The position numbers were made by a program, and so were the translations under genes. A stretch of 64,000 nt of DNA, from the NCBI GenBank assembly GCA_958295775.1, contig CATQHC010000002.1, forward strand, positions 653,663 through 717,662, read 5' to 3'. The notes under the pieces were generated by a model. The model saw only the letters and a program-made list of their open reading frames with translations. It had not been told where the DNA came from and ran no database searches. Below are positions 1 to 64,000 of this stretch, in pieces. Positions within the stretch are counted from its first letter, which is position 1; every line of letters starts with the position of its first letter. Source of the stretch: Chloroflexota bacterium (GTDB lineage: Bacteria > Chloroflexota > UBA11872 > VXOZ01).

Positions 1-216
1 GCACGAGGGCTGAAAGCCTTGGGTAAATGAATTTTTTTCCTTTGGCTTGCTCCGTAAGTTCAGTCTTCATGCGGCGTTGTTTATCCAGTTCTTACCTTTA
101 AAAGGGACGAGAATTTACAATGAGCACGCTCCATGAACCTGCGCTTTTCGAGATCGGAGCTTGACATGGGAAAACTCAATGCAAGACATCTCCCATTAGT
201 TGCGTGAGGTAGGAGC

Positions 217-232
217 TTGTGATATCTTTCAC
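217..232. promoter_or_regulatory. Candidate Rex operator TTGTGATATCTTTCAC upstream of rex (autoregulation)
   Basis: TGTGA-N6-TCAC inverted repeat ~30-65 bp upstream of the possible rex starts; resembles the Rex operator consensus TTGTGAA-N4-TTCACAA. Confidence 0.45.
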
Positions 233-263
233 GTGGCAAATGCCTCTGACATGAGGAGCGCCA

Positions 264-959
264 ATGCCTGGGACACCGAGGGTCAAAGCGCCGCAAATGG
301 CTATACGCCGCCTCTCAATGTACTACCGTACATTAGCCGTGCTACGCGAACAGGGAGTGGCAAGTGTCTCTTCCGAACACCTCTCTACCCTGACTGGTTC
401 CACTGCCGCCCAGGTCCGACGCGACCTCGCGTATTTTGGGAGCTTCGGCAGGCGCGGGGTAGGGTATGACGTGGAGTCTCTCCAGTCTCACATGCGGGGT
501 ATCCTGGGAATCGGCGAAGGCTGGCCCATGGCGCTGGTTGGTGTCGGCAACCTCGGCTCAGCGCTGCTGGCGTATGACGGCTTTCCGCGTCAAGGATTCC
601 GCATCGTGGAAGCTTTTGACTCCGATCCGCGCCGGGTAGGCACGGTCATTCGCGATGTGGTCGTCAAGCCAATGGACCAAGTCAGGGAGACCGTTCGAGA
701 ACGCCGCATCGCAATGGCGCTGCTGGCCGTGCCGGCAAAAGCAGCGCAAGCCGTCACAGAGCAACTCATTGATGCCGGCGTGCGTTGTCTGCTCAACTTT
801 GCACCCATCTCGCTCAAGGTACCCTCACACGTTTATCTCGCAAGTGTAGACCTTTCAATCGAGGTGGAATACCTCTCATACCTGCTGCGCGAGAGCAGAG
901 CGGAGGACTCTGCGTCGAACGACATCCGCACTGATGTAACCACTATGATGCCTCTCTAG
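264..959 (+). CDS. rex: Redox-sensing transcriptional repressor Rex (start may be the internal Met at 297)
   Basis: Winged-helix N-terminus (RLSMYYR) plus Rossmann NAD(H)-binding GxGxxG (VGVGNLG); characteristic Rex architecture; sits directly upstream of the nuo operon. Confidence 0.85.
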   Translation: MPGTPRVKAPQMAIRRLSMYYRTLAVLREQGVASVSSEHLSTLTGSTAAQVRRDLAYFGSFGRRGVGYDVESLQSHMRGILGIGEGWPMALVGVGNLGSALLAYDGFPRQGFRIVEAFDSDPRRVGTVIRDVVVKPMDQVRETVRERRIAMALLAVPAKAAQAVTEQLIDAGVRCLLNFAPISLKVPSHVYLASVDLSIEVEYLSYLLRESRAEDSASNDIRTDVTTMMPL

Positions 960-1058
960 GCAACACCCGGCAGCGCGGTTGTAAACGAAAACGAAATGGT
1001 TCATTATAAGACCGGAGTGCGCCCGGTACAGGTGAAGGCGAGGGCAAGAGGGTAGGCG

Positions 1059-1436
1059 ATGGAGTACTACGTAAGCTACATCCCGTTTCTGGTGACCTTT
1101 GTTGCCGCTTCCGGATTCGGTATTGTGTCGCTTGCGCTTGCTGCCATAGTTCGACCCAAGTTTCGGCCCGGGCCGCTGCGGACTGTGCCCTATGAATCGG
1201 GCATTGGCCCCAGTGGGCTGATAGGCGACACTCGCGGCCGCCATGGGATTCATTTCTATATGGTGGCAATTGTCTACGTAGTATTTGACCTGGAACTCGC
1301 CTTTCTCTTTCCCTGGGCCGTAATCCTCGGTTCGCTCGGCCTCTTTGGTTTGGTTGAAATGGCGATATTCATTGCCGTGTTGCTCGTTGGCTACGTGTAC
1401 GCATGGAAGAAAGGAGCGTTCGATTGGGGGTTGTAG
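1059..1436 (+). CDS. nuoA: NADH-quinone oxidoreductase subunit A
   Basis: 125 aa, 3 TM helices, NuoA/ND3 conserved motifs; first gene of a nuo cluster. Confidence 0.9.
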
Positions 1437-1996
1437 AAGATACGCTGGCCCTGCCGACTTCGCAGGGAACTGCGCAGACCGCCGGGCAGAAAACCGGCGC
1501 CTCCGGCTTCGTTCTTGCCTCCGCCGATCAAGTCCTGAATTGGGGACGCGCGAATGCGTTGTGGCCAATGACGTTCGGCTTGGCGTGCTGCGCCATCGAA
1601 ATGATGTCGCTCTTCGCTTCACACTACGACGCGGACCGCTTCGGCATGGCGTTCCGGGCGACACCGCGACAATCTGACGTGATGATCGTGGCAGGCACGG
1701 TTACCAAGAAGATGGCGCCGATAATTCGCAACCTTTGGGAGCAGATGGCGCGTCCGCGCTGGGTCATTGCGCATGGCAACTGCGCCACCTGCGGCGGGCC
1801 GTATCGTTCATACAGTGTGCTGCAAGGTGTAGACCTCGCGGTGCCTGTGGACATTTACGTGCCCGGCTGCCCCCCGCGTCCCGAAGCGCTGCTCGAGGGA
1901 CTCATGCTGTTGCAACAGAAGATCAAGCAGGGCGAGTGGGCCGGTGCGGACGAGGCCTTGCTTACCGAGCGCGCCGCCGCGGCAGTGAAGGAGTAA
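1403..1996 (+). CDS. nuoB: NADH-quinone oxidoreductase subunit B (likely real start TTG at 1424 preceded by GAAAGGAG)
   Basis: [15 protein letters not shown] and CPPRPE motifs of NuoB/PSST with Cys ligands for cluster N2. Confidence 0.92.
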
Positions 1997-2003
1997 CGGA
2001 GAG

Positions 2004-2477
2004 TTGAGCACCCCGCCGCTAGTTGCTGCCGATACAATCCATGAGCGTGTGCATGCGGTCTTGGGAGAAAAAGTCACTGCCGCGGACACGCTCCGCAACT
2101 ACCTGACAATCGAGGTTGCGGCCCGCAATCTCTTGGCAGTCGCAACAGTGCTGCGCGATGATGCTGAACTCCGTTTCAATTATTTCGGCGATGTAACCGC
2201 GGTGCATTGGCCCGGCGAGACGCAGGAGTACGAAGTCGTCTATCATCTGCGTTCGATTCCGGATAATCGCCGTATCCGCCTCAAGACCCGCATTGCCGCT
2301 GGCGAGTCCATTGAATCGATGGCGCAAGTTTGGCCGGGCGCCGACTGGCCGGAACGCGAGGTCTACGATCTCATGGGCGTGAAGTTTGATAACCACCCGG
2401 ACCTCCGGCGCATCTTGATGGACGAAGACTACGAGTATCACCCTTTGCGAAAGGACTTTCCCCGCGAGGGGCTCTAG
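2004..2477 (+). CDS. nuoC: NADH-quinone oxidoreductase subunit C (30 kDa); TTG start
   Basis: NuoC-family sequence in operon position; GGAGAG RBS before the TTG. Confidence 0.88.
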   Translation: MSTPPLVAADTIHERVHAVLGEKVTAADTLRNYLTIEVAARNLLAVATVLRDDAELRFNYFGDVTAVHWPGETQEYEVVYHLRSIPDNRRIRLKTRIAAGESIESMAQVWPGADWPEREVYDLMGVKFDNHPDLRRILMDEDYEYHPLRKDFPREGL

Positions 2478-2516
2478 CCACGAGGACCACTCCTTAAGGA
2501 GTAGTGAACACGTCAC

Positions 2517-3722
2517 ATGGCGACAGTTGAGATTGAACGCATAGCCGGCGAAGATGATTCGGGTCTCATCCTGAATATGGGGCCGCAGCATCCCAGTACC
2601 CATGGTGTGTTGCGGGTCATCCTGAAGATGGACGGCGAGTACATCGAAGAAGCCGTTCCCATCATTGGTTACCTGCATCGCGGCACCGAAAAGATTGCCG
2701 AGAGCGAGACCTATACCCAGATACTTGGGTATACCGATCGCATGGACTACACTGCCGCAGCCTCCAGTAACCTGGGCTGGCTGGTGGCTGTGGAAACTCT
2801 TGCCGGCATCGAAGTGCCGGAACGCGCCCAGTGGCTGCGCTGCATCGTGGGCGAGTTGGGGCGTCTGGCAGGGCATCTGGTGTGGATTGGCACCCATGCC
2901 CTGGACATCGGCGCCATGTCAATATTCCTGTATGCCTTCCGCGCGCGTGAACGCGTGCTGGAGCTTTTCGAAGAGCTCTGCGGCGCGCGCATGACCCACA
3001 GTGTGATGCGCCCCGGCGGCTTTCTTGAAGAACCGCGCGACCCATTCTATCGAAAACTTGAGGATTCTCTAGATTACTTCCTCCGCGAGATCGATCAGTT
3101 CGACAAGTTGCTTTCAAGAAATGAGCTCTGGCTTGGACGCACCATAGACGTGGGCGTTATTTCCGGCGATGACGCGATCGCCATGGGCCTATCAGGACCA
3201 TGTTTGCGCGGCTCGGGAGTGGCATGGGACATCCGCAAGACGGAACCGTATGCGGCCTATGACAAGGTAGAGTTCGACGTACCGATTGGCACCGGCAAGG
3301 GCGACGTCTTCAGCCGCTACCTGCTGCGCATCGAGGAAATGCGGCAGAGCGTGCGCATCATGCGTCAGGTAACAGAACACCTGCCGCCGGGCCCGGTGAT
3401 GACTGATGATTCGCGCGTCGGTCGCCCGGACACACCGCGCCTCTACACCGATATGGAAGCCATGATCAACCACTTTTGGATGTATATCCACGGCTTCCCG
3501 GTGCAGCGCGGCGAGACGTACTGCGCCATCGAGGCGCCAAAGGGCGAGCTTGGCTTCTACGTCGTCAGTGACGGCAGCGGCAAGCCCTACCGGATGCACG
3601 TGCGTTCGCCTTCCTTTGTCAACCTGCAGTCGTTGCCGTACTTGGTAAAGGGCCGGTTGTTGGCGGACGTGGTTTCCGTCATTGGCAGTATTGACATCGT
3701 GCTAGGTGAAATTGATCGATGA
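2517..3722 (+). CDS. nuoD: NADH-quinone oxidoreductase subunit D (49 kDa)
   Basis: 401 aa with NuoD/NiFe-hydrogenase large-subunit-like motifs (RGxEK, C-terminal DIVLGEIDR). Confidence 0.93.
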   Translation: MATVEIERIAGEDDSGLILNMGPQHPSTHGVLRVILKMDGEYIEEAVPIIGYLHRGTEKIAESETYTQILGYTDRMDYTAAASSNLGWLVAVETLAGIEVPERAQWLRCIVGELGRLAGHLVWIGTHALDIGAMSIFLYAFRARERVLELFEELCGARMTHSVMRPGGFLEEPRDPFYRKLEDSLDYFLREIDQFDKLLSRNELWLGRTIDVGVISGDDAIAMGLSGPCLRGSGVAWDIRKTEPYAAYDKVEFDVPIGTGKGDVFSRYLLRIEEMRQSVRIMRQVTEHLPPGPVMTDDSRVGRPDTPRLYTDMEAMINHFWMYIHGFPVQRGETYCAIEAPKGELGFYVVSDGSGKPYRMHVRSPSFVNLQSLPYLVKGRLLADVVSVIGSIDIVLGEIDR

Positions 3723-3784
3723 TTTCGGTGTGGCGCGTACGACAACCCATGGCTGGCTTTCGCCAAGGCTGAGAAGAGGAAACG

Positions 3785-6322
3785 ATGCCGACTCCTTCGG
3801 AGAAGACGGTAACACTTACAGTTGACGGCCAAGAGGTAACGGTACCTGACGGCGCGACGATTCTGGATGCGGCGCGCAAGGCCGGCATCTACATACCCAC
3901 CCTGTGCTTCGATACCTTCCTCAAGCCGTACGGCGCGTGCCGCATGTGCGTGGTAGAGGTCGAACGGGCGCCAAAGCCCCTCTCCTCCTGCAACACGGCA
4001 GCCATGGAAGGCATGGTAGTCAGCACCAAAGCCGAGCCGGTGGTGCACGCCCAGCAGGGCATCATGGAAATGACTTTGCAGCACCACCCGTTGGATTGTC
4101 CCTATTGCGACAAGTCCGGCGTGTGCGATCTCCAGCACACTGCGTACGAGGTCGGCGTATACCGCAGTAAGTTGGGCAGCGATAATCCGAACGAACCCGA
4201 CCATGAGTTCAGCCCTCTAATCGAGTGGGACCCAAATCGCTGCATATATTGCGGCAAGTGTGTGCGAGTTTGCGATGAGCGTGTTGGCGACAGCGCGCTT
4301 ACCTTCAATCTGCGCGGGTTTCACAGCTACATAGGTACCCAATTCGATGAACCGCTTGACTGCGTCGAGTGCGGCGAGTGCATCGAAGTCTGTCCGGTGG
4401 GCGCGCTGCTCAGCCGACCCTTTATGCATAGCGGGCGTGCCTGGCAAGTACACCAGAGCGAGTCCGTGTGTAACCACTGCAGCGTTGGGTGCCAGTTGCA
4501 CGTTGAAACACGCATGGGTGAGGTGCTGCGCACAAAGGCCAATCCGGCGCTCCGGGACCAAACTCCGGTGAACACCAGAGATCGCGGTCCGGGAGACGGC
4601 ATGCTCTGCACACGGGGCCGCTTTGGCTACGACTACATCCATGATGACGGACGCCTGGCTCAGCCCCTCGTCCGCAGGGACGGGCAGCTTGAACCGGCAA
4701 GCTGGGACGAGGCCCTTAATTTGGTTGCAACCAAGATTTCAGAAGCAAAATCGGACCATGGCGCGGATTCGATTTCCGCAGTGACTTCAGGACGTATTTC
4801 GGACGAAGAGAATTACCTCATCTCGCGCCTCATGCGGGAAGTAGTGGGCACCAACAACATCGACAGTACCGAGCGCTGGACCTTCATTCCAACGCTTAAG
4901 GCCCTGGGTCCTGCCGCGTTCAACTTCAGCATTGCCCAGATGGAGCACATGGACGCGTACCTTGTCGTTGGCGGGGACCTCATGGAAAGCCACGATGTGC
5001 TGGGTATGCGTTTGCGGCAGTGGGTTCGCGACCAAGGGAAGCTCCTCATTCAGGCGGGCAGCCTGCCCAGCAGACAGGATGGTCGCTTCGCGAACCGGGT
5101 GCTGCGCGTACGGCCCGGCGCCGAGGTGCATCTGCTGCACGGCCTCGCCGCGGAGCTTTTACGTCAGTCCGCGGACGACAACCCTCCGGACGAATTACAG
5201 TCATATAGCTTAGAACGGTCTGCTGCCGACACCGGCATCCCAGTGGATGATCTCCGCGAAACCGCCGCACAGCTTAGACAGGCCGGCAACATCGGTATAG
5301 TGTGGGGACTTGGCAGTTGGCTGATTGGCGGCGCGGCAGGCTTGGCCCAGTCGGCAGCGAACCTTGCGCTGGCACTGCCCGGGGCAGAGCTCTTCCCATT
5401 GGCTAACAAGGCGAACTCGCGCGGCCTGGTGCAAATGGGCGCTGGCGCCGATATCTTGCCAAACTTCCGCAGCAGCGACGATGCACAGGCCCGCAGCGCG
5501 CTAGGCCGCCTGTGGGACGTGGTTCTACCGGAGTCTCAGGGCAATTCATTGGATGATCTATTGGCCGGCGCTGATGTTTCCGTGCTCTACATTGTCGGCG
5601 AAGACCTGGCTACCAGCGCCCGCAATCATGGACAGGCCGCAGCGCTTCTGCACCGGGCGCAGTTTGTGGTAGTGCAAGACCTGTTTGTCACCGAAACGGC
5701 GGCACAATACGCCGATGTCGTCTTGCCTGCCGTCAGTTTTGCCGAGAAGACCGGTACTTACACCAATTTGGAAGGTCGTACGCAACGGGCGCAAGCGGCA
5801 ATTACACCGGTGGGGGAGGCAAAACCCGATTGGCAGATCTTCTGTGAACTTGCCCTGCAGCTTGGCGCACGGTGGACCTACCGGAATCCCGATGCCGTGG
5901 CCCAAGAAATCGTAGAAGTGATGGCAGACATTCCCATTACCCATAGCGAACCGCGTTTTGGCTGGCAGGAGCTGCCGGTACTGCCAAGTGTGAACGGAGA
6001 CGGCAAGCTGCTCTTGGTGACCCAGGATCATCTCTTTGTGCCCGGTGTCACCGGACGTTATAGTAGCAACCTGCGTCGTTTGGTGGCCGAACCGGTTGCA
6101 GAATTGCACCCGGTACAGTTGGAACGCCTTGGCATCAATGACGGTGACAAAGTGGGCATTCAAGCAAACGGTGCAGACCTGACCGTAACGGCAAAGGCCA
6201 ACGATAAATTAGTCGAGGATGTAGTCTATCTTCCCGTTGGCTTCCCGGACGCGCCGGTAGGCGCATTGCTCGGCACAGAAGCCACGGTGGCTGTATCAGT
6301 GCGCGCCGCGTCCGCAGACTAG
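3785..6322 (+). CDS. nuoG: NADH-quinone oxidoreductase subunit G (75 kDa)
   Basis: N-terminal 2Fe-2S ferredoxin fold, HxxxCxxC/CxxCxxC 4Fe-4S motifs, C-terminal molybdopterin-oxidoreductase-like domain; follows nuoD with no nuoE/nuoF between. Confidence 0.9.
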   Translation: MPTPSEKTVTLTVDGQEVTVPDGATILDAARKAGIYIPTLCFDTFLKPYGACRMCVVEVERAPKPLSSCNTAAMEGMVVSTKAEPVVHAQQGIMEMTLQHHPLDCPYCDKSGVCDLQHTAYEVGVYRSKLGSDNPNEPDHEFSPLIEWDPNRCIYCGKCVRVCDERVGDSALTFNLRGFHSYIGTQFDEPLDCVECGECIEVCPVGALLSRPFMHSGRAWQVHQSESVCNHCSVGCQLHVETRMGEVLRTKANPALRDQTPVNTRDRGPGDGMLCTRGRFGYDYIHDDGRLAQPLVRRDGQLEPASWDEALNLVATKISEAKSDHGADSISAVTSGRISDEENYLISRLMREVVGTNNIDSTERWTFIPTLKALGPAAFNFSIAQMEHMDAYLVVGGDLMESHDVLGMRLRQWVRDQGKLLIQAGSLPSRQDGRFANRVLRVRPGAEVHLLHGLAAELLRQSADDNPPDELQSYSLERSAADTGIPVDDLRETAAQLRQAGNIGIVWGLGSWLIGGAAGLAQSAANLALALPGAELFPLANKANSRGLVQMGAGADILPNFRSSDDAQARSALGRLWDVVLPESQGNSLDDLLAGADVSVLYIVGEDLATSARNHGQAAALLHRAQFVVVQDLFVTETAAQYADVVLPAVSFAEKTGTYTNLEGRTQRAQAAITPVGEAKPDWQIFCELALQLGARWTYRNPDAVAQEIVEVMADIPITHSEPRFGWQELPVLPSVNGDGKLLLVTQDHLFVPGVTGRYSSNLRRLVAEPVAELHPVQLERLGINDGDKVGIQANGADLTVTAKANDKLVEDVVYLPVGFPDAPVGALLGTEATVAVSVRAASAD

Positions 6323-6331
6323 GGATTCGCA

Positions 6332-7351
6332 ATGACAGAGTTAGTCATAGCAGTAATCGTCAAATCCTTAATAGCGTTTGCGATTCCGCTGCTGGTAGTG
6401 CCGCCGCTCATTTGGGGCGAACGCCGCATTTTGGGTCGAATTCAGTCGCGCATCGGTCCCAACCGCGTCGGTCCCTTTGGCGCTTTCCAAACGCTCGCCG
6501 ATGCCGTGAAGCTCTTGGGTAAAGAGGACATGATCCCGGCCGGAGCCGATCGGGCCCTTTTCATACTCGCGCCGTTTCTGCTCTTTGTCCCATCATTCAT
6601 GGCTTGGTCTGTCGTGCCGATCGGTACAGAACTCCACATCTTTGGGCGTGTTATTGGCCTTTATCCTACCGACCTCAACGTTGGCCTGCTCTACATTCTG
6701 GCGCTGACCTCAGTTTCGGTGTATGGCATTGTCATGGCCGGCTGGGCATCCAATAGCAAGTACGCGCTGTTGGGCAGTCTCCGCTCTAGCGCCCAGATGA
6801 TCAGCTACGAGATCATGCTTGGCCTCGCGCTCGTTGGCGTTGTGGTGCTTGCCGGGTCCTTGTCGCTACCCGAAATCGTACGACAGCAGCAGGTCCCATA
6901 CGCAATTCCATTGATTATTGGCACCTTTGTCTTTGTGTGCGCCGCGCTGGCGGAAACCAACCGTGCCCCCTTCGACCTACCGGAAGCGGAAACTGAGCTT
7001 GTTTCCGGCTATCACGTCGAGTACTCCGGCTGGCGGTTTTCCTTCTTCTTCCTTGCTGAATATGCGAATATGCTGCTGGCGTCATTCTTGGTAAGTGCGG
7101 TATTCCTGGGCGGCGGGTGGCCCGCCCAATTCCTGGAACCGTATATCGGCCATCTCTGGGCGACGCTCCTTGCGCTCTTTTTCATGGTGAGTAAGGTCTT
7201 TCTCTTCTTGTTCTTCTATTTCTGGCTACGAGCCACCTTGCCGCGATTTCGTTACGATCAAATGATGAACTTCTGCTGGAAAGTGCTGCTACCGTTGGGG
7301 TTGCTCAATCTCGCAGTAGCCACTGTTCTAAAGTTGACGGTATATGCCTAA
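6332..7351 (+). CDS. nuoH: NADH-quinone oxidoreductase subunit H
   Basis: 339 aa polytopic membrane protein with NuoH/ND1 signature. Confidence 0.92.
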   Translation: MTELVIAVIVKSLIAFAIPLLVVPPLIWGERRILGRIQSRIGPNRVGPFGAFQTLADAVKLLGKEDMIPAGADRALFILAPFLLFVPSFMAWSVVPIGTELHIFGRVIGLYPTDLNVGLLYILALTSVSVYGIVMAGWASNSKYALLGSLRSSAQMISYEIMLGLALVGVVVLAGSLSLPEIVRQQQVPYAIPLIIGTFVFVCAALAETNRAPFDLPEAETELVSGYHVEYSGWRFSFFFLAEYANMLLASFLVSAVFLGGGWPAQFLEPYIGHLWATLLALFFMVSKVFLFLFFYFWLRATLPRFRYDQMMNFCWKVLLPLGLLNLAVATVLKLTVYA

Positions 7352-7381
7352 TCTAATCACGGAGCCGGGAGAGGAGACGCG

Positions 7382-7840
7382 ATGAGTTTTCGGTTTGATT
7401 CGCTGCTGCCAATCGCAAGAGGGTTGAGTATTACCCTGCGCGAGTTCTTTCGGCAGCCCGTGACAATTCGCTATCCGGAGCAAAAACGTACCCTTTCCTC
7501 GATTTATCGCGGCGCAGTCGGCATGCGCCGCAGACCGGACGGACGGCCGAAGTGCGTCGGCTGCGGTCTGTGTGAGACCGCGTGCCCAAATGAGTGCATT
7601 ACCATCACGACTGAGTCGAATCCCGCGCAGCCGACTGACAAGGTGGTAACGTCGTACACGCTGGATGTTGGGCGCTGCCTCTTTTGCGGGCTTTGCGTTG
7701 AGGCCTGTCCGGTGGAAGCGCTGGAGATGACCGATGCCTACAATTTCTCCACCGACGACCGCAGCACACTCATCTATGATGTAGACCGCCTGATGGACTT
7801 GGTAGACAAGCAAGGCAAGGAGGTCTCAACGCTTGAATAG
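7382..7840 (+). CDS. nuoI: NADH-quinone oxidoreductase subunit I
   Basis: Two CxxCxxCxxxCP 4Fe-4S ferredoxin motifs (CVGCGLCETACP, CLFCGLCVEACP). Confidence 0.93.
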   Translation: MSFRFDSLLPIARGLSITLREFFRQPVTIRYPEQKRTLSSIYRGAVGMRRRPDGRPKCVGCGLCETACPNECITITTESNPAQPTDKVVTSYTLDVGRCLFCGLCVEACPVEALEMTDAYNFSTDDRSTLIYDVDRLMDLVDKQGKEVSTLE

Positions 7841-8456
7841 CGAGACCTTGCTCTCCCTGATCTTTGCGTATCTCGCGCTGGCGTGCGTGGCGTTTGCCGT
7901 GCTCGTAATCATGCTGCGGAATCCCGTGCAGTGTGCGCTGGCGCTGGTGGGGGTTGTCTTCCACCTGGCGGGGATCTTCATCTTGCTTCGCGCCGAGTTT
8001 CTCGCGGCGGCGCACATCATCATCTACGCCGGCGCCATCATTGTGCTCTTTCTGTTTACAATGATGCTGCTAAACCTTGGAGTGGTCGAGCGGGCACGGC
8101 AGTTTCACGTGCAGGCGCCCTTGGCGATCGTGGTTGGCGCGATCCTCTTTCTGGAATTCGTGGTGCTGACCGGCGCTACAATCACCGTTGGCGCGCAGGG
8201 AGCCCACTCGCCCGCGTGGGTTGCCGGACAGGGAGGCAACGTGCAGGCATTGGGGCAGGTGCTTTTCCGGGACTATCTGCTGCCATTTGAAATTGCCTCG
8301 GTCCTGCTGACCGCTGCCGTGGTAGGAGCAATTGTCTTGGCGAAACAGAAGCCGCGGCGGCCGCGCTCGTCCTCGCAGATGGGCGTGGGCGAGTGGATGG
8401 CAGAACGGTACGAAAAGGCAAAGACGCGCGAGCAAGACCCAGCCGAGCCGCGCTGA
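7833..8456 (+). CDS. nuoJ: NADH-quinone oxidoreductase subunit J
   Basis: 207 aa, 5 TM helices, NuoJ/ND6-like; operon position. Confidence 0.85.
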   Translation: MNSETLLSLIFAYLALACVAFAVLVIMLRNPVQCALALVGVVFHLAGIFILLRAEFLAAAHIIIYAGAIIVLFLFTMMLLNLGVVERARQFHVQAPLAIVVGAILFLEFVVLTGATITVGAQGAHSPAWVAGQGGNVQALGQVLFRDYLLPFEIASVLLTAAVVGAIVLAKQKPRRPRSSSQMGVGEWMAERYEKAKTREQDPAEPR

Positions 8457-8473
8457 GGAGGTAGGCACTGCAC

Positions 8474-8782
8474 ATGATAATCCCTGCCTTGGAGTACTAC
8501 TTGGTGCTGGGCGCGGCACTGTTCATTATCGGCCTGCTGGGCGTGCTGGTGCGGCGCAATCTGCTTATAGTGTTTATGTCAATTGAATTGATATTGCTTG
8601 GCGCAAACGTGACTTTTGTTGGTTTCGCGGTGGCCTTGAACAACATGCTCGGACAAGCGTTTGTTATTTTCTCGCTGACGGTCGCGGCTGCGGAAGCGGC
8701 AGTTGGGCTTGCCATCATCGTGGCGCTTTCGCGCCATCGGGACACGCTGAATGTCGATGAAATCGATACTCTCAAGGGGTAA
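8474..8782 (+). CDS. nuoK: NADH-quinone oxidoreductase subunit K
   Basis: 102 aa, 3 TM helices, NuoK/ND4L pattern. Confidence 0.9.
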   Translation: MIIPALEYYLVLGAALFIIGLLGVLVRRNLLIVFMSIELILLGANVTFVGFAVALNNMLGQAFVIFSLTVAAAEAAVGLAIIVALSRHRDTLNVDEIDTLKG

Positions 8783-8797
8783 GGGCGAAAGTACATA

Positions 8798-10705
8798 ATG
8801 GTCCAAGTTGCCTGGCTCATTCCGGCGTTGCCACTCATCGCATTCGCGATCAATGGCGCGCTTGGGCGTACCTACCTTAAGAAGCGCACCGGCATTATTG
8901 CGAACGCAGGTGTCTTGGGCGCCCTTGTGGTTAGTGTGCTCCTTTTCGTCGCGCAACTCGACCATGCAGAGCCCGAGACCGTTTCCCTTTGGACGTGGGC
9001 CGTTTCCGGTGATTTCGCGCTGGACATCGTGCTGCGCGTAGACGCCCTCACGCTGGTGATGCTGCTCGTCGTCACGAGCGTCTCATTCATGGTGCACGTG
9101 TACTCGATTGGGTACATGGACAATGACCCCGGCTTCTGGCGCTTCTTTACGTATCTGCCCCTCTTCGTCTTTGCGATGATTATGCTCGTGATGGCGAACA
9201 ATCTGTTGGTTCTGTTCGTGTTTTGGGAAGCCGTAGGCCTGTGTTCCTATCTGCTCATCGGCTTTTGGTTTGAGCGTCAATCCGCTTCTGCGGCCGCTGT
9301 GAAGGCCTTTCTCACAAATAGAATTGGCGACGTCGGCTTTCTCATCGGCTTGCTGCTCATCTGGCATGTCTTTGGAACGCTGAACTACGATGAAATCTTC
9401 AGTTTGGCGCCGGTAGTTGAAGCTGCGCGGCCCGGTATACTCACTCTGATCTGTCTCATGTTATTCGTAGGAGCCATGGGCAAGTCTGCCCAGTTCCCGC
9501 TGCACGTGTGGCTGCCCGACGCGATGGAGGGCCCGACGCCCGTGAGCGCCTTGATTCACGCCGCAACCATGGTGACCGCAGGCGTTTACATGGTGGCGCG
9601 GTTCAATCCGCTCTACGTGCTCTCTTCGACCGCGATGACGGTGGTGGCACTTGTCGGCGCCTTCACCGCCCTGTTTGCCGCAACCATCGGCCTGACGCAG
9701 AACGACATTAAGCGTGTATTGGCATACTCGACTGTTAGTCAGCTTGGACTTATGTTCATGGCGCTCGGCGTAGGCGCCTTTACCGCAGCCATCTTTCACT
9801 TGGCGACTCACGCCTTCTTCAAGGGCCTCCTCTTCCTGGGTTCCGGCTCCGTGATTCATGGCACGGACGAGGAACAGGATATGCAACGTATGGGCGGTCT
9901 CTTTGGCAAAATGCCCGTTACCGGCGCCACCTACATCATCGGCGGCCTCGCGCTTTCCGGCATCATTCCGTTGGCGGGATTCTGGAGCAAGGATGAACTG
10001 CTGGGAGCCACGTTACTCTCAGGTGATCTTGGTTACCTTCTCTTTGTCCTGGGCGCGCTGGCGTCCCTCCTCACCGCCGTCTACACGTTCCGCATGATTT
10101 TCCTCACCTTCTTCGGCAAGACGCGAATGGCGGCTGAGAGATTCTCCCATGTTCACGAATCGCCGCGGGTAATGACCGTGCCGCTCATTGTGCTTGCAGT
10201 GGGCGCGGTGGGCGCGGGTTTTGTTGGCGTGCCCCCGGAGCATGGCTTGATCCACAATTACCTCCACGATACGTTCCTGGCGGCCGAATTTGCCGGCTTG
10301 GTCCACGTGCCGTCGACGGTGTTTGTACTCGCGCTGATGGCGGTTTCAACGGTTATTGCCCTGTTGGGGATCCTTGTCGCCTACGGCATCTTCATGCGCA
10401 GGTCGCCGGCCCCTGAGTCCGTTGCGGGCTTAGCGCCGCCTCTCCATGCGCTATTGGTCAACAAATACTATCTGGACGACTTTTATGATGCGGTGTTAGC
10501 AGGTGGAACGCGGACCGCAGGCGGGCTCTTTGCCTGGTTCGACCTCAACATCGTGGACGGTGTCGTCAACCTCATTGGGCTTGTTGTCAGAGGCGTTGGC
10601 GGCGGCCTCCGCCGCATGCAGACCGGCCGCCTGGAAAACTATGCCTTTAGCGTTGCTCTGGGGACTGCGCTTGTCTTGGCTTTCTATATCATGATGGCGC
10701 GCTGA
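8798..10705 (+). CDS. nuoL: NADH-quinone oxidoreductase subunit L
   Basis: 635 aa antiporter-like subunit with WLPDAMEGPTPVSALIHAATMV motif. Confidence 0.93.
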   Translation: MVQVAWLIPALPLIAFAINGALGRTYLKKRTGIIANAGVLGALVVSVLLFVAQLDHAEPETVSLWTWAVSGDFALDIVLRVDALTLVMLLVVTSVSFMVHVYSIGYMDNDPGFWRFFTYLPLFVFAMIMLVMANNLLVLFVFWEAVGLCSYLLIGFWFERQSASAAAVKAFLTNRIGDVGFLIGLLLIWHVFGTLNYDEIFSLAPVVEAARPGILTLICLMLFVGAMGKSAQFPLHVWLPDAMEGPTPVSALIHAATMVTAGVYMVARFNPLYVLSSTAMTVVALVGAFTALFAATIGLTQNDIKRVLAYSTVSQLGLMFMALGVGAFTAAIFHLATHAFFKGLLFLGSGSVIHGTDEEQDMQRMGGLFGKMPVTGATYIIGGLALSGIIPLAGFWSKDELLGATLLSGDLGYLLFVLGALASLLTAVYTFRMIFLTFFGKTRMAAERFSHVHESPRVMTVPLIVLAVGAVGAGFVGVPPEHGLIHNYLHDTFLAAEFAGLVHVPSTVFVLALMAVSTVIALLGILVAYGIFMRRSPAPESVAGLAPPLHALLVNKYYLDDFYDAVLAGGTRTAGGLFAWFDLNIVDGVVNLIGLVVRGVGGGLRRMQTGRLENYAFSVALGTALVLAFYIMMAR

Positions 10706-10715
10706 GGAGACTTTA

Positions 10716-12218
10716 GTGGATTCAATTCCCATTCTCTCCATAGTTCTTTGGTTGCCGCTCATTGCAGCCGTCATCGTGCTTTTCTTGCGTGAACGCCGGG
10801 CGATGTTCGCGGTGGCGATGGCGGGTTCCGCGCTCTCCCTGATATTGAGCGTGGCCGTTTGGGCGGGTTTCAGCCCCGGCGACGGCATGCAGTTCCGAGA
10901 GTCGTTCGACTGGCTGCCTGCCTTAGGCATTCAGTATGCGCTGGGTGTTGACGGCATTAGCCTCCTGATGGTGCTCCTCAACACATTCCTCTTCTTCTTG
11001 TGCATCGTCTACGCCTGGGCGTCCGTTCATGACCGGGTCAAAGAATACCTATTCACAATGCTCCTGCTGGAAGTGGGCATTACGGGCGTCTTCTTGGCGC
11101 TCGACTTCGTGCTCTTCTACGTATTCTGGGAAATCATGCTCATTCCCATGTACGTATTGATCGGCGTGTGGGGAGGCGAGCGCCGCGTGTACGCGACGGT
11201 CAAGTTCGTACTCTATACGCTATTCGGCAGCCTGCTCATGCTGGTGGCAATCTTGGCGCTGTATTTCGTGTACGGCAATACCACGGGCGTATATACATTC
11301 GATATTCTCGAACTCACCCAAGGGACCTACGGCGAGCGCTTCCAACTCTGGGCCTTCCTCGCCTTCTTCCTGGCCTTTGCAATCAAGGTGCCAATGGTGC
11401 CGTTTCACACGTGGCTGCCGGATGCGCACGTGGAGGCGCCGACAACCGGCAGCGTCATTCTGGCCGGCATCTTGCTGAAGATGGGTGGCTATGGCTTCAT
11501 TCGCTTCAGCTTGCCGCTATTCCCTGACGCCAGCCAGGCTGCGCAGACAATCATCCTTGTGCTCTCGGTCATCGCGATTCTCTATGGCGCGATGGTCGCG
11601 CTCATGCAGACGGACTTGAAGAAGCTCATCGCCTATTCCTCAGTGAGCCACATGGGATTTGTAACTCTGGGCATCTTCTCGTTCACGCAGCAGGGACTAG
11701 ACGGCGCGATGATGCAAATGTTCAGCCACGGCTTGGTGACCGGGGCGCTCTTCCTCTGCGTTGGGCAGCTCTATGAGCGCACCCATGACCGGCGTATCGC
11801 CAACCTTGGCGGGCTAGCCCATCGTTTGCCGATATTCGCAGCGCTGTTCCTCTTCTTCTCGCTTGCCTCAATCGGCTTGCCGGGACTCTCCGGCTTTGTT
11901 GGCGAATTCATGGTGCTGCTTGGAGCCTTCGTTGCCGACATTCGCATCTTTGGCGTTCTGGCGGTTTTCGGCATCATCCTGTCCGCGGCGTACATGCTTT
12001 GGATGTACTGGCGGGTGATGCTCGGTTCGCTGAAAGAAGTGCATCGTCGCTTAGAAGACCTCACGAGACTAGAGACCGCAATACTCGCGGCGATGGCTCT
12101 GGTCACACTGTGGGCAGGCATTCAGCCGCAAGTGTTCATTGGAATCTTTACCGCTGACACAAGCGGAATCGTGCAAGCGTTAACGGCAACCGAGGTTTCG
12201 AGCGCGCTGATCAAGTAG
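10716..12218 (+). CDS. nuoM: NADH-quinone oxidoreductase subunit M
   Basis: 500 aa antiporter-like subunit, WLPDAHVEAPT motif. Confidence 0.92.
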   Translation: MDSIPILSIVLWLPLIAAVIVLFLRERRAMFAVAMAGSALSLILSVAVWAGFSPGDGMQFRESFDWLPALGIQYALGVDGISLLMVLLNTFLFFLCIVYAWASVHDRVKEYLFTMLLLEVGITGVFLALDFVLFYVFWEIMLIPMYVLIGVWGGERRVYATVKFVLYTLFGSLLMLVAILALYFVYGNTTGVYTFDILELTQGTYGERFQLWAFLAFFLAFAIKVPMVPFHTWLPDAHVEAPTTGSVILAGILLKMGGYGFIRFSLPLFPDASQAAQTIILVLSVIAILYGAMVALMQTDLKKLIAYSSVSHMGFVTLGIFSFTQQGLDGAMMQMFSHGLVTGALFLCVGQLYERTHDRRIANLGGLAHRLPIFAALFLFFSLASIGLPGLSGFVGEFMVLLGAFVADIRIFGVLAVFGIILSAAYMLWMYWRVMLGSLKEVHRRLEDLTRLETAILAAMALVTLWAGIQPQVFIGIFTADTSGIVQALTATEVSSALIK

Positions 12219-12252
12219 CCCTTTTCGCAGGGCACCAGTAAGGACCGACCTA

Positions 12253-13728
12253 GTGGAAACACAAGACCTCATCAGCATTCTGCCGGAGATCATCCTCACG
12301 GTGATTGCCGCTAGCGTGCTCATGGTTGACGCGTTTGGCGGCCAGCGCACGCATCGCAGCCTGATGGGCTTGGTCGTCGGCGGCAGCGTCATCGCGATTC
12401 TCGTGAGCGTTGTGGCGCGGGTTGACGCCACGTCGGCATTCGGCGGCATGGTTCTGACGGATGGATTCGCGGTCTTTTTCAAAGTACTCTTCATCGCCAT
12501 TGCCGCTCTCAGCATTGTGCTGGCCTTTGCGCAGTCGAAGGACGTACCGTTTGCGGAATTGTCGGCGCTCATTCTATTTGCAACTGTCGGCATGCTGCTG
12601 CTCGGGGCCACAGGTGACTTGATCTTGCTCTATCTTGGTGTCGAACTCACGTCCATTCCCGTCTACGTGCTCGTTGCCATCAAGCGCGATCGGTTTCGGG
12701 CGACTGAGGGCGCACTCAAGTATTTCCTGCTCGGCGCGTTTGCCTCCGGCCTGTTGCTCTACGGCATCGCGTGGCTCTTCGGCCTAACCGGCACAACCAA
12801 CCTCGCGGATATGGCGTTGTACGTGCAAAGCCAGGACGCGAGCAGCCCGTGGTTCCTGCTCGGTCTCGGCCTGCTGCTCGTCGGCCTCGCGTTCAAAGTC
12901 GCTGCGGTTCCGTTCCACATGTGGACGCCGGACGCGTACCAGGGAGCGCCCACGCCATCCACCGCCTTTTTGGCCGCGGGGGCCAAAATGGGCGCCATGG
13001 CGGGTCTCCTGCGGGTGGTCGTGCACGGGCTTGAACCGTGGCAAGACATGGTCCTGCCCATCATAATCGCCGTTGCGGTGGCAAGCATGATCGTCGGCAA
13101 CTTCGTCGCCATTTGGCAGCGGGACGTCAAGCGCCTGTTGGCTTACTCTTCTATCGCACATACGGGTTATATGCTCATTGGCGTCGCTGTGGTACACACG
13201 CAATCCGAGGCGGGAGGCCTCGCGCGTGACGCCGTGGCAGCGGTCATGTTCTATGCTGCGGTCTATGCGCTCATGACCCTCGGCGCCTTTGCCGTTACCT
13301 TTGCGGTAGAGCGGCGCACGGGCGGCACGGACATGGAAAACTTCCAAAACCTCGGTCGCACTTCGCCCCTATTGGCCGCCGCTATGGTGATATTCATGAT
13401 TTCGCTCACCGGCATACCGCCGGCGGCAGGATTCTTTGGCAAACTCTATCTCCTGCAAGTTGCCGTCAACGGCGGCTTGACCTGGGTAGCAGTAGTCCTG
13501 GTGCTAACCAGCACGGTTTCGGCCTACTACTATCTCCGCGTTGTCGTAAACATGTACATGGTCGAGGGCCAGCCGCGCTTGTTGCCCGTACCCTCCTCCA
13601 CAGCGATCAGCGCGGTGGTTGCAATCGGCATCATCGGCACGCTCGTGCTGGGCATCTATCCAACCGGGGCGATAGAGTGGGCACAGTCCGCCTTGGAAGA
13701 AGTGGGCAAGCTGGCACTAACCCGCTAG
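12253..13728 (+). CDS. nuoN: NADH-quinone oxidoreductase subunit N
   Basis: 491 aa antiporter-like subunit, WTPDAYQGAPTP motif; last gene of the operon. Confidence 0.92.
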   Translation: METQDLISILPEIILTVIAASVLMVDAFGGQRTHRSLMGLVVGGSVIAILVSVVARVDATSAFGGMVLTDGFAVFFKVLFIAIAALSIVLAFAQSKDVPFAELSALILFATVGMLLLGATGDLILLYLGVELTSIPVYVLVAIKRDRFRATEGALKYFLLGAFASGLLLYGIAWLFGLTGTTNLADMALYVQSQDASSPWFLLGLGLLLVGLAFKVAAVPFHMWTPDAYQGAPTPSTAFLAAGAKMGAMAGLLRVVVHGLEPWQDMVLPIIIAVAVASMIVGNFVAIWQRDVKRLLAYSSIAHTGYMLIGVAVVHTQSEAGGLARDAVAAVMFYAAVYALMTLGAFAVTFAVERRTGGTDMENFQNLGRTSPLLAAAMVIFMISLTGIPPAAGFFGKLYLLQVAVNGGLTWVAVVLVLTSTVSAYYYLRVVVNMYMVEGQPRLLPVPSSTAISAVVAIGIIGTLVLGIYPTGAIEWAQSALEEVGKLALTR

Positions 13729-13819
13729 GTCGCGGCCTCTCTCACACTCTTGCCGCACGCGCATCACGCCCGCAGTGTATGGTGGGCGTGCATGTGTCTG
13801 GTATCATAGAAGGCGACAT

Positions 13820-13894
13820 GCCCCCATAGCTCAGTGGATAGAGCACTGGCCTCCGGAGCCAGGAGCGGGCGTTCGAGTCGCCCTGGGGGTACCA
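13820..13894 (+). tRNA. tRNA-Arg (anticodon CCG)
   Basis: Cloverleaf folds by hand: acceptor GCCCCCA/TGGGGGT (G1-U72), D-arm GCTC..GAGC, anticodon loop CTCCGGA, T-arm GGGCG-TTCGAGT-CGCCC, encoded CCA. Confidence 0.85.
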
Positions 13895-14008
13895 CAGTCT
13901 AGGCCTGTCTCTCTCTTGAGTGGGCCTTCATGCGTCTCCGTCCAAGTGGCAAACTATCTCCTCGACACTGACGTTAGGCAAGTTTCCCGCTTGATTGCGG
14001 AGAACTGC

Positions 14009-14620
14009 ATGAAAACTACCAAGCCTGGACAGATCATCATCCTGAACGGCACGCCGCGAGCAGGCAAGTCTAGTATTGCCGAGGTAATCTTAGACTCGTT
14101 CGAAGGGGTTTGGATAAACCTTGGCGTAGACGGGTTCAAGCAACTAACCTCGCAGCGCTCTAGTCCGGGGATCGGGCTGCGTCCGGGTGGTGAGTTGTCC
14201 GATACAATCGAACCACTCGTTCCAGTGTTGTATGCGGCCATGTACGAATCTATCGCCGCGCACGGCAGATTGGGTATAAATGTGGTCGTCGACGTCGGCC
14301 ATCACGACGCCTACTCAGAGCCGCGGGGCATACTCTTCGACTGTGCGCGCCGTTTGAGAGAGTTACCTGTCCTATTTGTAGGAGTGCGTTGTCCTATAGA
14401 CACCATTGTGGAGCGGCGACAGCAGACGTGGAACCCCGAGCGGGGATTGGACGACCATATGCGCCGCTGGCAACGTGAGGTCCATATCCTCGGAATCTAT
14501 GATCTCGAGGTCGATACATCGCAACTCACTCCTCAAGAGTGCGCCGCCAAAGTCCGACGACGCCTTAGGGATGGACCGCCACCTACGGCGTTCAAACGAC
14601 TCGCAGAAATGTCTGCGTAA
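14009..14620 (+). CDS. Chloramphenicol-phosphotransferase-like (CPT family) P-loop kinase
   Basis: Walker A GTPRAGKSS close to the N-terminus, conserved blocks VVDVGH, LFVGVRCP, YDLEVDTS as in the CPT family; the longer ORF at 13775 would run through the tRNA, so the ATG at 14009 is used. Confidence 0.7.
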   Translation: MKTTKPGQIIILNGTPRAGKSSIAEVILDSFEGVWINLGVDGFKQLTSQRSSPGIGLRPGGELSDTIEPLVPVLYAAMYESIAAHGRLGINVVVDVGHHDAYSEPRGILFDCARRLRELPVLFVGVRCPIDTIVERRQQTWNPERGLDDHMRRWQREVHILGIYDLEVDTSQLTPQECAAKVRRRLRDGPPPTAFKRLAEMSA

Positions 14621-14726
14621 ATTGAATCAAGAGTTTGTGCCATTCCACGGCAAACGATAGCCTGTGGTGGTGTTGGTAGTGCGGTCAAATTCCTACTTCT
14701 ACTCACAGAGTGCGTGGCTACGAATA

Positions 14727-15437
14727 ATGAGCAACGACCAAAGTCCCTTTGTCACCCTCTCTGACATCAGCAAGTACTACTACGACCATGGCGAGCAGCG
14801 GGTCGTGCTTAACAAGGTTAGCTTGGAAGTTAAACGCGGCGAATTCGTCGCAGTCCTGGGAAGCAGCGGCAGCGGCAAGACGACCCTGCTGCATTTGATT
14901 GGCGGCATCGACACACCTGACGACGGCTCCATCGTCATCGACGGGAGTGAACTTACGAGTTTCAATGACTCTGCGCGCACGCGCTTTCGCCGTCGCCACG
15001 TCGGCATGATCTTTCAGTTGTTCAATCTCATTCCCACCCTTACCGTCTGGGAAAACGTGCTCTTGCCCGCTGAACTTGAGGGCGCTGTGACTGCCAAGCT
15101 GCGGAACCAGGCGGCGGCGCTGCTCGAGCGCGTCGGCCTCAGCGATCGGCGAAACACATTTCCGGATAGGTTGAGTGGAGGCGAGCAGCAACGGGTTGCC
15201 ATAGCCCGCGCGTTGGCGCACCAGCCGCTCTTGGTGCTTGCGGATGAGCCGACCGGCAACCTGGATGCGGAAAATAGCGCGCGCGTGCTCTCACTCTTGC
15301 TTGAGCTCACACGGGAAGCCGGGCGCACTCTCATGATGGCCACGCACGACCACGAGATTGCCCGACAGGCCTCGCATATCTGCCGGCTCCATGGTGGTGC
15401 GATGACAACGCAACCGGTTGCTGCCCCTGTACCTTGA
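14727..15437 (+). CDS. ABC transporter ATP-binding protein (LolD/MacB/AttE-like)
   Basis: Walker [13 protein letters not shown] signature [15 protein letters not shown], Walker [14 protein letters not shown]. Confidence 0.9.
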
Positions 15438-15441
15438 GATA

Positions 15442-18015
15442 ATGGCAATCACAGTCGTCAGCCGACTTGCCTACCGTGCGCTGCAACGGCGCCTGCTCCA
15501 GAGCGCGCTCTTTCTCTTTAGCATTGTGGCCGGCGTCGCATTGGTCGTGGGCGTTGACGTGGCCGCTGAATCCGCACGCCGCGCGTTTGCCCTCAGCACC
15601 GCAAGTCTTCAGGGCAATGCGACCCATGAGATAGTCGGCGGTCCAAGCGGCGTGCCAACGTCGCTCTACCGCAGGTTGCGTACGAATCTTGGCATCCGCA
15701 CTGCCGCGCCTGTGGTCCAGAGCACGGTCCGCGAAGGCGCAAGCGGCCTCGCGTTGACATTAATGGGCATAGACCCTTTTGCCGAAACCCAGATGCGTCA
15801 GTTCTTGGCAGACGCCGCAGTTTCCGGCGCAACCGGCGTATCGGGTCAAGCGTTGCTCAGACTTCTCGCTGAGCCGAATACCGTGCTGGTGTCGGAGTCC
15901 GTCGCTGCGCGGCTTGGCGTCGAGCCCGGCGACACATTTGAGCTCTTCACGACGCAGAACCGAGAAACGTTCACCCTCGCGGGCACCATACGTCCGTGGA
16001 ACGACCTGAGCAGGCAGGCGCTGGCTGCGCTGGTGATTGCCGATATAGCGACTGCGCAGGAGTTTCTTGACACCCCTCATGTGCTAACGCGAATAGACCT
16101 GATCCTCACTGATGCCCAGACACTCTTAGAGGTACGCGAGGCCCTGCCCCCCGGCGTCGCCTTAAGGCCGGCTGAATCCAACAGGCAGACCCTGGCGCAA
16201 CTCAGCGACAGCTTTACCCTGAATCTTCAAGCTCTTAGTCTCCTCGCCTTGGTCGTCGGCATGTTTCTCATCTACAACATTATGTCGTTCAGCGTCGTGC
16301 AGCGGCGCGTGCAAATCGGCATGTTGCGCGCGATTGGCGCCACACGCCGCCAGATTCTTGCGTCAATTCTCCTCGAGGCGCTCGTCTTCGGCGTGGTGGG
16401 CACGTTCCTCGGCGTGGCGGCGGGTTACTTTCTCGGAGGTTTCCTGGTGGGAGCGGTAACGAGAACCATCACCGATCTCTACTATCGGGTTGAAGTACAG
16501 GTACTCACGCTCTCAACGTTCACCGTAGCCAAAGGCGTGGCAACGGGGCTCATCGCTAGTCTGGGCGCGGCGTTGCTCCCCGCTATTGGCGCCACGCGTG
16601 TCACGGCTGCCAGCGCTTTGCGCAGCGTCGATGCAGAACAGACGACGCGAACCCACGTGGACTTGGCGGCAGCGGCAGGTCTTGTGGTTCTGGCTGCCGG
16701 CTTTGGCCTTACCCAACTGCAAACGCGCAGCCTATTCTTTGGGCTCGGCGCACTCTTTCTCATTCTGATGGGCTGCATACTCTTTACACCGGCCGCGTTG
16801 CTGCTCGCAATGCGCAGTGTGCAACCGGTAAGCGGACTTCTGTTCGGTACCCTCGGCAGGATTGCGCCGCGCGCCATCGTCCGTTCATTGAGTCGCACCG
16901 GCGTCGCAGTAGCGGCACTGGCGCTGGCAGTGAGTGTGATCGTTGGCGTCAGCGTGATGATTGCAAGTTTTCGCGGGACGGTCACAGAGTGGCTCGACGG
17001 CGCGTTGACTGCCGATGTCTTTATTTCCGCGCCAGCGAGCGGCCTCTTGGAGACTATTAACATCGATCCCAGTCTCACGACTCTGCTGCAAGAGGTACCT
17101 GGGGTAACTCACGTTGCAACCGCCCGCGACGTACCGGTCTTGGCGCCGGACTATCCCCAATTGCCACCGGTCAATCTTGTGGCGATCAGCACAAACCCAC
17201 AGCAAGTTTCACCATCGCGTCGATTTGTCTGGCTCGCAGTGGAACAGGACGAGGTATGGGAAGCCATGCAGGCCGGCGCTATCATAGTGACCGAGTCATT
17301 TGCCTACCGCCGCCGGATTACTGCGGAAGACTACGCGCTCACGCTGCTCACTGATCAAGGCCCCCGCACCTTCCCTATCGTTGGCGTCTTCTACCATTAC
17401 GGCACTGATCAGGGAATCGTCCTCATGGCGGATTCAGTGTATCGTGACCTCTATGCCGATCCGTGGGTGTCGTCATTTGTGCTTTTCGTGACACCGGAGA
17501 CGAGCAGCGAGTCAGTGGTGGAGAATGTGCGCCGCCTGGTCGCAGACCAAGGGTTAGTTGTGCAAGGAACACGCGCGTTGCGCACCGAGGTATTTGCCAT
17601 CTTCGATCGCGCGTTCAACATCACCGCCGCCCTGCGCAGCCTGGTCGCCATCGTGGCATTCATCGGCATACTCAGCGCGCTCATGGCGCTGCAACTCGAC
17701 CAGAAGCGCACCCTGGGAACCATGCGCGCCCTCGGCCTCACGGCCGGACAACTTTGGCGGCTTACGTTCTTGGTTACCGGATTGATGGGGTTGGCAGCCG
17801 GTCTCTTCGCGTTGCCGATTGGCTTGTTGCTGGCAAAGCTGCTCATTGACGTGATCAACGTGCGCGCATTTGGCTGGACGTTCGCTTATATCGTTCCGGC
17901 GGGTTCATTGCTCCAAGCGGTGCTAATCGCGATGGTGGCGGCATTGTTGGCCGGTATCTATCCGGCGTGGCGGGTCTCACGCCTGGCTCCGGCAGAGGCG
18001 ATCCGCAATGAGTAG
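15442..18015 (+). CDS. ABC transporter permease with duplicated FtsX domains (MacB/AttF-G-like)
   Basis: ~858 aa, two 4-TM FtsX-like blocks each preceded by a large extracytoplasmic domain; follows the ATPase. Confidence 0.8.
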
Positions 18016-19183
18016 GCGTTATGTCAATTACAAGGTATTGCTTTTCGGTCTCGTAGTAATCGGTGTCAGCATTCTGCTCATCGGCGTGCTATGGGTGTCA
18101 ACCAGGCCCTCTCAGCCCATTGGCGCGGACACTGCCATCCTCCCCTCAGCGTTCAACACCGACGGCTTTGCACGCGCTATAGACCCTTGGCTGTGGGAAT
18201 TTCCGCGCGACCACGGGCCCCACCCGGCATTTCAATCGGAGTGGTGGTACTACACCGGAAACCTGACAACCGCCAGCGGACGGCGGTTTGGATTCCAATT
18301 CACGATTTTCCGCCGCGCTCTACTACCGGAACGGCGAAATTCCAAATCGGAATGGTACTCAAACCAGATATATATGGCGCACTTTACGGTAAGCGATATT
18401 GCAGCCGGCACATTCTATCAGGAGGAGCGCTTTAGCCGCGGTGCAGCGGACCTCGCCGGAGCGGAGATCTCACCCCGCTTTCGTGTGTGGTTGGATGACT
18501 GGTCGGTCCAGGCTAGCGATGATTCGGCTGCCACAATGTCGATACATGCCAAAGCAGATGGCTATGCCATTGAGCTCGTGCTTACCCAGGTCAAAGGACC
18601 AGCGTTGCAGGGCGTCGGCGGCCTCAGCCAAAAGGGGCCGGAAATCGGCAATGCAAGCTATTACTATTCGCTCACGCGCCTTGCGACAGAAGGCACTGTA
18701 ATCATTGGGGGCGAAGAGTTTAGTGTGGATGGTACTAGCTGGATGGACCGGGAATTCGGCACCAGCGCGCTCAGCGAAGGCGCGGTGGGCTGGGACTGGT
18801 TTGCGCTGCAACTCAGCGACGGCCGCGACCTGATGGTGGGGCAGATCAGAAGCGAAGACGATTCCACTGAACCTGCCTTCGGCGGTCTACTCGTATCGGC
18901 TGACGGTCAAACCCGCTACCTGCCAGCGGACGTGATTACCATCACGCCGCGCGGCACATGGCAGAGCAAGCACAGCGGCGCAACCTATCCCGCCGGTTGG
19001 GAGATTGCAGTCACAATTGACAGTACACCGCTGCGTCTCCTCTTGGAGCCGCTCTTAGCAGACCAGGAAGTCCGAGGCAGCGTGACCTACTGGGAAGGCG
19101 CTGTGCGTGTAAGCGGGGATGCAACAGGCTACGGCTATGCGGAACTTACCGGGTATGCGCAACCCATACGGGGAATGTTCTAA
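18008..19183 (+). CDS. AttH-like lipocalin-fold protein (CrtC/hydroxyneurosporene-synthase-like domain), N-terminal membrane anchor
   Basis: Signal anchor then the EWWYYTGNL motif typical of the AttH/CrtC-like family; overlaps the stop of the upstream permease (coupled). Confidence 0.65.
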   Translation: MSRRYVNYKVLLFGLVVIGVSILLIGVLWVSTRPSQPIGADTAILPSAFNTDGFARAIDPWLWEFPRDHGPHPAFQSEWWYYTGNLTTASGRRFGFQFTIFRRALLPERRNSKSEWYSNQIYMAHFTVSDIAAGTFYQEERFSRGAADLAGAEISPRFRVWLDDWSVQASDDSAATMSIHAKADGYAIELVLTQVKGPALQGVGGLSQKGPEIGNASYYYSLTRLATEGTVIIGGEEFSVDGTSWMDREFGTSALSEGAVGWDWFALQLSDGRDLMVGQIRSEDDSTEPAFGGLLVSADGQTRYLPADVITITPRGTWQSKHSGATYPAGWEIAVTIDSTPLRLLLEPLLADQEVRGSVTYWEGAVRVSGDATGYGYAELTGYAQPIRGMF

Positions 19184-19301
19184 GAATCCCAAGGCATTCC
19201 GCACTAATTTCTAGATCTATTCTCACGCCGCACGATGGAAAGAGCGGGATTGTAGTCAAGTAACATGGCTCTACTGGCCGCGGATACAGTTAACGCAAAT
19301 A

Positions 19302-20726
19302 TCAAGACTCTTCTTCGGGGCCATCTTCCGCAGCCGATGCCTCCGGTCCACCGGGAGATTGCTGCTGTTCCGATCGTTCCCGGAGCGTTTGCTCGTATCC
19401 GGCCGTGCCCGGTTCGTAGTAGCGCTGACCCCGCAGTTGTTCGGGCAGGTATTCTTCCGCTACCCAGTTTTCTGCGAACGAGTGCGGATACTTGTAGTCT
19501 TTGCCGTGTCCCAACGCAGCCATCAACCCGGTCGGCGCGTTGCGCAGATGGAGCGGCACACTGAGATTGCCCGTTTCCTGCACGGCGTCGCGCGCTGCGG
19601 CATAGGCACGCAGCGCGGAATTGCTCTTGGCCGCCGTGGCCAGATAAAGCGTCGCCTGAGTCAGGGGATAAATCCCCTCGGGCATGCCGATGAAGTGGAC
19701 TGCGTGTTGCGCCGCAACAGCGACGCTAAGCGCTTGGGGATCGGCGAGACCGATATCCTCCGCAGCCAGAATCACCATCCGCCTCACGACAAACAGCGGG
19801 TCTTCCCCGGCTTCCAGCATGCGTGCCAGCCAGTACACCGCGCCATCGGGATCGCTGCCGCGCACGCTCTTAATATATGCCGAGATGAGATCGTAGTGAA
19901 AGTCGCCTTTCTTGTCATGAGGGAGCACCCGTCGTTGCAGCGCCTGCGCAATGTCACTCTCAGCAACGGTCTGATTTCCAGACTTTCTTGAGTTTACAAG
20001 TGTGACAGCGAGTTCCAGAGTGTTAAGCGCCACGCGGGCGTCGCCACTCGCCATGCGCACGAGGTATTCCAACGCCTCAGGCTGCACTTCCACTTGGCTA
20101 CTGCCAAGTCCACGGGTGGAGTCATCCAAACACCGGGTAGCCAGCGTCCTGATCTCTGCATCGGTGAGCGGCTCAAGCTTGTACACCCGGGTGCGGGAGA
20201 GCAGAGGGGCGTTGACTTCAAAAGACGGGTTTTCCGTCGTCGCCCCGATCAGCGTTACCGTACCGTCCTCCACGTACGGCAAGATGGCATCCTGCTGGCT
20301 CTTGGAAAAGCGATGAATCTCATCGATAAAGAGGATCGTACGCTGGTGCGTAAGCGCGAGCCGAGTTTGGGCCTCTTCAACCACCTTGCGCAAGTCTGCG
20401 ACGCCGGCGCTCACCGCGCTGAGGCTGGCAATCTTAGCCTTCGCCGTGCGCCCGATGATGGCTGCCAGCGACGTCTTGCCCGATCCCGGCGGTCCCCACA
20501 GAATCATGGACGGGATGCGGTCTACCGCTATGGCCTGTCGCAGCACCCCTGCTTCCCCAAGCAAATGGGCCTGCCCCACATACTCATCGAGGGTTTGCGG
20601 CCGCATTCGGGTTGCCAAGGGTGTGGCAGCGGCGGCGGGAGGACTGGCAGGAAGTGGTTCCCGGCTGGCGCCGGGATCAGAGAAGAGCGTGGGACCTTGC
20701 TCCTCTTGGCGCGACCTTCGCTTCAT
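19302..20726 (-). CDS. rarA: Replication-associated recombination protein A (AAA+ ATPase RarA/MgsA)
   Basis: Walker A GPPGSGKTS, Walker B ILFIDEIHRF, MgsA C-terminal domains. Confidence 0.9.
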   Translation of the reverse strand: MKRRSRQEEQGPTLFSDPGASREPLPASPPAAAATPLATRMRPQTLDEYVGQAHLLGEAGVLRQAIAVDRIPSMILWGPPGSGKTSLAAIIGRTAKAKIASLSAVSAGVADLRKVVEEAQTRLALTHQRTILFIDEIHRFSKSQQDAILPYVEDGTVTLIGATTENPSFEVNAPLLSRTRVYKLEPLTDAEIRTLATRCLDDSTRGLGSSQVEVQPEALEYLVRMASGDARVALNTLELAVTLVNSRKSGNQTVAESDIAQALQRRVLPHDKKGDFHYDLISAYIKSVRGSDPDGAVYWLARMLEAGEDPLFVVRRMVILAAEDIGLADPQALSVAVAAQHAVHFIGMPEGIYPLTQATLYLATAAKSNSALRAYAAARDAVQETGNLSVPLHLRNAPTGLMAALGHGKDYKYPHSFAENWVAEEYLPEQLRGQRYYEPGTAGYEQTLRERSEQQQSPGGPEASAAEDGPEEES

Positions 20727-20809
20727 GGCTCACGCGACTTTCTCAATGCAGCGCCATTACCCAGCCAGCGCAATTACGCTCCGGAACAAGCCTGGAGGCG
20801 CACACTCAT

Positions 20810-21310
20810 CTACCCCACAAAGCGCTTTAGTACCGTGCGCAAGGCTTCCTCTTTTTGGGCGGGAATGTACAGCTTTTGCTTTATTGGGCGCTCACCCTTG
20901 CCTTCGAGCACCACAACGCCGTTTGCAAGCTCGTAACGCCGAAAGCTCTCCCACCGGTGCACCTGTCCGTTGCTGAGCGTGAATGCTTCGGTGGTAAAGA
21001 TGTACGAGACCGGCACTACCGCCGCAATCACAATTGCCAACATGATCATCAATTCAGTGCCCGGCAACATAAATGAAAACTGTATCCCTTCAACCGGAAT
21101 CTGATTGACAAGGAGAAACAGCATGAGAGGGATCAGCGTGGGCCGAAAGATCAAGATTTTTTCGCGCAGTCCCAGACGAATCTTGCCAAACGGGGTGCCG
21201 GGGCGTTTAGGCGCAAAGGGCAAATAGATACGCAGATAGAGCAGCGCCAATAGAAAACTGGCAAGTGACGTACCAATGATTTGCGAAAGCGTTGTGCCTT
21301 GTTCAAACAT
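20810..21310 (-). CDS. Hypothetical membrane protein (PH/bPH-like small membrane protein)
   Basis: 166 aa, 2-3 TM helices then a soluble C-terminal domain; no recognisable catalytic motif. Confidence 0.5.
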   Translation of the reverse strand: MFEQGTTLSQIIGTSLASFLLALLYLRIYLPFAPKRPGTPFGKIRLGLREKILIFRPTLIPLMLFLLVNQIPVEGIQFSFMLPGTELMIMLAIVIAAVVPVSYIFTTEAFTLSNGQVHRWESFRRYELANGVVVLEGKGERPIKQKLYIPAQKEEALRTVLKRFVG

Positions 21311-21402
21311 CGTTCTACTCTAAAGTGCAATCGAGTCCAGGTAGGCGCCACATACCCCACGAGCCGTGCCGGGGGGCAGCAACCGCGCGGCAATCCCAAG
21401 CA

Positions 21403-21828
21403 TTAGCGCAGGACGAACGTTAGGACAACCAATACGATGACCATACCCAATGAAAGCACGCCAATCCGCGCAAGGTCGGCTCTCACATGATCAAGCTCTT
21501 GCACCGGCAATTCTACAAGCTGCGATCGCTTACGCCGCGTAGGCCAGGAAGTCTTTGCCTTTGCCGGGACAGCCGCCGGCAGCGCGGGCCCCAAATCTAC
21601 TTGCTCTTCGCGGCGGCCAGAGAGACTTGGAGCAAGCTCTTCTTTGACCGGCTCGCCGACCGCTGCGTCACTATTTGCTACATTGCCATCAGTCCGGGCG
21701 GGAATTGCACCGCCGCGCTCACGGTTTGCGCTGCGGGACCTGCCCGTTCTACGTCTCTGGCTATTCGATTTTCGTCTCTTTCGTGCCATGTGAGGGATAC
21801 CTCGCAAGACCTTTACGCACACAACCAA
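21403..21828 (-). CDS. Hypothetical Arg-rich, tail-anchored protein
   Basis: Highly basic N-terminus (RKRRKSNSQRRRTGRSRS), single C-terminal TM; start uncertain (MARKRRK at 21789 possible). Confidence 0.4.
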   Translation of the reverse strand: MVVCVKVLRGIPHMARKRRKSNSQRRRTGRSRSANRERGGAIPARTDGNVANSDAAVGEPVKEELAPSLSGRREEQVDLGPALPAAVPAKAKTSWPTRRKRSQLVELPVQELDHVRADLARIGVLSLGMVIVLVVLTFVLR

Positions 21829-22011
21829 ATCAGTCTAGACCGTCACAGGCATGTGCGCTAACTCTATGCTACATTGGCCGGAATCGCATTGTTCTCTGTG
21901 CTGCTACCACCAACTGCTTTAGCTAGAGAATCGATTGCTTGTACATTGTGGACAGACCTAATTATACCGTGTTTGGTGCGCTCCGGCACTGGAGGAAAGA
22001 CGCATGTGCGC

Positions 22012-22803
22012 CTATCCACCCAGAGCGTGGAACAGCGTGCGATAGTACTGGAGAAGTGTGAGCGGGTCGGAAGAATCCGGGATTTCTGCGCACAGCCAGC
22101 CCGGGTAGCCATCACTTTGCAGGAGCCCAAACAGCTCACGAAAGGGATAATCGCTAAAGAGTCGATTGATGTGGACGTGCCGGATCGTATCGCGGACCAA
22201 TGCATAGTTCTTCGCGATGGAACCATCCTCCACATCCTGAGGATTCGAATTCCAACACGCGAACACGTTGGGGTGATTGGCATTATCCATGATCTGGCGC
22301 ATATTCTGGGGCTCCGCAGTGTCGCGACCGTGCATTTCCACCCAGACCTCGACATTGAGGTCCTGAGCGGCAGCGCCAACCTCGCTAAGCGCCGCGCCGA
22401 TCTGCGCGAGTGTTTGCTCTTTGGGTACACCCTCAGCCAATTGCAGACCGTTTGGGCGCACCTTTATTCCCGCTGCGTCCAGATCGTGGGCGAGTTGCGC
22501 GAACTCCTTCGCGGTTTCAATGTTCTCTTGCACGATACCTTGATCGTGCGCATGAAACTCGCATGTGGTACCTAAGCCGATGATGGTAACCGGCGAATCG
22601 GCAAATTGCGCCCGCACCTCCCGGCGTTGTTGCGGCGAGAGTGAGGGTTCAACACCATGCGCATGGGTGGTACGGAGTTCGACTCCATAAATGCCGACCG
22701 CTTCACAATTTGCAAGAATTGCAGGGATGTCCCAGTCAGCCGCAATATTGTAAGTCACGATTCCCAGACGCATGGCGCTTTGGCTCCTGATGACGTGGTG
22801 CAA
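22012..22803 (-). CDS. Sugar phosphate isomerase/epimerase (xylose-isomerase-like TIM barrel)
   Basis: AP-endonuclease-2/xylose-isomerase-like TIM-barrel family pattern; start may be the internal Met (22773). Confidence 0.75.
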   Translation of the reverse strand: MHHVIRSQSAMRLGIVTYNIAADWDIPAILANCEAVGIYGVELRTTHAHGVEPSLSPQQRREVRAQFADSPVTIIGLGTTCEFHAHDQGIVQENIETAKEFAQLAHDLDAAGIKVRPNGLQLAEGVPKEQTLAQIGAALSEVGAAAQDLNVEVWVEMHGRDTAEPQNMRQIMDNANHPNVFACWNSNPQDVEDGSIAKNYALVRDTIRHVHINRLFSDYPFRELFGLLQSDGYPGWLCAEIPDSSDPLTLLQYYRTLFHALGG

Positions 22804-23157
22804 TGAAACTGTGACCTCATGCTAGCATGATTTCCTGTGACGAAACAGTTGCAACCCTTCAACCATTCTCCACGGTGAAGGCACGAAGCCAACCAAGGAA
22901 AATCGCTGCGCTGGCGCCTCACGCACCTCTCGAATCTTGAGGCAAGTTACCTTGTGGGTTGTGCAAACCGATGGGTACGTGCAAACCAACGCCCGGCATC
23001 TCTTATCCCATCGCTAGGGAGATACAATCTAGCCAATTCGTAGAAGTGCCATGGAGTGCATGTGTGACCCCCATGGGCGGGACAAGTGCGCGCGCGTTAC
23101 AATGGATATTGAGCAAACTACCATTCGTTGAGGCGCGCAGTTAGCCAAGGTCGAGCT

Positions 23158-24318
23158 GTGAAAATTGGCATCAATGCCCTTAAGCTCTATACCTCCCACG
23201 ACTATCGCAATGCCGGCATCAGCAACTACATTCGCCAGTTGACAACGAATCTTCTCGAGCAAGACAGGGACAACCACTACACCCTCTTTACGAACCACCT
23301 CATGCCGGCTTGGGAGGAGCCTACTCCGAACAATCCCACCATCGTCACCAGCCGCTTGCCGACTGCGCACCCCGTCCCGCGTATTTTCTGGGAACAGACA
23401 GCCTTGGCATGGCATACGGCACGTGGTAAACTGGATGTACTACACTGTCCGCTCAATGTAATCCCTCTCGCGGCGGCGTGTCCTACAGTTTTGACGATCC
23501 ATGACCTCACGTTCTTGCACTACCCTCGGTTGTTCCCCCGGTTGAAGCAGCGCTACCTACGGTTTTTCACGCGTCTTTCCGCACGCAATGCGGACGTGGT
23601 AGTTACGGATTCTGCGAGTACTCGAGCTGATGTCGTGAGCATGTTAGGCGTAGCGGAAGACCGCGTGCACGTCGTTTATCCTGCTGCTGACGCGGATTTT
23701 CATCCCCGCACCGATGAGGAGGCAAGCGCCTTTCGCGCAGCGAAGCGATTGCCATCCCGATATGTCCTGTATGTAGGTACCTTAGAGCCGCGCAAGAACG
23801 TGGACGTCCTGATTCGAGCATTCGGTGACGTTGTGCGCAAAGAGAAAGTCCCGCATAGCCTGGTTCTCGTTGGCGGGCATGGCTGGATGACTCAAGCGAT
23901 AGATGAGGCAATGAAAGACTCAGAAATTCACGAGCGAATCATCATGCCGGGCTATGTGCCCCGCGCGGAACTGCCTCTGTGGTATAGTAGCGCAGACTTG
24001 CTTGTCTATCCTTCTTCGTATGAGGGATTTGGCTATCCGGTGCTTGAAGCAATGGCATCGGGCACTCCCGTCATCGCGTCCAATTCCTCGTCTTTGCCGG
24101 AAATCGTCTCCGATGCCGGCCTGCTTGTGCCGCCCCGCGCGGAACAGCACCTGGCGTCGGCGATGGCAAACGTGCTCACGGACAATGCGCTTGCAGACGA
24201 ACTGCGTGAACGCGGCCTCAAGCAAGCAGCGCGTTTTTCTTGGTCTGATTCTGTACGCGTTTGCCTTGGGTTGTATCAATCCTGCGGCTCTCAAGCGCCT
24301 TCAAAGATGAATCCATGA
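23158..24318 (+). CDS. Glycosyltransferase family 4 (GTG start; longer ORF from 23128)
   Basis: GT-B fold with C-terminal EGFGYPVLEAMASGTPVIASN (EX7E region) typical of GT4. Confidence 0.85.
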   Translation: MKIGINALKLYTSHDYRNAGISNYIRQLTTNLLEQDRDNHYTLFTNHLMPAWEEPTPNNPTIVTSRLPTAHPVPRIFWEQTALAWHTARGKLDVLHCPLNVIPLAAACPTVLTIHDLTFLHYPRLFPRLKQRYLRFFTRLSARNADVVVTDSASTRADVVSMLGVAEDRVHVVYPAADADFHPRTDEEASAFRAAKRLPSRYVLYVGTLEPRKNVDVLIRAFGDVVRKEKVPHSLVLVGGHGWMTQAIDEAMKDSEIHERIIMPGYVPRAELPLWYSSADLLVYPSSYEGFGYPVLEAMASGTPVIASNSSSLPEIVSDAGLLVPPRAEQHLASAMANVLTDNALADELRERGLKQAARFSWSDSVRVCLGLYQSCGSQAPSKMNP

Positions 24319-25781
24319 TTGCTTCAATGGTGTCCCCGCCGAGACTTAAGCAACGCCACCGCGTTACGGCAAGGTTGCTCGTTGTTTTCCTTGACGTGGT
24401 ATTGGCCGGCGCGGCAGTCTACTTCTCTTGGTGGCTGCGCTATGTGATGGGAATCGGGCCGGACCTCACCGAATTTCAATACTTAGACTTTGATGTATAT
24501 CGACCTGTGCTCTTAGGGCACATTGCTCTAGTATTCTTGGCGTTTCAAATTGCGCGAGTCTACCGGCTTCAACGCTCCACAGGGCTGGTAGAAGAGCTAG
24601 GACGAATCTTCCTAGGATCAACCCTCGCGGCTTTCTTTCTCATCGCAGTCTTTTACATGTCCCGTCCCCCCGGTTTTGCCGGATATTCACGGGGTATGTT
24701 CATCTTGCTTTGGATAAACACCCCAATCATCATCAGCGCCAGTCGCTTGTTGATGCGAATCGCGGTAGACGCGCTCCGGCGACGCGGTCACCTTCTGGAG
24801 CAGCTTGTAATAGTCGGTGGCGGTATGCATGGCAAGATGATCATGCAGCAGGTGTTGACCCATCCAAGCCTTGGCTACCGACTCATCGGTTTCTTGGACG
24901 ATACCCACTTTGCCCGCGGCGCGCACTTCGGACGCATCAAGGTGCTCGGGCCTGTCGACCATCTTGCAGACGCCGTGCAGGCTTACGGAGTCGAGCGTGT
25001 CATCATTGCGTTGCCGGCAACTGAGCACCGCAACATCGCCGACATAATCGAACAATGTAAAGAGCAGCAGGTGGGCTTCAATGTGGTCCCCGATCTTTTT
25101 GAGATTCAACTCAACACAGTTGATATCGATTCTATCGGTGGCATTCCCATTATTGGGTTCAAAGACGGCGGTATTGTGGGTTGGAATTTCTACTTGAAGC
25201 GCCTGCTCGACAGTATTGTGTCCGCCGCCGTGCTCATCTTGGGTAGTCCCGTGTATCTCTTGATTGCGCTTGCCATCAAGCTGGAAGCGTCCGGTCCGGT
25301 ATTCTACACGGCGGAACGTGTGGGCCAGAACGGCAAGCCGTTCCGGATGTATAAGTTTCGTTCCATGCGCGCAGATGCGGATAAACTGCGCGCCGCGCTT
25401 GCTGACCACAATCAGGCGGACGGTCCGCTCTTCAAGATCGCCAATGACCCGCGCCGCACAAGAGTAGGCGCCTGGCTGCGAAAGCTGTCTCTCGATGAAT
25501 TGCCGCAATTCTGGAACATTCTACGCGGAGACATGAGCCTTGTGGGCCCGCGCGCTCCGCTCGCAGAAGAGGTTGCGCAGTACGAAGAGTGGCAGAAGAA
25601 ACGTCTCAGCGTAAAGCCCGGTCTAACGGGCCTGTGGCAGGTGAACGGCCGCAGCAATGTCCCGTTTGAGGAGATGGTGATGATGGATATCTACTACATC
25701 GATAACTGGTCGTTTGGCCTCGATGTCAATTTGATACTGCGCACCATTCCGGCAGTCGTGGGTCGCGACGGCGCCTATTGA
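24315..25781 (+). CDS. Undecaprenyl-phosphate sugar phosphotransferase (priming polyprenyl glycosylphosphotransferase, WbaP/CpsE-like)
   Basis: N-terminal TM segments, central Rossmann-like domain, C-terminal bacterial sugar-transferase domain; ATGA start/stop overlap with the upstream GT4. Confidence 0.85.
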   Translation: MIASMVSPPRLKQRHRVTARLLVVFLDVVLAGAAVYFSWWLRYVMGIGPDLTEFQYLDFDVYRPVLLGHIALVFLAFQIARVYRLQRSTGLVEELGRIFLGSTLAAFFLIAVFYMSRPPGFAGYSRGMFILLWINTPIIISASRLLMRIAVDALRRRGHLLEQLVIVGGGMHGKMIMQQVLTHPSLGYRLIGFLDDTHFARGAHFGRIKVLGPVDHLADAVQAYGVERVIIALPATEHRNIADIIEQCKEQQVGFNVVPDLFEIQLNTVDIDSIGGIPIIGFKDGGIVGWNFYLKRLLDSIVSAAVLILGSPVYLLIALAIKLEASGPVFYTAERVGQNGKPFRMYKFRSMRADADKLRAALADHNQADGPLFKIANDPRRTRVGAWLRKLSLDELPQFWNILRGDMSLVGPRAPLAEEVAQYEEWQKKRLSVKPGLTGLWQVNGRSNVPFEEMVMMDIYYIDNWSFGLDVNLILRTIPAVVGRDGAY

Positions 25782-26128
25782 GAGCGCTGGAGCCAGGCTC
25801 GTCCGTACACTGGCTGCATACTACTGATTGGACAACCAGGCTGGTGGGGCCGTCCGAGGAAATCTTGCGAGAGCGATGTGGCAGTGTTCAGCTATTTGGA
25901 GAGTTTTGGCGGTCGTTGGGTTTGAAGCCATGTGTGGCAATCAAGGTTTGGGCCAGAAATGAGCGCATGACTGGAACTTGCCGCTCTAACTTTGGCCCTG
26001 TTTGGAATAGACGACCGAAAGCGGATGCTTCCGGTTGTCTATTGTTCGAGTCATTTTCCCGCCCCAGTCCTGCTGGTCGTAGGCTCAGCAATAGCAGTTC
26101 CCGGCACGGGTAGAAGAGCCCTTTCGCG

Positions 26129-27232
26129 ATGCGTATTGCCATCATCCATGACTATCTCAACCAAATGGGCGGCGCCGAGAGTGTGCTGCTCACGCTCCAT
26201 GAGATTTTTCCGGACGCACCCATTTTCACTTCCTTCTACCGCCCGGAAGCAATGCCGGAAGCCTTTCGTGCACTCGATATTCGGACGACGTTTTTGCAGA
26301 AGCTTGGCGCCTTAACGCGCTACCCCCGGCACCAGAAGCTGCTTCCTCTTTACCCAATTGCCTTCGAGCAGCTTGACCTCCGCGACTTTGACATAGTCAT
26401 CAGCAATAGCAGCGCGTGGTGTAAGGGCGTAATCACGCGCGAGGACACGAGGCACATTTGCTACTGTCTCTCCCCTATGCGTTTCGCATGGAACACCCAC
26501 GAATACCTCGCGGGGGAACAAGTGGGTTGGCTGTCACGAAAGCTGCTGCCGCCACTGCTGACCTGGATTCGCGCGTGGGACGTCGCAGCAAGCACGCGCG
26601 TAGATGACTTCGTTGCGATCTCGCATGTGGTTGCGAAACGCATACGGAAATTCTATGGGCGCGAGTCTGCCATCATCTTCCCGCCGGTCGATACGGCACA
26701 GTTTTGCCCATCGGACACAATTGATGACTACTTCCTCGTAGTATCGCGGTTAGTGCCCTATAAGCGGGTTGACCTGGTGATCGAAGCCTTCAACCGGCTC
26801 CGCTTGCCGTTGCGCATCATCGGCGACGGACGCGATCGCGCCCGGTTGGAAGCAATGGCCGAGCCAAACGTGCAATTCCTTGGTTATGTCAATGATGAAG
26901 AGCGGCGGCGCCACTTTGCACAATGCCGCGCGCTGATCTTTCCGGGCGAGGAAGATTTCGGGCTGGTTCCGGTCGAAACACAGGCTTCCGGCCGACCGGT
27001 CATCGCGTACGCGGCCGGTGGGGCTCTTGATACCGTCGTAGCAGGTGAAACCGGACTTTTCTTCACTGAGCAAACGGTAGCGGCGCTCTGCGATGCAGTC
27101 ACTCGTTTTGAATCAATGTCGTTCAACCCAGAGCGCATAACCTCCCATGCCGCGGCTTTTGACACGCGCCAATTCAAGGAGAAAGTGGCGGCACTCGTTC
27201 ATTCGACCGCGGCGCGGCAATCACTGGATTAG
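26129..27232 (+). CDS. Glycosyltransferase family 4
   Basis: GT4 fold; DFGLVPVETQASGRPVIA region. Confidence 0.85.
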   Translation: MRIAIIHDYLNQMGGAESVLLTLHEIFPDAPIFTSFYRPEAMPEAFRALDIRTTFLQKLGALTRYPRHQKLLPLYPIAFEQLDLRDFDIVISNSSAWCKGVITREDTRHICYCLSPMRFAWNTHEYLAGEQVGWLSRKLLPPLLTWIRAWDVAASTRVDDFVAISHVVAKRIRKFYGRESAIIFPPVDTAQFCPSDTIDDYFLVVSRLVPYKRVDLVIEAFNRLRLPLRIIGDGRDRARLEAMAEPNVQFLGYVNDEERRRHFAQCRALIFPGEEDFGLVPVETQASGRPVIAYAAGGALDTVVAGETGLFFTEQTVAALCDAVTRFESMSFNPERITSHAAAFDTRQFKEKVAALVHSTAARQSLD

Positions 27233-27310
27233 TACGCCGGGCCAGTACGCTGGACGAGGCAGTGAATCTGCTATGATGGGGTAGTATTTAAAGCGCACTC
27301 GAATCACCAT

Positions 27311-28048
27311 ATGGGCATTCAGTACTATCTCAGAATTCTCGGAGCGAGAAGAAAACTCATTCTCAGCGTCACAGTTGTGGCGTTCATTGGGAGTGTGCTA
27401 CTGGCGCTCATCTGGCCTAACTCATTCGAATCATCGGTGAGGGTGCACGTACAGCCTCTACCCTCGCAAACGGAAGAAGTTTCCGGGCTCTATTACTCAC
27501 AAGGTTATTACCGGCAGCTCATCGCGCAGTACGAAATCGAGACCTTCTCCGAAATCGTTCAAGGTCAGGAATTCGCGTCAAGGATTTCCAAGATTGTTGC
27601 CGAGCAGTTTGGTCTGCAATTAACGGCAAAGCTGATATCAGATTCGCTGCGCAGCAACCAAAAACACCGTATCCTGGAACTTACCTTCACGAACAGCGAG
27701 GCTGAGGTCGCGCAGGCACTGGCATATGCCGCCCAGACCATTTTCGAGACCAAGGCCGGGGACTACTCTCCAAGTGTTCTTGAAGGTCTGGTAAGCGTGC
27801 AAATTGTGGATCCCGCAAGCGATCCGGAAGCTGCCTCACTAGTGCGGCTTGGGCTCGATGTCTTCGCCCGCACTCTCGTGGCATTTTTACTTATTACGGG
27901 AGTTGCGTTCGTCCTTGAGGTACAGTCGGGCTTGAGCCGGTCGCGCGAAGACATTGAGGAAACGCATAGGCTGCCGGTGCTTGCAACTATACCTTCAGTT
28001 GCTGAACCGAGAACCGAGACAACGCAAGACTCCCCCGAGACAGAATAG
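27311..28048 (+). CDS. Polysaccharide chain-length determinant (Wzz/CpsC-like, copy 1)
   Basis: N-terminal TM, periplasmic Wzz-like domain, C-terminal TM. Confidence 0.7.
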   Translation: MGIQYYLRILGARRKLILSVTVVAFIGSVLLALIWPNSFESSVRVHVQPLPSQTEEVSGLYYSQGYYRQLIAQYEIETFSEIVQGQEFASRISKIVAEQFGLQLTAKLISDSLRSNQKHRILELTFTNSEAEVAQALAYAAQTIFETKAGDYSPSVLEGLVSVQIVDPASDPEAASLVRLGLDVFARTLVAFLLITGVAFVLEVQSGLSRSREDIEETHRLPVLATIPSVAEPRTETTQDSPETE

Positions 28049-28073
28049 CAATTCCGCGCACAGGGCTTGATAG

Positions 28074-28781
28074 ATGCTTGAGATTGTTCCCCTCAGATTG
28101 CGAGACTACACCGGCGTCATACGGCGGCGGGCTTGGATTGTGTGCGTGCTCGCGCTTGTAGCCGCGGTCAGCGCGTATGCCTATAGCAACCGCCAGCAGC
28201 CCGTCTACCAAGCCGGGGTCAGTGTTTCGGTTACCCCGAATGTCATTGAGTACTGGACCATTCAAGCCGTAGAGCGTCTGCTCAACACCTATGTAGACCG
28301 AGTGCGTACCTGGGAAGTCGCGGAACGTGTGGTCACGAATAGCCAGCTCGATGTGCCGCCAGGCAGTGTGCTCGGCGACCTAAGGATAGTTGTCGTGCCA
28401 GCCAGCTACAAGGTGATCATCCAGGCCGAGAGTTCCTCGCCACAGCAAGCAGTTGCTGTTGTCAATGGCTTTGCACACGAACTGGTGGAGTTAGCGGAGT
28501 CCGAGCAGAGCAGCGGCCCAGGCGGGGACATTTTTCTGCGCGCTCGCGTGCTCGACCCTGCAAGCAGCGCCGGGCAGATCGCGCCGCGCGTTCGCTTCAA
28601 TGTGGCGGTAGCGCTAGTACTTGGCTTCATGGCCGGCTTGCTATTGGCGCTGGCAATCGAATTTCTGGACACACGCGTCCGCCTTAGGGAAGAACCGGAG
28701 CAATTGCTCGACGCTCTCACAATCGGGTGCATTCCACGCATAGCTGGCGCTGGACTTGCATCCAAAGACCAGGCAACGTAG
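28074..28781 (+). CDS. Polysaccharide chain-length determinant (Wzz/CpsC-like, copy 2)
   Basis: Same two-TM Wzz-like topology as the previous ORF; complete second copy rather than a split gene. Confidence 0.65.
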   Translation: MLEIVPLRLRDYTGVIRRRAWIVCVLALVAAVSAYAYSNRQQPVYQAGVSVSVTPNVIEYWTIQAVERLLNTYVDRVRTWEVAERVVTNSQLDVPPGSVLGDLRIVVVPASYKVIIQAESSSPQQAVAVVNGFAHELVELAESEQSSGPGGDIFLRARVLDPASSAGQIAPRVRFNVAVALVLGFMAGLLLALAIEFLDTRVRLREEPEQLLDALTIGCIPRIAGAGLASKDQAT

Positions 28782-28821
28782 TTTACATGAGACCGTTTTA
28801 TGTTATAGGGCAACAATCACT

Positions 28822-29481
28822 ATGACGGTACCTTCAGTTCCGCTTCCAACACTACACGAGCCGGTAAGTCCCGCAGCCGAGGCCTTCCGTGCGTTGCGCA
28901 ACACCATACGTTTCCAAGCTGAAGCTCACGCGCAAAAGACACTGCTGGTGACGAGCGCAGGACCGCAAGAAGGCAAGAGCCTTGTGTCTGCCAACCTTGC
29001 TTCCGCGCTGGCGCAGATGGGTCTCCACGTGGCACTCGTGGACGCAAATCTGCGCACTCCCAGCCTGCACACCGCTTTTGACGTATCACAAGAACCGGGC
29101 CTCGCCGACCACTTGGAGCATACGGAGAGCGCTCCTCAGTTCCATGAGAATTGCGGCGCGAAAGGTTTGAGTCTGCTTACTGCCGGGACGGTGCCTGAAA
29201 ACGCGCCCGAATTGCTCGCTTCCCGCCTAATGGCCGACTTAGTCGCGGAGCTTGCGCTCAGGAGCGACCATGTAATCTTGGATACACCGCCGCTTCTGCT
29301 GGCGGCAGACGCCGCCGCAATGGCACGCTGCGTTGATGGCGTGCTGCTTGTTGTACGTGCCAACCAGACCCGCCGCAACCAAGTCCAGCGCGCCAAGACG
29401 ATGCTCTCACAAGTCGGCGCACACGTACTCGGTATAGTCTTCAACGATGATCCCAATGCCACCAAATCATTCATTGGGTAG
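28822..29481 (+). CDS. Tyrosine-protein kinase (BY-kinase, CpsD/CapB-like P-loop ATPase)
   Basis: Walker A-like TSAGPQEGKS, Walker A' VALVDANLR, Walker B VILDTPPLL; follows the Wzz-like genes. Confidence 0.8.
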   Translation: MTVPSVPLPTLHEPVSPAAEAFRALRNTIRFQAEAHAQKTLLVTSAGPQEGKSLVSANLASALAQMGLHVALVDANLRTPSLHTAFDVSQEPGLADHLEHTESAPQFHENCGAKGLSLLTAGTVPENAPELLASRLMADLVAELALRSDHVILDTPPLLLAADAAAMARCVDGVLLVVRANQTRRNQVQRAKTMLSQVGAHVLGIVFNDDPNATKSFIG

Positions 29482-30691
29482 CTGGTGGCGCTGTAAGGCA
29501 AGCCTCGTTCTTGCGATCTGCCTTACCCTCCTTGGCGTTCCACCGGCATTCGCAAGCACGAACGCCGCTCCTGCCGCTACCACCCACGTGCCAAATCAGG
29601 GGTTCTACAGCGAGGTCGCCGGATACGGTGAAGGATTCGGTTTCGTGGTCCGCGATTTCCCCGATGGACCTCAGTTCTATTCCGTATTCTTGGCACTTGG
29701 CGGGACTGTCGCTCTGGGCTACCCAGTCGCTTCTGCATACACTGACGAAGCTACCGGCGACATGTATATGCCCTTGCAGCGAGGGCTGCTGGTGTGGCAT
29801 AAGGCAACCGACCAGATTTCGCTTGCCAATGTATTCGAGTTGCTCGATAACCAGGGGCTGGAGCAGTGGCTGTACGACCGGGGCATTCCGCGAGCAATCA
29901 AGGATGACGGTGGGTCTAGCTTTGCGGAGTCGCGCGCGATTCGTCTCTCCTGGCTAACCGATCGAGGAATCTCTGATCGATTCTTGCAGAATCCGCTGGA
30001 TCCCGGGAACATAGAACTATCAATTTTACTGTATGGGCTGCCCATGTCCCGGCCGGAGCGCATTGGCCCCTTTGTCATCCAGCGCTTCCAACGGACAGCC
30101 ATTCAGCGCTGGGTCGAAGCAGTACCGGGCCTCCCTGTGCCCGGCACGGTGACGCAAGTGTTTGCCGGTGACATTTACAAAGAAGCCAATCTTATCCCCA
30201 TGGAAGCATTCCGCCCATTGCCTAATCCGTCCTATACGTTTGACGACACGTTGCGTGCCGACATACGCAATCTCCTCGCCCAACACGAGGCTACGGCCCA
30301 CTTGGTGTCCCATCTCGACAACGCCATAATCGGCTATTCGCCGGACTTGCTGGACACCGCGGCGGTGCGCGTGGGTAATTGGGTGCTTATCTACCTGCAC
30401 CCTGCCCTCCGGGAGGCACGCTACGAGGCCATCGCGGCAGTGCTCGCCCACTTGGCTACGTACCTAAGAGCCCAGTCCCTTGCGCCCGTGCCTTTGGAGA
30501 ATACCCGCGAAACATGTAAGCAGCTCGTTTCAGAAGGTCTGCGCACCGAAGCGGCGTTTTGGCAAGCGCTATGGGGTGCTGAAGGCACGTATAATGCAAA
30601 GGCGTATGAGGAGATTCTGAACGGCTACGTTAAGGACTCCCAGGTTTCAGCAAGTTGGGCGGACTCAATTGCAGAGATTCACTGCACCTAG
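29447..30691 (+). CDS. Secreted hypothetical protein (~400 aa)
   Basis: Predicted signal peptide (LVLAICLTLLGVPPAFAST); no recognisable catalytic motif; start uncertain. Confidence 0.45.
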   Translation: MIPMPPNHSLGSWWRCKASLVLAICLTLLGVPPAFASTNAAPAATTHVPNQGFYSEVAGYGEGFGFVVRDFPDGPQFYSVFLALGGTVALGYPVASAYTDEATGDMYMPLQRGLLVWHKATDQISLANVFELLDNQGLEQWLYDRGIPRAIKDDGGSSFAESRAIRLSWLTDRGISDRFLQNPLDPGNIELSILLYGLPMSRPERIGPFVIQRFQRTAIQRWVEAVPGLPVPGTVTQVFAGDIYKEANLIPMEAFRPLPNPSYTFDDTLRADIRNLLAQHEATAHLVSHLDNAIIGYSPDLLDTAAVRVGNWVLIYLHPALREARYEAIAAVLAHLATYLRAQSLAPVPLENTRETCKQLVSEGLRTEAAFWQALWGAEGTYNAKAYEEILNGYVKDSQVSASWADSIAEIHCT

Positions 30692-30703
30692 CTGAGGCTA
30701 CCA

Positions 30704-31678
30704 ATGTGGCAATCGATAGGACACGAACGAGTTCAGCGATTCCTGCAACGCGCGATTGCGCGAGGCTCACTGGGACATGCCGTACTCTTTGCTGGGCCGG
30801 AATCAGTGGGGAAACAGACGCTCGCTTTCGACCTTACCGCTGCGCTCCTCTGCAGCAGGCAGCCACACGATCCCTGCTGGGAGTGTAGAGACTGCAAAGG
30901 AATTGTGCGGCAGCAACACCCGGACTTTCACCTCGTGCAATTGGAGGAAGGCCGCAAATCGATTCGCATGGATCAAGTTGCAGCCTTGCAGAGAGCGGTA
31001 TCCCTCCGCCCATATCAGGCGCCGCAACGCGTTTCGCTCATCCTCGATGCGCATCTCTTGCAGCCTGAAGCGAGCCAGCGCCTCTTGAAGACTTTGGAAG
31101 AACCTCCTCCGCACAATACCTTGATCCTCACGGCAGCTTCCATGCACCTGCTGCCGCAAACTCTGCTCTCTCGCTGCCAAGTCTTGCGCCTCACGGCACT
31201 CCCCCGCCGGCGCGTACAAACTGCGCTGGAGCAGCGAGGCGTTCCGCAAGAAAGTGCCGCATTCCTGGCCGCGGCAAGCTTGGGCCGGCTTGGTTGGGCG
31301 ATCACTGCGAGCATGCGCCCGGAACTACGCGAGCAGGAAGAGGCACTGGTCCAAGCGCTCGTCCGCACTCTCCAAGCCGACCGTGCGGCACGCACCGCCC
31401 TGGTGGAAGAATTGCTGGATGAGGTCTCAGACGTCGACCGGCTATTCGATCTCTGGTGCGAGTGGTGGCGTTCATATCTCTTGCATCAGTTAGGCGTGCA
31501 GGATGGATTGGATGGCGACAGCAGCGCATTTGGCAGTGAGGTCGGTTTCGACATTCCTCTTCAGGACGTCTCAACCGCAATCAAGCGGATCAATGAGGCC
31601 CGCGAATGGATACGAGCTAACGTCAATGTCCGTCTTGCCCTCGAAACCCTGGTCCTGCACCTTCCGGAAGCCTCTTGA
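30704..31678 (+). CDS. holB: DNA polymerase III subunit delta'
   Basis: AAA+ clamp-loader fold with degenerate P-loop GPESVGKQTLA and zinc module CSRQPHDPCWECRDC typical of delta-prime. Confidence 0.8.
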   Translation: MWQSIGHERVQRFLQRAIARGSLGHAVLFAGPESVGKQTLAFDLTAALLCSRQPHDPCWECRDCKGIVRQQHPDFHLVQLEEGRKSIRMDQVAALQRAVSLRPYQAPQRVSLILDAHLLQPEASQRLLKTLEEPPPHNTLILTAASMHLLPQTLLSRCQVLRLTALPRRRVQTALEQRGVPQESAAFLAAASLGRLGWAITASMRPELREQEEALVQALVRTLQADRAARTALVEELLDEVSDVDRLFDLWCEWWRSYLLHQLGVQDGLDGDSSAFGSEVGFDIPLQDVSTAIKRINEAREWIRANVNVRLALETLVLHLPEAS

Positions 31679-31942
31679 CACCCAAATACTGCGTTTCAGT
31701 TTGGATGGTATACTTGGGAAGGGATTTCAGCTAGGGTGCCTATGCGTCTCGACTAGCAGCACGGAAAGCTCGGTACTTGCTTTGCGAGGTGGGGATGCGC
31801 CTCGCCTGACAACTGTCTAGACTTAGCAATGCCGGAAGCCTTTGTCGAAACGATCCGGCATTCAGTTCTTGGCGGATCTCTGGCAACAGGACTTGATCGA
31901 CAGCGGTCATTCCAGGATCAATTGTGGAGGTATGTGACTTCG

Positions 31943-32275
31943 ATGCCGTTGTATGAATATGAATGTGATGATTGTAGCCATCGATTTGAACGGCAGCAGC
32001 GGTTCAGCGATCCTCCGGTCACGAATTGCCCGGAATGTGATGGATCGGTGCATAAGGTGTTCCATCCTGCGAGCGTGATTTTCAAGGGGAGCGGTTGGTA
32101 CGTTACCGACAATCGCCCTAGTGATAGCAACGTCCGCAGCGAACAGAATGGAAGCACCAAACCCAAAGAAGCCCCGGCCAAGAACTCAAAGGATTCGGCG
32201 GAATCCAAAGCTGCGGGTACTGCCAAGACGGATTCCGGTGGGGAGAACAAGGCGTCTTCGACCAAGAAGGAGTAG
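31943..32275 (+). CDS. FmdB-family zinc-ribbon regulatory protein
   Basis: MPLYEYECDDC...CPECDG zinc ribbon followed by a low-complexity S/K/A tail. Confidence 0.8.
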   Translation: MPLYEYECDDCSHRFERQQRFSDPPVTNCPECDGSVHKVFHPASVIFKGSGWYVTDNRPSDSNVRSEQNGSTKPKEAPAKNSKDSAESKAAGTAKTDSGGENKASSTKKE

Positions 32276-32340
32276 TTCCTCCACTTGGGTCGTAGGCAAG
32301 ACCCTCCAAGTGCACTGACATTCAACAAAGATAGTCTATT

Positions 32341-32371
32341 GACAGAATGGCCCGAAGCGGGCCATTCTGTC
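32341..32371. terminator. Bidirectional intrinsic terminator hairpin
   Basis: Perfect 14-bp stem GACAGAATGGCCCG-AAG-CGGGCCATTCTGTC between convergent fmdB and the MFS gene, flanked by T-rich runs. Confidence 0.6.
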
Positions 32372-32467
32372 TTCGCTTAGGGCACGGCAGCGCCCGACAA
32401 AGTGAAATGCGGGCGCTGCGTTGCAACTCGAGCGGATGATCGGCCCAGCCCTATCCACGCCGAATGG

Positions 32468-33658
32468 TTACGTCATCTTCACAATCGGCTGGTCCTTGAG
32501 CCAGTAGGCAAATCCGGCAGCAATCAAGAAGGCCACGCTGAAGATCCCAAAGATGAGCTGCTCACTGCCGATGAGCGAAATGATGGCCGCTCCCGTCAAA
32601 ATTGCAATGCCGACGCCGAGGTCTCGCCACACAAACAGCGATGCGATTGCCAAGTGACGGTTGCTAAATGTTGTGAGATCGCCAATCATCGCATTGGTGG
32701 CAACGGGCACGGTGCTGTTGAGCAACCCCATTGCCAGGGCGGCAATGCTCATGGATATCGCCCCACCCACGAAAGTCGGCATGAGCAGACCGAATCCCGC
32801 CACTCCGAACGAGATAATCAAGACCTGCTCCCGTCCCAGCCAGTCGGCGATGAAGCCGCCGGCGTAGCTGCCAAAGATGCGGACGACCCAGTAGCCTGCC
32901 GTGATGAGCGCTAACACGCCAAGCCCCTGGCCGCCGCCAATTATCTGGCTAAAGCTGCCTAGGATTAGGCCGAATGCGAGCGATGAGAGAAAGAGAAAGA
33001 GCGCTGCCAGACCGGTTCGTGGTTCCGTGAGCACGCGGAAGATTGGCGCCAGGCGCGGCTTGACACGTCTGGTGTGCTGGTATGGTAGAAGGAGGAAGGT
33101 CGCGACACCAACTGCCGTAATGCCAGCCGCAACCGGCGGGCCCACTTCTACATTCACAACACTCATCAGGGCGCCCAAGAAGAGCACGCCAATGGCTTGC
33201 CCTCCGGTCGTTGCCGTGTAGAGCAAGCCACTGGCACGCCCATAGTGCGTATCTGCGGTGGCGTCCAAGAGCTGTGTGGTGCTTGAAATCCACATTGCCG
33301 CCGCTCCCCAGCCCCATAGCCCGGCAGCAATCAGCAAGAGCTCATAGCGATCGAGCACGAAAGCGCCTATGGCGAAAAGCGAGTACGTTGCCGCTCCCAA
33401 CACCGTACTCCAATACTCACCCAGGTAATACAGCGTGTACGCCACCACCGCGCGCCAGACAAGGAATGAGATATAGACTACCGCGAGCACGGTGGAAGCC
33501 TGGAAGGCGCTGGTAACCCCTTTGTCAGTAAGATAGGGAATCAGAAACTGCTGAAAGGCGCTGGCGCCCATGAATACAAAGAAGAACCCTGCGCTCAGAA
33601 TGAGCACGGCGCGGGGCAGGCCGGCCGCGGGCCGCGACAAGAATCGCAACGCCTTCAA
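32468..33658 (-). CDS. MFS transporter
   Basis: 396 aa, 12 predicted TM helices, MFS-like loop motifs. Confidence 0.85.
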   Translation of the reverse strand: MKALRFLSRPAAGLPRAVLILSAGFFFVFMGASAFQQFLIPYLTDKGVTSAFQASTVLAVVYISFLVWRAVVAYTLYYLGEYWSTVLGAATYSLFAIGAFVLDRYELLLIAAGLWGWGAAAMWISSTTQLLDATADTHYGRASGLLYTATTGGQAIGVLFLGALMSVVNVEVGPPVAAGITAVGVATFLLLPYQHTRRVKPRLAPIFRVLTEPRTGLAALFLFLSSLAFGLILGSFSQIIGGGQGLGVLALITAGYWVVRIFGSYAGGFIADWLGREQVLIISFGVAGFGLLMPTFVGGAISMSIAALAMGLLNSTVPVATNAMIGDLTTFSNRHLAIASLFVWRDLGVGIAILTGAAIISLIGSEQLIFGIFSVAFLIAAGFAYWLKDQPIVKMT

Positions 33659-33747
33659 GATATGAAGTCCGGTTCAGGGGTGCGGATTGCTAGTGGCTGA
33701 ATTGGCATACTTCCTCGTCGGATGAAGGGGCGGCTGGGCATAAGGTC

Positions 33748-34953
33748 TCAGGCACGCTTTGAGACGGAAGGGGTGCGCAGCCTCACGTATTCGGGCAGCG
33801 GACCGCCGATCAGAGGGCGCACGTAGTCCAAGTATTCAGATGTCACATAGTTCCCCGCTTCATCGAGATACGCATCGGGAAGCGGGCGCTCCTTGCCCGC
33901 AACCTCACTGACGGCAATAAGGCCTGTCGTCATCGCGTATTCCGCCCCTGGCATGCGTTCAAGGGTCACCATTTTCCCAGTCGCTCCACTTACGGCTGCC
34001 GCCACCGCCGCCGCACCCACACGATACGACTCCTCCAAGTCAACCGGTGAAGCGAGAGAAATACACGCGCGCTGCATCGTGCCCGGCTTGTCGGTGCGGC
34101 TCTTGAGTCCCAACTCATTCGCTACCAATTCGGCAAGTAGGGTACTCACTCCGCCCAGTTGTCCTCTGCCAAAGGCATCCCGGTCGACTGCGCGATCCGA
34201 GGCAAAAAGCAACTCGCCATCCGGTCGGCGCAAGCCCTCGCACACAGCAACATGAACGTAGCCGTAGCGGTCGTAGGCTGCTTGGACATCCTGCAAGAAG
34301 CGTTCCTGGGTCAGCGGGCGCTCGGGCACATAGATGAGATGCGGCGGATCTCCCTCTTCGCGCTTGGCGAGCGCAGTTGCCGCCGTCACCCAGCCGGTAT
34401 TCCTACCAAACGTCTCAAGAATTTTCACCTGGTCGTGCGTTCGGAGCGCCCAGGAGTCGGAGCCGCCATCCATCGCAGCCAGCGCGGCAAACCTCGCCAC
34501 ACTGCCATAGCCTGGCGTATGGTGAGTACCCCACAAATCATTGTCTATCGTCTTTGGCACCGCGATTGCGCTTAGGGTGTGGTTGAATTCCCGCGCCCAG
34601 CGATCGACCGCCTGCACGGTAAGCGCCGAACCATTGCCTCCAATGTAGATGAAGTAGCGCACGTCATGCGCCTTCAATATCGCCGAAACTCGCACGGCAT
34701 CTGCCTCCGCGAGGGCGTATCTACACGAACCAAGCGCGGCCGAGGGAGTCTTGCGGAGGGCGTCCAAGAGGTGCGGCGTGACATCTGTTATGTCGATAAA
34801 GTCCTCGCCAAGGAAGCCTTCAATGCCGTTGCGCATGCCGTAAATGCGGTCCACGGCCTTGCTCCACGACGCCGCAGCGAGCACGCCAGCCAGCGTGTTG
34901 CTCAAGGTGGCGGTCGATCCGCCTGATTGTCCGACGACCAGTGTGCCGCTCAT
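33748..34953 (-). CDS. 6-phosphofructokinase (PfkA family; ATP- or PPi-dependent)
   Basis: GGNGS (GGDGS-like) motif, PKTIDNDL catalytic motif, ~400 aa PFK architecture. Confidence 0.8.
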   Translation of the reverse strand: MSGTLVVGQSGGSTATLSNTLAGVLAAASWSKAVDRIYGMRNGIEGFLGEDFIDITDVTPHLLDALRKTPSAALGSCRYALAEADAVRVSAILKAHDVRYFIYIGGNGSALTVQAVDRWAREFNHTLSAIAVPKTIDNDLWGTHHTPGYGSVARFAALAAMDGGSDSWALRTHDQVKILETFGRNTGWVTAATALAKREEGDPPHLIYVPERPLTQERFLQDVQAAYDRYGYVHVAVCEGLRRPDGELLFASDRAVDRDAFGRGQLGGVSTLLAELVANELGLKSRTDKPGTMQRACISLASPVDLEESYRVGAAAVAAAVSGATGKMVTLERMPGAEYAMTTGLIAVSEVAGKERPLPDAYLDEAGNYVTSEYLDYVRPLIGGPLPEYVRLRTPSVSKRA

Positions 34954-35278
34954 AGTATTCCCCTTGAAAGTGCACGGGCTGGTTCTTTCCCGCGACTTGC
35001 TCTATCTCAGGTAGCCGGGGTTTGAAAAGCGTATGGGAGACGATTTCATCGCAGTGCCGCCTAGATGCCTGCAAACGCCTGCGCTACCGCTGCGCGCACA
35101 ACTCCCATTGCATGCTACGTTCTGTTCGGGCGACCGTCAATTCGAGGTATTTGCGGTGCGCGCCCACATGCCATGAATTAGGCCGCTACTCGCTATAATT
35201 GCAGAAAGGAATTCGTGAGAAGTGCGGCATTCTGGAGCCGCCATGCGACGTCAACTTGAGCTGCAAAGGAGCATGAGC

Positions 35279-36049
35279 ATGCGATTACGGGACAAGGTAG
35301 CGCTGATAACCGGCGGCGGCAGCGGGATTGGGGAAGCAACTGCCAGGCGCTTCGCGGCAGAAGGCGCTGTCGTCGCTGTGGCAGACCTCAATCAGGCAGG
35401 CGCAGAAGGCGTAGCCGCCGCCATCCGGCAGGCGGGAGGTAGAGCACACGCCATAACGGCCGACGTGGCCCGCGAGGACGATGTGCGCGCTATGTTGAAA
35501 GCGACCCATGCTGAGTTCGGCGCGCTGCATATCCTCATGAACAATGCCGCGATTTTTGTCGACAATGACGTCGAAGGCACGACCGAGGCCGAATGGGACC
35601 GGATCATGAACATCAACGTCAAGAGCCTTTTCTGGACGTGCAAGTATGCGATGCCGTACTTGAAGCAGACGAAAGGCGTCATCCTAAACATAGCTTCGAT
35701 GGTCGGCGTGCACGCGCAACCCCATTCAATTGCCTATTGCACTTCCAAGGGAGCCGTAATTGCCTTCACGAAGGCGTTGGCGCTTGATTGCGCCGGGTTT
35801 GGCATCCGCGCCAACACGCTCTGCCCGGCAAGCGTTACCACGCCGCTCATGAATTATTTCATCGACTTGCAGCCCGATCCGGAGGCGATGCGCGCCAGCG
35901 TGGCGGCGCGGCACCCACTCGGCTACATCTCATCGCCCGAGGAAATGGCCAACGCGGCGCTCTTCCTCGTCTCGGATGAAGCGTCCTTTGTAACCGGCAT
36001 CGAACTCTACGCCGACGGCGGCGGTACGCTGGGGTACAAGACTGCGTAG
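35279..36049 (+). CDS. SDR-family oxidoreductase
   Basis: TGGGSGIG cofactor motif, NNAA motif, YxxxK catalytic pair (YCTSK); AAGGAG RBS 7 nt upstream. Confidence 0.88.
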   Translation: MRLRDKVALITGGGSGIGEATARRFAAEGAVVAVADLNQAGAEGVAAAIRQAGGRAHAITADVAREDDVRAMLKATHAEFGALHILMNNAAIFVDNDVEGTTEAEWDRIMNINVKSLFWTCKYAMPYLKQTKGVILNIASMVGVHAQPHSIAYCTSKGAVIAFTKALALDCAGFGIRANTLCPASVTTPLMNYFIDLQPDPEAMRASVAARHPLGYISSPEEMANAALFLVSDEASFVTGIELYADGGGTLGYKTA

Positions 36050-36109
36050 TCCTTCATTCCTCCAGCACATCATCATTGGCAACGTGCGCCGCCGCCAATG
36101 CCATGACCG

Positions 36110-36586
36110 CTAATCCTGGTCCGCAGGCAGAATCTCAGCCCCGACCTCAATCACGCCTTCGGTCAGGATTTCGGCGCGAAGGCCGCCGCGGTGCATAAGG
36201 TGGTTGATGATATGTGTGTGGCCGCTGGTCTCCGCGAGGTTCGCGCAGGGCTCGCAGAGCAGCAGGCCGCGTAGGCGCACGCCGCCCACCGTAAATTCGC
36301 GATCGATGAGGTGATTCAACGGCACGCCGGCAACCAGCATATTGCGGCGCGATAGATCAGGCTGTAAACGATATCCGTACTCTCTTTCGAGGGCATCCAG
36401 GGCTTCAATCTCTATGAGGGTCACTTCGCGGTGCGGGCCGGGGCGATCCGAATACGTCGCATTGCCTTTGAAATAACGGTCGCCCTCAATGCCCTTGCCG
36501 GGCACCACATGCACTTCATCCTGTGAAACCATTGGTTCCCTACGTGCTGGAGCAGTGTAGATTCCGAGTACTTTGCCTTGAAACAT
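36110..36586 (-). CDS. MOSC domain-containing protein
   Basis: 158 aa beta-barrel MOSC pattern with conserved Cys (LLCEPC). Confidence 0.7.
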   Translation of the reverse strand: MFQGKVLGIYTAPARREPMVSQDEVHVVPGKGIEGDRYFKGNATYSDRPGPHREVTLIEIEALDALEREYGYRLQPDLSRRNMLVAGVPLNHLIDREFTVGGVRLRGLLLCEPCANLAETSGHTHIINHLMHRGGLRAEILTEGVIEVGAEILPADQD

Positions 36587-36597
36587 GCCTCTTCTCC

Positions 36598-37479
36598 CTA
36601 ACTGAAAACTGAAAAATAGTGCACAAAGAAACGAGCGGGGTCAACGGTGTCTGCCACTTGATGGCGGCCGGCCGCGTCACCTGCCTCCCAATTCGTGCGG
36701 CCCGCAAGCTGCGCATCTGCTAATTCAACCTGCACATCTCCTCTAGCAAACGTACAGATGGCGTCGTCAAAGATCGTCGTCGCGGCGAGAGGATCATGAA
36801 AGGTAATCTCGTCTCGTCTCGCAAAGAATACCTCAGCGAATGCGGCCACCGGTTGGAGCAGCGGCGCTTGAAAGCGCATGCGCACTTCGTTGGCGGACAT
36901 ACGGACCTGTTGCGTAACGTCGAGGCCGTGCGACCGGTGGCGCGCAACTGCGCTGCGATAGACAATGGCCGCCGCATGCGGGTCACAGGATGCGTTCCAC
37001 TCCGCGGGCCTTCTCCCCGGCGCTCGCCCAAAGAACTGCCCGCACATGAGCACGAGACTCTTCAGCAGGCAGGGAATCTCAGGGTCGGTGCGAAAGAGGA
37101 GGCCAATGTTAGTGAGCGGTCCGACCGCCAGCAAGGTAACCTCACCTGGATGCGCCCGGACTGTTTTGCGCAAGAATTCAATTGCGGCGCCGTCTGGGAA
37201 TTCATTCCTGTGCGGCCAGTCTTCCAGCGCATCCGCTTGCTGTGCCTTGGGCTGCCGCTGCGCGATCAACAGAGGATCCTCAGCACCGGGATAGATTGGC
37301 ACATCCTTGCCTGCGGCCTCACACAGAGCGCTCGCCAACATTGCGCGCCTGGTTGCTTCGCCACTTACCGTGGTGATGCCGAGCAACTCGCAAAGGGGCT
37401 GCGCCAGCAGGTACGCGAGACAGACGGCGTCGTCAATGTCAGTGCCAATGTCGGTATCAAAGAGCACTTTTTCCGGCAT
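36598..37479 (-). CDS. Nucleoside hydrolase (IunH family)
   Basis: N-terminal [11 protein letters not shown] aspartate cluster diagnostic of inosine-uridine-preferring nucleoside hydrolases. Confidence 0.88.
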
Positions 37480-37787
37480 TTGGGCAGCCCTTGGCGTTGA
37501 CGCGAATACAACGTGCTTTGGGACAATACTTCATCGTCGGCACGTTAGATTATGCCACAACCGCTATTCGCCTGGCCGAAGCGTTTGCACCGCAAAGACC
37601 TTCTGGCCAGCGTAGTTCGCGGCCGCTCCATGCTTCTTCACTATGGAGTCGGCATCGTCCTTTTCGATTGGCCAAATAGGCAAGGACATGCTGACGGCAA
37701 GGCGAATGCAGGTGCGAGTAGAGTAGAATAAAAGGCCAGTGGCGACAACACACCAAAAGCTAGTAGTGGCAGGGAGCAGACAGCGCA

Positions 37788-38900
37788 ATGAGAGGATACG
37801 ACGTTGTCATCATTGGGGCCGGCATCATCGGTCTCATGGCTGCGCGCGCCCTCCGCGCGGCCGGCCGCACTGTGGCCCTGTTGGAACGAAGCGAAGTAGG
37901 CAAAGAAGCCTCGTGGGCGTCCGCAGGCGTGCTCATGAGCAGACCCTATGCCTACGAGAGCATTTCCGATTTTGCGCTCCGTGTGGAAGGCAGCGAAATG
38001 CTCTTGGCCTTGGCGCCAGCGCTGGCCGCTGAGACCGGCATTGACATTGAAGCCGTGCGTCACCCTGCTCTGCACCTTGCGTTCACTGCGGATGGTGAAG
38101 CGAACATGCGCGCGTTGCAGCCCCAGTTGGAAGGGGCAGAGCTTGGCTGTGAGTTTATCAGCCCCGCGGACGTGCAGGAGCGGCAACCGGAGATCACGGC
38201 GCCGGTGACTCTCGGCATGGTGACTTCATGCGCGAACATTGAGAACCGGCGACTCCTACGCGCTCTGGAGATAGGCGCGCGCAACGCGGGCGTGGAGATC
38301 TTCACAGGGTGCGATGTCCAGACCCTGCAGGTTACCGGCGGCAGGGTGACCGGCGTGCATACCGCGACTCAGGAATTCAATGCAGATGCAGTCGTCAACG
38401 CAACCGGCAGTTGGGGCGGCACGCTGCGGGGAGCTCCGGAGCGCATGCCCGTGCTGCCGGAGCGCGGCCAGATGCTCGCGCTATGGACGGAGTCAGTCGC
38501 GCTCACGCACCTCATCAACCTGCCGCAGTACATCATAATCCCGCGCAAGAGCGGTCGCGTGCTCCTGGGAGCCACGAGCGAACGGGCGGGCTATGATCGG
38601 CGTAATACTGCCGGCGGCGTTCAGGGCATGCTCCATGCCGCAATTCAGGCGATACCGAAACTCGCCGATGCCGCCATTGAAGAGCTATGGACGGGATTCC
38701 GCCCCGCGAACCCGGACGGCTTTCCGCTCGTGGGACGTTCTGCCATAGAGGGCTATTACTACGCCGTGGGCCACTACAAGCTGGGCATCCAGCAAGCGCC
38801 TATCACCGCCGAGGTTATCAGCGATCTCATTACAAGTGGCGGGACTGCTCGCTCGGTAGCGCACTGGGATCCCACACGCTTTGGGACCGCCGAAACATAG
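37788..38900 (+). CDS. FAD-dependent oxidoreductase (glycine oxidase ThiO-like / DAO family)
   Basis: GAGIIG dinucleotide-binding motif, DAO-family length and C-terminal GHYKLGI motif. Confidence 0.75.
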   Translation: MRGYDVVIIGAGIIGLMAARALRAAGRTVALLERSEVGKEASWASAGVLMSRPYAYESISDFALRVEGSEMLLALAPALAAETGIDIEAVRHPALHLAFTADGEANMRALQPQLEGAELGCEFISPADVQERQPEITAPVTLGMVTSCANIENRRLLRALEIGARNAGVEIFTGCDVQTLQVTGGRVTGVHTATQEFNADAVVNATGSWGGTLRGAPERMPVLPERGQMLALWTESVALTHLINLPQYIIIPRKSGRVLLGATSERAGYDRRNTAGGVQGMLHAAIQAIPKLADAAIEELWTGFRPANPDGFPLVGRSAIEGYYYAVGHYKLGIQQAPITAEVISDLITSGGTARSVAHWDPTRFGTAET

Positions 38901-38992
38901 CCCAAACGCACATTCCCCCTTCGTGGTCGAGAAGAAAGCTACAGCCAGCGGCGGGCCTCACCGCTGGCTGTAGCAAGAGCAACCGGCGCTCT

Positions 38993-40222
38993 CTATTCCG
39001 AGAGACCGAAAACCCGGGTGTCGGGCTTGAAGACCGCCCAGGCGAACCAGAAGTGGTTACCGTTTACAACGGACTGAAGCTGCTTGCCGGCGAGCGGACC
39101 AGCTATGGCGCGGCCCAAGACATTCCACTGCGACTGGGTCTCCGTATCCACTATCTGACCGGCGTCGTTTACGGTGAACTTCAGATTCTGGCCGTCAAGA
39201 GTGGGCGTGAAGACGCCGCCGGCGCCAATGTCCGCGCCCTGCGCGAAGGGGGACTCCGTGCCTGGTTGGTAGAAGATCACAATCGGCTCTCCGCCGACGG
39301 TGTCTTCCACCACACTCTGTTCTGCCAGCAAGCTAAATGGATAGGCGGCGTCTTCGCCGTTGATGGTCACCGTGACAACCCTCTCCATGGCTGGCAAGCG
39401 TCCGTCTACCGGCTCGAAAAAGAGGAAGGGCGAGCGCGATATGTCGTCATAGCCGGGATAGGGATTTCTGCCATACGGGCGGGAAATCCCGGTCTCGCGC
39501 GAAAGCACGACGCCTTGCGGATGGGTGCTGCGGAAGTCGGCAAATGAGACGATCGCAGCCGGAATTGTGGTCAATTTCTTGCCGGTCAACTCACCGACAA
39601 TCGCCGTTCCCGTGATCTGCTGCCACCAGCTCTCGGTCTGGCGATCGTACATGATAAGGTCGCTGTACCGTAAGTTGCCGCTCACACCGAAGTCGTACGT
39701 GGAGCCATCGAGGCGCCGGTCGAAGGCAATGGCGGTATTGCAGAGCGGGCAGAAGGTCACCGTCACCGGCACATCGGCAATTGTGTCGTTTACAATCTCG
39801 TGCCACATGAGGATTTCGATTGGATACGCCTTTGCCTCACCATCGATCTCAACCGCCACGACCGGTTTGCGGTCTCCCAGGAGCTCTGCCGCCTCCCCGG
39901 AAGAGATGAATACGGGCTCGTCAATTGGCGGGATGCCGTCTTTCCCGGGTCCACCCGAGATAATTTCGCTCAACGGCACGCTATGTTTCGTAAAGTCGGT
40001 CTTCCACCCAAACGTGGAAAACCTAATGTCGCCGTCAAGCTCCGGGGTCGGTGATGGCTGGACGGCTTCTGCTTCCGGAGTAACGGCGGTGGCGGCCGGC
40101 TCGACTGCTTCGTCCTCCGGCGTCCGACCACAAGCCGCCACCGCCGCCAGACCAACAGTCGCGGTGCCAATCGCCAAAAGGACGTTGCGGCGATTCATCA
40201 GTTTGCCCGTAGCCTCTTTCAC
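38993..40222 (-). CDS. DUF3179-family lipoprotein
   Basis: Signal peptide with lipobox (AAVAACG), CPLC motif and WWQQ motif typical of DUF3179; GTG start overlapping the upstream stop by 1 nt. Confidence 0.65.
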   Translation of the reverse strand: MKEATGKLMNRRNVLLAIGTATVGLAAVAACGRTPEDEAVEPAATAVTPEAEAVQPSPTPELDGDIRFSTFGWKTDFTKHSVPLSEIISGGPGKDGIPPIDEPVFISSGEAAELLGDRKPVVAVEIDGEAKAYPIEILMWHEIVNDTIADVPVTVTFCPLCNTAIAFDRRLDGSTYDFGVSGNLRYSDLIMYDRQTESWWQQITGTAIVGELTGKKLTTIPAAIVSFADFRSTHPQGVVLSRETGISRPYGRNPYPGYDDISRSPFLFFEPVDGRLPAMERVVTVTINGEDAAYPFSLLAEQSVVEDTVGGEPIVIFYQPGTESPFAQGADIGAGGVFTPTLDGQNLKFTVNDAGQIVDTETQSQWNVLGRAIAGPLAGKQLQSVVNGNHFWFAWAVFKPDTRVFGLSE

Positions 40223-40977
40223 TAGAATTCCTCTCCTTGTGATAATGAACGTGCGCCCTGCACCAATTCCTCAAGTGCCGCCCGATCAGTAAAAGTAATA
40301 CGCTTGCGGCCGATATCGAGCAGATCTTCCTGTTTCAGTTTATCCAGCGTTGCCGTGACCGTTTCGCGGTAGACCCCAAGCATGTCGGCCAAGTCCTGAT
40401 GAGTAAGGCCGCGCACTTCATCGGCACTCTCAGACAGCCGCAAGAGCAGCGCTGCCGTACGGGCAGGCATGGTCATGAAGGCACTTTCGTGCAGGCGTTC
40501 CTCGGCTTCCTGCAGGCGCTCGTTGAGGACCTGGATGAGGCGCAAGCCAATGCGGGGATAGGTGATCAAGATGCGCTCCACTTCGGCGCGGCCAAGCGTA
40601 CACAGCGCCACGTCATCGACCGCCTGCGCAACTGACTCCCCCATAGCTTGCCCAAAGAGCGGCATTTCGCCAAAGAATGTATCCGGGCCCAACATCGCGA
40701 GCACGAGCTTGCGTCCTTCAAGTGAAATGCGGTAGAGCTGGACGCGCCCTTCCTTGATGAGAAAGAGCATTTCCCGGCTCTCGTCCGGCGCATAGATGAC
40801 GCTTCCCTTGCTTACGCGCGTGGTCGCGCTCGCATGGTCTATTTCACTGATCTCATGCGGCAAGAGGTCGGCAAATATGTCAATCTTGGAGATACAAGAG
40901 AGGGTGCGATTGTATAGCCCAAGCACACCGTCCGGTTGGACGCTGGTTGTTGGGTAAGACGTGCGCAAACTTCGCAT
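40222..40977 (-). CDS. Crp/Fnr-family transcriptional regulator
   Basis: N-terminal cNMP-binding beta-roll, C-terminal HTH (DLADMLGVYRETVTATL). Confidence 0.85.
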   Translation of the reverse strand: MRSLRTSYPTTSVQPDGVLGLYNRTLSCISKIDIFADLLPHEISEIDHASATTRVSKGSVIYAPDESREMLFLIKEGRVQLYRISLEGRKLVLAMLGPDTFFGEMPLFGQAMGESVAQAVDDVALCTLGRAEVERILITYPRIGLRLIQVLNERLQEAEERLHESAFMTMPARTAALLLRLSESADEVRGLTHQDLADMLGVYRETVTATLDKLKQEDLLDIGRKRITFTDRAALEELVQGARSLSQGEEF

Positions 40978-41538
40978 GGCCCTCTTTCAAACAAGTTCTG
41001 AAGGGATAGCCCTGCAACCAATACCTCAATCGTCTAGCTAATGTGAGCATACCACGCCCACGCACGGTGTTTTGTACGCAAGACTACATTGCCGAGAAGA
41101 AGTGCGAGAGCTTGATTTTCGCTGGCTTTTTGAGCGACCAGATGCATCGCGTCGTCCAATGGTCTCCGCGATGGTCGCCCAGGACTTCCGCTCATGGAGA
41201 CTTGCCCAGCAGTTCTCACCCCTGCCGGGGCTGCAGGCAATACTCGCCCCTCAGTGAGCAACACCATGGGCGTGCACGATGGACTCTGCACTCACAATCT
41301 ACGATCAAAGAAACGCAAGATCGCTCTGCCTGGAGGGCCCTCAGGCTCTTCAGGGTTCAGGTGAAACGCAATGATAGGAAGTGTGCTCGTGCTGAAAGCG
41401 ATTGCAGAGATGGGATTTAAGAAGTGATGTGACTCATCGAGAGGCGTAGCTACTTACATCTTGTCTCTTCAGCAGGATAGGTGCCATGAACCAGCCAGTC
41501 TTACACCAGGAGCGGCTGCCAAGGACGCGCGGCACAAC

Positions 41539-42372
41539 TCAGTCAAAGAAGGGATTGTGCAGACGCTCTTCTTGCGCCGTCGACGCCGGCCCGTGCCCGG
41601 GCAGGAGCTTGGTTCCAGGCGGTAGGGTGAGTATCCTATCGCGTATGTTTTGCAGCATGTCGGAGTACTGCAAGTTGCAACGCCCCATGGAACCCGCGAA
41701 CAGAGTGTCGCCGGTGAACGCTACATCCTCCACGAGATACGTGACACTCCCCGCTGTGTGGCCTGGAGTGGACACTACTCGCACGGTGAATCCTGCAAAC
41801 TCCAGGGCCTCGTTTCCCTGCAACAACTGGGGACCCTCTCCCAACTTACTTCGATTGATAGCCACGTCGGCATCATGCACGTATACGTCCGCGTCGGTCT
41901 GTTGGCGGATTGCGTCTACGTCATTCGTATGGTCGCTGTGCCCGTGCGTAATCAAGATTGCGAGCAAGCGCACACCACTCTGACGAACATGCTCCACAAC
42001 CTCATCACCCAGTCCGCCGGCATCCACGAGCAGGGCGGTCTGCGTGCTGCTGTTGACCAGCAAGTAGACGTTCGCATTGAATTCCTGGACGAGGAAGTGC
42101 TCAATCGCGATGTCCTCGCCCGCCGCAAAGTCGCGCTGGACTGGTTCCCATTCCTCGCGGGCAATCGCCCCCAAACGGGCGTTCTGTAGGCCCAAAACTG
42201 AGGCCAGGCGATCAATGACCGCCTGTTCGGGCGTAAGCTCGTAGCTTTCCATCTTCTGAAGGTCGTCGGCGCTCACCCCCACCTGCGCCGCCACGCCGGA
42301 CGCGCTCAAACCCAGTCCCCGCCGCGCCTTGCCGATGATGTCACCAAACTCGTCTTCCAATGCGTACGCCAT
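41539..42372 (-). CDS. XRE-type HTH domain fused to MBL-fold metallo-hydrolase (glyoxalase-II-like)
   Basis: N-terminal HTH (GLSASGVAAQVGVSADDLQKME), then THGHSDH metal-binding motif and later His/Asp ligands of the beta-lactamase fold. Confidence 0.75.
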   Translation of the reverse strand: MAYALEDEFGDIIGKARRGLGLSASGVAAQVGVSADDLQKMESYELTPEQAVIDRLASVLGLQNARLGAIAREEWEPVQRDFAAGEDIAIEHFLVQEFNANVYLLVNSSTQTALLVDAGGLGDEVVEHVRQSGVRLLAILITHGHSDHTNDVDAIRQQTDADVYVHDADVAINRSKLGEGPQLLQGNEALEFAGFTVRVVSTPGHTAGSVTYLVEDVAFTGDTLFAGSMGRCNLQYSDMLQNIRDRILTLPPGTKLLPGHGPASTAQEERLHNPFFD

Positions 42373-42796
42373 CGCTTGTTCTCCTTGAGCCCATTTGCTG
42401 ATGGGCTATTTGAATGCTGGTGCTACTCAGCTCATCGATAGTCAATTGCGCGCCGCCGGCCACGCGCTTGAAGACGGTCGGATCACCGTCCACGCGGCCA
42501 AACACGTTTACGGGTGAGGCGGGGCGAATCTCGCTGCCGCGGCTCATAGGGGTAGGCCCAAAGAAGATGCAAAACGCATTCCCCGGCGGCCAGTAGCCGA
42601 GATCGCCCACTGCTACCAATTCCTGAGCGTCATCTTCCGCGAGCTCCACCGGAATGCGAAAGTAAATCTCATCTCCCCAGACGTTCGCGGTGCCTGCGAT
42701 TGGCAGCGCATCCCAAATTGCGTTGGCAGACGCTGAGTCATTCAAGCTTGCCGCAACTTTGACTTCGCCGCAGCGTATGCGAATTTGTCTTGCCAT
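42341..42796 (-). CDS. Cyclophilin-like-fold protein (DUF3830 family)
   Basis: Sequence pattern of DUF3830 (WGDEIYF, GDLGYWPPGNAFCIFFG); 32-nt overlap with the downstream gene. Confidence 0.55.
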   Translation of the reverse strand: MARQIRIRCGEVKVAASLNDSASANAIWDALPIAGTANVWGDEIYFRIPVELAEDDAQELVAVGDLGYWPPGNAFCIFFGPTPMSRGSEIRPASPVNVFGRVDGDPTVFKRVAGGAQLTIDELSSTSIQIAHQQMGSRRTSDGVRIGRRVW

Positions 42797-43047
42797 AGTT
42801 TCCTCACGCTAGCCGGAACCCGCAATTGCGCTCCTCATCTGTATCATGGGAAGAAGGGAATTGGCAAGCAATGCGTTCAAAGTATTGGGAGAGATGAGCG
42901 CAGGACTGTCAATTCATGTCATGCCTGGAGCAAGTTGAAAGTTCCTAGTCACGCGCTCTCACATCGGTCATGCGGGAAGCCCACAGACTTCCTCTTTCTA
43001 CAGACTCAAAATGACTTCCGTGCGACTTCTTGGGAGAGGAAAAATAC

Positions 43048-44856
43048 ATGACGAGAGTTGGCATCGAGAAGCTGCAGGGTCTCCTCGGAGAATATGGCCT
43101 GATAGTGCGCAGTATGCGGTTGTTTGCCGGGGCCGCACCCTGGCATACCGCCGTAATGCTCATAATCTCCCTCTTGCAACACCTACTCGAACCGCTTAGC
43201 GTCTGGTTCATGAAGTTCCTGGTTGATGCAGTCGTCGCTCAACAGGTGCAAACGGCGCTTGTAGTGGCGCTGCTGCTCGTTGCTTTCCGCATGAGTAGCT
43301 ATCTTGCATCGTGGGCATACGAGATTGTCACGCCGGGACAGCTCGATCGCTTGCAGTTCCAATTACAAACCCGGCTCATGTCGAAGGCGGTCTCGATTCA
43401 GGATCTTTCATTGTTTGAATCTCCTGAGTTCTACGACAAAATGCAGACGGCGAGCCAGGCCGCGAACCAGTGGGCGCAACGGCTCTTCATGAACACGCTG
43501 CAAGCGTTTTCGTACATTGTCGTAGTGCTGACTCTCTTTGGCTCGCTCTCCCTGCTCCACCCAATCGCGGCGGTCTTGGTGTTTGTTGCTACCATTCCTT
43601 CGTATCTTGCGCGCTTGAGACTGGGTGCGGAGAGCACCACCGTTTTTCGCTCGCAAGCGCCCTATCAGCGCAGGCTGAGCTACATTGCGCAAGTGCTCAC
43701 CACCCAGGACGCCGCCAAGGAAGTGCGCCTATTCGGTCTCGGCGAGTTCTTCATCAATTCCTATCGTGACGTGTTCAAGCAATCGTTCACGCTTGTCGAG
43801 AGTTTCCGCCGCCGTCAAGCGAGGATAGTGACGCTGCTCACCTTGACATCGCCGCTAACGGCCGGAGCAGTGCTCATTTACACGGTGTGGCGGGCAGCCC
43901 TCGGTGAAATAGGCGCCGGCAACCTCGTCCTCTATGTTGGGATCATCTTCTTAGTGCAGCAGAGCTTCTATTGGCTGCTCCAGCTTGCCGGCACGTTGCA
44001 TACATGTCAGCTCCATGTATCTCACCTGCTTGATTTCTTGGACTTGGAACCCCCAATGGCAGTGAATGAGGATTGTGGCAAGCGCGTGCCAGAGCCCATG
44101 CGCAACGGCATAGAGGTCAAGAATGTCTCGTTCGCATATCCGGGAACAGAGCGGACGGTTTTGAATGACGTGAGCTTTCGCGTGAGGCCGGGTGAGAGTG
44201 TCGCGCTGGTGGGCCATAACGGCGCCGGCAAGACAACTCTGGTGAAGCTGCTGTGCCGGCTGTACGATCCTACGCACGGCGGCGTGTATCTGGATGGCGT
44301 GGACTTGCGCGAATACAGCCTGGACAATCTCCGGCACAACATCACCGCGGTTTTTCAAGACTATGCCCAGTTCCACCTGACTGCAGCGGAGAACATCGGC
44401 GTCGCGAACTTGGACCGGATGCAAGATCACCCGGCGATTGTGCGGGCCGCCGCACAGGGCGGCGCCGATGAGGTAATTGCCCGACTGCCAAAGGGCTACG
44501 ACAGCCAGCTTGGCAGGGAATTTGAGGAGGGCTCCGAGCTATCGATCGGTGAGTGGCAAAAGCTCGCACTGGCCCGCGCCTTCTTTCGCGACGCCCAAAT
44601 CCTCATCCTGGACGAGCCCACGGCCGCACTCGACGTGCAGGCAGAATACGACGTCTACCAGAGGTTCAGTGAGCTCACGCAAGGCCGCAGCACAATCCTG
44701 ATTAGCCACCGCTTCTCTACTGTGCGTATGGCGGATCGGATTGTCGTGCTGGGAGAGGGTTCGATTGTCGAAGAAGGAAGCCACGCGCAACTCATGGCAC
44801 TGGGCGGCACGTACGCCGATCTTTATAGCAAGCAAGCGTCGTGGTATCGGGAATAG
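43048..44856 (+). CDS. ABC transporter ATP-binding/permease fusion (type I exporter, MsbA-like)
   Basis: 6-TM N-terminal domain, then Walker A GHNGAGKTT, signature LSIGEWQKLALARA, Walker B ILILDEPTAALD. Confidence 0.88.
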   Translation: MTRVGIEKLQGLLGEYGLIVRSMRLFAGAAPWHTAVMLIISLLQHLLEPLSVWFMKFLVDAVVAQQVQTALVVALLLVAFRMSSYLASWAYEIVTPGQLDRLQFQLQTRLMSKAVSIQDLSLFESPEFYDKMQTASQAANQWAQRLFMNTLQAFSYIVVVLTLFGSLSLLHPIAAVLVFVATIPSYLARLRLGAESTTVFRSQAPYQRRLSYIAQVLTTQDAAKEVRLFGLGEFFINSYRDVFKQSFTLVESFRRRQARIVTLLTLTSPLTAGAVLIYTVWRAALGEIGAGNLVLYVGIIFLVQQSFYWLLQLAGTLHTCQLHVSHLLDFLDLEPPMAVNEDCGKRVPEPMRNGIEVKNVSFAYPGTERTVLNDVSFRVRPGESVALVGHNGAGKTTLVKLLCRLYDPTHGGVYLDGVDLREYSLDNLRHNITAVFQDYAQFHLTAAENIGVANLDRMQDHPAIVRAAAQGGADEVIARLPKGYDSQLGREFEEGSELSIGEWQKLALARAFFRDAQILILDEPTAALDVQAEYDVYQRFSELTQGRSTILISHRFSTVRMADRIVVLGEGSIVEEGSHAQLMALGGTYADLYSKQASWYRE

Positions 44857-45006
44857 TCGCGACGGCGATGCAAAGGATAAGACAGCAATTCGCGTCCCGC
44901 GCTAACGCACAAAGCAACGCTTCATTTTAGTTTGAGCAACCCGACTGAAAGCGCAAATGCCAGTTATCCAACTCCTGTAGCGTCCACTCTCCAGCGCCTA
45001 ATGTTG

Positions 45007-46497
45007 CTAGTTGAGTTGTGCGCTGACAACGGACAGCCCGAGCGACGGCACAGTCAGCAGCAACTCTCCGTCAGCATTCACGGTCGCGCTTCCTGACGCC
45101 GGTCTAATCACATCGGGCCTTTCCCACGAGTTGTGCGACTTGGGGTCGTGGCCGGTGAGAACGGTGACGTTGACTCTGGGATCTACTCGAAGGCTGTCAA
45201 GAGATATCCGGACATCAAGATCCTGTTGGAGGCTTCTGTTGACAATGAATACGGAAATCTTGTGTGTTGCCGGGTCATGGCTCGCCGAGACATCCAGCAT
45301 CGGCGCCTCACCTCTAGAACCGGCTTCGTAGGTCGGCCCCTCAACAATGGGGGAAAGCGAAAAACCCCGCGCGTGTTCGGAATAGAACTGCAACGGATAG
45401 AAGATACTTTGGATTAGCATGCCGTCGGGCTTTGTCAAAATAGGGGCTATGACGTTGACTATCTGCGCAAGGCAGGCAATCTTTACGGTGTCGGCATGGC
45501 GCACGAAGCTATTCAGGAACTGGGCACAGACCAGCGCATCCTCAAGGTTGTAGACCTCTTCGAGCAAGTGGGGTGCGCGGCTCCAGGCTCCGTCTCCCTG
45601 ACGGTCCTTGTACCAGACATTCCACTCGTCGAACGCGACGTAGACTCGCTTGTCGCTCTTCTTGACGCCGCGCACGTAGGCGAGCAGACCGGCGTAGTCT
45701 TTCAGAATCCGGTCGATCTCCACGCCCTCGGCCAGGAACCACGCGCTATCATCGTCGTAGTTACGGCTGTAGCGATGTGCAGAGACATACTCCACGTCGT
45801 CCCAGCAGGACTCCAGTACGACGCGATCCCATTCCAGGTACGTGTCCATGTAACGCCCTGAGGTGCCGCACGCCACGAGCTCGATCGTAGGATCCAGCCC
45901 CTTCATGAGGCGGGCGGCTTGCTGTGCCTTGACCGCGTACTCACCAGCCGAGCAATGGCCAGCCTGCCAGGGACCGTCCATCTCGTTACCAAGACACCAG
46001 AGCTTTACGCCATGAGGGTCGGCGCTGCCATTCTCACGTCGCGCATTCGCATAATGCGTGCCGCCCGGCAGGTTGCAATACTCGACCAATTCTGCCGCAT
46101 CCCGGGATCCCAACGTGCCGAGATTTACCGCCATCATGGGCTCTATATCCATCCAGCGGCACCAGCGCACAAATTCATCAACGCCAAACGTGTTTGGCTC
46201 GATGCTCCGCCACGCGAAGTCCGGCCGCACGGGACGCTGGTCTTGTGGGCCCACCCCGTCGCGCCAATCGTAATTGCTGACGAAATTCCCGCCCGGATAG
46301 CGAACATACGGCATGGCTAGTTTCCGCAGCGCAGCCGCCACGTCGGTCCGAAACCCATCTGAGTTGCTCAGCGGATTGCCGGGATCGAAGACGCCCTCGT
46401 ACACCGCCCTACCCAGGTGCTCCAAGAAACCGCTGAATATACGCCGATCTATCTCTCCCACGTGGTGATCGAGATCCAAGCGAATTGATGCTACCAT
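45007..46497 (-). CDS. Alpha-L-arabinofuranosidase (GH51)
   Basis: GH51 N-terminal FLEHLGRAVYEGVFDP and catalytic GNE/E motifs; ~500 aa. Confidence 0.85.
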   Translation of the reverse strand: MVASIRLDLDHHVGEIDRRIFSGFLEHLGRAVYEGVFDPGNPLSNSDGFRTDVAAALRKLAMPYVRYPGGNFVSNYDWRDGVGPQDQRPVRPDFAWRSIEPNTFGVDEFVRWCRWMDIEPMMAVNLGTLGSRDAAELVEYCNLPGGTHYANARRENGSADPHGVKLWCLGNEMDGPWQAGHCSAGEYAVKAQQAARLMKGLDPTIELVACGTSGRYMDTYLEWDRVVLESCWDDVEYVSAHRYSRNYDDDSAWFLAEGVEIDRILKDYAGLLAYVRGVKKSDKRVYVAFDEWNVWYKDRQGDGAWSRAPHLLEEVYNLEDALVCAQFLNSFVRHADTVKIACLAQIVNVIAPILTKPDGMLIQSIFYPLQFYSEHARGFSLSPIVEGPTYEAGSRGEAPMLDVSASHDPATHKISVFIVNRSLQQDLDVRISLDSLRVDPRVNVTVLTGHDPKSHNSWERPDVIRPASGSATVNADGELLLTVPSLGLSVVSAQLN

Positions 46498-46607
46498 CCA
46501 AAACTCCGTAGGAATCGTGCCATCCGAAGGCGCAATCGGTCAGTTGAGCGATCACTCAAGTGTGTAGCATTGTTCAATTGATCAGGGTCAAACTCAATTG
46601 AAATGAC

Positions 46608-47411
46608 CTAGAAACTAGCAGTATTTGGGAGATCCACTCGAACCTTCTCGATAAGCGAAAGCAATTCCGAATAGGTGTTGGGCCCGCCAATGTAGTCCCA
46701 TAGCTCGCTGCCAATTAAGACCTGCTTCTCCATGTCCATTATTTGTTTTGTAAATGAGTGCCCATAGCGATCCCGCGTCACGTAAGGGTTATAGGTCAGG
46801 CCCAGATACGCCCTGGATCTATCGATTCCTCGTCTGTTCATTATGGTCAAGTAATACAGCAGCTTTCTCTTAGACTCTGCAGCAACATCCAGATTAGGGA
46901 GAGGACTCTTCAACTCAACAAGCAAGGGCCCTTGTTCAAAGTCATCTATGTATAGGTCGGCAGTTACCGATCTATTTGACTGTCCACCACCACGCGAATA
47001 AAGGATGTCTCCCATCTCGCCCTCATGGTCAGGTCTTCTCGGAGACTCCCGTTGAGATTGAGGCGTCCGGAGCTCGGTCACAATCTGCTCGATCATATTT
47101 ATAGCTGCATCGTTTACAGTGCCTTCAACAACGTGCTCCGTGTGAACACTCTTGAATCGACCAAACGCAACGGCTTTGGCCAGAGCTGGGTAAAGCCTCG
47201 TGCCCATCGATGTCACAACACTCCGCTCAACCCTGGCCGCCAAGATTGCTTCTTCAGGAAAGAAAATCTGGTGGAACGGATATCCGAGTCTTATGTCTTC
47301 GATCGTCCACTTGCTCAGTTTGGGAATCTGACTTGCAGCAAACTCCCTTAGGACACCAAAGACAGCGTCTCTTGTCGTGGAATTCAACCCTACTATCCTT
47401 TTGCCGCCCAA
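46608..47411 (-). CDS. Putative type II restriction endonuclease (PD-(D/E)xK-like), low GC
   Basis: 267 aa, D...(E)LK core (DLYIDDFEQGPLLVELKS); immediately downstream of and overlapping a DNA methyltransferase gene; GC ~50% versus ~62% flanks. Confidence 0.6.
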   Translation of the reverse strand: MGGKRIVGLNSTTRDAVFGVLREFAASQIPKLSKWTIEDIRLGYPFHQIFFPEEAILAARVERSVVTSMGTRLYPALAKAVAFGRFKSVHTEHVVEGTVNDAAINMIEQIVTELRTPQSQRESPRRPDHEGEMGDILYSRGGGQSNRSVTADLYIDDFEQGPLLVELKSPLPNLDVAAESKRKLLYYLTIMNRRGIDRSRAYLGLTYNPYVTRDRYGHSFTKQIMDMEKQVLIGSELWDYIGGPNTYSELLSLIEKVRVDLPNTASF

Positions 47412-48619
47412 ATCAGAACGCTCTCGAAGAAATCTCCAGCCCTTCTTCCCGTCCTTCTGTTTACGTGTCTCTCAAGCCTAGTCTCAAGAGACACTCCAAT
47501 TTGCTCCTGGACTGTCTCGTAGAGACCATACTTGTCGTTGACGATAACCACCATTCGACCGTCTTTGGAGAGGCTCCTCTTGACATTCTCAAACGACTCG
47601 ATCATCTTTTTGACGTACTCAGCTTGCGCTCTCTGCGAGCTTCCATTCGTGGCTGGACCAATCTCCTCCTCAGCCTTCCACTCTAGACCCAGCAACTCGT
47701 ATGCATACCTATGTTGCTCATGATAGTCAATAAGCCCCACATATGGTGGCGAGGTGACTACAAGGTCGTACTTTGGGAACTGGGCTCTTCTCGTGTCGTC
47801 AGTAGCTATGAGTGTGGCCACATTTTTGCGAACATCAGCAAACTCACGAATTCGTTTGAGTGTATCGTTGCTATATCGTTTCAAAAACTGTGCAGAGTTT
47901 TTTGTTGGTCTGCAGGTTCGGCTATGTTTATAGCAGTAATAGGGTTCAGTTTGAGGCTGCTTTGGAAAGTCGAGGTCAAAATGCGTTGTAAGGCGCGCCG
48001 ACCTGGCTGCCCTTGATAAGATCACCCTGAGGACGTCACTGTAAGTGTAATCTTCAATGTGCTTCCGGTATGCTAGCAACGAACCTAGTGCTTGAGGCGC
48101 AAACCACGACTGTAGGTAGTCACTCACGTTATACTCGGCTTTTTGTTCAAGCAACGAGAGTTGGTTAGTGCCAAGCGCCCTCTTCAACGCATCGTTAATC
48201 TCATACTCAAGTAGACTTAGGTCGTACTTGCCTGTCTTTACTCGGGTCATTAGGGTGTTGAATTCGGAAATATCACACCCTATCGCATTTATCCCTAGCG
48301 ACGCCGCTTCAACCAAGGTTGTGCCCGAGCCGCAAAATGGATCACAGACCGTTGTAGGCTCAAATTTGCGTAGGAATATCTCGACCAACTGGGGAACGAA
48401 CTTTCCAAGATAGGGATGAAGGCGATGGACATGTTTCGTCCGAATTCGCTCCGGCAAGTCGCTTTCGCGCCAGTTGAGATTGAGGACTTCTAGCTTCGTA
48501 CTTGACCTAACTGAATCGAACGCGGTGAACGGGTCCGTTTGATAATCGGGATCGTACCCATATGACCTGTCGGCGCCAAGAGGTGATGTAGATGAGAGAT
48601 TGGTCTTGGTCTGCTTCAT
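47393..48619 (-). CDS. Site-specific DNA methyltransferase (N4-C or N6-A, amino-MTase)
   Basis: Motif I DPFCGSGTT and motif IV SPPY; low GC; start chosen at MKQTKT (ATGA overlap with the upstream stop); longer alternative starts at 48655. Confidence 0.8.
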   Translation of the reverse strand: MKQTKTNLSSTSPLGADRSYGYDPDYQTDPFTAFDSVRSSTKLEVLNLNWRESDLPERIRTKHVHRLHPYLGKFVPQLVEIFLRKFEPTTVCDPFCGSGTTLVEAASLGINAIGCDISEFNTLMTRVKTGKYDLSLLEYEINDALKRALGTNQLSLLEQKAEYNVSDYLQSWFAPQALGSLLAYRKHIEDYTYSDVLRVILSRAARSARLTTHFDLDFPKQPQTEPYYCYKHSRTCRPTKNSAQFLKRYSNDTLKRIREFADVRKNVATLIATDDTRRAQFPKYDLVVTSPPYVGLIDYHEQHRYAYELLGLEWKAEEEIGPATNGSSQRAQAEYVKKMIESFENVKRSLSKDGRMVVIVNDKYGLYETVQEQIGVSLETRLERHVNRRTGRRAGDFFESVLIWAAKG

Positions 48620-49797
48620 AGAGAAACAGTAACCCATCCGAGTTCTTCCCGCCAATTCGGCGCAACGTCGCCGAACCTATCCATGCGCAATCCGCTTATG
48701 TCAACGCTCGTATCGCCGTGGAGCGCCAATTCGCTCACGACCCTGCCTGTGGCGCCTGCGATGGCGAAGCCATGGGCCGACGCGGAGACAAACACAAAGT
48801 TGCTCGGATTGTCGAGGATGTCAATGATTGGCAGGGAGTCCGGTGCCTGTTCTATCACGCCGGCCCAGCTCCGGATTACCGGCACGTCCGCCACCCCTGG
48901 GAACAAGTCTGCCAGCCGCCTGGCTATGTTTCGAATGAGCGGCGTGTTGGGCTTGCTGGGATCGGAGGTCAGATCCACATCGATCCATTCGTGGGGCCCC
49001 CCTCCATAGAGCAGGTTGCCCTTCTTAGCCTGGCGCCCGTAGAGTCCGTTTCCCACCAGGGCGAATTGAAAGAGTGGCTCTAAGGGAGCGGTGGCAATAA
49101 TCTCTGCCCGTGCCGTTGCGAGCGGAACGCGCACGCCCACCATCTCTAAAAACAACGCAGTTTGCGGTCCGGCAGCACATACAACCGTGTCGGTCTCAAT
49201 GGCGCCGGCGGTCGTCTCAACCGCTGAGACCCTCTCGCCGGCGAGCTTGAAACCCGTGGCGGCGGTATGCTGGTAGAGCTTGCCGCCCCGGTCTTGAAAG
49301 GCCCAGGCAAATGCCTGGACTGATCGTTGAGGGTTCGCGTGCGCGCCCTTCGGGAAAAAGATCCCGCCGAGCGATCTATCGGTGACGTACGGCGCCATGT
49401 CCTTGATTTCGGATGGGTCCAACACGTCCACTTGTACGCCGAAACGTTCCCCTACCTCTCGTTCGGTCAGGTAGCGGTCCATTTCCGGTTCGGATACGGC
49501 TATTTGGAGCCTGCCTGCTTGCACGAACTCAGTGGGATAGCCCAGCTCATCGTCCAGCATCTCCCATAGTTTCACAGACTCCACCGCCAACGGCACCAAA
49601 GCCGGCTCGTCAGTTCGCTCGCTGATCATCCCGCCGTTGCGCCCGGAAGCCTCGGCTCCGACGACACTCTTCTCGACGACGACGACATCCTTGCCCGCCT
49701 TGGCCAGATAATAGGCTGTGCTGAGGCCCGAAATGCCACCGCCAATGACGACTACGTCTGCTCTGTTGCTAGGCATGCTGCCACTCCGCTGATCCAC
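48616..49797 (-). CDS. FAD-dependent oxidoreductase, sarcosine-oxidase-beta / HcnC / OoxB-like
   Basis: VVIGGGISG dinucleotide motif, DAO-family architecture, ~390 aa. Confidence 0.8.
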   Translation of the reverse strand: MDQRSGSMPSNRADVVVIGGGISGLSTAYYLAKAGKDVVVVEKSVVGAEASGRNGGMISERTDEPALVPLAVESVKLWEMLDDELGYPTEFVQAGRLQIAVSEPEMDRYLTEREVGERFGVQVDVLDPSEIKDMAPYVTDRSLGGIFFPKGAHANPQRSVQAFAWAFQDRGGKLYQHTAATGFKLAGERVSAVETTAGAIETDTVVCAAGPQTALFLEMVGVRVPLATARAEIIATAPLEPLFQFALVGNGLYGRQAKKGNLLYGGGPHEWIDVDLTSDPSKPNTPLIRNIARRLADLFPGVADVPVIRSWAGVIEQAPDSLPIIDILDNPSNFVFVSASAHGFAIAGATGRVVSELALHGDTSVDISGLRMDRFGDVAPNWREELGWVTVSL

Positions 49798-49807
49798 TGA
49801 TCATTGC

Positions 49808-51340
49808 CTACCCCAACACTCTACTCACGGGAATGAACCACTTCACCCAATTCTCGCGCATTTGCTCCGTCTCATCGTGCGGCCACATGACACTCAGCGA
49901 CAAAGGTCGCACCGGCGGTCGAATTGACATTTGCGGAATTTCTGCTATATCGGTACCGGACTCTGCAGCAAGCAGCAGTGATACTTGCTCAAGGCAACGC
50001 CGGCCCTGGCAGTGGCCCATTCCCACCCGCGTCAGACGCCTGACCTGGTCCGGATTGACCGGTCCGTCCAGCAACTGTGTCTGAACGCTCCGGTTGCCCA
50101 TCTGCTCCGATTGCCAGTCCAAGTACCGCGGCGGCTCCAAGTCTATGAGCTCAGCCCGCGTGACCTTCTCGCACTCGCAGGCATTGACTTCCAACCCACC
50201 GGCGTTGACGAGACTTTGCAGCCACTGCATCCAAGTCGAGTGCGCCTCAGTTGGTGATGCGGTGACTTCCCTAGCCTGAATCTCAGATCTGCGAGCAAGG
50301 GACTGCTCCCTATCAATAGCGCCTAGTGACTTGGCGGCCGCAATGCCGGCGAGGCGACCTTGGTTTCGCGCTATCTCAGGGTTAAGGATCATATCGTCGT
50401 GTACACCGGCGGCGTCGCCAGCGACGAATACAGTGTCGTCGCTAGTTCGCATCCACTCATCGTGACTAGGCACGTATCCGCCCAGCTCAGACTTGAAAGT
50501 AGTATTGCAACCCAGGAGACTGAGGAGCTCTATGTTAGGTACGAGACCGATTGCGACGCAGACGGTGTCGGCGGCGACGGCCTTCTCAGAGCCGTCAATT
50601 GGTTCGTACTGGTCGTCGATCTCAACCAGCACGACGGACTCTATCTCAGCGTCGTTGCCGGCGGCTACCTTAACGGTGTGAGACGTGTATAGCTCTACAC
50701 CCTCTTCCAGTAACCCCGCCAAAAGGGCCTCGTCGCCGCGTGCGGAGGAGGACACGTCCACAATTGCCGCAACCTCGATTCCACAATTCAGCGCCATCCT
50801 GGCAGTGTTGAGACCCAGGTTGCCTGAACCCAAGACCACCATGCGCCGCGCGTTCAATGCCTGGTATTGACTCAGCAACGCGTGGGCGCCGTTGGCTCCC
50901 ATAGCCCCTACCAAGTTCGACCCGGCAAAAGACATGCTCAAGTCTCGGGAACCTGCTGCAACAATGAGCCGGTCGTACTTGATCACCCACGACCGTTTGT
51001 AGTCAGACAAGCCAAGTTGCGGGCCGTCCAGTGCCCGGCTGGTGTCCGTATTGCGAAAGGCGCCCCACACGCACGTGCCGAGTTGAACGTCGACGCCGGC
51101 TGCCTTGGCTGCCGACAGCGCGCCATTAGTCGCAGCCACTCTCTCCAGCATCACGTCCCGGTTGCTGACCGTGTCTGAAAACCGTTTGCCGAAGAACTGA
51201 GGAACGTCCAAGCCCAGCATGGACTCACTGATGGGGTTCTCATCAATGAGCGTTACCTGTACGCCGGCCTGGGCCGCTGCGATGGCAGCAGCCGTCCCGG
51301 CCGCGCCCGCTCCCACCACTACCAGTTGTTTGGACACCAT
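49808..51340 (-). CDS. NAD(P)/FAD-dependent oxidoreductase with C-terminal BFD-like [2Fe-2S] domain (HcnB/OoxA/SoxA-like)
   Basis: Two Rossmann GxGxxG motifs (VVGAGAAG; VLGSGNLG) and C-terminal CxC...CxxRC cluster (CECEKV...GHCQGRRC). Confidence 0.8.
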   Translation of the reverse strand: MVSKQLVVVGAGAAGTAAAIAAAQAGVQVTLIDENPISESMLGLDVPQFFGKRFSDTVSNRDVMLERVAATNGALSAAKAAGVDVQLGTCVWGAFRNTDTSRALDGPQLGLSDYKRSWVIKYDRLIVAAGSRDLSMSFAGSNLVGAMGANGAHALLSQYQALNARRMVVLGSGNLGLNTARMALNCGIEVAAIVDVSSSARGDEALLAGLLEEGVELYTSHTVKVAAGNDAEIESVVLVEIDDQYEPIDGSEKAVAADTVCVAIGLVPNIELLSLLGCNTTFKSELGGYVPSHDEWMRTSDDTVFVAGDAAGVHDDMILNPEIARNQGRLAGIAAAKSLGAIDREQSLARRSEIQAREVTASPTEAHSTWMQWLQSLVNAGGLEVNACECEKVTRAELIDLEPPRYLDWQSEQMGNRSVQTQLLDGPVNPDQVRRLTRVGMGHCQGRRCLEQVSLLLAAESGTDIAEIPQMSIRPPVRPLSLSVMWPHDETEQMRENWVKWFIPVSRVLG

Positions 51341-51418
51341 ATAAGACCCTCCTGTAGAACTGAAGGCCTATTCTACGCTAGATATTCTAGGACATACGTG
51401 AACGAAATTCTGGATGAG

Positions 51419-52480
51419 CTAGACGCCGGCGCGTGTGGAGGCTATCTCATCAGGCAGAGCGCCCGACAAGGCCTCGATGTAGTTGGGACCAAATCCACAG
51501 CACGTCCCTATGACCTGGGTTCCCATGTCAACCCATTTGGCGGCTACGTGCGTCAAGGCTTCGGCAGACTCTTCGTTGCCGATACTGCCATCCTGCCAAG
51601 TGTCAAGATAGTCTTCCCTGCCTGCGTCCGGATACGCCAGAATAGGGCCCGGCCACTGATCGATGACGACCTGAAGCGCCTTTGTGGTATCGCTTACTCT
51701 GCTATGAAACACACCGAGTACATCGGGCCCCACCTGGGCGATCTCGCTGACGGCCTGGGCCAATGTCTTTTCATTGTCAACCGGCCGCCAAGTGGAAGTC
51801 CACATCGGCATTCCCAAGCCAATACTGTAATTGCGATCATCGGCAAAATCCATCCTGACCGTCTGACCGTCAGGCGCCAGTGATGCCGTAAATGCCACCC
51901 ATACCGGCAGACCGGTGCTCTTGGCCGCCTCAGCGGCAATTGCCCTGGATTCGTTGTCGGCCCACAGGTTTTCAATCAGAAAAAAGTCCACCCCGGATTC
52001 AGCCAGAATGTCCGCCTGCTCTTTGGCGTGAAAACTCAACTCCTCCACCGAGAGACTGGCGCCGTAGCCATAGCCGGTGCCGCCCAGGAGTGTCCCCGTC
52101 TTGCGGTCGCGAATCGGAATGCGGCACGAGATTGAGCCGGCGATGTACACAGGCCTGTCGCCAGCAGCCCGTTCCCTGGCCTCCAGCGCTGAATCCACGG
52201 CGCGGATGTTGACCTCGCGCACCAATTCTCCGTAACCGGAAGCCTCTAGAGCGGGACGGAGCGTGTTGAATGTGTTCGTGGTGATTATGTCGGCCCCTGC
52301 CCGTATATACCGCTCGTGCATCTGCCGCACGGTTATCGGGTGGGTATAGCTCCCGGGGCCGCACCACGAGGCCGGGTCCATCGGCACACCCATGGCCTGG
52401 AGCTCTGTCCCAATAGCCCCGTCCAAAACAACCACGTCGCCCTGGTCCAACCGCCTCTTCAACTCATCATAGTTGGCCAT
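51419..52480 (-). CDS. Homocysteine S-methyltransferase-domain protein (MmuM/BHMT-like)
   Basis: N-terminal LDGAIGTEL motif and zinc-binding Cys...GTCCG motif typical of the Hcy-binding domain. Confidence 0.8.
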   Translation of the reverse strand: MANYDELKRRLDQGDVVVLDGAIGTELQAMGVPMDPASWCGPGSYTHPITVRQMHERYIRAGADIITTNTFNTLRPALEASGYGELVREVNIRAVDSALEARERAAGDRPVYIAGSISCRIPIRDRKTGTLLGGTGYGYGASLSVEELSFHAKEQADILAESGVDFFLIENLWADNESRAIAAEAAKSTGLPVWVAFTASLAPDGQTVRMDFADDRNYSIGLGMPMWTSTWRPVDNEKTLAQAVSEIAQVGPDVLGVFHSRVSDTTKALQVVIDQWPGPILAYPDAGREDYLDTWQDGSIGNEESAEALTHVAAKWVDMGTQVIGTCCGFGPNYIEALSGALPDEIASTRAGV

Positions 52481-52683
52481 GACCGGAACCTCCCTGATGG
52501 CTCAGCACATTGCCCAAAACTACTCAGAATTCAGCCGACCAAATCCTGCCTTTGCAGGCTGCTGAAAGCTAGCGGCATTCTAGTCTCTTTTAGGTATTCC
52601 GTCAAGCGGTCAAAACGCACAATTCGGTTTGTCTGTCAAACCATGTGAATTGCGCTAAGGTTTGCAGGGCCGTCTCACTCGAA

Positions 52684-53331
52684 TTACTGCTTTCGCGCAA
52701 GCACCAAAGGGTGGTTCTCGCTAGTTTCCAGGGCTGCATTTTCGTAGCCTGAACCCGTTGACTTGCTCTCAACCAGCACGAACCCCGCTTCGGTCAGAAT
52801 CTCTCTGTACTCCCCAAGGCTAAAGTTGCTCCAATACATCGTCACCCCAAAGAAATCATCCTCCGTGTAACCCTCTTCGCTGTAGTGACTCAAAGTGCAT
52901 AGCAGATACCCGCCTGGCTTGAGCCACCGGTAGACTCTACGAAACAGATCTGGGTGTTCTTCTCTGGGAATGTGAAATATGGCATAGAAGGCTATCACCG
53001 CGTCGAAGCTGGAAGGAGGCAATTGAGTCGACATGATGTCAGCACACTTGAAGTTGCCGGCAGGCACATTCTGCTGTGCCCGCCGGATCATCTCCGGGGA
53101 GACGTCCACGCCGGTGACGCGGTAGCGTGCGGCCAGGGACTTTGCAATGGGGACACCGGCGCCACAACCGATGTCGAGCACCGCGTCGCCGTCGTTCAGT
53201 CTGTCTGACAGCCCGCGAATTTCGTTTCCCGGCTCAGCCATGCGCGATTCGGCATAGGCGGCCGCGCAGGAGTCATACGCTTTTCGTACCAATACTTTGT
53301 AGCCTACTTTCGGATCAGTCGCAGGAATCAA
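52684..53331 (-). CDS. Class I SAM-dependent methyltransferase
   Basis: Motif I LDIGCGAG, motif post-I VTGVD; 215 aa. Confidence 0.85.
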   Translation of the reverse strand: MIPATDPKVGYKVLVRKAYDSCAAAYAESRMAEPGNEIRGLSDRLNDGDAVLDIGCGAGVPIAKSLAARYRVTGVDVSPEMIRRAQQNVPAGNFKCADIMSTQLPPSSFDAVIAFYAIFHIPREEHPDLFRRVYRWLKPGGYLLCTLSHYSEEGYTEDDFFGVTMYWSNFSLGEYREILTEAGFVLVESKSTGSGYENAALETSENHPLVLARKQ

Positions 53332-53492
53332 TACCCCGAGCCTTTCATTGCTAATAGTGAGTGCTCTTCGAGCGCGCTACCTGAGAGTCAAACAGAATCC
53401 AGGGAAGTGAAAGCAAAGAGAAATAAGAGATCTCCAGCCTCCGATGGCCCCAAAGTGCCACCATTGGCCGGGAGGTCAGGAAAAAAACAAGG

Positions 53493-53570
53493 GGGGGTGG
53501 CTGAGGGGACTCGAACCCCCAACCGCTGGAGCCACAGTCCAGAGCTCTAACCTGTTGAGCTACAGCCACC
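53493..53570 (-). tRNA. tRNA-His (anticodon GTG) with encoded G-1
   Basis: Reverse strand folds as G-1 + GTGGCTG acceptor, anticodon loop CTGTGGC, T-arm GGGGG-TTCGAGT-CCCCT; same layout as E. coli tRNA-His. Confidence 0.85.
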
Positions 53571-53780
53571 ATGCGGGGTGCATTCCTTGCTCAGTCTAGC
53601 AAGCCAATCGGTCTCTCGTCAATGAGTCGAGCAGCAGCGCATCCAGGGCAATGGTGGGACGCTATGTCATACGCACTCTTCAGGTCTTAGCTGGAGATTA
53701 GGCGCGAGGGTCACATTTAACCGGGCTCGTGCAAGCTTCAATTTCAGACCGGTCCAGTGGCCGCCCGCCAGGAACCTTAG

Positions 53781-54692
53781 TCACGCGGCTCCCAAATGCG
53801 CCGCAATCTCGCTGTTCGTTGCGATCCAACAGCCACCGGGCTTCTCGAGCGCATAGCGGATTACAGTGTCGAGTACGTCGCAGTGAGGGTCGCGCGCGGT
53901 CATAGCGGGCGGGTGGAAGGCAAGGCTCAGTATGTAGCGATTCGCGTGGGCGTGGTCAATCGCAGTCTTGAGCAATCTGACGTACTCCCAGCGGTCCAGA
54001 TCAAGCACTCGAAACGCCGCGATATCGGTCAAAGCCATGGGCGCGATCTCCAGCAAGCCGTTTGGATAACGATATGGCTGGAGCTGGTCTATGTTCTTGC
54101 ACATGGCGGCTTCGACGTGATCGAGCGGCGGGCGCTTGGCTCCCCGCGAGGCCGGACTAAGGTAGTGCGAGGTGACGTGGGTAAAGCCTTCTTCTTCGAG
54201 CAGCGCTTGGACCTCTGGCACGTCGTGCAACCCCGTGCTGAACGCGCCCGGCGTACCAAAACCGGTTGCGGTAACGCCGAGCCGCTCCCGTATCGCGGCA
54301 TTCGTCGCGCGCACCTCGTCGCGAATGATCTGCAGCGGCGTGCGCCCGTTGGCCAGCCACGGCGCGCCGGCATACACAACCTGCAAGCTCTCGACGGTCT
54401 CTGCTTTGACGTTGAGGTGGGTGTACGTGTGGTTGCCCACCTCGTGCCCCGCTGCCACGAGCTCTTTCAGATAGTCGATGTCCGGGTCCTCGAACGAACT
54501 TCCCACCAACAAGCAATAGAGATGCACCCCGTACGAGCGTGCTACCTCGTGCATCTTTAGCACGTACTGCTTGCTGTCCGCATCCAGCGCGCCCTTTAGA
54601 TGGTTCCACTGCGACGTCCAGTAGGGGAAATTCGTGCACATCTCAACCGCGGGCCGCAAACTGAGACAAAACTCCGCGCCATTTGGATACAT
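53781..54692 (-). CDS. Polysaccharide deacetylase family protein (NodB-like)
   Basis: HEVGNHTYTH NodB motif and downstream conserved His/Asp. Confidence 0.75.
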   Translation of the reverse strand: MYPNGAEFCLSLRPAVEMCTNFPYWTSQWNHLKGALDADSKQYVLKMHEVARSYGVHLYCLLVGSSFEDPDIDYLKELVAAGHEVGNHTYTHLNVKAETVESLQVVYAGAPWLANGRTPLQIIRDEVRATNAAIRERLGVTATGFGTPGAFSTGLHDVPEVQALLEEEGFTHVTSHYLSPASRGAKRPPLDHVEAAMCKNIDQLQPYRYPNGLLEIAPMALTDIAAFRVLDLDRWEYVRLLKTAIDHAHANRYILSLAFHPPAMTARDPHCDVLDTVIRYALEKPGGCWIATNSEIAAHLGAA

Positions 54693-54715
54693 GCAATCCC
54701 AGTCCTATGTTTGGT

Positions 54716-55540
54716 TTACGCGTCCACGCGCGCTGCAGCCACGGCGCGACACGCCGCCATGAACTGATCGAAGCCGATCGTGTCGCCCACGTGCTTTTGA
54801 AACTCGATGAGCGCCACCTTGGTAATCAGACGGTCCTGGAAGGTCTCCGGGATCTCGGTCCCCAGCGTGGCCTCGCGAATGAGGAAGATCCTGTACCCGT
54901 AGGCCAACATCGGTCTGGTGGCGCCTTCCGACCCCAGTATGCACATGTTCGTTGCAAAACCGGTATAGATGAGGTTTTTGATGCCCCGGCTGCGGCAGAT
55001 GCGGTCGAACTGTGCACTGGTGAGAATGACCTGATCGCCCGGCTCCGCCTCGCACGACGAGAGTATGCGCATCTGCTGCCAGCCATCCCACTCCATGTAC
55101 CCGTGGCCGTGGGTCCGCTCCGCCCGCTCTTTGCGCCAGCCGGGGTTGACCTCGGGAGGACCCGGTGCCGGCCGCGGCGGGTTGAGGTCGTTATCCTCCA
55201 ACATATGCTGGACGGAATCATACTTCAGGGCGATGTTGCGCGGCTCAACGTGGAAGATCGCCATGCCCGCAGCGCGCGCCGCGTCAATCGCCGGCCGGAT
55301 GAACTCTGCAGCTATCCGTACCGATTCCGCTTGGGTATCCGGCTTCCCCATGTCCACAGAAAAGAACTCGGGGACTGGCGGGCCATTGACGTCGCCAACG
55401 TTCCAGAGATGCAAGGCCACAAAACCCGTCTCTTTGGGGTCCAGTGCGACATCTTCCTCTTCCCAGTCGGCGGTGGCCAGCGTCCGAGTACGCCAGTGCC
55501 TACCACGTAGACGTAGCTCTGCTTTCGTCGCCGTCGCCAT
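54716..55540 (-). CDS. Isochorismatase-family cysteine hydrolase
   Basis: Catalytic-Cys motif GFATNMCI and conserved Asp/Lys pattern of the isochorismatase fold. Confidence 0.75.
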   Translation of the reverse strand: MATATKAELRLRGRHWRTRTLATADWEEEDVALDPKETGFVALHLWNVGDVNGPPVPEFFSVDMGKPDTQAESVRIAAEFIRPAIDAARAAGMAIFHVEPRNIALKYDSVQHMLEDNDLNPPRPAPGPPEVNPGWRKERAERTHGHGYMEWDGWQQMRILSSCEAEPGDQVILTSAQFDRICRSRGIKNLIYTGFATNMCILGSEGATRPMLAYGYRIFLIREATLGTEIPETFQDRLITKVALIEFQKHVGDTIGFDQFMAACRAVAAARVDA

Positions 55541-55880
55541 CGTCTTTCCCCTTCTTTGATAAGAATTTCATCGTCCCTGGCAGTTTTGGCAAGCTGCGGG
55601 AAAGCCTATTCACCTGTCCACCAATTATGCACACAACCTATAGTCAAGAATACGGCTGCAGCCCGCGTTCGTTCAATTGGCCTCGGCAGCAGCGCCCAAA
55701 CTGCGGGTGGCTTCTACGTCAACCGAATGCAGACTCGCGCTACCAAGCAGGTCGTACATTATTCCCACGGCGGCAAAATTTGACTGGCAAATGGCTCCTG
55801 TGCCTTGTCGCAGGTAGTTGCCTGCAGCCAGAGGCAAGGGTCATCTCCATTGGAGCCGGCAGTAGACTTGCAGAACACAG

Positions 55881-55910
55881 TTGACTCATGCGGCTTGCGA
55901 GTGCTAATAT
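55881..55910 (+). promoter_or_regulatory. Candidate sigma-70-type rRNA promoter TTGACT-N18-TAATAT
   Basis: Near-consensus -35/-10 hexamers ~135 nt upstream of the mature 16S 5' end. Confidence 0.5.
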
Positions 55911-56043
55911 GACTTTTACCTGCCTTTGTGCAGGGGCTCCTTAACAGGTGAAGAGTGATGAAGGTTTTGGGCGTTTTTTTCGGAGAGCTAGGGCTTAGGC
56001 TGTTCCGGGGGATTGGGAGTTTTCTTACTTCAGTTTTCCCTTT

Positions 56044-57579
<1,536 letters not shown>

Positions 57580-58073
57580 CTAGGGTCTTTACCCATTTTC
57601 TCCTATCCCCCCTTACCTCTCCTATACCTAACTCCCTCTCCCTTCATCACCCTTCACCTGCTAAACCCAGCCGCAAACTACTAATACCGCCTATGTCATC
57701 GTCCCTCTCACAAAGAGGGACTTTTTCTTTTACGCCCCCAAGTCAATGCTCCCGCAACAGTCAACCACGCAGAAACAGGTCCCGCGATCCGTTCGTTCCA
57801 ATACAAGTGGCGTCCCTTCTTTATCCGCAGACTTTACCTCGCTAGACTCATCATTCTGTGCGCGGATTTTGATAACTGATTTACCGATGCACGGCCAGAC
57901 CCGTGGCATCGCATGGCTTCCCAAACCGCGGCTTTGCGGAGTTGCACGCCGGCGTTTGCTGCGCTATATTCCTCCTGTGAGAAACTTGGTGTGCCTGCCG
58001 CGAATTTGGCGACGTACAGGCCAAACCGAGGATGGTACAATAGACGAAGAGCCTACGCTACAGCTTGTTTTCC

Positions 58074-58150
58074 GGGCCACTAGCTCAGTTGGTTAGAGCG
58101 CGCCCCTGATAAGGGCGAGGTCTGTGGTTCAAATCCACAGTGGCCCACCA
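58074..58150 (+). tRNA. tRNA-Ile (anticodon GAT)
   Basis: GGGCCAC acceptor, anticodon loop CTGATAA, T-arm, encoded CCA; in the spacer 3' of 16S. Confidence 0.9.
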
Positions 58151-58361
58151 CGACGGCAGCCATACAACCGCCTCTCAGCATGCGCGCCGCAGGCCGAACC
58201 GGGTACTTGGAGAGAGACTTCACCAGGCAACCATTGCGGCATTTGCCTGCAAACCCTTAGGGATTGTTGGAAGATTCAATCCAATTGCCCACCGACATGC
58301 GCGTACCTTGGGCATATTGGTGTGCACCCAGGCGCATGGCAGGCTCTGTGCTGCTAGTCAC

Positions 58362-58437
58362 GGGGATGTAGCTCAGTTGGGAGAGCACCTCCTTTGCAAG
58401 GAGGGGGTCAGGAGTTCGAGTCTCCTCATCTCCACCA
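58362..58437 (+). tRNA. tRNA-Ala (anticodon TGC)
   Basis: GGGGATG acceptor with the G3-U70 identity pair, anticodon loop TTTGCAA, encoded CCA. Confidence 0.9.
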
Positions 58438-58510
58438 TTTTAGATTTGAGACCAGATGAGTATCGAACTCCCCCGCAGCTATAGTGGTCGTCCCGATTGG
58501 GAGGAAGCGC

Positions 58511-58957
58511 ATGAAGCAGATTGCTGACATTGCCGTATATTCGCCGGATGACCGGTTGAAACTCATCGTCGAGGTCAAGAACTACAGGAACGCGACCGAC
58601 GAATGGGCTGCCAAACTGCGGAGGAACCTGTTAGTCGATGGGTTCATCCCAGCCTCGGAGTTTTTCCTACTGGTTTTACCAGAGCATTCTTACCTCTGGC
58701 GAAGGTGCGAATCTATTGATGCGGTTCCGGCGGACTACAAGCTTTCTACTAAAGACGTGCTGCAACTTCGTGGAGACTCAGCCAACCCAGACAAACTGAG
58801 CTCTTTCAGTTTGGAGTTGTTGACCAGTTCTTGGCTAAACGCGCTGGCTGTTTCCCAAGTAACCAGAGGGGAGGTGCCAGAATTGGAATGGATATTTGAA
58901 TCGGGCCTTTATGACAGTGTCAAGGACGGCTTGGTCAAGATTGAATCGGAGCTGTGA
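58511..58957 (+). CDS. Small PD-(D/E)xK-like (Hjc/Mrr-type core) nuclease-fold protein, low GC
   Basis: ATG with a strong GGGAGGA RBS 5 nt upstream; N-terminus IADIAVYSPDDRLKLIVEVK matches the D-h-h-A...h-h-E-V-K restriction-endonuclease-like core; GC ~50%. Confidence 0.5.
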   Translation: MKQIADIAVYSPDDRLKLIVEVKNYRNATDEWAAKLRRNLLVDGFIPASEFFLLVLPEHSYLWRRCESIDAVPADYKLSTKDVLQLRGDSANPDKLSSFSLELLTSSWLNALAVSQVTRGEVPELEWIFESGLYDSVKDGLVKIESEL

Positions 58958-59559
58958 TTGTCTTTATTGAATCCAACTTCGTGCTGGAACTGGCTCTCCT
59001 CCAAGAGGAACATCGGAGTTGCGATTCCATCCTTAGCCTTGCGGAGTCCCTGACTATTGATTTGGCAATACCGGCCTTCAGCTTGTTCGAGCCTTACGAG
59101 GTGTGGCGGCGGCGTACAAGGGAGCGGGCCGAGTTGCATGGACGCCTCAATCGGGAAATGAGCCAGTTGGCACGTACGGAGCCATACGCCAAAACCGTTG
59201 AGGACTTGGCGGATCCAGCGTCGATTCTGTTACGGAGTGGAAATGAGGACAAGCGCAGGTTGGATCTAACTATTGGTAGGATTCTCGACTGCGCCGAAAT
59301 GATACCTCTCCAAGGAAAAACTCTCAGGGACGCCATCCATTTCCAGGGATCCCTAGACCTTTCCCCACAGGATTCGGTTGTGTACGCCTCGGTGATGGCC
59401 CACCTGTCGGCCGCTTCACCTGGCCCCAAGTGTTTTCTGAACAGAGACCGTAAAGACTTCTCAATACCGGATATCAGGGAGGAATTAGGGCGAAATGACT
59501 GTCAACTAATCGCTAGGTTTGCCGGGGGCCTCAGCTACATAAACTCGCTGCAGGCCTGA
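58954..59559 (+). CDS. PIN-like domain protein (tentative), translationally coupled to the upstream ORF
   Basis: GTGA start/stop overlap; N-terminal strand MIVFIESNFVLE (PIN beta1-like with E for D) and C-terminal FLNRDRKDF resembling the PIN T-x-N-x-KDF terminal motif; low GC. Confidence 0.35.
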   Translation: MIVFIESNFVLELALLQEEHRSCDSILSLAESLTIDLAIPAFSLFEPYEVWRRRTRERAELHGRLNREMSQLARTEPYAKTVEDLADPASILLRSGNEDKRRLDLTIGRILDCAEMIPLQGKTLRDAIHFQGSLDLSPQDSVVYASVMAHLSAASPGPKCFLNRDRKDFSIPDIREELGRNDCQLIARFAGGLSYINSLQA

Positions 59560-59579
59560 CATACGCCATAACCGTTCAT

Positions 59580-59900
59580 GTGCCAGTCCCACCAAACTGG
59601 GATCCTTATATCTGGACTATCCACCGAAGACTTCGAAATACGGTGCACTCATCTCCACCAGATTTTACGAATTCTAGAACCTTCACCTTGGAGTTCTTTC
59701 GGAACCTGTATAGATTGCGTGGCGATCTTCCGAGCCCCGGCCACATGAAAAAGAATCCAGTGTCGTCCAACGAGTATGGACTTTACAAAGAGACCATTGG
59801 GAAGTGCTTCCCGGACCTTGTCGTGGACTCCATCAAACTGGCCAGTGAAGGATTGGATGACCTGGCTCTGGCCACCTACGATGAGTTGGTATTCCGGTAG
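59580..59900 (+). CDS. Hypothetical protein (106 aa), low GC
   Basis: ORF in the same low-GC block as the two preceding genes; no recognisable motif. Confidence 0.35.
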   Translation: MPVPPNWDPYIWTIHRRLRNTVHSSPPDFTNSRTFTLEFFRNLYRLRGDLPSPGHMKKNPVSSNEYGLYKETIGKCFPDLVVDSIKLASEGLDDLALATYDELVFR

Positions 59901-60106
59901 CCAAATCTTGACTAAGCCGTCTCCAATATTGAGCTTGAGGCAACCTTGCTGTGCCCGGGTTGCTAGAGAGGCTCGACGTACGTATACCGCCCCCAGAGTT
60001 GTATGGATCGCTGCGTAGTTGCTGCCCGGGTCGTCTTGGAAGTTCACCCACTCGACTGTCGCGGCTTCTCTTTTCCAAACCGCCAAAGTATGCGAGTATA
60101 TTCGCC

Positions 60107-61219
60107 ATGCTAAATCTCCCTCATGCCGATGTCGTTGGGAGCTTGATACGACCGCCGGAGCTGCTCGTCGCGCGCGAGGAATTTGCGGCCGGGCTAATCT
60201 CGCCCGCGGCATTCAAGCGCACCGAGGACGCCGCTGTCGATAGCGCCGTTGCTGCTCAGGAGGACTCCGGACTTGAAATCCTCACCGACGGCGAAATGCG
60301 CCGGCTCTCGTTTCAGAGTCAGATGCCCGAGGCAGTCGCAGGCTTTGGCGAGTTCGATATCGACGCGTTCCTCTGGGGCGATTGGCAGGGCGACGAACGG
60401 GTAGGAGACTCGCGCACGGAGCGTCCCGCGACTTTGGGTGTCGTCGGCCGCCTCCAGCGGAAGCGCCACCTGTCGGCGGAGGAGTTCACCTACCTGCGCG
60501 GCCGCACCACGCGCAGAGCAAAGGTGACATTGCCGAGCCCCAGCCTGTTCGCCAACTTCTGGTCGCCGGTGCAGTCCGCCGCAGCCTACCCCACCCTGGA
60601 TGCGTTTTTGGCTGATGTAGCGGCGATAGTCCGTGGGGAGATCGAAGAGCTAGTCAGGCTTGGGGCGACGTATATTCAACTCGACGCTCCGCACTATCCG
60701 CTCGTGCTAGATCCGGCATGGGCGGCCTTCTACGAGGCCCAGGGCTCGTCTGCGGAGGACTGGATCGCCCAAGGTGTCGAACTGGACAACGCCGTGATGG
60801 ACGGTTTCTCGGAAGTTATATTCGCGGTCCATCTCTGTCGAGGGAACCAGGGCGGTCGTTGGCTGGTCGCAGGCAGTTACGACCGGATTGTCGAGCCGGT
60901 TCTCCAGCGCATAAACGCGCAGCGGCTGATGCTGGAGTACGACGATCCACGCTCAGGCTCGTTCGAGCCTCTGCGCGGCGTGCCCGACGACAAGCTCGTG
61001 GGGCTGGGGCTGGTTACGACCAAGTCACCGCGCGCGGAGGACGTAGCCGAGCTTGAATCTCGGATCGCCGAGGCTGCCCGCCACTTCCCCCTGGAGCAAC
61101 TCGCCATCAGTCCGCAGTGCGGGTTCGCATCATCCATCGTCGGCAATCCGCTTTCGATCGAGCAGCAAAACGCAAAACTCCGCATCGTCGCCGAGACCGC
61201 CCGCCACGTTTGGGGATAA
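60107..61219 (+). CDS. Cobalamin-independent methionine synthase (MetE) catalytic-domain-like protein, short stand-alone form
   Basis: ~370 aa; MetE C-terminal-domain pattern incl. zinc ligands H-x-C (AVHLCRG), Glu and Cys (ISPQCGF). Confidence 0.7.
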   Translation: MLNLPHADVVGSLIRPPELLVAREEFAAGLISPAAFKRTEDAAVDSAVAAQEDSGLEILTDGEMRRLSFQSQMPEAVAGFGEFDIDAFLWGDWQGDERVGDSRTERPATLGVVGRLQRKRHLSAEEFTYLRGRTTRRAKVTLPSPSLFANFWSPVQSAAAYPTLDAFLADVAAIVRGEIEELVRLGATYIQLDAPHYPLVLDPAWAAFYEAQGSSAEDWIAQGVELDNAVMDGFSEVIFAVHLCRGNQGGRWLVAGSYDRIVEPVLQRINAQRLMLEYDDPRSGSFEPLRGVPDDKLVGLGLVTTKSPRAEDVAELESRIAEAARHFPLEQLAISPQCGFASSIVGNPLSIEQQNAKLRIVAETARHVWG

Positions 61220-61458
61220 TCTTTCCCGTCATGCTTGCCAGCGACTCACAGAGTGTCCCTGCCTCGGTGCCGTAACGCGGGCTGGTTAGCGACCTCCCCC
61301 TACGTGACCCATAGTTTCTTGAACTCCCAATCAGAGCGGAGCAATGAAATATACTCGTTCGGTACACCCCGCCTTCTACTCTTCGCACTCTGGTATTGAA
61401 TTGATTCATGCAGCGCTGGCATTCAATAACCAATGCCCTGATATTCTTGCCGCCGTAC

Positions 61459-61534
61459 GGAGATGTAGCCCGGTTGGGAGAGAACCTCCTTTGCAAGGAG
61501 AGGGGCAAGAGGTCGTGTCTCCTCAACTCCACCC
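61459..61534 (+). pseudogene. Degenerate copy of tRNA-Ala (pseudo-tRNA / att-like remnant)
   Basis: Aligns over ~76 nt with tRNA-Ala at 58362-58437 (same anticodon arm CCTCCTTTGCAAGGAG) but has mismatches in the D-, T- and acceptor stems and loses T54. Confidence 0.7.
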
Positions 61535-61789
61535 ACTCGCACCTCCGACCCGGAGGCTTGTAGTACCAACTTCACTGAAACATTGGGGACACCAGCTATG
61601 GGATTCCGGTGATCTGGGCAATGCGCGCGCACGGACCGCCGACTTCTACAAGCAGGACGTATCCGTCGAGGTTGACCTACCCTTTCGCCGCGGACATCCT
61701 GCCTCACACTCCCTTACCTAATCGATACTGCTGGCAACGCACTGGAGTTCTACGACACCATCTCCTGGTGGGATGACTTCAACCGCCTC

Positions 61790-62056
61790 GTGAACTGGGC
61801 GCTGCTCTCCGGCGCTGTCGGGGCATTGGCTTGGAGAGGCAACATCCGTCCCTGGCAGACCCTAGCGTATGTTGTAGGTTTCGGCTCGGTTACGGCAATT
61901 CTCTGGGAGATCGCGGAGTACTTTGCTTTCATCCGCTTCTCAGAAGAGCTTGAGACTGCCTATGTCGACACGCTGGGCGACATGGCATTGGGCCTGACCG
62001 GAGCGGTCTTGGCCGGACTGTTTGCCGCCCTCACTCCGCACCGAAAGCAGTCATGA
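61790..62056 (+). CDS. Hypothetical small membrane protein (GTG start; weak)
   Basis: Two hydrophobic helices; possibly a gene fragment. Confidence 0.25.
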   Translation: MNWALLSGAVGALAWRGNIRPWQTLAYVVGFGSVTAILWEIAEYFAFIRFSEELETAYVDTLGDMALGLTGAVLAGLFAALTPHRKQS

Positions 62057-62331
62057 TTGCCATGCGGTTGAGAAAGCTCTACAGACTCTAACGTCTTGCT
62101 GAGGAAGCTCCAGCAACAATCATGCTCTTAGCCTTCTACGCCAAGGCTCTCCGTGACTGGCAGGGCGTGGATGTTGTCTGCAGCCGGGGTGGCGACTGCA
62201 CATCGTAATAGGATGGAATTACATTGCGGTTTCGGATTTCTAGACTTACTTGGGGCCTTGCCGTAGGCTAGGTATAGACCCAAGGCACGAGCCAAAGACA
62301 GCAATCACGAGCTGATTCCCCGGAGAGTAGC

Positions 62332-63342
62332 GTGGCAAAGTTCAAGATAGTGGCCTGGGGCCGCCCCAATGCGCCTCGCGACTACACATTCGAGATGGAG
62401 TCATTGCGGGGCGTAGCTGCCGAAATTGTGGAAGTCACGGCAGCATCAGACGATGAGTTCCTGGAAAAGGCCCAGGACGCCGACGCGCTTTTAGTGAGCG
62501 GACATGCGCTTTCGGAAAAGGTGATCAATGGCCTCACGCAGTGCAAGATTATCGCGTTGGACAGCGTGGGCACCAATCACGTCGCCGTCTCGGCGGCTAC
62601 AGCCAAGGGTATCCCGGTAACCAATTGCCCCGATATCAATATCCAGGAGGTCGCAGAGCACACGGCGGCGCTCATCCTGGCCGCCCACCGCCGGCTGCTT
62701 ACTTTGGACAAGATGGTCAGGGATGGATACTGGTGGGAAGGGCATGCGCCTATGCGTCAGTTGCCGCGCTTGTACGGACAGACCCTTGGGTTTGTCTCGT
62801 TTGGCAATATCCCCAGGGCCGTCGTGCCTTTGATGAAACCTTTCGGCCTCCGTATCCTCGCCTACGATCCCTTTGTCATGGAGACCACAATGATTCAGTT
62901 TGGAGTGGAGCCGGTAGACTTGAAGGAGCTCTTGCGGCGGTCCGACATCGTTGCAAACCATCTGCCCGGATCCGCAGGCACGACCAAGCTGATTGGGGAA
63001 GAGCAATTCAGGCTAATGAAGCCCGAGGCGATTTTCGTAAACACGGGCCGGGGCACGACCGTGGACGAGGCGGCGATGATCCGGGCGCTGAATGAAGGAT
63101 GGATAGCGCACGCTGCGCTGGACGTGCTGGAAAAGGAACCGCCTGATCCCGACAATCCCCTGTTCGCAATGGAGAACGTCACACTCACGCCCCACGCAGC
63201 CTCCGCATCATCCAGAGTCTTGGAGGTGAGCAAGCGTCGTATGGGCATGGAAATCGCCTTGGTGTTGGGAGGCCGCCGGCCAATGTCCTGCGTCAATCCG
63301 TCGGCGCTGGACAACTCCGGCCTGCTGAAGTGGCAGGTCTAG
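62332..63342 (+). CDS. D-isomer-specific 2-hydroxyacid dehydrogenase (CtBP/PGDH-like)
   Basis: NAD-binding fold and catalytic R/E/H pattern of the 2-hydroxyacid dehydrogenase family. Confidence 0.8.
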   Translation: MAKFKIVAWGRPNAPRDYTFEMESLRGVAAEIVEVTAASDDEFLEKAQDADALLVSGHALSEKVINGLTQCKIIALDSVGTNHVAVSAATAKGIPVTNCPDINIQEVAEHTAALILAAHRRLLTLDKMVRDGYWWEGHAPMRQLPRLYGQTLGFVSFGNIPRAVVPLMKPFGLRILAYDPFVMETTMIQFGVEPVDLKELLRRSDIVANHLPGSAGTTKLIGEEQFRLMKPEAIFVNTGRGTTVDEAAMIRALNEGWIAHAALDVLEKEPPDPDNPLFAMENVTLTPHAASASSRVLEVSKRRMGMEIALVLGGRRPMSCVNPSALDNSGLLKWQV

Positions 63343-63433
63343 CGCGGATGGGCCACTGATACAGGCAAATAGTGTTGCCCGCCTGGACCTTGCCCACACT
63401 GAAAGGCCCTTGCAGCCCTGAAGGAGAAGAGAC

Positions 63434-64000
63434 ATGAATGTGCTGGAGGCGATCGCCAAAATCCTGAAGTTGGAAGGCGTGGAATGGGTCTCATGCTACC
63501 CTTCCAACGAGCTCATCGAAGCGGTAGCTAAAGAAGGCATCCGCACCATCATGTTCAGGCAGGAACGTGGTGCGATCATGGCCGCCGATGGGTACAGCCG
63601 CGTCAATAACCGGCAGAAATTCGGTGTGGTCATCACCCAGGGAGGCCCCGGTGCGGAAAACTCGATGGGCGGCATCGCCCAGGCGTTTGCTGATAGTATT
63701 CCCATTTTGTACCTTACTGCCGGCCCGCATTTGAGCCGATACGCCGTGCGGCCGGACTTTTCCCCGGTTCGCACCTATCAGAGCGTTTCCAAACATGGCG
63801 AAGTCATCATGGATCCCGGTCAGGTTGCCAGCACAATGCGCCGGGCGTTTCATGCCCTCCGAAACGGGACTCCCGGCCCGGTGATAGTCGAAGTCCCCTT
63901 TGATATGGATGATCAGGTTGTCCCTGAGGAGACGGCGCACTATCAACCGCCCCGCAGGTCCCCGCAACATCCGTCAAGCAACGATGTCAAGGAAGCGGCC
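63434..64000 (+). CDS. Thiamine-pyrophosphate-dependent enzyme (acetolactate-synthase-like), 5' partial, runs off window end
   Basis: AAGGAGA RBS then MNVLEAI...; TPP-enzyme N-terminal domain pattern (GVVITQGGPGAEN); no stop before window end. Confidence 0.75.
   Translation, partial: MNVLEAIAKILKLEGVEWVSCYPSNELIEAVAKEGIRTIMFRQERGAIMAADGYSRVNNRQKFGVVITQGGPGAENSMGGIAQAFADSIPILYLTAGPHLSRYAVRPDFSPVRTYQSVSKHGEVIMDPGQVASTMRRAFHALRNGTPGPVIVEVPFDMDDQVVPEETAHYQPPRRSPQHPSSNDVKEAA

Follow-up and report, generated by a model that had tools for sequence, protein, structure and literature searches.

The locus described here raises the question of how a restriction-modification (R-M) gene pair of unusually low GC content came to lie flush behind a native metabolic operon, and of how it is expressed there. 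It lies in contig CATQHC010000002.1 of a Chloroflexota bacterium, in the 64,000-nucleotide stretch of DNA that was analysed as a whole (the window). The reading that we favour, and consider likely from sequence comparison and structural modelling, is that of a functional, orthodox type II R-M system of two separate enzymes, an N6_N4 amino-methyltransferase followed by a TdeIII/MjaII-family PD-(D/E)xK endonuclease, which would be expressed via the host operon and carried as a swappable allele. The two open reading frames lie side by side on the minus strand, separated by 5 nt, and have the following features:

47393..48619, minus strand: DNA methyltransferase gene, 408 aa, N6_N4 family amino-methyltransferase (from the ORF list, Pfam and PADLOC)
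48317..48343, minus strand: motif I, SAM-binding DPFCGSGTT, aa 93-101 (read from sequence)
47741..47752, minus strand: motif IV, catalytic SPPY, aa 290-293 (read from sequence)
47396..47400, minus strand: Shine-Dalgarno-like AAGGA, 8 nt upstream of TTG 47387 and directly upstream of the methyltransferase stop codon TAG (47395-47393)
46608..47387, minus strand: TdeIII-family type II restriction endonuclease gene, 259 aa, start TTG 47387 (the longest ORF, from TTG 47411, has 267 aa)
46908..46958, minus strand: PD-(D/E)xK catalytic core, D144 ... E158-L-K160 within TADLYIDDFEQGPLLVELK (coordinates checked on sequence)

An initial annotation, made from the sequence alone, had proposed a two-gene type II R-M pair, and Pfam, PADLOC and the predicted fold agree in bearing this out; the family names of both proteins agree likewise across Pfam, PADLOC and NCBI. 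The methyltransferase matches Pfam PF01555 (N6_N4_Mtase) at 60.2 bits against a cut-off of 26.7, and PADLOC MTase_II at E=1e-88. Database protein P0121, also of 408 aa, is 100% identical to it, and NCBI MCY4436217.1, annotated 'DNA methyltransferase', shares its 90% cluster. Both of the motifs previously claimed for it are present, DPFCGSGTT at 48343-48317 and, about 190 residues C-terminal to this, SPPY at 47752-47741; residues D93, P94, F95, G97, S98, G99 and T100 of the former, and T289, S290, P291, P292 and Y293 at the latter, are invariant in 20 homologues. The endonuclease matches Pfam PF09520 (RE_TdeIII) at 164.9 bits (cut-off 27.2) over residues 32-257 and profile positions 20-241 of 242, and also matches PADLOC REase_II; the same Pfam family is carried by 120/120 of its homologues among the matches listed, and NCBI MCY4436218.1 falls in its 90% cluster. 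The PD-(D/E)xK-like string DLYIDDFEQGPLLVELKS noted earlier was found in it, with D144, D149, E158, L159 and K160 invariant in 33 homologues. Its predicted structure (pLDDT 94) has a PD-(D/E)xK fold, for which the nearest folds are EcoO109I, then PspGI, Bse634I, PfoI and NgoMIV. The M and R genes occur together in all 16 contexts examined. This is, then, an intact two-gene R-M defence system of known family, and an ordinary one, adding a further TdeIII-family type II pair to those on record; near-identical proteins from near-identical metagenome-assembled genomes already carry automatic NCBI annotation.

The initial annotation had given the endonuclease 267 residues and a 19-nt overlap with the methyltransferase gene. 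Both values hold only under the longest possible ORF, from TTG 47411, so the overlap is an artefact of ORF calling. The most likely start is TTG 47387, 5 nt past the methyltransferase stop codon and free of overlap. The identical database protein (P0001) has 259 aa and the homologues have 252-265 aa; the starts in relatives (ATG in L001, GTG in L002, TTG in L006) align with TTG 47387, and purine-rich sites equivalent to AAGGA precede them, while no Shine-Dalgarno-like site is present in front of TTG 47411.

Upstream of the pair is a cluster of three native genes, HMT, soxA-like and soxB-like, the last of which adjoins the methyltransferase gene:

48616..49797, minus strand: gene for a soxB-like FAD-dependent oxidase of the DAO family, closing the native HMT-soxA-like-soxB-like cluster; probable start ATG 49776
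48616..48619, minus strand: ATGA overlap of methyltransferase start and oxidase stop (read from sequence)
52577..52605, minus strand: sigma-70-like promoter match TTGACG-17-TAGAAT upstream of the first cluster gene, HMT (consensus match only)

The oxidase matches Pfam DAO at E=1.7e-74 and the NCBIfam soxB subfamily at E=6e-48, the latter below the family cut-off. Its five-gene neighbourhood (HMT, soxA-like, soxB-like oxidase, M and R) is co-directional, with gaps of 78, 10, -4 and 5 nt. The ATGA overlap was confirmed, the methyltransferase ATG (48619-48617) lying on the oxidase TGA (48618-48616). It is kept in 7/7 R-M-bearing species, in which the codons on either side differ from species to species, and serves as the methyltransferase start in six of these; in the seventh, L005, a second R-M pair now intervenes. 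Species without R-M have CTGA or TTGA at the end of the oxidase gene. Ribosome-binding sites GGGAGG, AGGAGG, GGAG and AAGGA precede HMT, the soxA-like gene, the oxidase (ATG 49776) and the endonuclease respectively, and there is none before the methyltransferase ATG 48619. TTGACG-17-TAGAAT is the only promoter-like match, to an E. coli-type consensus, between 44.8 and 53.4 kb. Searches found no terminator-like site between the oxidase and endonuclease genes, and no Rfam match to a riboswitch or attenuator upstream of the operon. That no C-protein gene is visible near the pair also stands: the ORF list has no HTH or C-protein ORF within or beside it, and apart from M and R the ORFs of at least 60 aa in or beside 46498-48633 are all antisense, so that a small HTH controller gene is absent.

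Read-through from the host operon, which the initial annotation had raised, fits this evidence. With no C-protein, no upstream intergenic space, and an ATGA overlap that has no ribosome-binding site, the pair is therefore probably transcribed with the operon, and its first gene translated by coupling. On this model the operon promoter, for which 52577..52605 is the candidate, would drive R-M transcription; ribosomes finishing the oxidase would translate the methyltransferase, and the endonuclease, 5 nt downstream, would use its own ribosome-binding site. On entering a new cell the methyltransferase of such a system must act ahead of the endonuclease, a problem shared with the C-protein systems, and the M-then-R order would suit this need for protection ahead of restriction. 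That the methyltransferase start is fused to the stop codon of a host operon, and is so across species, makes the arrangement a candidate for C-protein-independent R-M control.

How the pair came to be there is best seen from its relatives. The HMT-soxA-like-soxB-like trio is syntenic in about 80 Chloroflexota genomes; among 16 related species the R-M pair is present in seven, always at the same junction, and nine have a GNAT-acetyltransferase segment instead. This upholds the proposal of horizontal acquisition beside a native operon. The pair does lie flush against the oxidase gene, as had been claimed, but simple insertion does not describe the event, which was allelic replacement of a spacer-plus-GNAT segment without mobile-element scars. 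The variable segment comprises:

46498..48633, strand not assigned: whole variable segment, consisting of the last ~5 oxidase codons, methyltransferase, endonuclease and spacer (blastn)
46498..46607, minus strand: spacer of 110 nt from the endonuclease stop to the arabinofuranosidase start, part of the variable segment and not alignable to R-M-less relatives

No terminator-like site was found in the spacer. Homology by blastn to the nine R-M-less species stops 15-18 nt before the oxidase stop and restarts at the arabinofuranosidase start. Comparison thus shows the pair to be one allele of a variable slot running from the oxidase tail to the arabinofuranosidase start, which among related species holds M-R, M-R-GNAT or spacer-GNAT. 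The clearest case is that of L001 and L012: the flanks are 95-97% identical on both sides, yet the alleles differ, one breakpoint lying 12 nt short of the oxidase stop and the other coinciding with the start codon of the arabinofuranosidase gene; this is the one pair of genomes close enough for breakpoints to be visible. It offers a clean natural example, with base-resolved breakpoints, of an R-M pair as a swappable allele between core genes.

On trees built from the flanks R-M presence is patchy, and the tree of the R-M genes does not agree with these. In L002, L005 and L062 R-M identity is 88-90% versus 72-82% for the flanks, and for L002-L062 dS is 0.34-0.58 for R-M versus 0.78-1.19 for the flanks. 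The alleles are exchanged between species, and recombination between homologous flanking core genes would be the simplest route. A recombination footprint was sought in the quarter of each flanking gene (oxidase and arabinofuranosidase) that lies next to the cassette, and R-M carriers proved no closer to the window there than non-carriers. In the region 46300-48900 the search for flanking direct or inverted repeats or a target duplication gave only short, chance-level matches; there is no linked integrase or transposase, the neighbours of the pair being metabolic genes. Slot exchange of the R-M pair is thus seen with no mobility machinery behind it. In L005 the slot holds two pairs in a row, one of the EcoO109I family and one of the TdeIII family, with a diverged copy of ~45 nt of the oxidase tail between them, placed before the methyltransferase and ending in a GTGA overlap; this duplication is found in L005 alone. 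No close relatives were seen on viral contigs, phages and Clostridium plasmids carrying only members 23-34% identical to the endonuclease, the range found for annotated family members outside Chloroflexota in general. A metagenome scan returned three loci only. Position flush behind a gene was considered as a trait of the whole lineage and rejected: gaps of 12-37 nt are present in three contexts, but in four others the pair has divergent neighbours or its own upstream region of 73-525 nt.

The GC content of 46608-48619 is 0.489, the lowest of any segment in the window; other 2-kb windows have a mean of 0.579 (sd 0.017, minimum 0.530), which places the pair at z=-5.4. The low GC reported earlier is therefore real, while the neighbours, put at 60-62%, measure 0.56-0.60. 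These 9 points below the window mean could be the un-ameliorated signature of a low-GC donor from which the pair arrived lately; the closest sampled relative by flanks, L003 (about 90% aa identity there), is without the pair, and a recent swap did occur in another lineage, as L001 and L012 show. Recent one-off transfer is nevertheless unlikely here. Six other species have the pair at this very junction, and their R-M alleles have diverged from that of the window (70-79% aa identity) at least as far as the flanks, dS being saturated (above 2) for R-M and 0.5-1.0 for the oxidase. A GC deficit of 5-16 points is found, moreover, in every one of 16 contexts of the R-M lineage, in hosts of 54 to 65% GC, so low GC is a trait of the lineage and does not tell when the pair was acquired. 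For neither protein did a donor outside Chloroflexota come to light in the 120 best homologues; those few whose source is named are Chloroflexi/Chloroflexota or Dehalococcoidia. Low GC alone does not show recent transfer, and since a strong deficit can outlast many hosts in an accessory lineage, composition-based dating calls for caution. As to expression, the pair might be self-sufficient, driven by a promoter within the oxidase 3' end; the ATGA overlap would then reflect tight packing of the genes rather than coupling. Elsewhere the lineage follows divergent genes or long spacers (78-525 nt), so it must carry its own promoter in those genomes. Translation of the methyltransferase could also begin not at 48619 but 6 codons further upstream, at an in-frame ATG (48637) that has a weak GGGAAG ribosome-binding site in front of it, and start and stop codon could each be conserved for separate reasons. 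We hold this to be somewhat improbable: the 3' half of the oxidase gene has no sigma-70-like site of E. coli-type consensus, ATGA is kept in 7/7 carriers though adjacent codons changed in every one, and the oxidase-tail copy in L005 ends in the equivalent GTGA overlap.

Returning to a functional pair, methylation by the first enzyme would shield the sites of the host, and incoming DNA without that mark would be cleaved by the second. The site would be a short interrupted palindrome, most likely GGNCC, as the family and the predicted structural kinship to EcoO109I would suggest, and SPPY, the motif IV form typical of N4-cytosine enzymes, suggests N4-cytosine methylation; the best PDB sequence matches of the methyltransferase include N4-cytosine methyltransferases, with alignment over motif I only. 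MjaII recognises GGNCC (PMC11033074), and experiments in Treponema denticola show TdeIII to act as a restriction barrier (PMC12878829). Specificity may differ here, given the amino-methyltransferase partner and the identity of only ~33% to annotated TdeIII-family proteins, and it is quite conceivable, though not the favoured view, that a functional pair recognises another site (GANTC or another G-x-N-x-C) and/or makes m6A rather than m4C. M.MjaII, the partner of MjaII, is an m5C methyltransferase (PMC11033074), and the partner of a Clostridium plasmid family member is annotated likewise; in one tool a newer Pfam version of PF09520 goes under the label 'HinfI', a hint that GANTC enzymes may belong to this family. 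Set against this are the RGGNCCY site of EcoO109I, the closest solved structure, the SPPY motif, and the founders TdeIII and MjaII, both GGNCC enzymes. Site depletion gives no guidance here: calculated for each of the 16 XYNY'X' palindromes against an order-3 Markov and a mononucleotide expectation, it does not differ for GGNCC or GANTC between carriers, non-carriers and distant genomes. For GGNCC the Markov observed/expected ratio stands at 0.91 for the window, at 0.96 for relatives with the pair and at 1.00 for those without it; on the mononucleotide basis carriers range over 0.55-0.84 and non-carriers over 0.58-0.76, and within the R-M genes themselves GGNCC is at expectation. The same want of excess depletion, with the TTG start of the endonuclease, could point to a decaying or partly inactive system, an orphan methyltransferase beside a non-cutting endonuclease, but this is very improbable: both ORFs are full length by comparison with more than 100 homologues, invariance extends to every catalytic residue and to most structural ones, the fold is predicted with confidence, and dN/dS, although saturated for some pairs, is 0.06-0.12 for the R-M genes (0.10-0.11 for the methyltransferase), similar to the 0.07-0.17 of flanking core genes.

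A bolder extension is that the 3' end of the soxB-like oxidase gene is a dedicated landing slot for R-M cassettes across Chloroflexota, with recombinase-free capture, promoterless ATGA/GTGA coupling to a methyl-group-metabolism operon in place of C-protein control, and stacking. At five loci in more distant genomes, the 3 kb that follow this operon include a DNA methyltransferase or type I HsdM gene, and the tandem pairs of L005 possibly have nested specificities, RGGNCCY within GGNCC; the idea as a whole we regard as decidedly speculative. The hosts being uncultured Chloroflexota, their restriction barriers and methylation motifs would aid methylation binning and future genetics.

Among known systems, the pair resembles TdeIII/MjaII (PF09520, GGNCC) in its full-length, high-scoring endonuclease with invariant D...ExK core, and in being a two-gene M-then-R unit without a specificity subunit; it differs in that its partner is a 408-aa amino-methyltransferase (PF01555, SPPY), whereas the partners of MjaII and of the Clostridium plasmid enzyme are m5C methyltransferases. 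EcoO109I (PDB 1wtd, RG^GNCCY) is the closest solved structure to the predicted endonuclease fold but belongs to another Pfam family, PF14511, with no significant overall sequence similarity. Sequence homology between the TdeIII and EcoO109I enzymes was tried and rejected (hhalign probability 6%, no PDB sequence match), leaving kinship at the level of the fold. Type II systems such as PvuII, BamHI and Esp1396I are controlled by a C-protein, whereas the present pair has neither C gene nor C-box, and any control would rest on the order of the genes and on expression of the host operon. R-M systems have also been described as self-contained mobile units that enter operon-like clusters or replace a stretch of the genome (Ishikawa, Fukuda and Kobayashi 2010; PMC2993543). 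The window departs from these in having no target duplication or repeats, in the reuse of the same junction across many species, and in the fusion of the methyltransferase start to a host stop codon, which the review does not give as a general feature. It resembles them in lacking linked mobility genes, in lying behind an operon-like cluster, and in substituting the spacer-GNAT segment of its relatives; in L005 the likeness extends to a second R-M unit with a duplicated target tail of ~45 nt.

M and R, the methyltransferase and endonuclease genes, are two co-directional minus-strand ORFs, as the initial annotation had described them (ORF search), and the overlap it had reported between the M start codon and the stop codon of the upstream oxidase gene is real, as read from the sequence. 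The features concerned are as follows.

52480-51419, minus strand, HMT gene, first gene of the native cluster
51340-49808, minus strand, soxA-like flavoprotein gene
49797-48616, minus strand, soxB-like oxidase gene (longest ORF, from GTG 49797)
ATG 48619-48617 and TGA 48618-48616, minus strand, ATGA overlap of M start and oxidase stop (two bases common)
47393-48619, minus strand, M, 408 amino acids (ORF from the ATG of the initial annotation)
48343-48317, minus strand, M motif DPFCGSGTT, read from the sequence
47752-47741, minus strand, M motif SPPY, about 190 residues C-terminal to DPFCGSGTT
46497-45007, minus strand, alpha-L-arabinofuranosidase gene, 3' of R beyond a 110-nt spacer

The five minus-strand genes HMT, soxA-like, oxidase, M and R are separated, in that order, by 78, 10, -4 and 5 nt. 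The 19-nt overlap first ascribed to M and R is an artefact of choosing for R the longest ORF, which runs from TTG 47411 (267 amino acids) and before which no ribosome-binding site (RBS) was found. The start of R is most likely TTG 47387, which leaves a gap of 5 nt after the M stop codon: the database protein identical to R (P0001) has 259 amino acids, this codon aligns with the R starts of relatives (ATG in locus L001, GTG in L002, TTG in L006), and AAGGA lies 8 nt 5' of it. NCBI protein MCY4436218.1, in the same 90% cluster as R, likewise has 259 residues, and R homologues range from 252 to 265. The oxidase is probably of 386 rather than 393 amino acids, because ATG 49776 has a GGAG RBS and agrees with the 386-residue gene calls in relatives. 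Elsewhere in the window, 56045-58437 holds a 16S rRNA gene followed by tRNA-Ile and tRNA-Ala, with tRNA-Cys at 61459; a 23S rRNA gene was not detected in the 5.5 kb of window remaining after tRNA-Ala, so that the 16S and 23S genes appear unlinked.

The proposal that M and R form a type II restriction-modification (R-M) pair is borne out by Pfam, PADLOC, conserved catalytic residues and NCBI names, and the pair is predicted from its sequence to be a genuine, intact system of a known family. R gives a full-length match to Pfam RE_TdeIII (E=3.2e-48; 164.9 bits, cut-off 27.2) and matches PADLOC type II REase models, and D144, D149 and E158-L-K160, invariant in an alignment of 33 homologues, are its predicted PD...(D/E)xK core. 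No PDB relative was detectable by sequence; the AlphaFold model built on the same alignment has a pLDDT of 94.2 and a pTM of 0.89, and beyond EcoO109I its next best structure matches include the PD-(D/E)xK enzymes PspGI, Bse634I, PfoI, NgoMIV and Cfr10I. The match of M to N6_N4_Mtase (PF01555) is split in two pieces because motif I lies N-terminal to motif IV, an order permuted with respect to the beta-class profile; at 1e-88 there is also a match to a type II MTase model of PADLOC. Across 20 homologues there is no variation in motif I, in motif IV or in most of the sequence that separates them, which suggests one specificity common to the whole M lineage. Both genes are under purifying selection (dN/dS 0.06-0.12, against 0.07-0.17 for flanking core genes). 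Proteins in the 90% clusters of R and M already bear the NCBI names 'TdeIII family type II restriction endonuclease' and 'DNA methyltransferase'.

A scan with the oxidase protein, one genome per species, gave 80 loci, all from uncultured Chloroflexota or Dehalococcoidia save one labelled Latescibacterota. The 13 closest (oxidase 77-90% identical), together with the window and with L001 and L002, reached through endonuclease homologues, make up 16 close species. M-R lies directly 3' of the oxidase in seven of these; the other nine have instead a spacer of ~220 nt and a GNAT acetyltransferase gene (152-167 amino acids). M-R is followed by GNAT in L002 and L062 and stands alone in the window, L001, L006 and L014. 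Between window and non-carriers, homology stops 15-18 nt short of the oxidase stop codon and restarts at the arabinofuranosidase start, and the oxidases therefore end differently (...GWVTVSL in the window, ...PVPARA in non-carriers). The junction is ATGA in all seven carriers, though the last oxidase and first M codons differ in every one; in non-carriers it is CTGA or TTGA. In L003, which lacks R-M and is by its flanks the window's closest relative among those sampled, the GNAT gene (L003:11408-11917) has an in-frame stop and looks like a pseudogene; the window has lost this gene entirely.

Carriers are interspersed among non-carriers on both flank trees, with which the R-M tree is incongruent. 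L002, L005 and L062 share 88-90% identity in R-M with only 72-82% in the flanks, and in most comparisons of them dS is smaller in R-M (0.34-0.82) than in the flanks (0.66-1.19), a difference most marked for L002-L062. Against every other R-M allele, that of the window has reached synonymous saturation (dS above 2), with an oxidase dS of 0.5-1.0. The exchange is seen most directly in L001 and L012, whose left flanks are 96.7% identical over 5 kb and whose right flanks are 95.1% identical over 9 kb: where L001 has a 2.1-kb M-R segment (8760-10892), L012 has a 0.9-kb spacer-GNAT segment (11170-12080). The left breakpoint follows oxidase codons G-W-I-P, 12 nt short of the oxidase stop codon; on the right, the GTG start codon of the arabinofuranosidase gene is the very point at which identity resumes. 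Over its first ~1 kb the right flank is less alike (0.81-0.93) than sequence farther out, and this stretch may be a recombination tract. No repeats, integrase or transposase were found flanking M-R, and the simplest mechanism would be allelic replacement through homologous recombination within the conserved genes on either side. R-M genes have been described as inserting into operon-like clusters and as taking the place of genomic regions (PMC2993543).

The low GC content taken initially as a sign of horizontal acquisition is real: 46608-48619 has a GC of 0.489 (z=-5.4), against a mean of 0.579 (sd 0.017, minimum 0.530) for all other windows of that size in the 64 kb and 0.56-0.60 for neighbouring genes. 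It was nonetheless overweighted. In all seven carriers and in nine other genomic contexts the GC of the pair (40 to 54%) falls short of that of its host flanks (54 to 65%) by 5-16 points, so that the deficit is a lasting trait of the M-R lineage; it is compatible with repeated movement between hosts but does not establish a recent arrival of the window's copy. The pair had already been named by automatic annotation, and the evolution of its locus (an exchangeable allele, a stop-start fusion to a host operon that is kept among carriers, and a candidate hotspot) is tidy and mildly interesting, if unsurprising to a specialist.

The HMT-soxA-like-soxB-like trio is syntenic in about 80 Chloroflexota genomes and is therefore the native cluster. 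A scan with E. coli-type consensus found one sigma-70-like site in 44.8-53.4 kb, at 52605-52577, 5' of HMT, and no terminator-like site between oxidase and R. A GGAG-type RBS precedes HMT, soxA-like, oxidase (ATG 49776), R and arabinofuranosidase; none precedes the M ATG. An in-frame ATG at 48637, six codons upstream, follows a weak GGGAAG; this codon is dictated by the conserved Gly-Trp codons of the oxidase and is CTG in one relative. As noted originally, there is no C-protein gene at M-R (ORF search). The tight packing, the single promoter-like site, the RBS pattern and the lack of a C-protein together suggest that M-R would be transcribed from the operon promoter of the native cluster and M translated by termination-reinitiation at ATGA. 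A terminator-like hairpin (52548-52525) lies 3' of the promoter-like site and 5' of the HMT start codon, and could be a leader or attenuator of the operon on which M-R rides; region 52525-52605 (minus strand) matched no Rfam family.

Chloroflexota genomes commonly carry the M-R lineage (263 endonuclease matches), which sits at many unrelated loci. At some of these the pair has its own upstream spacer, so the ATGA fusion belongs specifically to the oxidase locus rather than to the cassette itself. In L005 (CAXXVD010000005.1) a second R-M pair, at 2495-4203, separates the oxidase stop from the TdeIII-type pair; its genes, for a 295-residue beta-class N6_N4 methyltransferase and a 249-residue EcoO109I-family endonuclease (PF14511, E=4e-84), overlap by ATGA. 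A diverged copy of ~45 nt of the oxidase tail, ending GTGA, lies at ~4160-4203, directly 5' of the TdeIII-type M. The two pairs would have nested sites (RGGNCCY and GGNCC) if family specificities hold. Among 90 downstream ORFs scanned in distant Chloroflexota, six are DNA methyltransferase genes (N6_N4_Mtase and type I HsdM) within 3 kb 3' of the oxidase, in L017, L018, L021, L023 and L038; the HsdM gene of L018 adjoins an AAA_15/AbiEii-like ATPase gene. L005 and these distant loci hint that the DNA downstream of the operon may be a recurrent defence-gene hotspot.

The SPPY form of motif IV, typical of N4-cytosine enzymes, points to m4C as the putative product of M. GGNCC is the best guess for the recognition site, with about an even chance of being right, because of the named family members and the structural kinship of R to EcoO109I, which cuts RGGNCCY. 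This call is weakened by site-depletion tests, in which carriers were no different from non-carriers, by the low identity (23-34%) of R to annotated family members outside Chloroflexota, and by the partners of characterised or annotated members of the R family, which are m5C enzymes (PMC11033074), in contrast to the SPPY-bearing M here. A plasmid annotation names MjaII as a member of this family; MjaII recognises GGNCC and has an m5C partner (PMC11033074). In Treponema denticola, TdeIII acts as a restriction barrier (PMC12878829).

Follow-up and report, generated by a model that had tools for sequence, protein, structure and literature searches.

A conserved homocysteine methyltransferase–flavoprotein operon of Chloroflexota as a candidate route for stepwise N-demethylation of betaines

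Do a homocysteine S-methyltransferase-family protein (HMT) and the two flavoproteins (alpha and beta) encoded next to it in a Chloroflexota genome act in one demethylation pathway, or are they neighbours with separate functions? Both in the sea and in animal hosts, methylated amines and betaines serve as major osmolytes and as currencies of nitrogen and methyl groups. To our knowledge, their use by the abundant sponge-associated Chloroflexota is poorly known. The three genes (in the following the trio) lie in a stretch of 64,000 nucleotides of contig CATQHC010000002.1, which was analysed as a whole and is referred to as the window.

An ORF check of the window and a Pfam scan confirmed three co-directional genes on the minus strand with the domains given in the initial annotation. 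HMT (51419-52480, 353 aa, PF02574) is followed by alpha (49808-51340, 510 aa, Pyr_redox_2 and SO_alpha_A3), a SoxA/OoxA-like flavoprotein, and by beta (48616-49797, 393 aa if the longest ORF is taken, DAO PF01266), a SoxB/ProDH-beta-like flavoprotein of the DAO family. The genes are separated by 78 nt (HMT-alpha) and about 10 nt (alpha-beta), and a Shine-Dalgarno-like GGAG(G) precedes each start. For beta the ATG at 49776, which has a GGAG before it, is the more likely start. The MetE-like gene mentioned in the initial annotation as lying nearby does exist (60107-61219; Meth_synt_2, 65.7 bits). It was dropped as an operon partner, because it is located on the opposite strand, is separated from the trio by two tRNAs and a 16S rRNA gene, and thus shows no operon link to it. 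No betaine transporter, regulator or formaldehyde- or folate-handling gene was found among the window ORFs scanned.

Upstream of HMT a promoter-like site (TTGACG-17 nt-TAGAAT; 52577..52605, minus strand) is located about 97 nt before the start codon. It is the sole sigma-70-like match within 46400-53600 and, by its match to the consensus, a candidate promoter. Of 80 related upstream regions, 43 contain a motif TTGAC-N17-19-TAnnnT anywhere within the 230 nt upstream of HMT; in about 40 it lies 93 to 127 nt before the HMT ATG, with most copies at -118 to -127. A riboswitch or leader RNA found no support: Rfam gave no match for the upstream region at the gathering threshold nor at E values up to 1, an alignment of 60 leaders revealed no consensus structure, and single-sequence folds showed no consistent hairpin downstream of the -10 box. 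The positionally conserved promoter-like motif is all that remains of leader signals.

The trio is strongly conserved as a unit. HMT, alpha and beta are adjacent and in the same order in 77 of 79 loci, each from a different GTDB species of the Chloroflexota; one of the two exceptions ends at a contig edge and the other is rearranged. Orthologues share 67-88% (HMT), 58-80% (alpha) and 63-90% (beta) identity with the window proteins. The flanks vary, and the next commonest neighbour family occurs in 13 of the 79 loci. This association is far beyond chance, and a lack of co-conservation of HMT, which the initial annotation had named as an argument against its proposal, is not observed. Clustering of all ORFs of the 79 loci revealed no conserved transporter, regulator or C1-handling gene by the trio. 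Going by the names of the metagenome-assembled genomes, many of the nearly 80 Chloroflexota species with the trio are apparently derived from sponges or corals.

HMT matches PF02574 over profile positions 1-282 of 283 (E 2e-46, 159.5 bits, cutoff 22). Five of its residues, Asp20, Glu170, His259, Cys327 and Cys328, are invariant in 76 of 76 orthologues. Asp20 is the Asp of the DGA/DGG fingerprint and Glu170 aligns with Glu159 of BHMT; both residues expected for homocysteine binding are therefore present, their roles being those we assume from published BHMT and MetH structures. The GTCCG motif noted in the initial annotation is indeed found at residues 325-329. A zinc site of three Cys residues is lacking, as the Cys pair (Cys327, Cys328) is kept and the first Cys is replaced by His259, which aligns with the zinc-ligand Cys ('LGINC') of E. 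coli MmuM (5dml). His259, Cys327 and Cys328 probably constitute a putative zinc site. Because the profile match is full-length and Asp20, Glu170 and the Cys pair are invariant, HMT looks catalytically competent toward homocysteine, as far as can be judged from its sequence.

The His residue in place of the first zinc-binding Cys is also invariant in 17 distant subfamily representatives (32-50% identity), which places HMT, by sequence, in a broad uncharacterised subfamily with this feature. HMT stays below the curated cutoffs of the BHMT, MmuM-type, YitJ-type and MetH models. It reaches 95 bits with the BHMT model NF005718 (bmt; cutoff 338), shares 29.5% identity with Paracoccus bmt, and scores 116.9 bits with the MmuM/YbgG-type model NF007020 (cutoff 215). 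Since HMT falls under the cutoff of every named HMT model, the methyl donor cannot be read from homology. An attempt to derive the donor from the wider His-type subfamily was dropped, as the neighbourhoods are of housekeeping type (proS-lolCD-dnaE) or single instances. One His-type HMT locus adjoins a GMC oxidoreductase.

These data bear on the possibility that the proteins share no pathway at all, HMT acting in general methionine salvage with S-methylmethionine (SMM) or SAM as donor, like MmuM/YbgG, and alpha/beta being merely co-transcribed as an independent amino-acid dehydrogenase that acts on proline, sarcosine, glycine or a D-amino acid. The best-scoring named models for HMT, the YitJ (125 bits) and MmuM (117 bits) types, would fit such a role, as would the solitary position of other His-type HMTs in housekeeping neighbourhoods and the archaeal L-proline dehydrogenase that is the top solved relative of beta (see below). 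Nevertheless we consider separate functions unlikely: the trio stays together while its surroundings change, its HMTs form a distinct clade that collapses to one representative at 50% identity and carries two clade-specific insertions, and the relatives of alpha/beta are consistently tied to quaternary-amine demethylases. For the nearest sister HMTs of this clade the contigs stop at the gene or show no alpha.

Alpha is a flavoprotein with two dinucleotide folds, similar to the N-terminal half of SoxA and to OoxA, and has a C-terminal region with four Cys residues. It matches Pyr_redox_2 (E 5e-33) and SO_alpha_A3 (26.5 bits, cutoff 23.1) and has GxGxxG motifs at residues 10 (GAGAAG) and 171. 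The BFD-type domain assigned to alpha in the initial annotation finds partial backing: the Fer2_BFD match is below threshold (21.3 bits vs 26), and all 76 orthologues keep the four Cys residues (C388-x-C390-x53-C444-x4-C449). The Pfam scan detected neither a folate (GcvT/GCV_T) domain nor a gamma-like domain in alpha. A profile of the alpha subfamily had the alpha subunit of sarcosine oxidase as its top match (2gag_A, E 1.6e-26), and the C-terminus of the profile matches the alpha subunit of P. horikoshii PDH1 (1y56_A, E 1e-17).

Beta is presumed to be a DAO-family FAD amine dehydrogenase or oxidase and the catalytic subunit (DAO PF01266, E 2e-74). Its top solved relative is the beta subunit of P. 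horikoshii L-proline dehydrogenase (1y56_B, E 1e-42), with SoxB (E 3e-33) in second place. A GxGxxG motif (GGGISG) is located at residue 19, and the R-x-W motif (R309-S-W311), a putative FMN site (PMC4575208), is kept in all 73 sequences.

Alpha and beta carry the motifs of the heterooligomeric DAO-type superfamily (OpnDH, D-HypDH, HCN synthase, L-ProDH), which are kept in 72 to 76 orthologues. With archaeal L-proline dehydrogenase PDH1 (1Y56), D-hydroxyproline dehydrogenase LhpBEF and the flavin-containing opine dehydrogenase OdhABC they share two N-terminal ADP-binding motifs, R-x-W in beta and C-x-C...C-x4-C in alpha, but a gamma subunit or gamma-like N-terminal domain is missing. The spacer between the Cys pairs of alpha comprises 53 residues, compared to 27 in OoxA and 15-20 in the published motif (PMC4575208). 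The two proteins do not belong to the heterotetrameric sarcosine oxidases. Although similar to the N-terminal half of SoxA (alpha) and to SoxB (beta) of SoxBDAG, both score far below the respective models (alpha, TIGR01372, 122.8 bits vs cutoff 1164; beta, TIGR01373, 163.6 bits vs cutoff 529), alpha lacks the GcvT folate domain and the trio lacks SoxD and SoxG genes. The label HcnB/HcnC/Oox-like in the initial annotation applies at the superfamily level only. A gamma/HcnA-type subunit is missing, and none of the six frames of 48500-52600 contains the gamma [2Fe-2S] motif C-x4-C-x2-C-x11-12-C. Oxidation of glycine to cyanide by an HcnB/HcnC-like alpha/beta pair is suggested by the superfamily-level architecture (Pyr_redox_2 with a Cys region plus DAO), but we regard it as highly improbable, since in addition to the missing HcnA-type subunit the nearest relatives of alpha/beta are found in betaine-type catabolic loci and cyanogenesis has no use for a methyltransferase that forms methionine.

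The closest relatives of alpha/beta (32-47% identity, 234-343 bits) form a gamma-less alpha-beta subfamily of Proteobacteria and metagenomes, which is linked to GbcA-like Rieske demethylases, is uncharacterised and was defined in this analysis. Its alpha-beta genes come immediately downstream of the Rieske gene or its cassette, frequently accompanied by a GbdR-like regulator, betaine-binding proteins or a SoxAB-like pair. The trio proteins fall within it by alpha-beta order, lack of gamma, Cys pairs spaced 52-53 residues apart and identities of no less than 30% (alpha) and 40% (beta). Alpha is 32-39% identical to alphas encoded beside GbcA-like Rieske genes (beside ETF genes in Rhizobium etli), and beta is 40-47% identical to betas of the subfamily. 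The same spacer of 52-53 residues was seen in the three relatives examined (Novosphingobium, Ancylobacter and Paracoccus). In Novosphingobium, Ancylobacter and Paracoccus denitrificans the alpha-beta genes adjoin a gene for a GbcA-like Rieske oxygenase (NF058607, 440-528 bits). In Paracoccus and Ancylobacter a reductase gene lies by the Rieske gene (GbcB-like in Paracoccus) and a GlxA-family regulator flanks the cluster (GbdR-like in Paracoccus). Genes for glycine-betaine ABC binding proteins are found nearby, and the surroundings in Paracoccus include soxG, folD and purU. The pair in R. etli is located between ETF genes and GABA transaminase/SSADH, which is consistent with an N-methyl-amine dehydrogenase feeding ETF.

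In 80 metagenome loci the order is Rieske - CGS-family PLP enzyme - alpha - beta wherever the upstream DNA suffices. Besides a plasmid of Novosphingobium, about 50 to 65 of the metagenome loci carry this cassette, and at many of its loci a second DAO-type gene follows beta. On one long contig it is followed by genes for a SoxB-like DAO, for a SoxA-like protein that includes a folate domain, and for an MFS transporter. This contig has three successive C-N oxidation systems, as expected for the removal of three methyl groups. The cassette contains the nearest relatives of alpha and beta (39% and 47% identity) in the same order, with the same Cys spacing and no gamma. It differs from the trio in starting with an O2-dependent Rieske enzyme instead of HMT and in having the PLP enzyme and a second, SoxAB-like system. 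For none of the 80 metagenomic alpha homologues was an adjoining HMT found, and for this reason the equivalence of HMT and the Rieske enzyme rests on analogy.

A further explanation is opine-type catabolism as in the occ operon of Agrobacterium, in which alpha/beta would cleave a secondary-amine, opine-like conjugate, possibly derived from a host, and HMT would form methionine from homocysteine and the sulfonium or methylated amino acid released (S-methylmethionine-like). Opines are made by sponges and other invertebrates, and the HMT homologue Msh acts on S-methylmethionine released from sulfonopine. On the octopine Ti plasmid, an HMT homologue (E 2e-41 in a tblastn search with the HMT of an A. 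larrymoorei plasmid) comes after occQMPT-ooxB-(2Fe-2S)-ooxA-ocd, and msh is listed within the occ operon (PMC4575208). Thus, the pairing of an HMT-family gene with an Oox-type heteromeric flavoprotein is not unprecedented, although the initial annotation did not regard the combination as a textbook arrangement; occ is the only documented operon found with it. A description of the trio itself was not found in the literature on HMTs, betaine, opine oxidase/Hcn, sulfonopine and sponge/SAR202 Chloroflexi. All three proteins are, however, only 24-27% identical to their occ counterparts: alpha and beta share 24% (78 bits) and 26% (86 bits) with OoxA and OoxB of pTi, far less than with the Rieske/ETF-linked subfamily, and HMT shares 27% with the Ti-type HMT, which has the usual Cys at the position of His259. 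Moreover, the Oox order is beta-gamma-alpha with a separate [2Fe-2S] gamma, whereas the trio has alpha-beta and no gamma. Clustering with opine oxidases (OdhABC, OoxAB, NoxAB), a result the initial annotation had put forward as contradicting its view, is therefore not seen, and we judge an opine pathway to be quite improbable.

On balance, the trio probably constitutes one operon that demethylates a quaternary N-methyl compound step by step at the nitrogen, the likeliest substrate being an amino-acid betaine. The initial annotation's logic of removing one methyl group first and then demethylating oxidatively is independently supported by the GbcA-like Rieske, GbdR-like and betaine-binding contexts of the relatives. 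Gene content, conserved motifs, co-conservation and these contexts were observed directly; from them we infer the donor, the reactions and their order, and the position of the oxidation, as follows. The zinc-activated homocysteine thiolate of HMT would take one methyl group from a positively charged donor, yielding methionine and a tertiary amine, as BHMT does with glycine betaine. The alpha/beta flavoprotein would then oxidise a C-N bond of this product, with beta as catalytic subunit and alpha transferring electrons through an Fe-S centre and bearing a second nucleotide site, to give a less methylated amine and formaldehyde and to pass electrons to an acceptor. As alpha has no folate domain, the formaldehyde would be set free, unless the oxidation takes place at another carbon. 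Glycine betaine may serve as the default donor candidate, others being equally open. The proline-betaine pathway relies on HpbA and not on alpha/beta (PMC3950512).

The logic resembles that of glycine betaine catabolism, in which BHMT or GbcAB acts first, followed by dimethylglycine dehydrogenase/DgcAB and SoxBDAG, with the difference that the trio HMT is far under the BHMT cutoff and has His for the first zinc Cys. For the first demethylation of glycine betaine some bacteria use BHMT and others the GbcAB Rieske system, which is a direct precedent for an HMT replacing a Rieske enzyme. In Proteobacteria and the metagenome loci the Rieske monooxygenase would perform the first step with O2; with HMT in its place in the Chloroflexota, the first methyl group would be saved as methionine and not lost as formaldehyde.

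A more far-reaching reading, which we offer tentatively and consider rather doubtful as a whole, is that the trio may be an undescribed route in these Chloroflexota, many of them apparently symbionts of sponges and corals, for a betaine other than glycine betaine, such as an amino-acid betaine of the homoserine betaine (DGTS lipid headgroup) type or a betaine made by the host. The methyl group may then reach methionine without B12 or folate via a new His-Cys-Cys class of homocysteine methyltransferases, and the Rieske cassette may be the aerobic version of the same pathway in free-living bacteria.

If the proposed demethylation pathway is true, a betaine, possibly one derived from the host, would supply these bacteria with methionine directly, and bacteria that live in a host would thereby be linked to it metabolically. 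The pathway would also assign a function to a large, uncharacterised HMT branch with His for a zinc Cys and to a widespread gamma-less subfamily of SoxAB/Oox-like flavoenzymes.

The initial annotation had described three co-directional genes, and this observation is correct: the computed ORFs, domains, intergenic gaps and promoter-like site show three ORFs on the minus strand within 48616-52480. Gene 1 (51419-52480) encodes a homocysteine S-methyltransferase-family protein of 353 aa (HMT), which gives an end-to-end match to the corresponding Pfam profile (E 2e-46) and carries the claimed GTCCG motif at the protein end. After 78 nt follows gene 2 (49808-51340), encoding alpha, a SoxA/OoxA-like flavoprotein of 510 aa that combines a Pyr_redox_2 fold with a C-terminal SO_alpha_A3 domain. 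A BFD-type domain, which had also been assigned to alpha, was matched, but below its gathering score. About 10 nt further on, gene 3 (48616-49797) encodes beta, a SoxB/ProDH-beta-like flavoprotein of the DAO family (E 2e-74) that likely starts at the ATG at 49776, with GGAG in front.

A sigma-70-like candidate promoter, a single consensus match on the minus strand (52605-52577), is located about 97 nt upstream of gene 1. The candidate motif TTGAC-N17-19-TAnnnT shows a near-constant spacing to the HMT start in about 40 of 80 loci, mostly at -118 to -127, and occurs anywhere within 230 nt upstream of HMT in 43 loci. The leader of roughly 95 nt (52481-52605) is conserved in part (e.g. ...CTGAGCCGnAACGGAG...ATG); an Rfam search of this region gave no match, and no consensus secondary structure was found in it.

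Scanning a single genome for each GTDB species yielded 79 loci, all but one with record titles of Chloroflexota, Dehalococcoidia, SAR202 or Caldilineaceae MAGs. Many of these are presumably sponge or coral symbiont bins, going by the MAG names. According to tblastn, HMT, alpha and beta are adjacent and in the same order in 77 of the 79 loci, the exceptions being L013, interrupted by a contig end, and the rearranged L026. When the ORFs of all loci were clustered, the trio genes were the sole families present throughout, the next commonest neighbour being found in 13 loci. Furthermore, the catalytic and cofactor motifs are invariant across 72 to 76 orthologues. HMT and alpha/beta might be co-transcribed while serving two unrelated functions, but the strict co-conservation of the trio speaks against this. 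One genome (OZ240223.1) contains two complete copies far apart (L039 and L064), and a tandem HMT duplicate precedes alpha-beta in L014 (8001-10839). A complete trio with an HMT of 77% identity is also present on a 6.8-Mb contig labelled Candidatus Latescibacterota (L049, CBDETY010000003.1), which could reflect horizontal transfer or a taxonomic mislabel.

HMT scored below the cutoffs of all named curated models, reaching 95 of 338 bits for BHMT, 117 of 215 for the MmuM type and 125 of 453 for the YitJ type. In comparison with solved structures its 'LGVFHS' aligns opposite 'LGINC' of E. coli MmuM, so that the position of the first zinc-ligand cysteine is taken by His259. Cys327 and Cys328 are retained. 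Asp20 and Glu170, which correspond to the Asp and Glu with which BHMT binds homocysteine, are invariant. In the solved relatives whose alignments were inspected (MmuM, BHMT) the cysteine is kept at the His259 position. At 50% identity, the entire Chloroflexota HMT clade forms a single cluster among the 1.84 billion representatives searched. The nearest sequences outside it (32-51% identity, mostly about 300-330 aa) invariably have the histidine, in an 'MHS' motif, and lack two insertions of the trio HMT. At E up to 1e-20 this His-type subfamily comprises more than 2,600 proteins from Alphaproteobacteria, Dehalococcoidia, Rubrobacteraceae and soil samples; this branch of the family (proteins P0122-P0386, alignments A2 and A3) keeps GGCCG and has an invariant histidine in place of the first zinc-ligand cysteine. 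No characterised or solved member of the subfamily was found, and nothing in its genomic surroundings hinted at the methyl donor.

Among solved structures, beta is closest to the beta subunit of Pyrococcus horikoshii L-proline dehydrogenase (1y56_B, E 1e-42) and next closest to SoxB. For the alpha profile the best match was 2gag_A, the alpha subunit of sarcosine oxidase, in its N-terminal half (E 1.6e-26), and the alpha C-terminus matched PDH1 alpha. Watanabe et al. include opine dehydrogenase, D-hydroxyproline dehydrogenase, HCN synthase and L-proline dehydrogenase in the heterooligomeric family, which they define by ADP-binding motifs, R-x-W in beta, C-x-C...C-x4-C in alpha and a [2Fe-2S] gamma subunit (PMC4575208). 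Alpha and beta of the window carry these motifs, with 53 residues between the Cys pairs, and a search of all frames at the trio revealed no gamma gene or motif. HCN synthase, although a member of this family, is a very unlikely reading of the pair, judged by gene content and contexts: HcnA is absent from the trio and the contexts are wrong.

Searching PLSDB plasmids by tblastn recovered alpha relatives of full length from Novosphingobium, Ancylobacter, Paracoccus and Rhizobium. In these, as in the window, alpha comes first and beta second, and gamma is missing. Identity to this gamma-less subfamily is 32-39% for alpha and 40-47% for beta (234-343 bits), and the long Cys spacer was found in all three relatives checked (Novosphingobium, Ancylobacter, Paracoccus). 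The pair does not cluster with opine oxidases, as identity to Ti-plasmid OoxA and OoxB is only 24% and 26% (78-86 bits). A Leisingera locus of the beta-gamma-alpha type gave 26% for alpha and 25% for beta (71-89 bits), and a SoxB-like protein 27% for beta (118 bits).

Full-text literature searches returned no description of the trio. On the octopine Ti plasmid (L088), an unannotated HMT homologue (tblastn E 2e-41) comes after occQMPT-ooxB-gamma-ooxA-RidA-ocd, and msh is listed in the occ operon (PMC4575208); thus, the pairing of HMT with Oox has a precedent. An opine route like that of occ is disfavoured for the trio by identities of merely 24-27% between all three window proteins and their occ counterparts and by the different architecture, the occ operon having the gamma gene that the trio lacks.

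Among the gamma-less relatives, Paracoccus denitrificans PD1222 (plasmid 1) and Ancylobacter have the pair beside a Rieske oxygenase and its reductase, with glycine-betaine ABC binding proteins and a regulator of the GlxA family in the vicinity. Scanning of the Paracoccus proteins revealed a GbcA-like oxygenase (529 bits, under the GbcA cutoff of 670), a GbcB-like reductase and a GbdR-like regulator, with soxG, folD and purU also close by. In Rhizobium etli the pair follows etfBA, with ETF-QO, GABA transaminase and SSADH close by. The Novosphingobium order is Rieske, a cystathionine-gamma-synthase (CGS)-family PLP enzyme, alpha, beta and a CocE/NonD hydrolase. A metagenome scan added 80 loci from peat, freshwater, soil and marine samples, judged by sample codes. 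Rieske, CGS-family enzyme, alpha and beta succeed each other in every one with sufficient upstream DNA (Rieske gene in 49, CGS-family gene in 65), and HMT stands beside alpha in none of the 80. On a 1.5-Mb contig (L143, 5549-16586) the cassette extends to further genes, for a SoxB-like DAO, a SoxA-like protein of 949 aa whose folate domain is of the GcvT type, and an MFS transporter. This widespread, apparently uncharacterised cassette has the look of a route for demethylating an amino-acid betaine in three steps. One may speculate that the CGS-family enzyme indicates a homoserine or methionine skeleton of the relatives' substrate, which need not hold for the trio. The cassette ranges over peat-moss, freshwater, soil and marine metagenomes (by sample codes) and a Novosphingobium capsulatum plasmid, and a LysR gene lies ahead of its GbcA-like Rieske gene (L091-L170, e.g. 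L143; L081, 5325-12646).

Several neighbouring genes of the window were inspected. Beta is followed by a type II restriction-modification pair on the minus strand, an N6/N4 DNA methylase (47393-48655), whose ORF overlaps the beta end, and a TdeIII-family endonuclease (46608-47411), over which G+C falls to 0.51 (46608-48655). The pair occupies this spot in just three related loci (L002, L032, L066) and is absent from the other syntenic relatives; it thus lies outside the trio unit and looks like a mobile insertion between beta and an arabinofuranosidase gene. The gene just upstream of HMT, also on the minus strand, encodes a class I SAM-dependent methyltransferase (Methyltransf_25/11; 52684-53331) and adjoins HMT in 13 of the 79 loci, including L026, where it is placed after alpha and before HMT. 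A complete 16S rRNA gene (56045-57579) and two tRNAs (58074-58147, 58362-58434) on the plus strand are followed by protein-coding ORFs, one for a PIN-domain protein, in place of a 23S rRNA gene, so that the rRNA operon appears to be unlinked. The MetE-like gene mentioned in the initial annotation exists (60107-61219, 370 aa; Meth_synt_2, 65.7 bits), but is on the opposite (plus) strand, separated from the trio by the rRNA and tRNA genes. Its product resembles only the C-terminal domain of MetE, as in the 'core MetE' type, and falls under all curated methionine synthase cutoffs. A second DAO-family gene (37788-38900, plus strand), ThiO-like with 232 bits against a glycine oxidase cutoff of 251, adjoins a DUF3179 gene. 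It is some 10 kb away from the trio, with which it probably has no connection.

Because members of the alpha/beta subfamily recurrently go with an enzyme that takes the first methyl group off a quaternary amine, and the longest cassette adds a third C-N oxidation system after it, alpha/beta is best read as an enzyme oxidising the tertiary or secondary amine that remains after the first demethylation. In Chloroflexota the gene ahead of alpha-beta encodes HMT, not a Rieske oxygenase. Such an exchange has a direct precedent, as bacteria differ in how they demethylate glycine betaine, some using BHMT and others GbcAB. HMT would thus transfer a methyl group from a betaine-type donor to homocysteine, yielding methionine and a tertiary amine, which alpha/beta would convert to a less methylated amine and formaldehyde, with electrons passing via the Fe-S centre of alpha to a further acceptor. 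This scheme is inferential as to donor identity, step order and oxidation site (methyl or alpha carbon). The earlier proposal of an N-methyl compound demethylation pathway is supported in part, by the coupling of relatives to first-methyl removal: we consider betaine-type demethylation by the trio somewhat likelier to be right than wrong, and hold any specific substrate with much lower confidence.

The trio proteins all fall into known superfamilies, and the scheme proposed here varies the chemistry of betaine catabolism. New elements are the strictly conserved HMT-alpha-beta module, restricted to Chloroflexota as far as sampled apart from one Latescibacterota-labelled locus, the His-for-Cys HMT subfamily, and the alpha/beta subfamily without gamma, the Proteobacterial cassette of which is also uncharacterised.

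Follow-up and report, generated by a model that had tools for sequence, protein, structure and literature searches.

Organization of the locus

The window analysed here is a stretch of 64,000 nt, and all stranded features described below lie on its + strand. It contains a 16S–tRNA-Ile–tRNA-Ala cluster that opens with a 16S rRNA gene (56045–57579; Rfam SSU_rRNA_bacteria, 1429.6 bits). This is followed by an intact tRNA-Ile(GAT) (58074–58150; found by ARAGORN, Rfam 69.5 bits), a long Ile–Ala spacer of 211 nt (58151–58361) and a functional tRNA-Ala(TGC) that we call Ala1 (58362–58437; Rfam 69.4 bits), whose 3′ end is the integration target. No LSU match was obtained with Rfam for a 23S rRNA gene anywhere in the window, including the 6.4 kb remaining after the cluster. 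Downstream of Ala1 lie an islet of low GC content, a short filler, a block carrying a MetE-like gene, a remnant of a second Ile–Ala spacer and a second full-length tRNA-Ala copy, Ala2 (61459–61534). The pre-insertion flank of the tRNA-Ala follows at 61535–61609 (ACTCGCACC...CCAGCTATGGGATTCCGG), and a 2-hydroxyacid dehydrogenase gene (62332–63342; Pfam 2-Hacid_dh_C, E 9.5e-56) provides a host anchor.

The comparison set consists of 12 related Chloroflexota loci (L-numbers), with syntenic loci fetched by a genome scan using the dehydrogenase gene as anchor. The sequence of Ala1 is invariant across all 12 loci, except for its last base in L015. The spacer that precedes it occurs in long (~213–217 nt), short (~55 nt) and 90-nt versions, and the version differs even where the 16S sequences of the hosts are 99.9% identical (L007 versus L009). 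The long spacers of the window and of L008 are 78% identical, and the 16S sequences of these two hosts are 99.5% identical. The flank at 61535–61609 is shared with L010, L018 and a displaced fragment of L011 (9039–9126), and L015 retains only its distal motif.

The second tRNA-Ala copy is a pseudogene

Ala2 aligns with Ala1 without gaps and is identical at 65 of 76 positions, as expected from the original prediction, which described it as a mutated tRNA-Ala. The 11 substitutions are G3A, T12C, A14G, C25A, G43A, T47G, G50A, T54G, A58T, T68A and A76C. A 16-nt core, CCTCCTTTGCAAGGAG, occurs twice in the 64 kb, in Ala1 and Ala2 only (0.04 occurrences expected). The stem mismatches and the loss of T54 claimed earlier are also present: T54 is replaced by G, and the pairs 5–68, 10–25, 12–23, 27–43 and 50–64 are broken, affecting all four stems. 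The anticodon arm had been called identical, and it is so from position 27 to 42; G43A breaks the 27–43 pair. Ala2 has lost the G3:U70 identity pair expected of a functional tRNA-Ala, and with it the conserved bases A14, T54 and A58. The Rfam tRNA model, with a threshold of 29 bits, gave no match to Ala2 even when a 401-nt stretch was searched at E ≤ 10, compared with 69.4 bits for Ala1, and the copy has no cloverleaf fold (MFE z-score +0.49). Ala2 is a non-functional tRNA-Ala relic.

ARAGORN reports a ‘tRNA-Cys(gca)’ at 61459–61533. This is a false positive in which the TGC anticodon loop is read one base frame-shifted, and the real object behind the odd annotation is a dead tRNA-Ala.

Among the relatives, the second copies score 57.3, 56.1, 49.8, 47.7 and 44.4 bits with Rfam. 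L018 keeps just the 3′ half of Ala2, and the closest relatives, L008 and L009, lack it. The lesions are lineage-specific, and decay has been independent in each lineage. The ARAGORN call, together with scores in relatives that exceed the 29-bit threshold, would suit a second copy that works as a redundant tRNA-Ala or as a tRNA-Cys. This reading has almost no probability left, given that the window copy has no Rfam match at E ≤ 10 and no stable cloverleaf, that five of its stem pairs are broken and A14, T54, A58 and G3:U70 are gone, and that L008 and L009 have deleted it. The original prediction had named relatives with two functional copies as the observation that would speak against an integration scar; what the relatives hold is a second copy at 44–57 bits, against 69.4 for the first, with lineage-specific lesions and deleted in the closest genomes.

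An inner islet bounded by its own repeat

The islet (58438–59660; 1223 bp, GC 0.52) is bounded by a 13-bp direct repeat, CTCATCTCCACCA, that corresponds to tRNA positions 64–76. The left copy is the 3′ end of Ala1 (58425–58437), and the right copy (59648–59660) forms an attR-like islet end and is the sole further occurrence in 64 kb at ≤1 mismatch (0.11 expected). The boundaries given by the repeat coincide with the drop in GC content. The adjoining filler (59661–59990; 330 bp, no strand assigned) has a GC content of 0.51, compared with 0.61 for the MetE block and 0.576 for the window, in agreement with the earlier claim that only the first part of the region is compositionally foreign. That claim had set the foreign part within a single tRNA bracket and had missed the islet's own repeat. 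The similarity proposed between the flanks of the two tRNA copies (cagctatagtgg versus cagctatggg) is coincidental: the motifs lie at different offsets after the tRNA (40 versus 60 nt) and no alignment of the flanks is obtained. In relatives, the downstream motif, CCAGCTATGGGATTCCGG, is part of the conserved host flank, and the upstream motif belongs to the islet, with which it is conserved in L045 and L046.

Two genes occupy the islet, which contains no recombinase. ORF1 (58511–58957) encodes a small PD-(D/E)xK-nuclease-like protein of 148 aa, and ORF2 (58954–59559) encodes a 201-aa protein with a PIN_12 domain (Pfam PF16289, E 5.3e-08); the start of ORF2 overlaps the stop of ORF1 (GTGA). The pair is kept together in 59 of 60 metagenome loci and has no match in PADLOC or PHROGs. 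Distant relatives of the module are not found beside tRNAs (0 of 46 loci), so the module is cargo and not the insertion agent. The function of this widespread gene pair becomes a testable question.

L045 carries the islet at 95% identity, with an identical right repeat and junction, and its 16S-region alignment is just ~88% identical. L046 has a copy that is 84% identical and lies behind a different tRNA-like sequence. Neither an islet-specific empty site nor a circular form was found, and a metagenome pattern scan gave 0 matches. With att-like repeats at its flanks and no genes for recombination or transfer, the islet fits the structure of a cis-mobilizable element (CIME). The filler contains no credible gene and is homologous to L045 alone, the remaining relatives holding different sequence at this position; it is possibly the remnant of an older insert.

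The MetE block and the outer cassette

The MetE block (59991–61409) comprises the MetE-like gene, preceded by a 116-nt leader and followed by a non-coding tail of ~190 nt, and is syntenic in L008–L013, L017, L018 and L045 (84–90% nucleotide identity). The gene (60107–61219) encodes a 370-aa member of the catalytic-domain family of cobalamin-independent methionine synthase (Pfam PF01717, E 5.9e-18); matches to NCBIfam PRK06520 and PRK06233 are below the cut-offs of these models. Between the block and Ala2 lies a 49-nt remnant of a short-type Ile–Ala spacer (61410–61458). In L010–L013 and L017, Ala2 is preceded by the short spacer and, before it, a tRNA-Ile 3′ fragment of ~25 nt, which the window lacks (39 gapped alignment columns). 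The exact core of this fragment, CAGTGGCCCACCA, is 13 nt long and has the register of positions 64–76, as in the tRNA-Ala repeats. The spacer before Ala2 is of one uniform short type, 84–97% identical between genomes.

Integration at a tRNA ordinarily leaves a 3′ fragment alone. The attL/attR-like pattern that had been proposed here stands insofar as the target tRNA is repeated; the repeat is a complete 76-nt copy, with spacer and tRNA-Ile fragment in relatives, and is not an ordinary attL/attR pair. The presence of all of Ala2, the short spacer and the tRNA-Ile fragment in relatives suggests that the element carried a whole tRNA-Ala together with a piece of rRNA spacer. The uniform spacer before Ala2, set against the variable one before Ala1, and the extent of the low-divergence segment described below support an element-borne origin of Ala2.

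The MetE and Ala2 block is common to at least six species and is neither private nor recent. A segment of low divergence starts directly behind the CCA of Ala1 and stops where Ala2 ends. L010 and L011–L013 are 96–97% identical within the block and 77–79% identical past it. For distant genome pairs, the dS of the MetE block is 2.5–4 times below that of the flanking dehydrogenase gene; L009 and L011 differ by a dS of 0.14 in MetE and 0.72 in the dehydrogenase. The order is reversed between the window and L008 (0.21 for MetE, 0.12 for the dehydrogenase). The MetE block has a history separate from that of the host genes, and its divergence does not track theirs.

A TGT codon at 60836–60838 specifies Cys244 of a His-x-Cys motif in the MetE-like protein. 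In 7 of 8 aligned orthologues, the orthologous codon is an in-frame TGA, which likely encodes selenocysteine. Downstream of the TGA, dN/dS is mostly 0.1–0.3, with values up to 0.55 for the closest pairs, in line with purifying selection on this part of the ORF. A hairpin, considered as a possible SECIS element, begins 27 nt past the U of the UGA and shows almost no covariation. A role of selenocysteine as a metal ligand in the MetE-like enzyme becomes a testable question.

Empty sites and other islands in related genomes

The comparison with empty sites suggested by the original prediction identified unoccupied versions of the outer cassette site and of the slot after Ala1. Only one tRNA-Ala is present in L014 and in L015, both of which lack the MetE gene and represent the empty site of the outer cassette. 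In L011 the slot after Ala1 is empty, and the MetE block begins after only 186 bp. The islands of L009 and L010 terminate in degenerate pieces of the tRNA-Ala 3′ end (...CCACCA), and the flank that comes next, TCCCGA..CAA, directly adjoins the tRNA in L011. A 6.3-kb island follows Ala2 in L011; it encodes a methylase and an ATPase, includes an IS element, and lies between CTCATCTCCACCA and CTCATCTCCACCC, behind which the old flank resumes. Both tRNA-Ala 3′ ends also host other islands in the relatives, and repeats of the tRNA 3′ end form their borders. What follows Ala1 is a hypervariable slot, whose cargo is often of defence type. Related soil Chloroflexota thus reuse the tRNA-Ala site for small gene cassettes, and the locus is a nested integration hotspot. 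The single tRNA-Ala of L014 and L015, the empty slot of L011 and the repeat-bounded islands bear out the proposal of a tRNA integration footprint with a composite history.

As had been noted from the sequence, no integrase or transposase lies between the two tRNA copies: Pfam, NCBIfam, PADLOC and PHROGs identified no recombinase among the window ORFs of 58438–61458. No integrase was found among the tested island ORFs of L007–L013, L017 and L018, or in the precomputed gene calls of L045 and L046, where the sole recombinase is a 157-aa resolvase fragment in L045.

Origin of the two-copy arrangement

The repeats, the pseudogene state of Ala2, the synteny, the empty sites and a divergence incongruent with the hosts are direct observations. 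The explanation that we favour, with moderate confidence, is that Ala2 is the distal boundary of a small cassette without an integrase that was inserted at the tRNA-Ala of the cluster, by circle capture followed by accretion. A circular element would have borne the MetE-like gene together with a complete tRNA-Ala, a short Ile–Ala spacer and a tRNA-Ile 3′ fragment of ~25 nt. The tRNA-Ala, spacer and tRNA-Ile fragment would have been captured from the rRNA spacer of an earlier host, probably by aberrant excision in which the 3′ end of tRNA-Ile served as secondary site. This capture, the circular intermediate and the nature of the acting enzyme are inferences. The circle would then have recombined Campbell-fashion inside the host tRNA-Ala, giving the order of a host-derived, working Ala1, the cassette, an element-derived, redundant Ala2 and the old host flank. 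Ala2 would have decayed since insertion because it was redundant. Later elements would have entered the 3′ end of Ala1 and displaced the older cassette downstream by accretion; in the window this later element would be the 1.2-kb islet. The recombinase may act in trans or may have been lost. The block was probably spread and reshuffled between related species by homologous recombination, with the identical 16S and tRNA sequences as regions of exchange.

The spacer distribution provides an argument against this explanation: the unoccupied L014 and L015 both have the short spacer and all long-spacer genomes are occupied, as expected if the long spacer and Ala1 arrived with the element. In that event, the element would have entered the T-loop/3′ end of tRNA-Ile, bringing along a substitute 3′ end for tRNA-Ile as well as the long spacer and Ala1, followed by the variable slot and the MetE gene, and Ala2 would be the displaced original tRNA-Ala of the host, with its short spacer and a tRNA-Ile 3′ fragment. 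We regard this scenario as unlikely. The CAGTGGCCCACCA fragment precedes the short spacer and Ala2 in L010–L013 and L017, and its register at positions 64–76 would also suit a direct crossover in tRNA-Ile. L015 is collinear with the proposed starting state (Ile, short spacer, Ala and the same distal flank motif), both unoccupied genomes (2 of 2) are of the short-spacer type, and the long spacer varies independently of host relatedness, as in its 78% identity between the window and L008. However, the occupied short-spacer genomes L009, L018 and L045 are not simply derived in this way, and the spacer is highly variable before Ala1 and uniform before Ala2, the reverse of what entry at tRNA-Ile predicts. 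In addition, the block that L009 or L010 shares with L011 begins just past the CCA of Ala1, and L009 and L011 have different Ala1 spacer types. With insertion at tRNA-Ala retained as the favoured explanation, the 78% spacer identity between near-identical hosts indicates that the exchanged unit may extend to the left of Ala1.

Two other origins fare less well. A local tandem duplication of the tRNA-Ile 3′ end, spacer and tRNA-Ala, with the MetE gene and islets inserted between the copies afterwards, would give a full-length copy that includes upstream spacer sequence; the original prediction had raised a local duplication as an alternative. In L011, with its empty slot, what follows Ala1 (TCCCGACTC...) bears no relation to the Ala2 flank (ACTCGCACC...), so the duplication must have stopped exactly at the CCA and the MetE segment must have landed exactly at that junction. 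The low, host-incongruent divergence of the block is also unexplained, and we consider a duplication improbable. The order of tRNA-Ile fragment, spacer and tRNA-Ala resembles an rRNA spacer, and Ala2 and the fragment could in principle be the remains of a second, mostly deleted 16S–Ile–Ala cluster. This is more doubtful still, and very improbable: the ~210-nt tail upstream of the fragment resembles the 16S 3′ end, the 16S–Ile spacer and the 5′ part of tRNA-Ile no more than shuffled controls do, no second 16S or intact second tRNA-Ile accompanies Ala2 in the related loci examined, and the homology break falls in the T arm, a typical att position.

The two tRNA-Ala copies, with identical 16S and tRNA-Ile sequences, might also constitute an integrase-free exchange platform. 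Homologous recombination between Ala1 and Ala2 would free a circle with a full tRNA-Ala, which could re-insert Campbell-fashion, by a RecA-type reaction, at the identical tRNA-Ala of related genomes. We offer this only tentatively, as an unlikely route. If it applied, the Sec/Cys MetE-like gene and the defence cassettes could move across genera, and the lack of linkage between 16S and 23S rRNA genes would make the site permissive.

Relation to known integration systems

The locus is a new example of a known process, the integration of mobile DNA at a tRNA. It resembles the genomic islands in tRNA and tmRNA genes defined by the Islander database (PMC4383910) in that the target tRNA is intact on one side and its 3′ part recurs, displaced and here in direct orientation, on the far side. 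Absence of the insert from related genomes, atypical composition of the inner islet and a crossover region at tRNA positions 64–76 are further likenesses. In contrast to such islands, the locus has no integrase, its outer copy spans all 76 nt of the tRNA and is preceded by rRNA-spacer sequence, in place of a mere 3′ fragment, and the target is a spacer tRNA behind a 16S rRNA gene.

The ssrA islands of Dehalococcoides (PMC3146451) belong to the same phylum, and many of them lack an integration module and have been read as cis-mobilizable elements gained by accretion. Both systems are strain-variable hotspots, with tandem islands downstream of one conserved RNA gene and direct repeats derived from the 3′ end of that gene (20 bp in Dehalococcoides, 13 bp in the present locus). 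They differ in target (tmRNA versus tRNA-Ala) and in cargo (reductive dehalogenases versus MetE-like and defence-type genes). The serine-recombinase module (DsiB, DsiA) is frequent in Dehalococcoides, whereas here there is only the 157-aa resolvase fragment of L045, and Pfam identified no DsiB/CcrB-like large serine recombinase module beside attL in the window region. As in the CIMEs and site-specific accretion reviewed in PMC5704250, att-like repeats occur without recombination or transfer genes, and newer elements are stacked beside older ones at one target. The present case differs in that no mobilising neighbour element was identified.

A parallel for the proposed capture is specialised transduction by phage lambda, in which flanking host DNA (gal or bio) is captured by aberrant excision. 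The element appears to hold a comparable att-adjacent piece of a former host, namely the tRNA-Ile 3′ end, spacer and tRNA-Ala. Unlike lambda, the locus contains no phage and no excision machinery, and the capture is deduced from sequence comparison. The locus illustrates in detail how islands accrete and decay where no integrase is resident. Spacer tRNAs behind 16S can be a reusable integration site when a 23S gene does not follow, a use considered uncommon for tRNAs that lie within rRNA operons. The 13-nt 3′ end of tRNA-Ala is a natural, defined landing pad in uncultured soil Chloroflexota.

The rRNA–tRNA cluster and the second tRNA-Ala copy

The window contains, in this order, a 16S rRNA gene (56045–57579), tRNA-Ile(GAT) (58074–58150) and a working tRNA-Ala(TGC) (Ala1, 58362–58437), all identified with ARAGORN and Rfam. 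With the same tools, 23S and 5S genes are absent behind this cluster up to position 64000. The rRNA genes of the window are therefore unlinked, which is probably the reason that insertions behind the spacer tRNAs are tolerated. The 16S sequence reads CCTACGGGGTTTAGCATGAAGG in seven of seven clade genes and CCTACGGGAGGCAGCAGTGGGG in most bacteria. At the normally universal 16S region 341–357, the window (56395–56419) has CCTACGGGGTTTAGCATGAAGGAAT instead of CCTACGGGAGGCAGCAGTGGGGAAT, as do L007, L008, L009, L013, L015 and L045 (L-numbers designate related loci in other genomes or metagenomes), and the clade sharing this alteration is probably under-amplified by 341F-type primers.

The original prediction of a mutated tRNA-Ala copy at 61459–61534 (Ala2) is borne out by an ungapped match to Ala1 at 65 of 76 bases. 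The 16-nt core of the Ala2 anticodon arm occurs nowhere else in the window beyond the two copies (0.04 expected). Ala2 is a non-working tRNA: it does not match the Rfam tRNA model even at E ≤ 10, forms no stable cloverleaf (z = +0.49), has lost G3:U70, A14, T54 and A58, and contains at least one broken pair in every stem. A ‘tRNA-Cys’ called at this position by ARAGORN is a frame-shifted misreading and was rejected. Ala2 is preceded by a 49-nt spacer remnant (61410–61458) in which the tRNA-Ile fragment found in relatives is missing, with 39 gapped alignment columns. Similarity between the flanks of the two copies had also been proposed, and proves to be coincidental. The flank 3′ of Ala2, ACTCGCACC...CCAGCTATGGGATTCCGG, is common to the window, L010, L018 and a displaced fragment of L011; L015 retains its distal motif alone.

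Conservation of the MetE block and fate of the second copy

The closest homologues of the MetE-like protein by protein search (L001–L003) lie in unrelated contexts with no nearby tRNA-Ala, and first suggested an absence of synteny. This impression was overturned by a genome scan anchored on the downstream 2-hydroxyacid dehydrogenase gene (62332–63342), which recovered the true syntenic orthologues from complete Chloroflexota MAG chromosomes where the dehydrogenase is syntenic with 16S–tRNA-Ile–tRNA-Ala. Identity of 16S to the window is 99.5% for L008, 97% for L009 and L007, 94% for L013 and 93% for L015. The MetE block (59991–61409 in the window) occupies the same site in L008–L013, L017, L018 and L045, with 84–90% nucleotide identity. 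The insert is absent from some related genomes, a comparison that the original prediction had called for: L014 and L015 have one tRNA-Ala and no MetE gene.

Most of the occupied relatives carry a second tRNA-Ala copy behind the block, scoring 57.3 bits in L010, 56.1 in L017 (with a mutated anticodon loop), 49.8 in L012, 47.7 in L013 and 44.4 in L011, where it is a hybrid. Only the 3′ half is left in L018, and the same ~240-nt segment including the copy is gone from L008 and L009, with a methyltransferase island in its place. These lineage-specific lesions indicate relaxed selection on a redundant copy. A short (about 55-nt) Ile–Ala spacer precedes the second copy in L010–L013 and L017, and before it lies a ~25-nt tRNA-Ile 3′ fragment with an exact 13-nt core (CAGTGGCCCACCA, positions 64–76).

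The L017 copy (4621–4696, 56 bits) keeps G3:U70, and its anticodon loop now reads GTA (Tyr); it is a pseudogene or, if expressed, a tRNA that may mistranslate. The methyltransferase island encodes a 275-aa methyltransferase-domain protein and is 85–95% identical among three hosts of unequal relatedness (L008 8092–8919, L009 8761–9588 and L013 8093–8920). It lies directly after Ala2 in L013 and replaces Ala2 in L008 and L009.

Origin of the duplicated tRNA

In distant pairs, the MetE gene shows 2.5–4-fold less synonymous divergence than the flanking dehydrogenase (dS 0.14 versus 0.72 for L009 and L011); in the closest pair, the window and L008, the MetE value is the higher (0.21 versus 0.12). 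Non-coding parts of the block are 82–97% identical across genomes, compared with 77–85% for host flanks between distant pairs, and between L010 and L011–L013 the high-identity block opens immediately behind the Ala1 CCA and closes with Ala2. The block has therefore undergone exchange or recombination between these species.

We propose that a circular element carrying a whole tRNA-Ala and a captured piece of rRNA spacer inserted Campbell-type at tRNA-Ala. Ala1 would then be host-derived, which fits the variable spacers in front of it, and Ala2 would be element-derived, which fits its uniform preceding spacer and low divergence; the flank behind Ala2 would again be host-derived. Insertion into tRNA-Ile is the chief alternative. 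In its favor are the register in which the tRNA-Ile fragment sits, the collinearity of L015, the short spacers of both unoccupied genomes and the long (about 211–217-nt) Ile–Ala spacer being only 78% identical between the window and L008. Campbell-type insertion at tRNA-Ala accommodates the occupied genomes that have short spacers (L009, L018 and L045). Three other explanations are less well supported. One is that the segment was duplicated locally. Another is a second rRNA cluster that has decayed, in which case the sequence upstream of the tRNA-Ile fragment might resemble 16S, spacer or the tRNA-Ile 5′ part but does not do so above shuffled controls. The third is a functional second tRNA, against which stands the missing Rfam match of Ala2.

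No integrase was found for the proposed insertion at tRNA-Ala, and the stretch between the copies contains no recombinase, as originally noted. The structure agrees with the general logic of tRNA-targeted islands (PMC4383910). Within the same phylum, the ssrA islands of Dehalococcoides, which occur in tandem and often lack an integrase, are a particularly close parallel (PMC3146451). The locus is set apart by its target, by its full-length duplicated tRNA with a captured spacer and by having no recombinase module. It is a fresh instance of an already-known island type.

The MetE-like gene

The MetE-like gene (60107–61219, 370 aa, PF01717) is followed by a non-coding tail. Its Cys244 (TGT, 60836–60838) belongs to a His-x-Cys motif, the Cys of which we take to be a zinc ligand in MetE enzymes. 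The aligned codon is TGA in seven of eight orthologues (L009 8124, L010 7112, L011 1980, L012 6003, L013 7214, L017 3960 and L018 2932); L008 has TGT, as in the window. In the TGA orthologues the rest of the ORF is 89–92% identical, dN/dS downstream of the TGA is mostly 0.1–0.3 (up to 0.55 in the closest pairs), and a conserved hairpin lies 27 nt past the UGA. The L045 gene appears as two calls (243 and 109 aa) split near the Cys244 position. From these sequence features, the gene looks like a MetE-family Sec/Cys pair. A 2026 review that tabulates the selenoprotein families of prokaryotes has no entry for PF01717, and we found no described MetE-family selenoprotein in the literature searched.

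The islet and the tRNA-Ala hotspot

The original prediction recognized a compositionally foreign islet behind Ala1, and its low GC content (0.52, compared with 0.61 for the MetE block) upholds this, but the islet's own att-like repeat had been overlooked. The last 13 nt of tRNA-Ala (CTCATCTCCACCA, 58425–58437) recur exactly at 59648–59660, ~90 nt past the ORF2 stop and as the sole additional copy within 64 kb, and so bound the low-GC segment. The islet encodes ORF1 (148 aa, true start at 58511) and ORF2 (PIN_12, 58954–59559), which overlap by GTGA as one unit, and is followed by 330 bp of filler with no credible gene. A metagenome scan for the empty site (tRNA-Ala 3′ end followed by post-islet flank) gave no matches, and exact-protein look-up returned no record for the MetE-like and PIN_12 proteins or a 100%-identical neighbor, P0121.

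The islet recurs in L045 with 95% identity and the same right repeat, although the 16S regions of L045 and the window align at only about 88%. L046 has an 84%-identical copy behind a different degenerate tRNA-like sequence. L045 also has a ~210-nt insert (8675–8884), which the window lacks, downstream of the ORF2 stop and ahead of the right repeat; with its long inverted repeat (ATTCTGAGGAGCGCAGCGACGAAGAATCTAGA...TCTAGATTCCTCGCTGCGCTCGGAATGAC), this insert is reminiscent of a miniature inverted-repeat element.

The ORF1–ORF2 pair (58511–59559; 7558–8606 in both L045 and L046) also occurs in metagenome loci L047–L126, and the overlapping genes are kept together in 59 of 60 loci among distant metagenome relatives. 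A tRNA adjoins the pair in none of 46 metagenome loci scanned; a tRNA association of the module itself was therefore rejected, and the pair is cargo rather than the inserting agent. ORF1 is a small PD-(D/E)xK-like protein with conserved D6, E21 and K23. Its family comprises 813 representatives, and its alignment is too divergent to serve as a metagenome query. The ORF1 model is confident (pLDDT 91), with a predicted core that weakly resembles restriction nucleases. Neither PADLOC nor PHROGs includes the pair, and no ORF2 relatives were found in viral contigs; the pair is a candidate for an uncharacterized toxin–antitoxin or defense module. A supposed kinship of ORF1 with a 157-aa ORF of L013 was rejected for lack of similarity.

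The tRNA-Ala site is a hotspot, and the content of the slot directly behind Ala1 varies by genome. The slot is empty in L011 (186 bp) and holds the ORF1/PIN_12 islet in the window and L045, a PD-T4-4-like AAA_15 ATPase in L008, L012 and L013, a HepT-like protein in L009, nitrile hydratase in L018, a Cache sensor in L017, P450, cytochrome c and flavin oxidoreductase genes in L010, and HATPase_c_3, ParB_N and SNF2 genes in L007. Each of the L009 and L010 islands closes with a degenerate 3′ fragment of tRNA-Ala, beyond which comes the exact flank found behind the tRNA in the empty L011. At the Ala2 3′ end, L011 carries a 6.3-kb methylase/ATPase/IS island with the same 13-nt core repeated. Another variable slot lies at 46608–48655 (minus strand), where the window has a 267-aa ORF and a 420-aa ORF with DPFCGSGTT and TSPPY motifs, typical of N4/N6 DNA methyltransferases; the syntenic segment of L004 (9058–10754) has GmrSD_N and GmrSD_C genes in their place.

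Follow-up and report, generated by a model that had tools for sequence, protein, structure and literature searches.

An integrated two-gene module at a tRNA-Ala gene of a Chloroflexota bacterium pairs a predicted PIN_12 nuclease with a probable PD-(D/E)xK-like protein

Directly downstream of a tRNA-Ala(TGC) gene in the window (the whole 64-kb stretch of Chloroflexota DNA analysed here), a low-GC block carries two overlapping genes on the + strand, ORF1 (58511–58957, 148 aa) and ORF2 (58954–59559, 201 aa, GTG start). Judging from their sequences, we put at roughly 55% the probability that this islet is an integrated, mobile two-gene module of ~1.1 kb with the behaviour of a type II toxin–antitoxin (TA) unit, of the addiction or abortive-infection kind. 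The initial annotation had proposed the coupled pair of nuclease-fold proteins as an unnamed TA or defence candidate, to be abandoned if the nuclease folds, the co-occurrence of homologues, the novelty of the pairing or the GC dip failed to hold; the proposal survived these tests and is supported, with the TA or defence function suggested by the sequence evidence set out below.

The tRNA-Ala(TGC) gene (58362–58437, + strand; ARAGORN and Rfam) is the final gene of a 16S-tRNA-Ile-tRNA-Ala unit and is the insertion target. Its last 13 nt, CTCATCTCCACCA (58425–58437, + strand, direct repeat D8), are repeated exactly at 59648–59660 on the same strand, where an attR-like copy of the tRNA 3' end begins 89 nt past ORF2. 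The two repeats bracket a 1,210-bp insert (58438–59647) that contains ORF1 and ORF2 only and no integrase or recombinase. This 13-mer occurs just twice in the 64 kb, with a chance expectation of ~2e-5 within 1.6 kb; a longer, degenerate tRNA copy extending beyond the 13-nt repeat was sought and found unsupported. The same site, located through its metE-like neighbour gene, is empty in one relative (L171), holds a different insert in another (L170), where its 450-aa product weakly matches HEPN, and is filled by the pair in a 97%-identical strain (L090); a 22-mer of the empty-site junction had no match in JGI metagenomes. Repeats of a tRNA 3' part together with an empty site in a relative, the marks of a tRNA-targeted element, are found here; an integrase within the element, a further mark, is absent.

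The block is also compositionally distinct which, together with the empty site in L171, agrees with the initial annotation's description of a foreign islet beside a tRNA. GC content across 58438–59900 is 51.7% against a window mean of 57.6% (z = −2.6, within the lowest 2.4% of equal-sized windows), and GC3 is ~0.60, compared with 0.73–0.77 for neighbouring genes. The dip is genuine, but its size, 52% versus 58%, had been overstated as ~50% versus ~62%. It had further been remarked that the islet lies where a 23S gene would normally begin. A 16S gene was found in the 64-kb window and a 23S gene was indeed absent (ARAGORN/Rfam), but the insert is ruled out as the reason, because in both L170 and L171 the 16S-tRNA-Ile-tRNA-Ala unit is followed directly by the same metE-like gene; unlinked 16S and 23S genes are ancestral to the clade.

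Similar brackets surround all three of the other intact tRNA-adjacent copies that we found. The pair is enclosed by an 18-nt repeat of the tRNA-Lys 3' part in L009, by an 18-nt repeat of the tRNA-Phe 3' part in L048 and by an ~89-nt repeat of the tRNA-Phe 3' part in L058. The fit is particularly tight in L009, where only 23 nt separate the tRNA-Lys end from the ORF1 ATG and the repeat runs into the stop codon of PIN. Flanks of these three loci encode oxidoreductases, a GreA/Rnk-type factor and proteins without a Pfam match, and no integrase was found in them. Overall, 5 of ~87 loci have the pair immediately 3' of a tRNA, far above chance. Flanking direct repeats were rejected as a general trait of the copies, since only tRNA-adjacent loci exceed the null.

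Across a wider range of genomes, the pair is patchily distributed in at least ten phyla and is present on cyanobacterial plasmids, one of them a 29.6-kb plasmid on which it adjoins ParA/CopG-type genes. Nucleotide homology with Dehalococcoidia copies is limited to 58484–59593, with unrelated flanks, and homology among copies begins ~25 nt upstream of the ORF1 ATG. Even in close relatives, the pair sits at unrelated loci. These patterns show that it moves among unrelated genomic sites, phyla and plasmids. Direct neighbours of the copies are mostly housekeeping genes with little defence enrichment, and no defence-island context was found among the flanking genes, while some copies lie amid other TA pairs (L001–L004) and a hemN/hemW-like gene is the upstream neighbour at four Chloroflexota loci. 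A phage origin is unsupported: no relative was found in IMG/VR or INPHARED, and PHROGs gave no match.

ORF1 and ORF2 are inherited together. The GTG start of ORF2 overlaps the ORF1 stop by 4 nt (GTGA, 58954–58957), as the initial annotation had pointed out, and 4-nt overlaps recur in the called genes of L001–L007 and in RefSeq plasmid annotations. Its expectation that homologues would co-occur was likewise confirmed. A member of the ORF1 family lies directly upstream in 79 of 80 genome loci seeded with the PIN protein (the single exception being a PIN fragment), and a PIN gene lies directly downstream in 65 of 71 informative metagenome loci seeded with ORF1. Distance matrices of the two proteins are strongly correlated (Mantel r = 0.894; permutation maximum 0.18). 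No conserved third gene accompanies them: among 150 flanking ORFs, representing 133 Pfam families, none of these families occurred in more than 6 of the 150.

Pseudogenised copies of the pair are frequent, and their decay is uneven. In eight cases, an inactivated or lost PIN gene stands beside an intact ORF1: the PIN carries an in-frame deletion in L035, a stop codon in place of E46 in L037 and a stop in L064; it is hit by an IS200/IS605 insertion on pCHRO.01; on a Nostoc plasmid, an ISH3 transposase gene lies directly 3' of ORF1 and a PIN match is absent; and L104, L112 and L114 have ORF1 without PIN. The converse, a broken ORF1 beside an intact PIN, was seen in one or two cases, namely L054, where a disrupted ORF1 adjoins an apparently intact PIN, and L012, where the ORF1 frameshift lies in a low-coverage metagenome-assembled genome. 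ORF1 was thus found alone, and an intact PIN alone was not. This asymmetry is drawn from ~10 cases of mixed ascertainment, and we counted the predominant loss of PIN with ORF1 spared in favour of PIN as the toxin.

The ORF2 sequence marks its product as a predicted PIN_12 nuclease of VapC-like type whose acidic site is intact. It matches Pfam PF16289 (PIN_12) with 33.9 bits (cut-off 32) over profile positions 1–172 of 172, and the same family was matched by 39 of 39 aligned homologues (best E = 1.9e-14), 37 of which also matched PF01850 (PIN). The AlphaFold2 model (pLDDT 92.8) has the Rossmann-like alpha/beta/alpha sandwich of the PIN fold that is common with VapC nucleases, along with an insert at residues 46–113 that forms a long helical hairpin. 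Residues E6, N8, E46 and D140 are conserved in 100% of 83 sequences and D168 in 95%. PIN nucleases typically bind the catalytic metal through a D, E, D, D set; the first of these acidic positions is Glu, never Asp, across the 83 homologues, so that the initial annotation's reading of a PIN-like protein with Glu for the usual Asp applies to every member of the family. A search of PDB sequences returned no relative of ORF2.

ORF1 is probably a minimal PD-(D/E)xK (restriction-endonuclease-like) protein, an assignment drawn from conserved residues and a predicted structure. The family has no Pfam model; it includes 63 word-indexed homologues and amounts to 1,418 clusters (50% identity) at E ≤ 1e-3, or 1,089 at E ≤ 1e-10. 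Across 85 sequences, D6, N39 and W63 are conserved in 100%, E21 in 95% and K23 in 93%, with N39 belonging to a helix motif, R37-R38-N39; the pair is nonetheless retained in the 4–6 of 85 homologues that have lost E21 or K23. In the AlphaFold2 model (pLDDT 87, pTM 0.85), the chain packs into a compact alpha/beta globule, and pLDDT nowhere falls below 50. In this model, D6 lies on strand 4–10 and E21-V-K23 closes strand 16–22 of a beta-hairpin, placing the D...(D/E)xK motif on two consecutive beta-strands; the N-terminus does not have the canonical first helix and strand of the alpha-beta-beta-beta-alpha-beta core of PD-(D/E)xK proteins. HSDR_N_2 was the sole recurrent Pfam match of the family, weakly, in 15 of 32 and 27 of 146 members (best E 1.6e-4); scores against ORF1 of the window were 15.5 and 12.5 bits, and those seen for the family fell below the 25-bit cut-off. 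Single weak matches were to other PD-(D/E)xK families (AHJR-like, RE_SacI, NOV_C, DUF234, TnsA-like_N and BsuBI_PstI_RE). Foldseek returned nothing at E ≤ 0.001, its best match being 3ijm, a 'restriction endonuclease-like fold' protein (E = 0.21, probability 0.41), and profile searches of PDB sequences found no relative. The initial annotation had likened the N-terminus to the catalytic core of Hjc/Mrr-type PD-(D/E)xK nucleases; the D...ExK motif is present family-wide, but no structural or profile match reached significance.

The pair was not found in PADLOC-DB, NCBIfam or PHROGs, in line with the initial annotation's failure to recognise a named system. ORF1, ORF2 and the downstream ORF3 all lacked a match in PADLOC-DB v2.0.0 at E ≤ 1, NCBIfam and PHROGs matched neither ORF1 nor ORF2, and literature searches found no described TA pair of PD-(D/E)xK and PIN proteins. 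The closest resemblance is to VapBC, which is likewise bicistronic with overlapping genes and the antitoxin-position gene upstream, has a conserved acidic catalytic set, is mobile, patchy and also plasmid-borne, and loses its toxin gene preferentially. In contrast, a VapBC antitoxin is a small AbrB, RHH, HTH or Phd DNA-binder with a disordered toxin-binding tail, whereas ORF1 is a 148-aa globular PD-(D/E)xK-like protein in which Pfam and NCBIfam detected no AbrB, RHH, HTH or Phd domain. The first acidic residue is Asp in VapC and Glu throughout the ORF2 family, ORF2 has a helical hairpin of ~70 residues that VapC lacks, and a consensus scan and the homology among copies gave no sign of the conserved promoter/operator of VapBC. 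That hairpin fits the PIN_12 cluster, for which Matelska et al. (2017, PMC5499597) describe a long insert of helices following strand 2. ORF2 and 39 of 39 homologues match PF16289 (formerly DUF4935) over its full length, and within PIN_12 they form a subfamily of 200 aa that is obligately paired with ORF1. A further system for comparison is Cosus (Brc24), an integron-cassette gene with a PIN12 domain that in experiments provides anti-T7 defence via its PIN acidic residues and whose promoterless mobile cassette has a cost that depends on read-through expression (bioRxiv 10.1101/2024.07.02.601719). Like ORF2, it combines a PIN12-type domain with a promoterless, mobile setting; unlike the pair, it is described as a single gene without a PD-(D/E)xK partner, and it moves by integron attC recombination and not at tRNA ends.

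Expression signals suggest how the module may be read. The 73-nt leader between tRNA-Ala and ORF1 (58438–58510, + strand) contains the Shine-Dalgarno sequence GGGAGGA (58499–58505), followed by N5 and the ATG at 58511, as the initial annotation had reported. A simple consensus scan found no sigma-70-like promoter on the + strand from tRNA-Ala to ORF1, so that ORF1 and ORF2 are probably transcribed together with the preceding tRNA/rRNA genes. Leader and trailer yielded no structured RNA and fold no better than shuffles.

In the TA-like reading that we favour, the PIN protein would be the toxin, most likely cleaving tRNA, rRNA or mRNA in VapC style. ORF1, in the antitoxin position, translated first and translationally coupled, would be the protective partner that restrains PIN, most likely through a protein–protein complex, and its conserved catalytic-type residues suggest a nucleolytic or nucleic-acid-sensing role. 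Without a promoter of its own, the pair would owe its transcription to read-through from the tRNA/rRNA genes. The module may have arrived on, or been mobilised by, a tRNA-targeting integrative element and been kept as its sole cargo, persisting, we propose, because its loss is harmful. Several points weigh against this reading. The modelled ORF1 is unlike any known VapB-type antitoxin, being globular with no disordered tail, and its catalytic-type residues are superfluous for a pure binding inhibitor. Classical type II TA autoregulation is not evident, because no conserved promoter or operator lies upstream. L054 combines a disrupted ORF1 with an apparently intact PIN, the neighbours of the copies are mostly housekeeping genes, and no copy was found in the viral and phage collections searched.

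Among the alternatives, we think it rather unlikely that two nucleases form an anti-phage system of the abortive-infection type here in place of a classical TA, with ORF1 an active PD-(D/E)xK DNase or a sensor of nucleic acids and both proteins the effectors of an infection-activated complex. The 93–100% conservation of D6, E21 and K23, together with the R37-R38-N39 motif, would fit such a system and suggests that ORF1 performs catalysis or binds metal or nucleic acid beyond inhibition. The anti-T7 defence by Cosus, the weak-HEPN protein at the same tRNA-Ala site in L170 and the type II restriction-modification islet in the same window point the same way. However, PADLOC models match neither protein, flanking genes show little defence enrichment, homologues without E21 or K23 are still paired (4–6 of 85) and the uneven decay argues for partners of which one is toxic and the other protective; the proposal is also compatible with the TA reading, many TA modules being abortive-infection systems. 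A related idea, which we hold to be unlikely, is that ORF1 is no passive inhibitor but an active minimal PD-(D/E)xK nuclease. The pair would then form a dual-nuclease conflict system of a new kind, its PIN RNase controlled by a partner that cleaves or senses DNA or RNA and serves as enzymatic antitoxin or co-effector. The cassette, without integrase or promoter, would lodge at tRNA 3' ends and be expressed by tRNA/rRNA read-through; perhaps it corresponds, as a split prokaryotic version, to the eukaryotic DUF1308/C7orf25 fusion. DUF1308 and human C7orf25 (PF07000) carry a PD-(D/E)xK-like domain at the N-terminus and a PIN-like domain at the C-terminus of one chain (Matelska 2017). The gene order ORF1–ORF2 matches this order of nuclease folds, and by analogy the fusion may be a one-protein counterpart of the gene pair. 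DUF1308 is mainly eukaryotic, unlike the pair, and PF07000 was not matched at E ≤ 1 by the ORFs of the window or by 32 ORF1 and 39 ORF2 homologues.

The remaining explanations concern what holds the pair at a tRNA. That the two nucleases are their own mobility machinery, a minimal selfish element that cuts tRNA genes at their 3' ends and drives homing-like insertion, strikes us as very unlikely, even though repeats closely enclose the two genes, and nothing else, in each of the four intact copies beside tRNAs, the repeat in L009 reaches into the PIN stop codon, the flanks have no integrase and the frequency of copies directly after a tRNA (5 of ~87 loci) is far above chance. More than 90% of copies lie away from tRNAs with no flanking repeats above the null, and we know of no PIN or PD-(D/E)xK pair that catalyses integration at tRNA ends. 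Attachment sites of tyrosine integrases fall at three tRNA sublocations, the anticodon stem, the T-loop and the extreme 3' end, and the lengths and starts of the observed repeats fit these. An addictive module outliving a larger, decayed island would leave the same pattern. The insert resembles decayed tRNA-targeted islands in its tRNA 3'-part repeats, the absence of an integrase and a hot-spot occupied by other cargo in a relative; it differs from them in being just 1.1–1.4 kb long, with the pair alone in four loci at three tRNAs. Little credence is due to the notion that the window copy is itself an inert relic of such an island with no present function. A missing promoter and integrase would fit this, as would the att-like remnant and the unexplained low-GC sequence alongside, but both genes are full length with all conserved residues intact, the Shine-Dalgarno sequence and the 4-nt overlap are preserved and the 97%-identical strain retains the pair at the same site. 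It is scarcely credible that the proteins are housekeeping RNA-processing or repair nucleases (for example, in tRNA or rRNA maturation) sited by the rRNA/tRNA unit for their function. Their position directly 3' of the 16S-tRNA-Ile-tRNA-Ala unit, with probable co-transcription, the rRNA processing by the PIN domains of Nob1 and Fcf1/Utp24 (Matelska 2017) and the hemN/hemW-like upstream neighbour at four Chloroflexota loci might suggest such a role. Against it stand the empty site in L171 and the other insert in L170, the unrelated loci occupied in close relatives, the patchy spread across phyla and plasmids, the foreign composition and the frequent pseudogenised copies.

If the TA-like reading is correct, the pair would represent a widespread, unnamed TA or defence-type family, with ~1,100–1,400 ORF1 clusters in at least ten phyla and on plasmids of cultured cyanobacteria, in which the protein in the antitoxin position, with its probable nuclease-like fold, differs from every VapB described so far. 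A new protein family, so far lacking a Pfam model, would be defined by ORF1, and PIN_12/DUF4935, listed as 'function unknown', would acquire a partner and a role open to testing. Copies at three tRNAs, att-bracketed and integrase-less, would record how modules outlive their carrier islands or, alternatively, hint at a mode of transfer not yet recognised. Direct tests are possible in cultured hosts, including Tolypothrix PCC 7601, Gloeothece PCC 7424, Massilia and Janthinobacterium.

The third ORF appears not to belong to the module. The initial annotation had described an islet of three ORFs; all three are present and ORF1 and ORF2 hold as a module, but ORF3 (59580–59900), which lies mostly in a low-GC tail, is rejected as a third component and is probably not a real gene. 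It spans the att-like repeat at 59648–59660, its only homologue among 5.8 billion proteins is partial and near-identical, tblastn against 87 related loci gave no match and neither did family searches (Pfam, PADLOC, NCBIfam and PHROGs). An ORF on the minus strand (59649–60212) had no Pfam match. A short hairpin, GTCCCA-N6-TGGGAT (59586–59603, + strand; terminator scan and RNA fold), starts 27 nt past the ORF2 stop and is a weak terminator-like element closing the segment common to other copies; in L008, too, a hairpin occupies the corresponding place. Beyond the right repeat, the low-GC tail (59661–59990, no strand assigned) is without counterpart in relatives, and homology to L170 and L171 picks up again only at ~59991; it may be the remnant of an older insert or a diverged intergenic region. 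Elsewhere in the window, another islet, lower in GC, lies at ~46.5–48.7 kb, and a type II restriction-modification islet is also present.

The two genes form a real, conserved and mobile unit. A search seeded with the PIN protein encoded by ORF2 (201 aa; 58954–59559), limited to a single genome for each species, confirmed 210 loci, of which 80 were retrieved; a gene of the ORF1 family (ORF1, 148 aa; 58511–58957) lies immediately upstream of PIN in 79 of these, the lone exception being a PIN fragment. Seeded with ORF1, metagenome loci carry PIN directly downstream in 65 of 71 informative cases, which confirms as a conserved pair the two coupled genes singled out in the initial annotation. The distance matrices of the two proteins are correlated (r = 0.894; permutation maximum 0.18), with ORF1 evolving ~1.14x faster than PIN. 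No third conserved gene accompanies them: the 150 nearest flanking ORFs spread over 133 Pfam families, each in at most six, and show little defence signal. ORF3, a small ORF beside the pair (59580–59900), was ruled out as a component and is unlikely to be a gene: a search of 5.8 billion proteins gave a single partial, near-identical homologue, and none of the related loci has an equivalent.

The module is found in Chloroflexota, Acidobacteriota, Latescibacterota, Gemmatimonadota, Cyanobacteria, Pseudomonadota, Planctomycetota, Bacteroidota, Armatimonadota and Binatia, with the closest copies in Dehalococcoidia (73–82% amino-acid identity). It is also present on seven cyanobacterial or Hymenobacter plasmids, annotated as 'hypothetical protein' and 'PIN domain-containing protein'. 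Searches of viral and phage collections yielded no copy. In four Chloroflexota loci (L001, 4786–5988; L011, 2273–3475; L012, 2228–3448; L018, 1290–2510) the module immediately follows a hemN/hemW-like radical-SAM gene (61–81% identity among them), which suggests longer-term vertical retention beside this gene in part of the phylum. One Thiomargarita metagenome-assembled genome holds two module copies on different contigs (L065 and L076); multiple copies per genome are typical of toxin–antitoxin modules.

In the window, the pair follows a 16S rRNA gene (56045–57579), tRNA-Ile (58074–58150) and tRNA-Ala(TGC) (58362–58437), and no 23S rRNA gene was found within the 64 kb. The same unlinked layout (56045–58437 in the window) is shared by two relatives, L170 and L171, so the missing 23S linkage is ancestral to the clade and was not caused by the insert. 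A 73-nt leader separates tRNA-Ala from ORF1, whose ATG at 58511 is preceded by GGGAGGA-N5; the ORF2 GTG start (58954) precedes the ORF1 end (58957) in a GTGA overlap, and the next real gene after ORF2 (end 59559) is a metE-like methyltransferase, with profile matches from an ATG at 60107. The region 58438–59900 has a GC content of 51.7% against a window mean of 57.6% (z = −2.6, lowest 2.4% of same-size windows), so the low-GC islet described from sequence inspection stands, at a milder depth than first estimated; GC3 is ~0.60 in ORF1 and ORF2 versus 0.73–0.77 in neighbouring genes. This dip is not unique, as a lower-GC islet (~46.5–48.7 kb, minimum about 47%) carries a type II restriction-modification pair (46500–48700) of RE_TdeIII endonuclease (46608–47411, minus strand; E = 3e-48) and an N6/N4 DNA methylase (47393–48655, minus strand).

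Nucleotide similarity to the Dehalococcoidia copies is limited to 58484–59593, comprising both genes with ~25 nt upstream and ~35 nt downstream, and the flanks are unrelated. The last 13 nt of tRNA-Ala (CTCATCTCCACCA, 58425–58437) are exactly repeated at 59648–59660, bracketing 1,210 bp, and this 13-mer has no further occurrence in the window (chance expectation ~2e-5). The module occupies the equivalent site in L090, a strain of 97% identity. In L171 (4626–5001) the 16S–tRNA-Ile–tRNA-Ala array is followed after ~300 nt by a metE-like gene with 88% nucleotide identity to that of the window, with no module. In L170 (2781–5001) this point is taken by a different insert of 2 kb, which encodes a 450-aa protein with a weak, sub-cut-off HEPN match (E = 6e-4) and is followed by CCACCA and native sequence. 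The stretch from tRNA-Ala to the metE-like gene, empty in one relative and differently filled in the other, is an insertion hot-spot.

Direct repeats of the 3' part of a tRNA bracket just the module in all four intact tRNA-adjacent loci. Besides the window, these are 18 nt of tRNA-Lys in L009 (3515–3532 and 4602–4619, where the stop codon of PIN overlaps the distal copy), 18 nt of tRNA-Phe in L048 (3359–3376 and 4640–4657) and about 89 nt of tRNA-Phe, beginning at the anticodon stem, in L058 (3193–3281 and 4636–4725). Depending on the tRNA, the repeat begins at the extreme 3' end, in the T-loop or in the anticodon stem. No integrase was found near any of these four copies, and the remaining, non-tRNA-adjacent copies have no flanking repeats above null. 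Our reading is that tRNA-targeting integrative elements carry the module as cargo, which outlives the rest of its island or else is mobilised in trans; that it mobilises itself is less likely.

ORF2 scores 33.9 bits against Pfam PIN_12 (PF16289; cut-off 32 bits) and spans the entire model, which all 39 aligned homologues match as well. ORF2 contains a helical hairpin of ~70 residues (46–113) that corresponds to the insert described for DUF4935/PIN_12 (Matelska et al. 2017, PMC5499597). Across 83 homologues E6, N8, E46 and D140 never vary and D168 is kept in 95%. The Glu noted earlier in place of Asp in the first PIN strand is a family-wide trait (E6).

ORF1 belongs to no Pfam, NCBIfam, PADLOC or PHROGs family. 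Its own family comprises 1,418 clusters (50% identity) at E ≤ 1e-3 and 1,089 at E ≤ 1e-10, nearly all of ~150 aa. A confident predicted model (pLDDT 87, pTM 0.85) places D6 on the first strand of a beta-hairpin and E21-V-K23 where the second strand ends, with R37-R38-N39 carried by the helix that follows; among 85 sequences D6, N39 and W63 are invariant, and E21 and K23 are conserved in 95% and 93%. The sole recurrent profile match is to HSDR_N_2, a PD-(D/E)xK family, in 15/32 and 27/146 members, at scores seen below the cut-off. The motif of the PD-(D/E)xK core proposed in the initial annotation is present (D6...E21-x-K23, 93–100% conserved across the family), and we consider it quite likely that ORF1 is a PD-(D/E)xK protein, in which case it would be a minimal variant without the canonical first helix and strand. 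A solo homologue (L104, 550–1206) has a Cys-rich N-terminal extension of ~65 aa and one family representative also matches DUF2281 (E = 3.6e-5), hinting at accessory domains in some members.

PIN is inactivated or missing beside an intact ORF1 in eight cases. An in-frame deletion removes D140 and D168 in L035, E46 is replaced by a stop in L037, L064 has a stop codon in PIN, and L104, L112 and L114 have ORF1 alone. The other two are finished plasmids: Chroococcidiopsis pCHRO.01 (L173; NC_019699.1, 262449–265184), with an IS200/IS605 tnpA–tnpB element in the PIN gene, and a Nostoc plasmid (L172; NZ_CP151101.1, 355220–357070), with an ISH3 transposase gene right after ORF1, where PIN is expected, and no PIN match. 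A broken ORF1 beside an apparently intact PIN occurs in one clear case (L054, 209–751), with a ~70-nt interrupting segment that contains two in-frame stops; an ORF1 frameshift beside an intact PIN in L012 is likely a sequencing error. Among the loci analysed, an intact PIN was never found on its own. We propose ORF1 as the protective partner because decay mostly hits PIN and spares ORF1, a pattern that supports a polarity in which PIN would be toxic.

The pair is most likely a toxin–antitoxin-like module with PIN as its putative toxic nuclease, a reading that fits the architecture, fold, mobility and plasmid presence. ORF1 might protect by binding alone or enzymatically as well; the conservation of its catalytic-type residues points to something beyond passive inhibition. 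No conserved or detectable promoter lies upstream of ORF1, and the pair is probably expressed by read-through from the tRNA/rRNA unit. The proposed mode of action would resemble that of VapBC, but the module is without the small DNA-binding antitoxin and the autoregulated promoter of its own that define that system. Pfam lists the function of PIN_12 as unknown, and PIN_12 genes are described as mostly monocistronic (Matelska et al. 2017, PMC5499597), whereas the PIN of the module is paired. Cosus, the only experimentally studied PIN12-domain protein, blocks T7 and is a single gene, in an integron cassette (bioRxiv 10.1101/2024.07.02.601719). Eukaryotic DUF1308/C7orf25 has a PD-(D/E)xK-like domain fused to a PIN-like domain (Matelska et al. 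2017, PMC5499597), in the same order as ORF1 then ORF2; no sequence link to either protein was detected. Literature searches returned no description of an ORF1-type protein paired with PIN, and the module appears to be an unnamed candidate variant of the PIN toxin–antitoxin theme with a new partner family.

Several further features surround the insertion site. A strong terminator-like + strand hairpin with a T-run (GTCCCTCTCACAAAGAGGGAC TTTTTCTTTT, 57701–57731) lies between 16S and tRNA-Ile, which is unexpected within an rRNA/tRNA transcription unit. The tRNA-Ile/tRNA-Ala spacer (58151–58361) is ~210 nt in the window versus ~52–55 nt in L090, L170 and L171, leaving ~155 nt of extra sequence. 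The tRNA-Ala T-arm can pair with the leader just 3' of it (58411–58427 and 58455–58471, 82% complementary), and this inverted repeat might be what is left of an inverted tRNA fragment or of an att site. ARAGORN calls a tRNA-Cys(GCA) at 61459–61533, flanked by the metE-like gene and a 5'-truncated DUF2238-like ORF; it gives no hit to the Rfam tRNA model at E ≤ 1, and L170 and L171 have nothing comparable at this position. The sequence is a copy of tRNA-Ala(TGC), full-length but degenerate (~85% identical), with the same anticodon loop and a broken T-loop; it is possibly a pseudo-tRNA or the remnant of an old att site.
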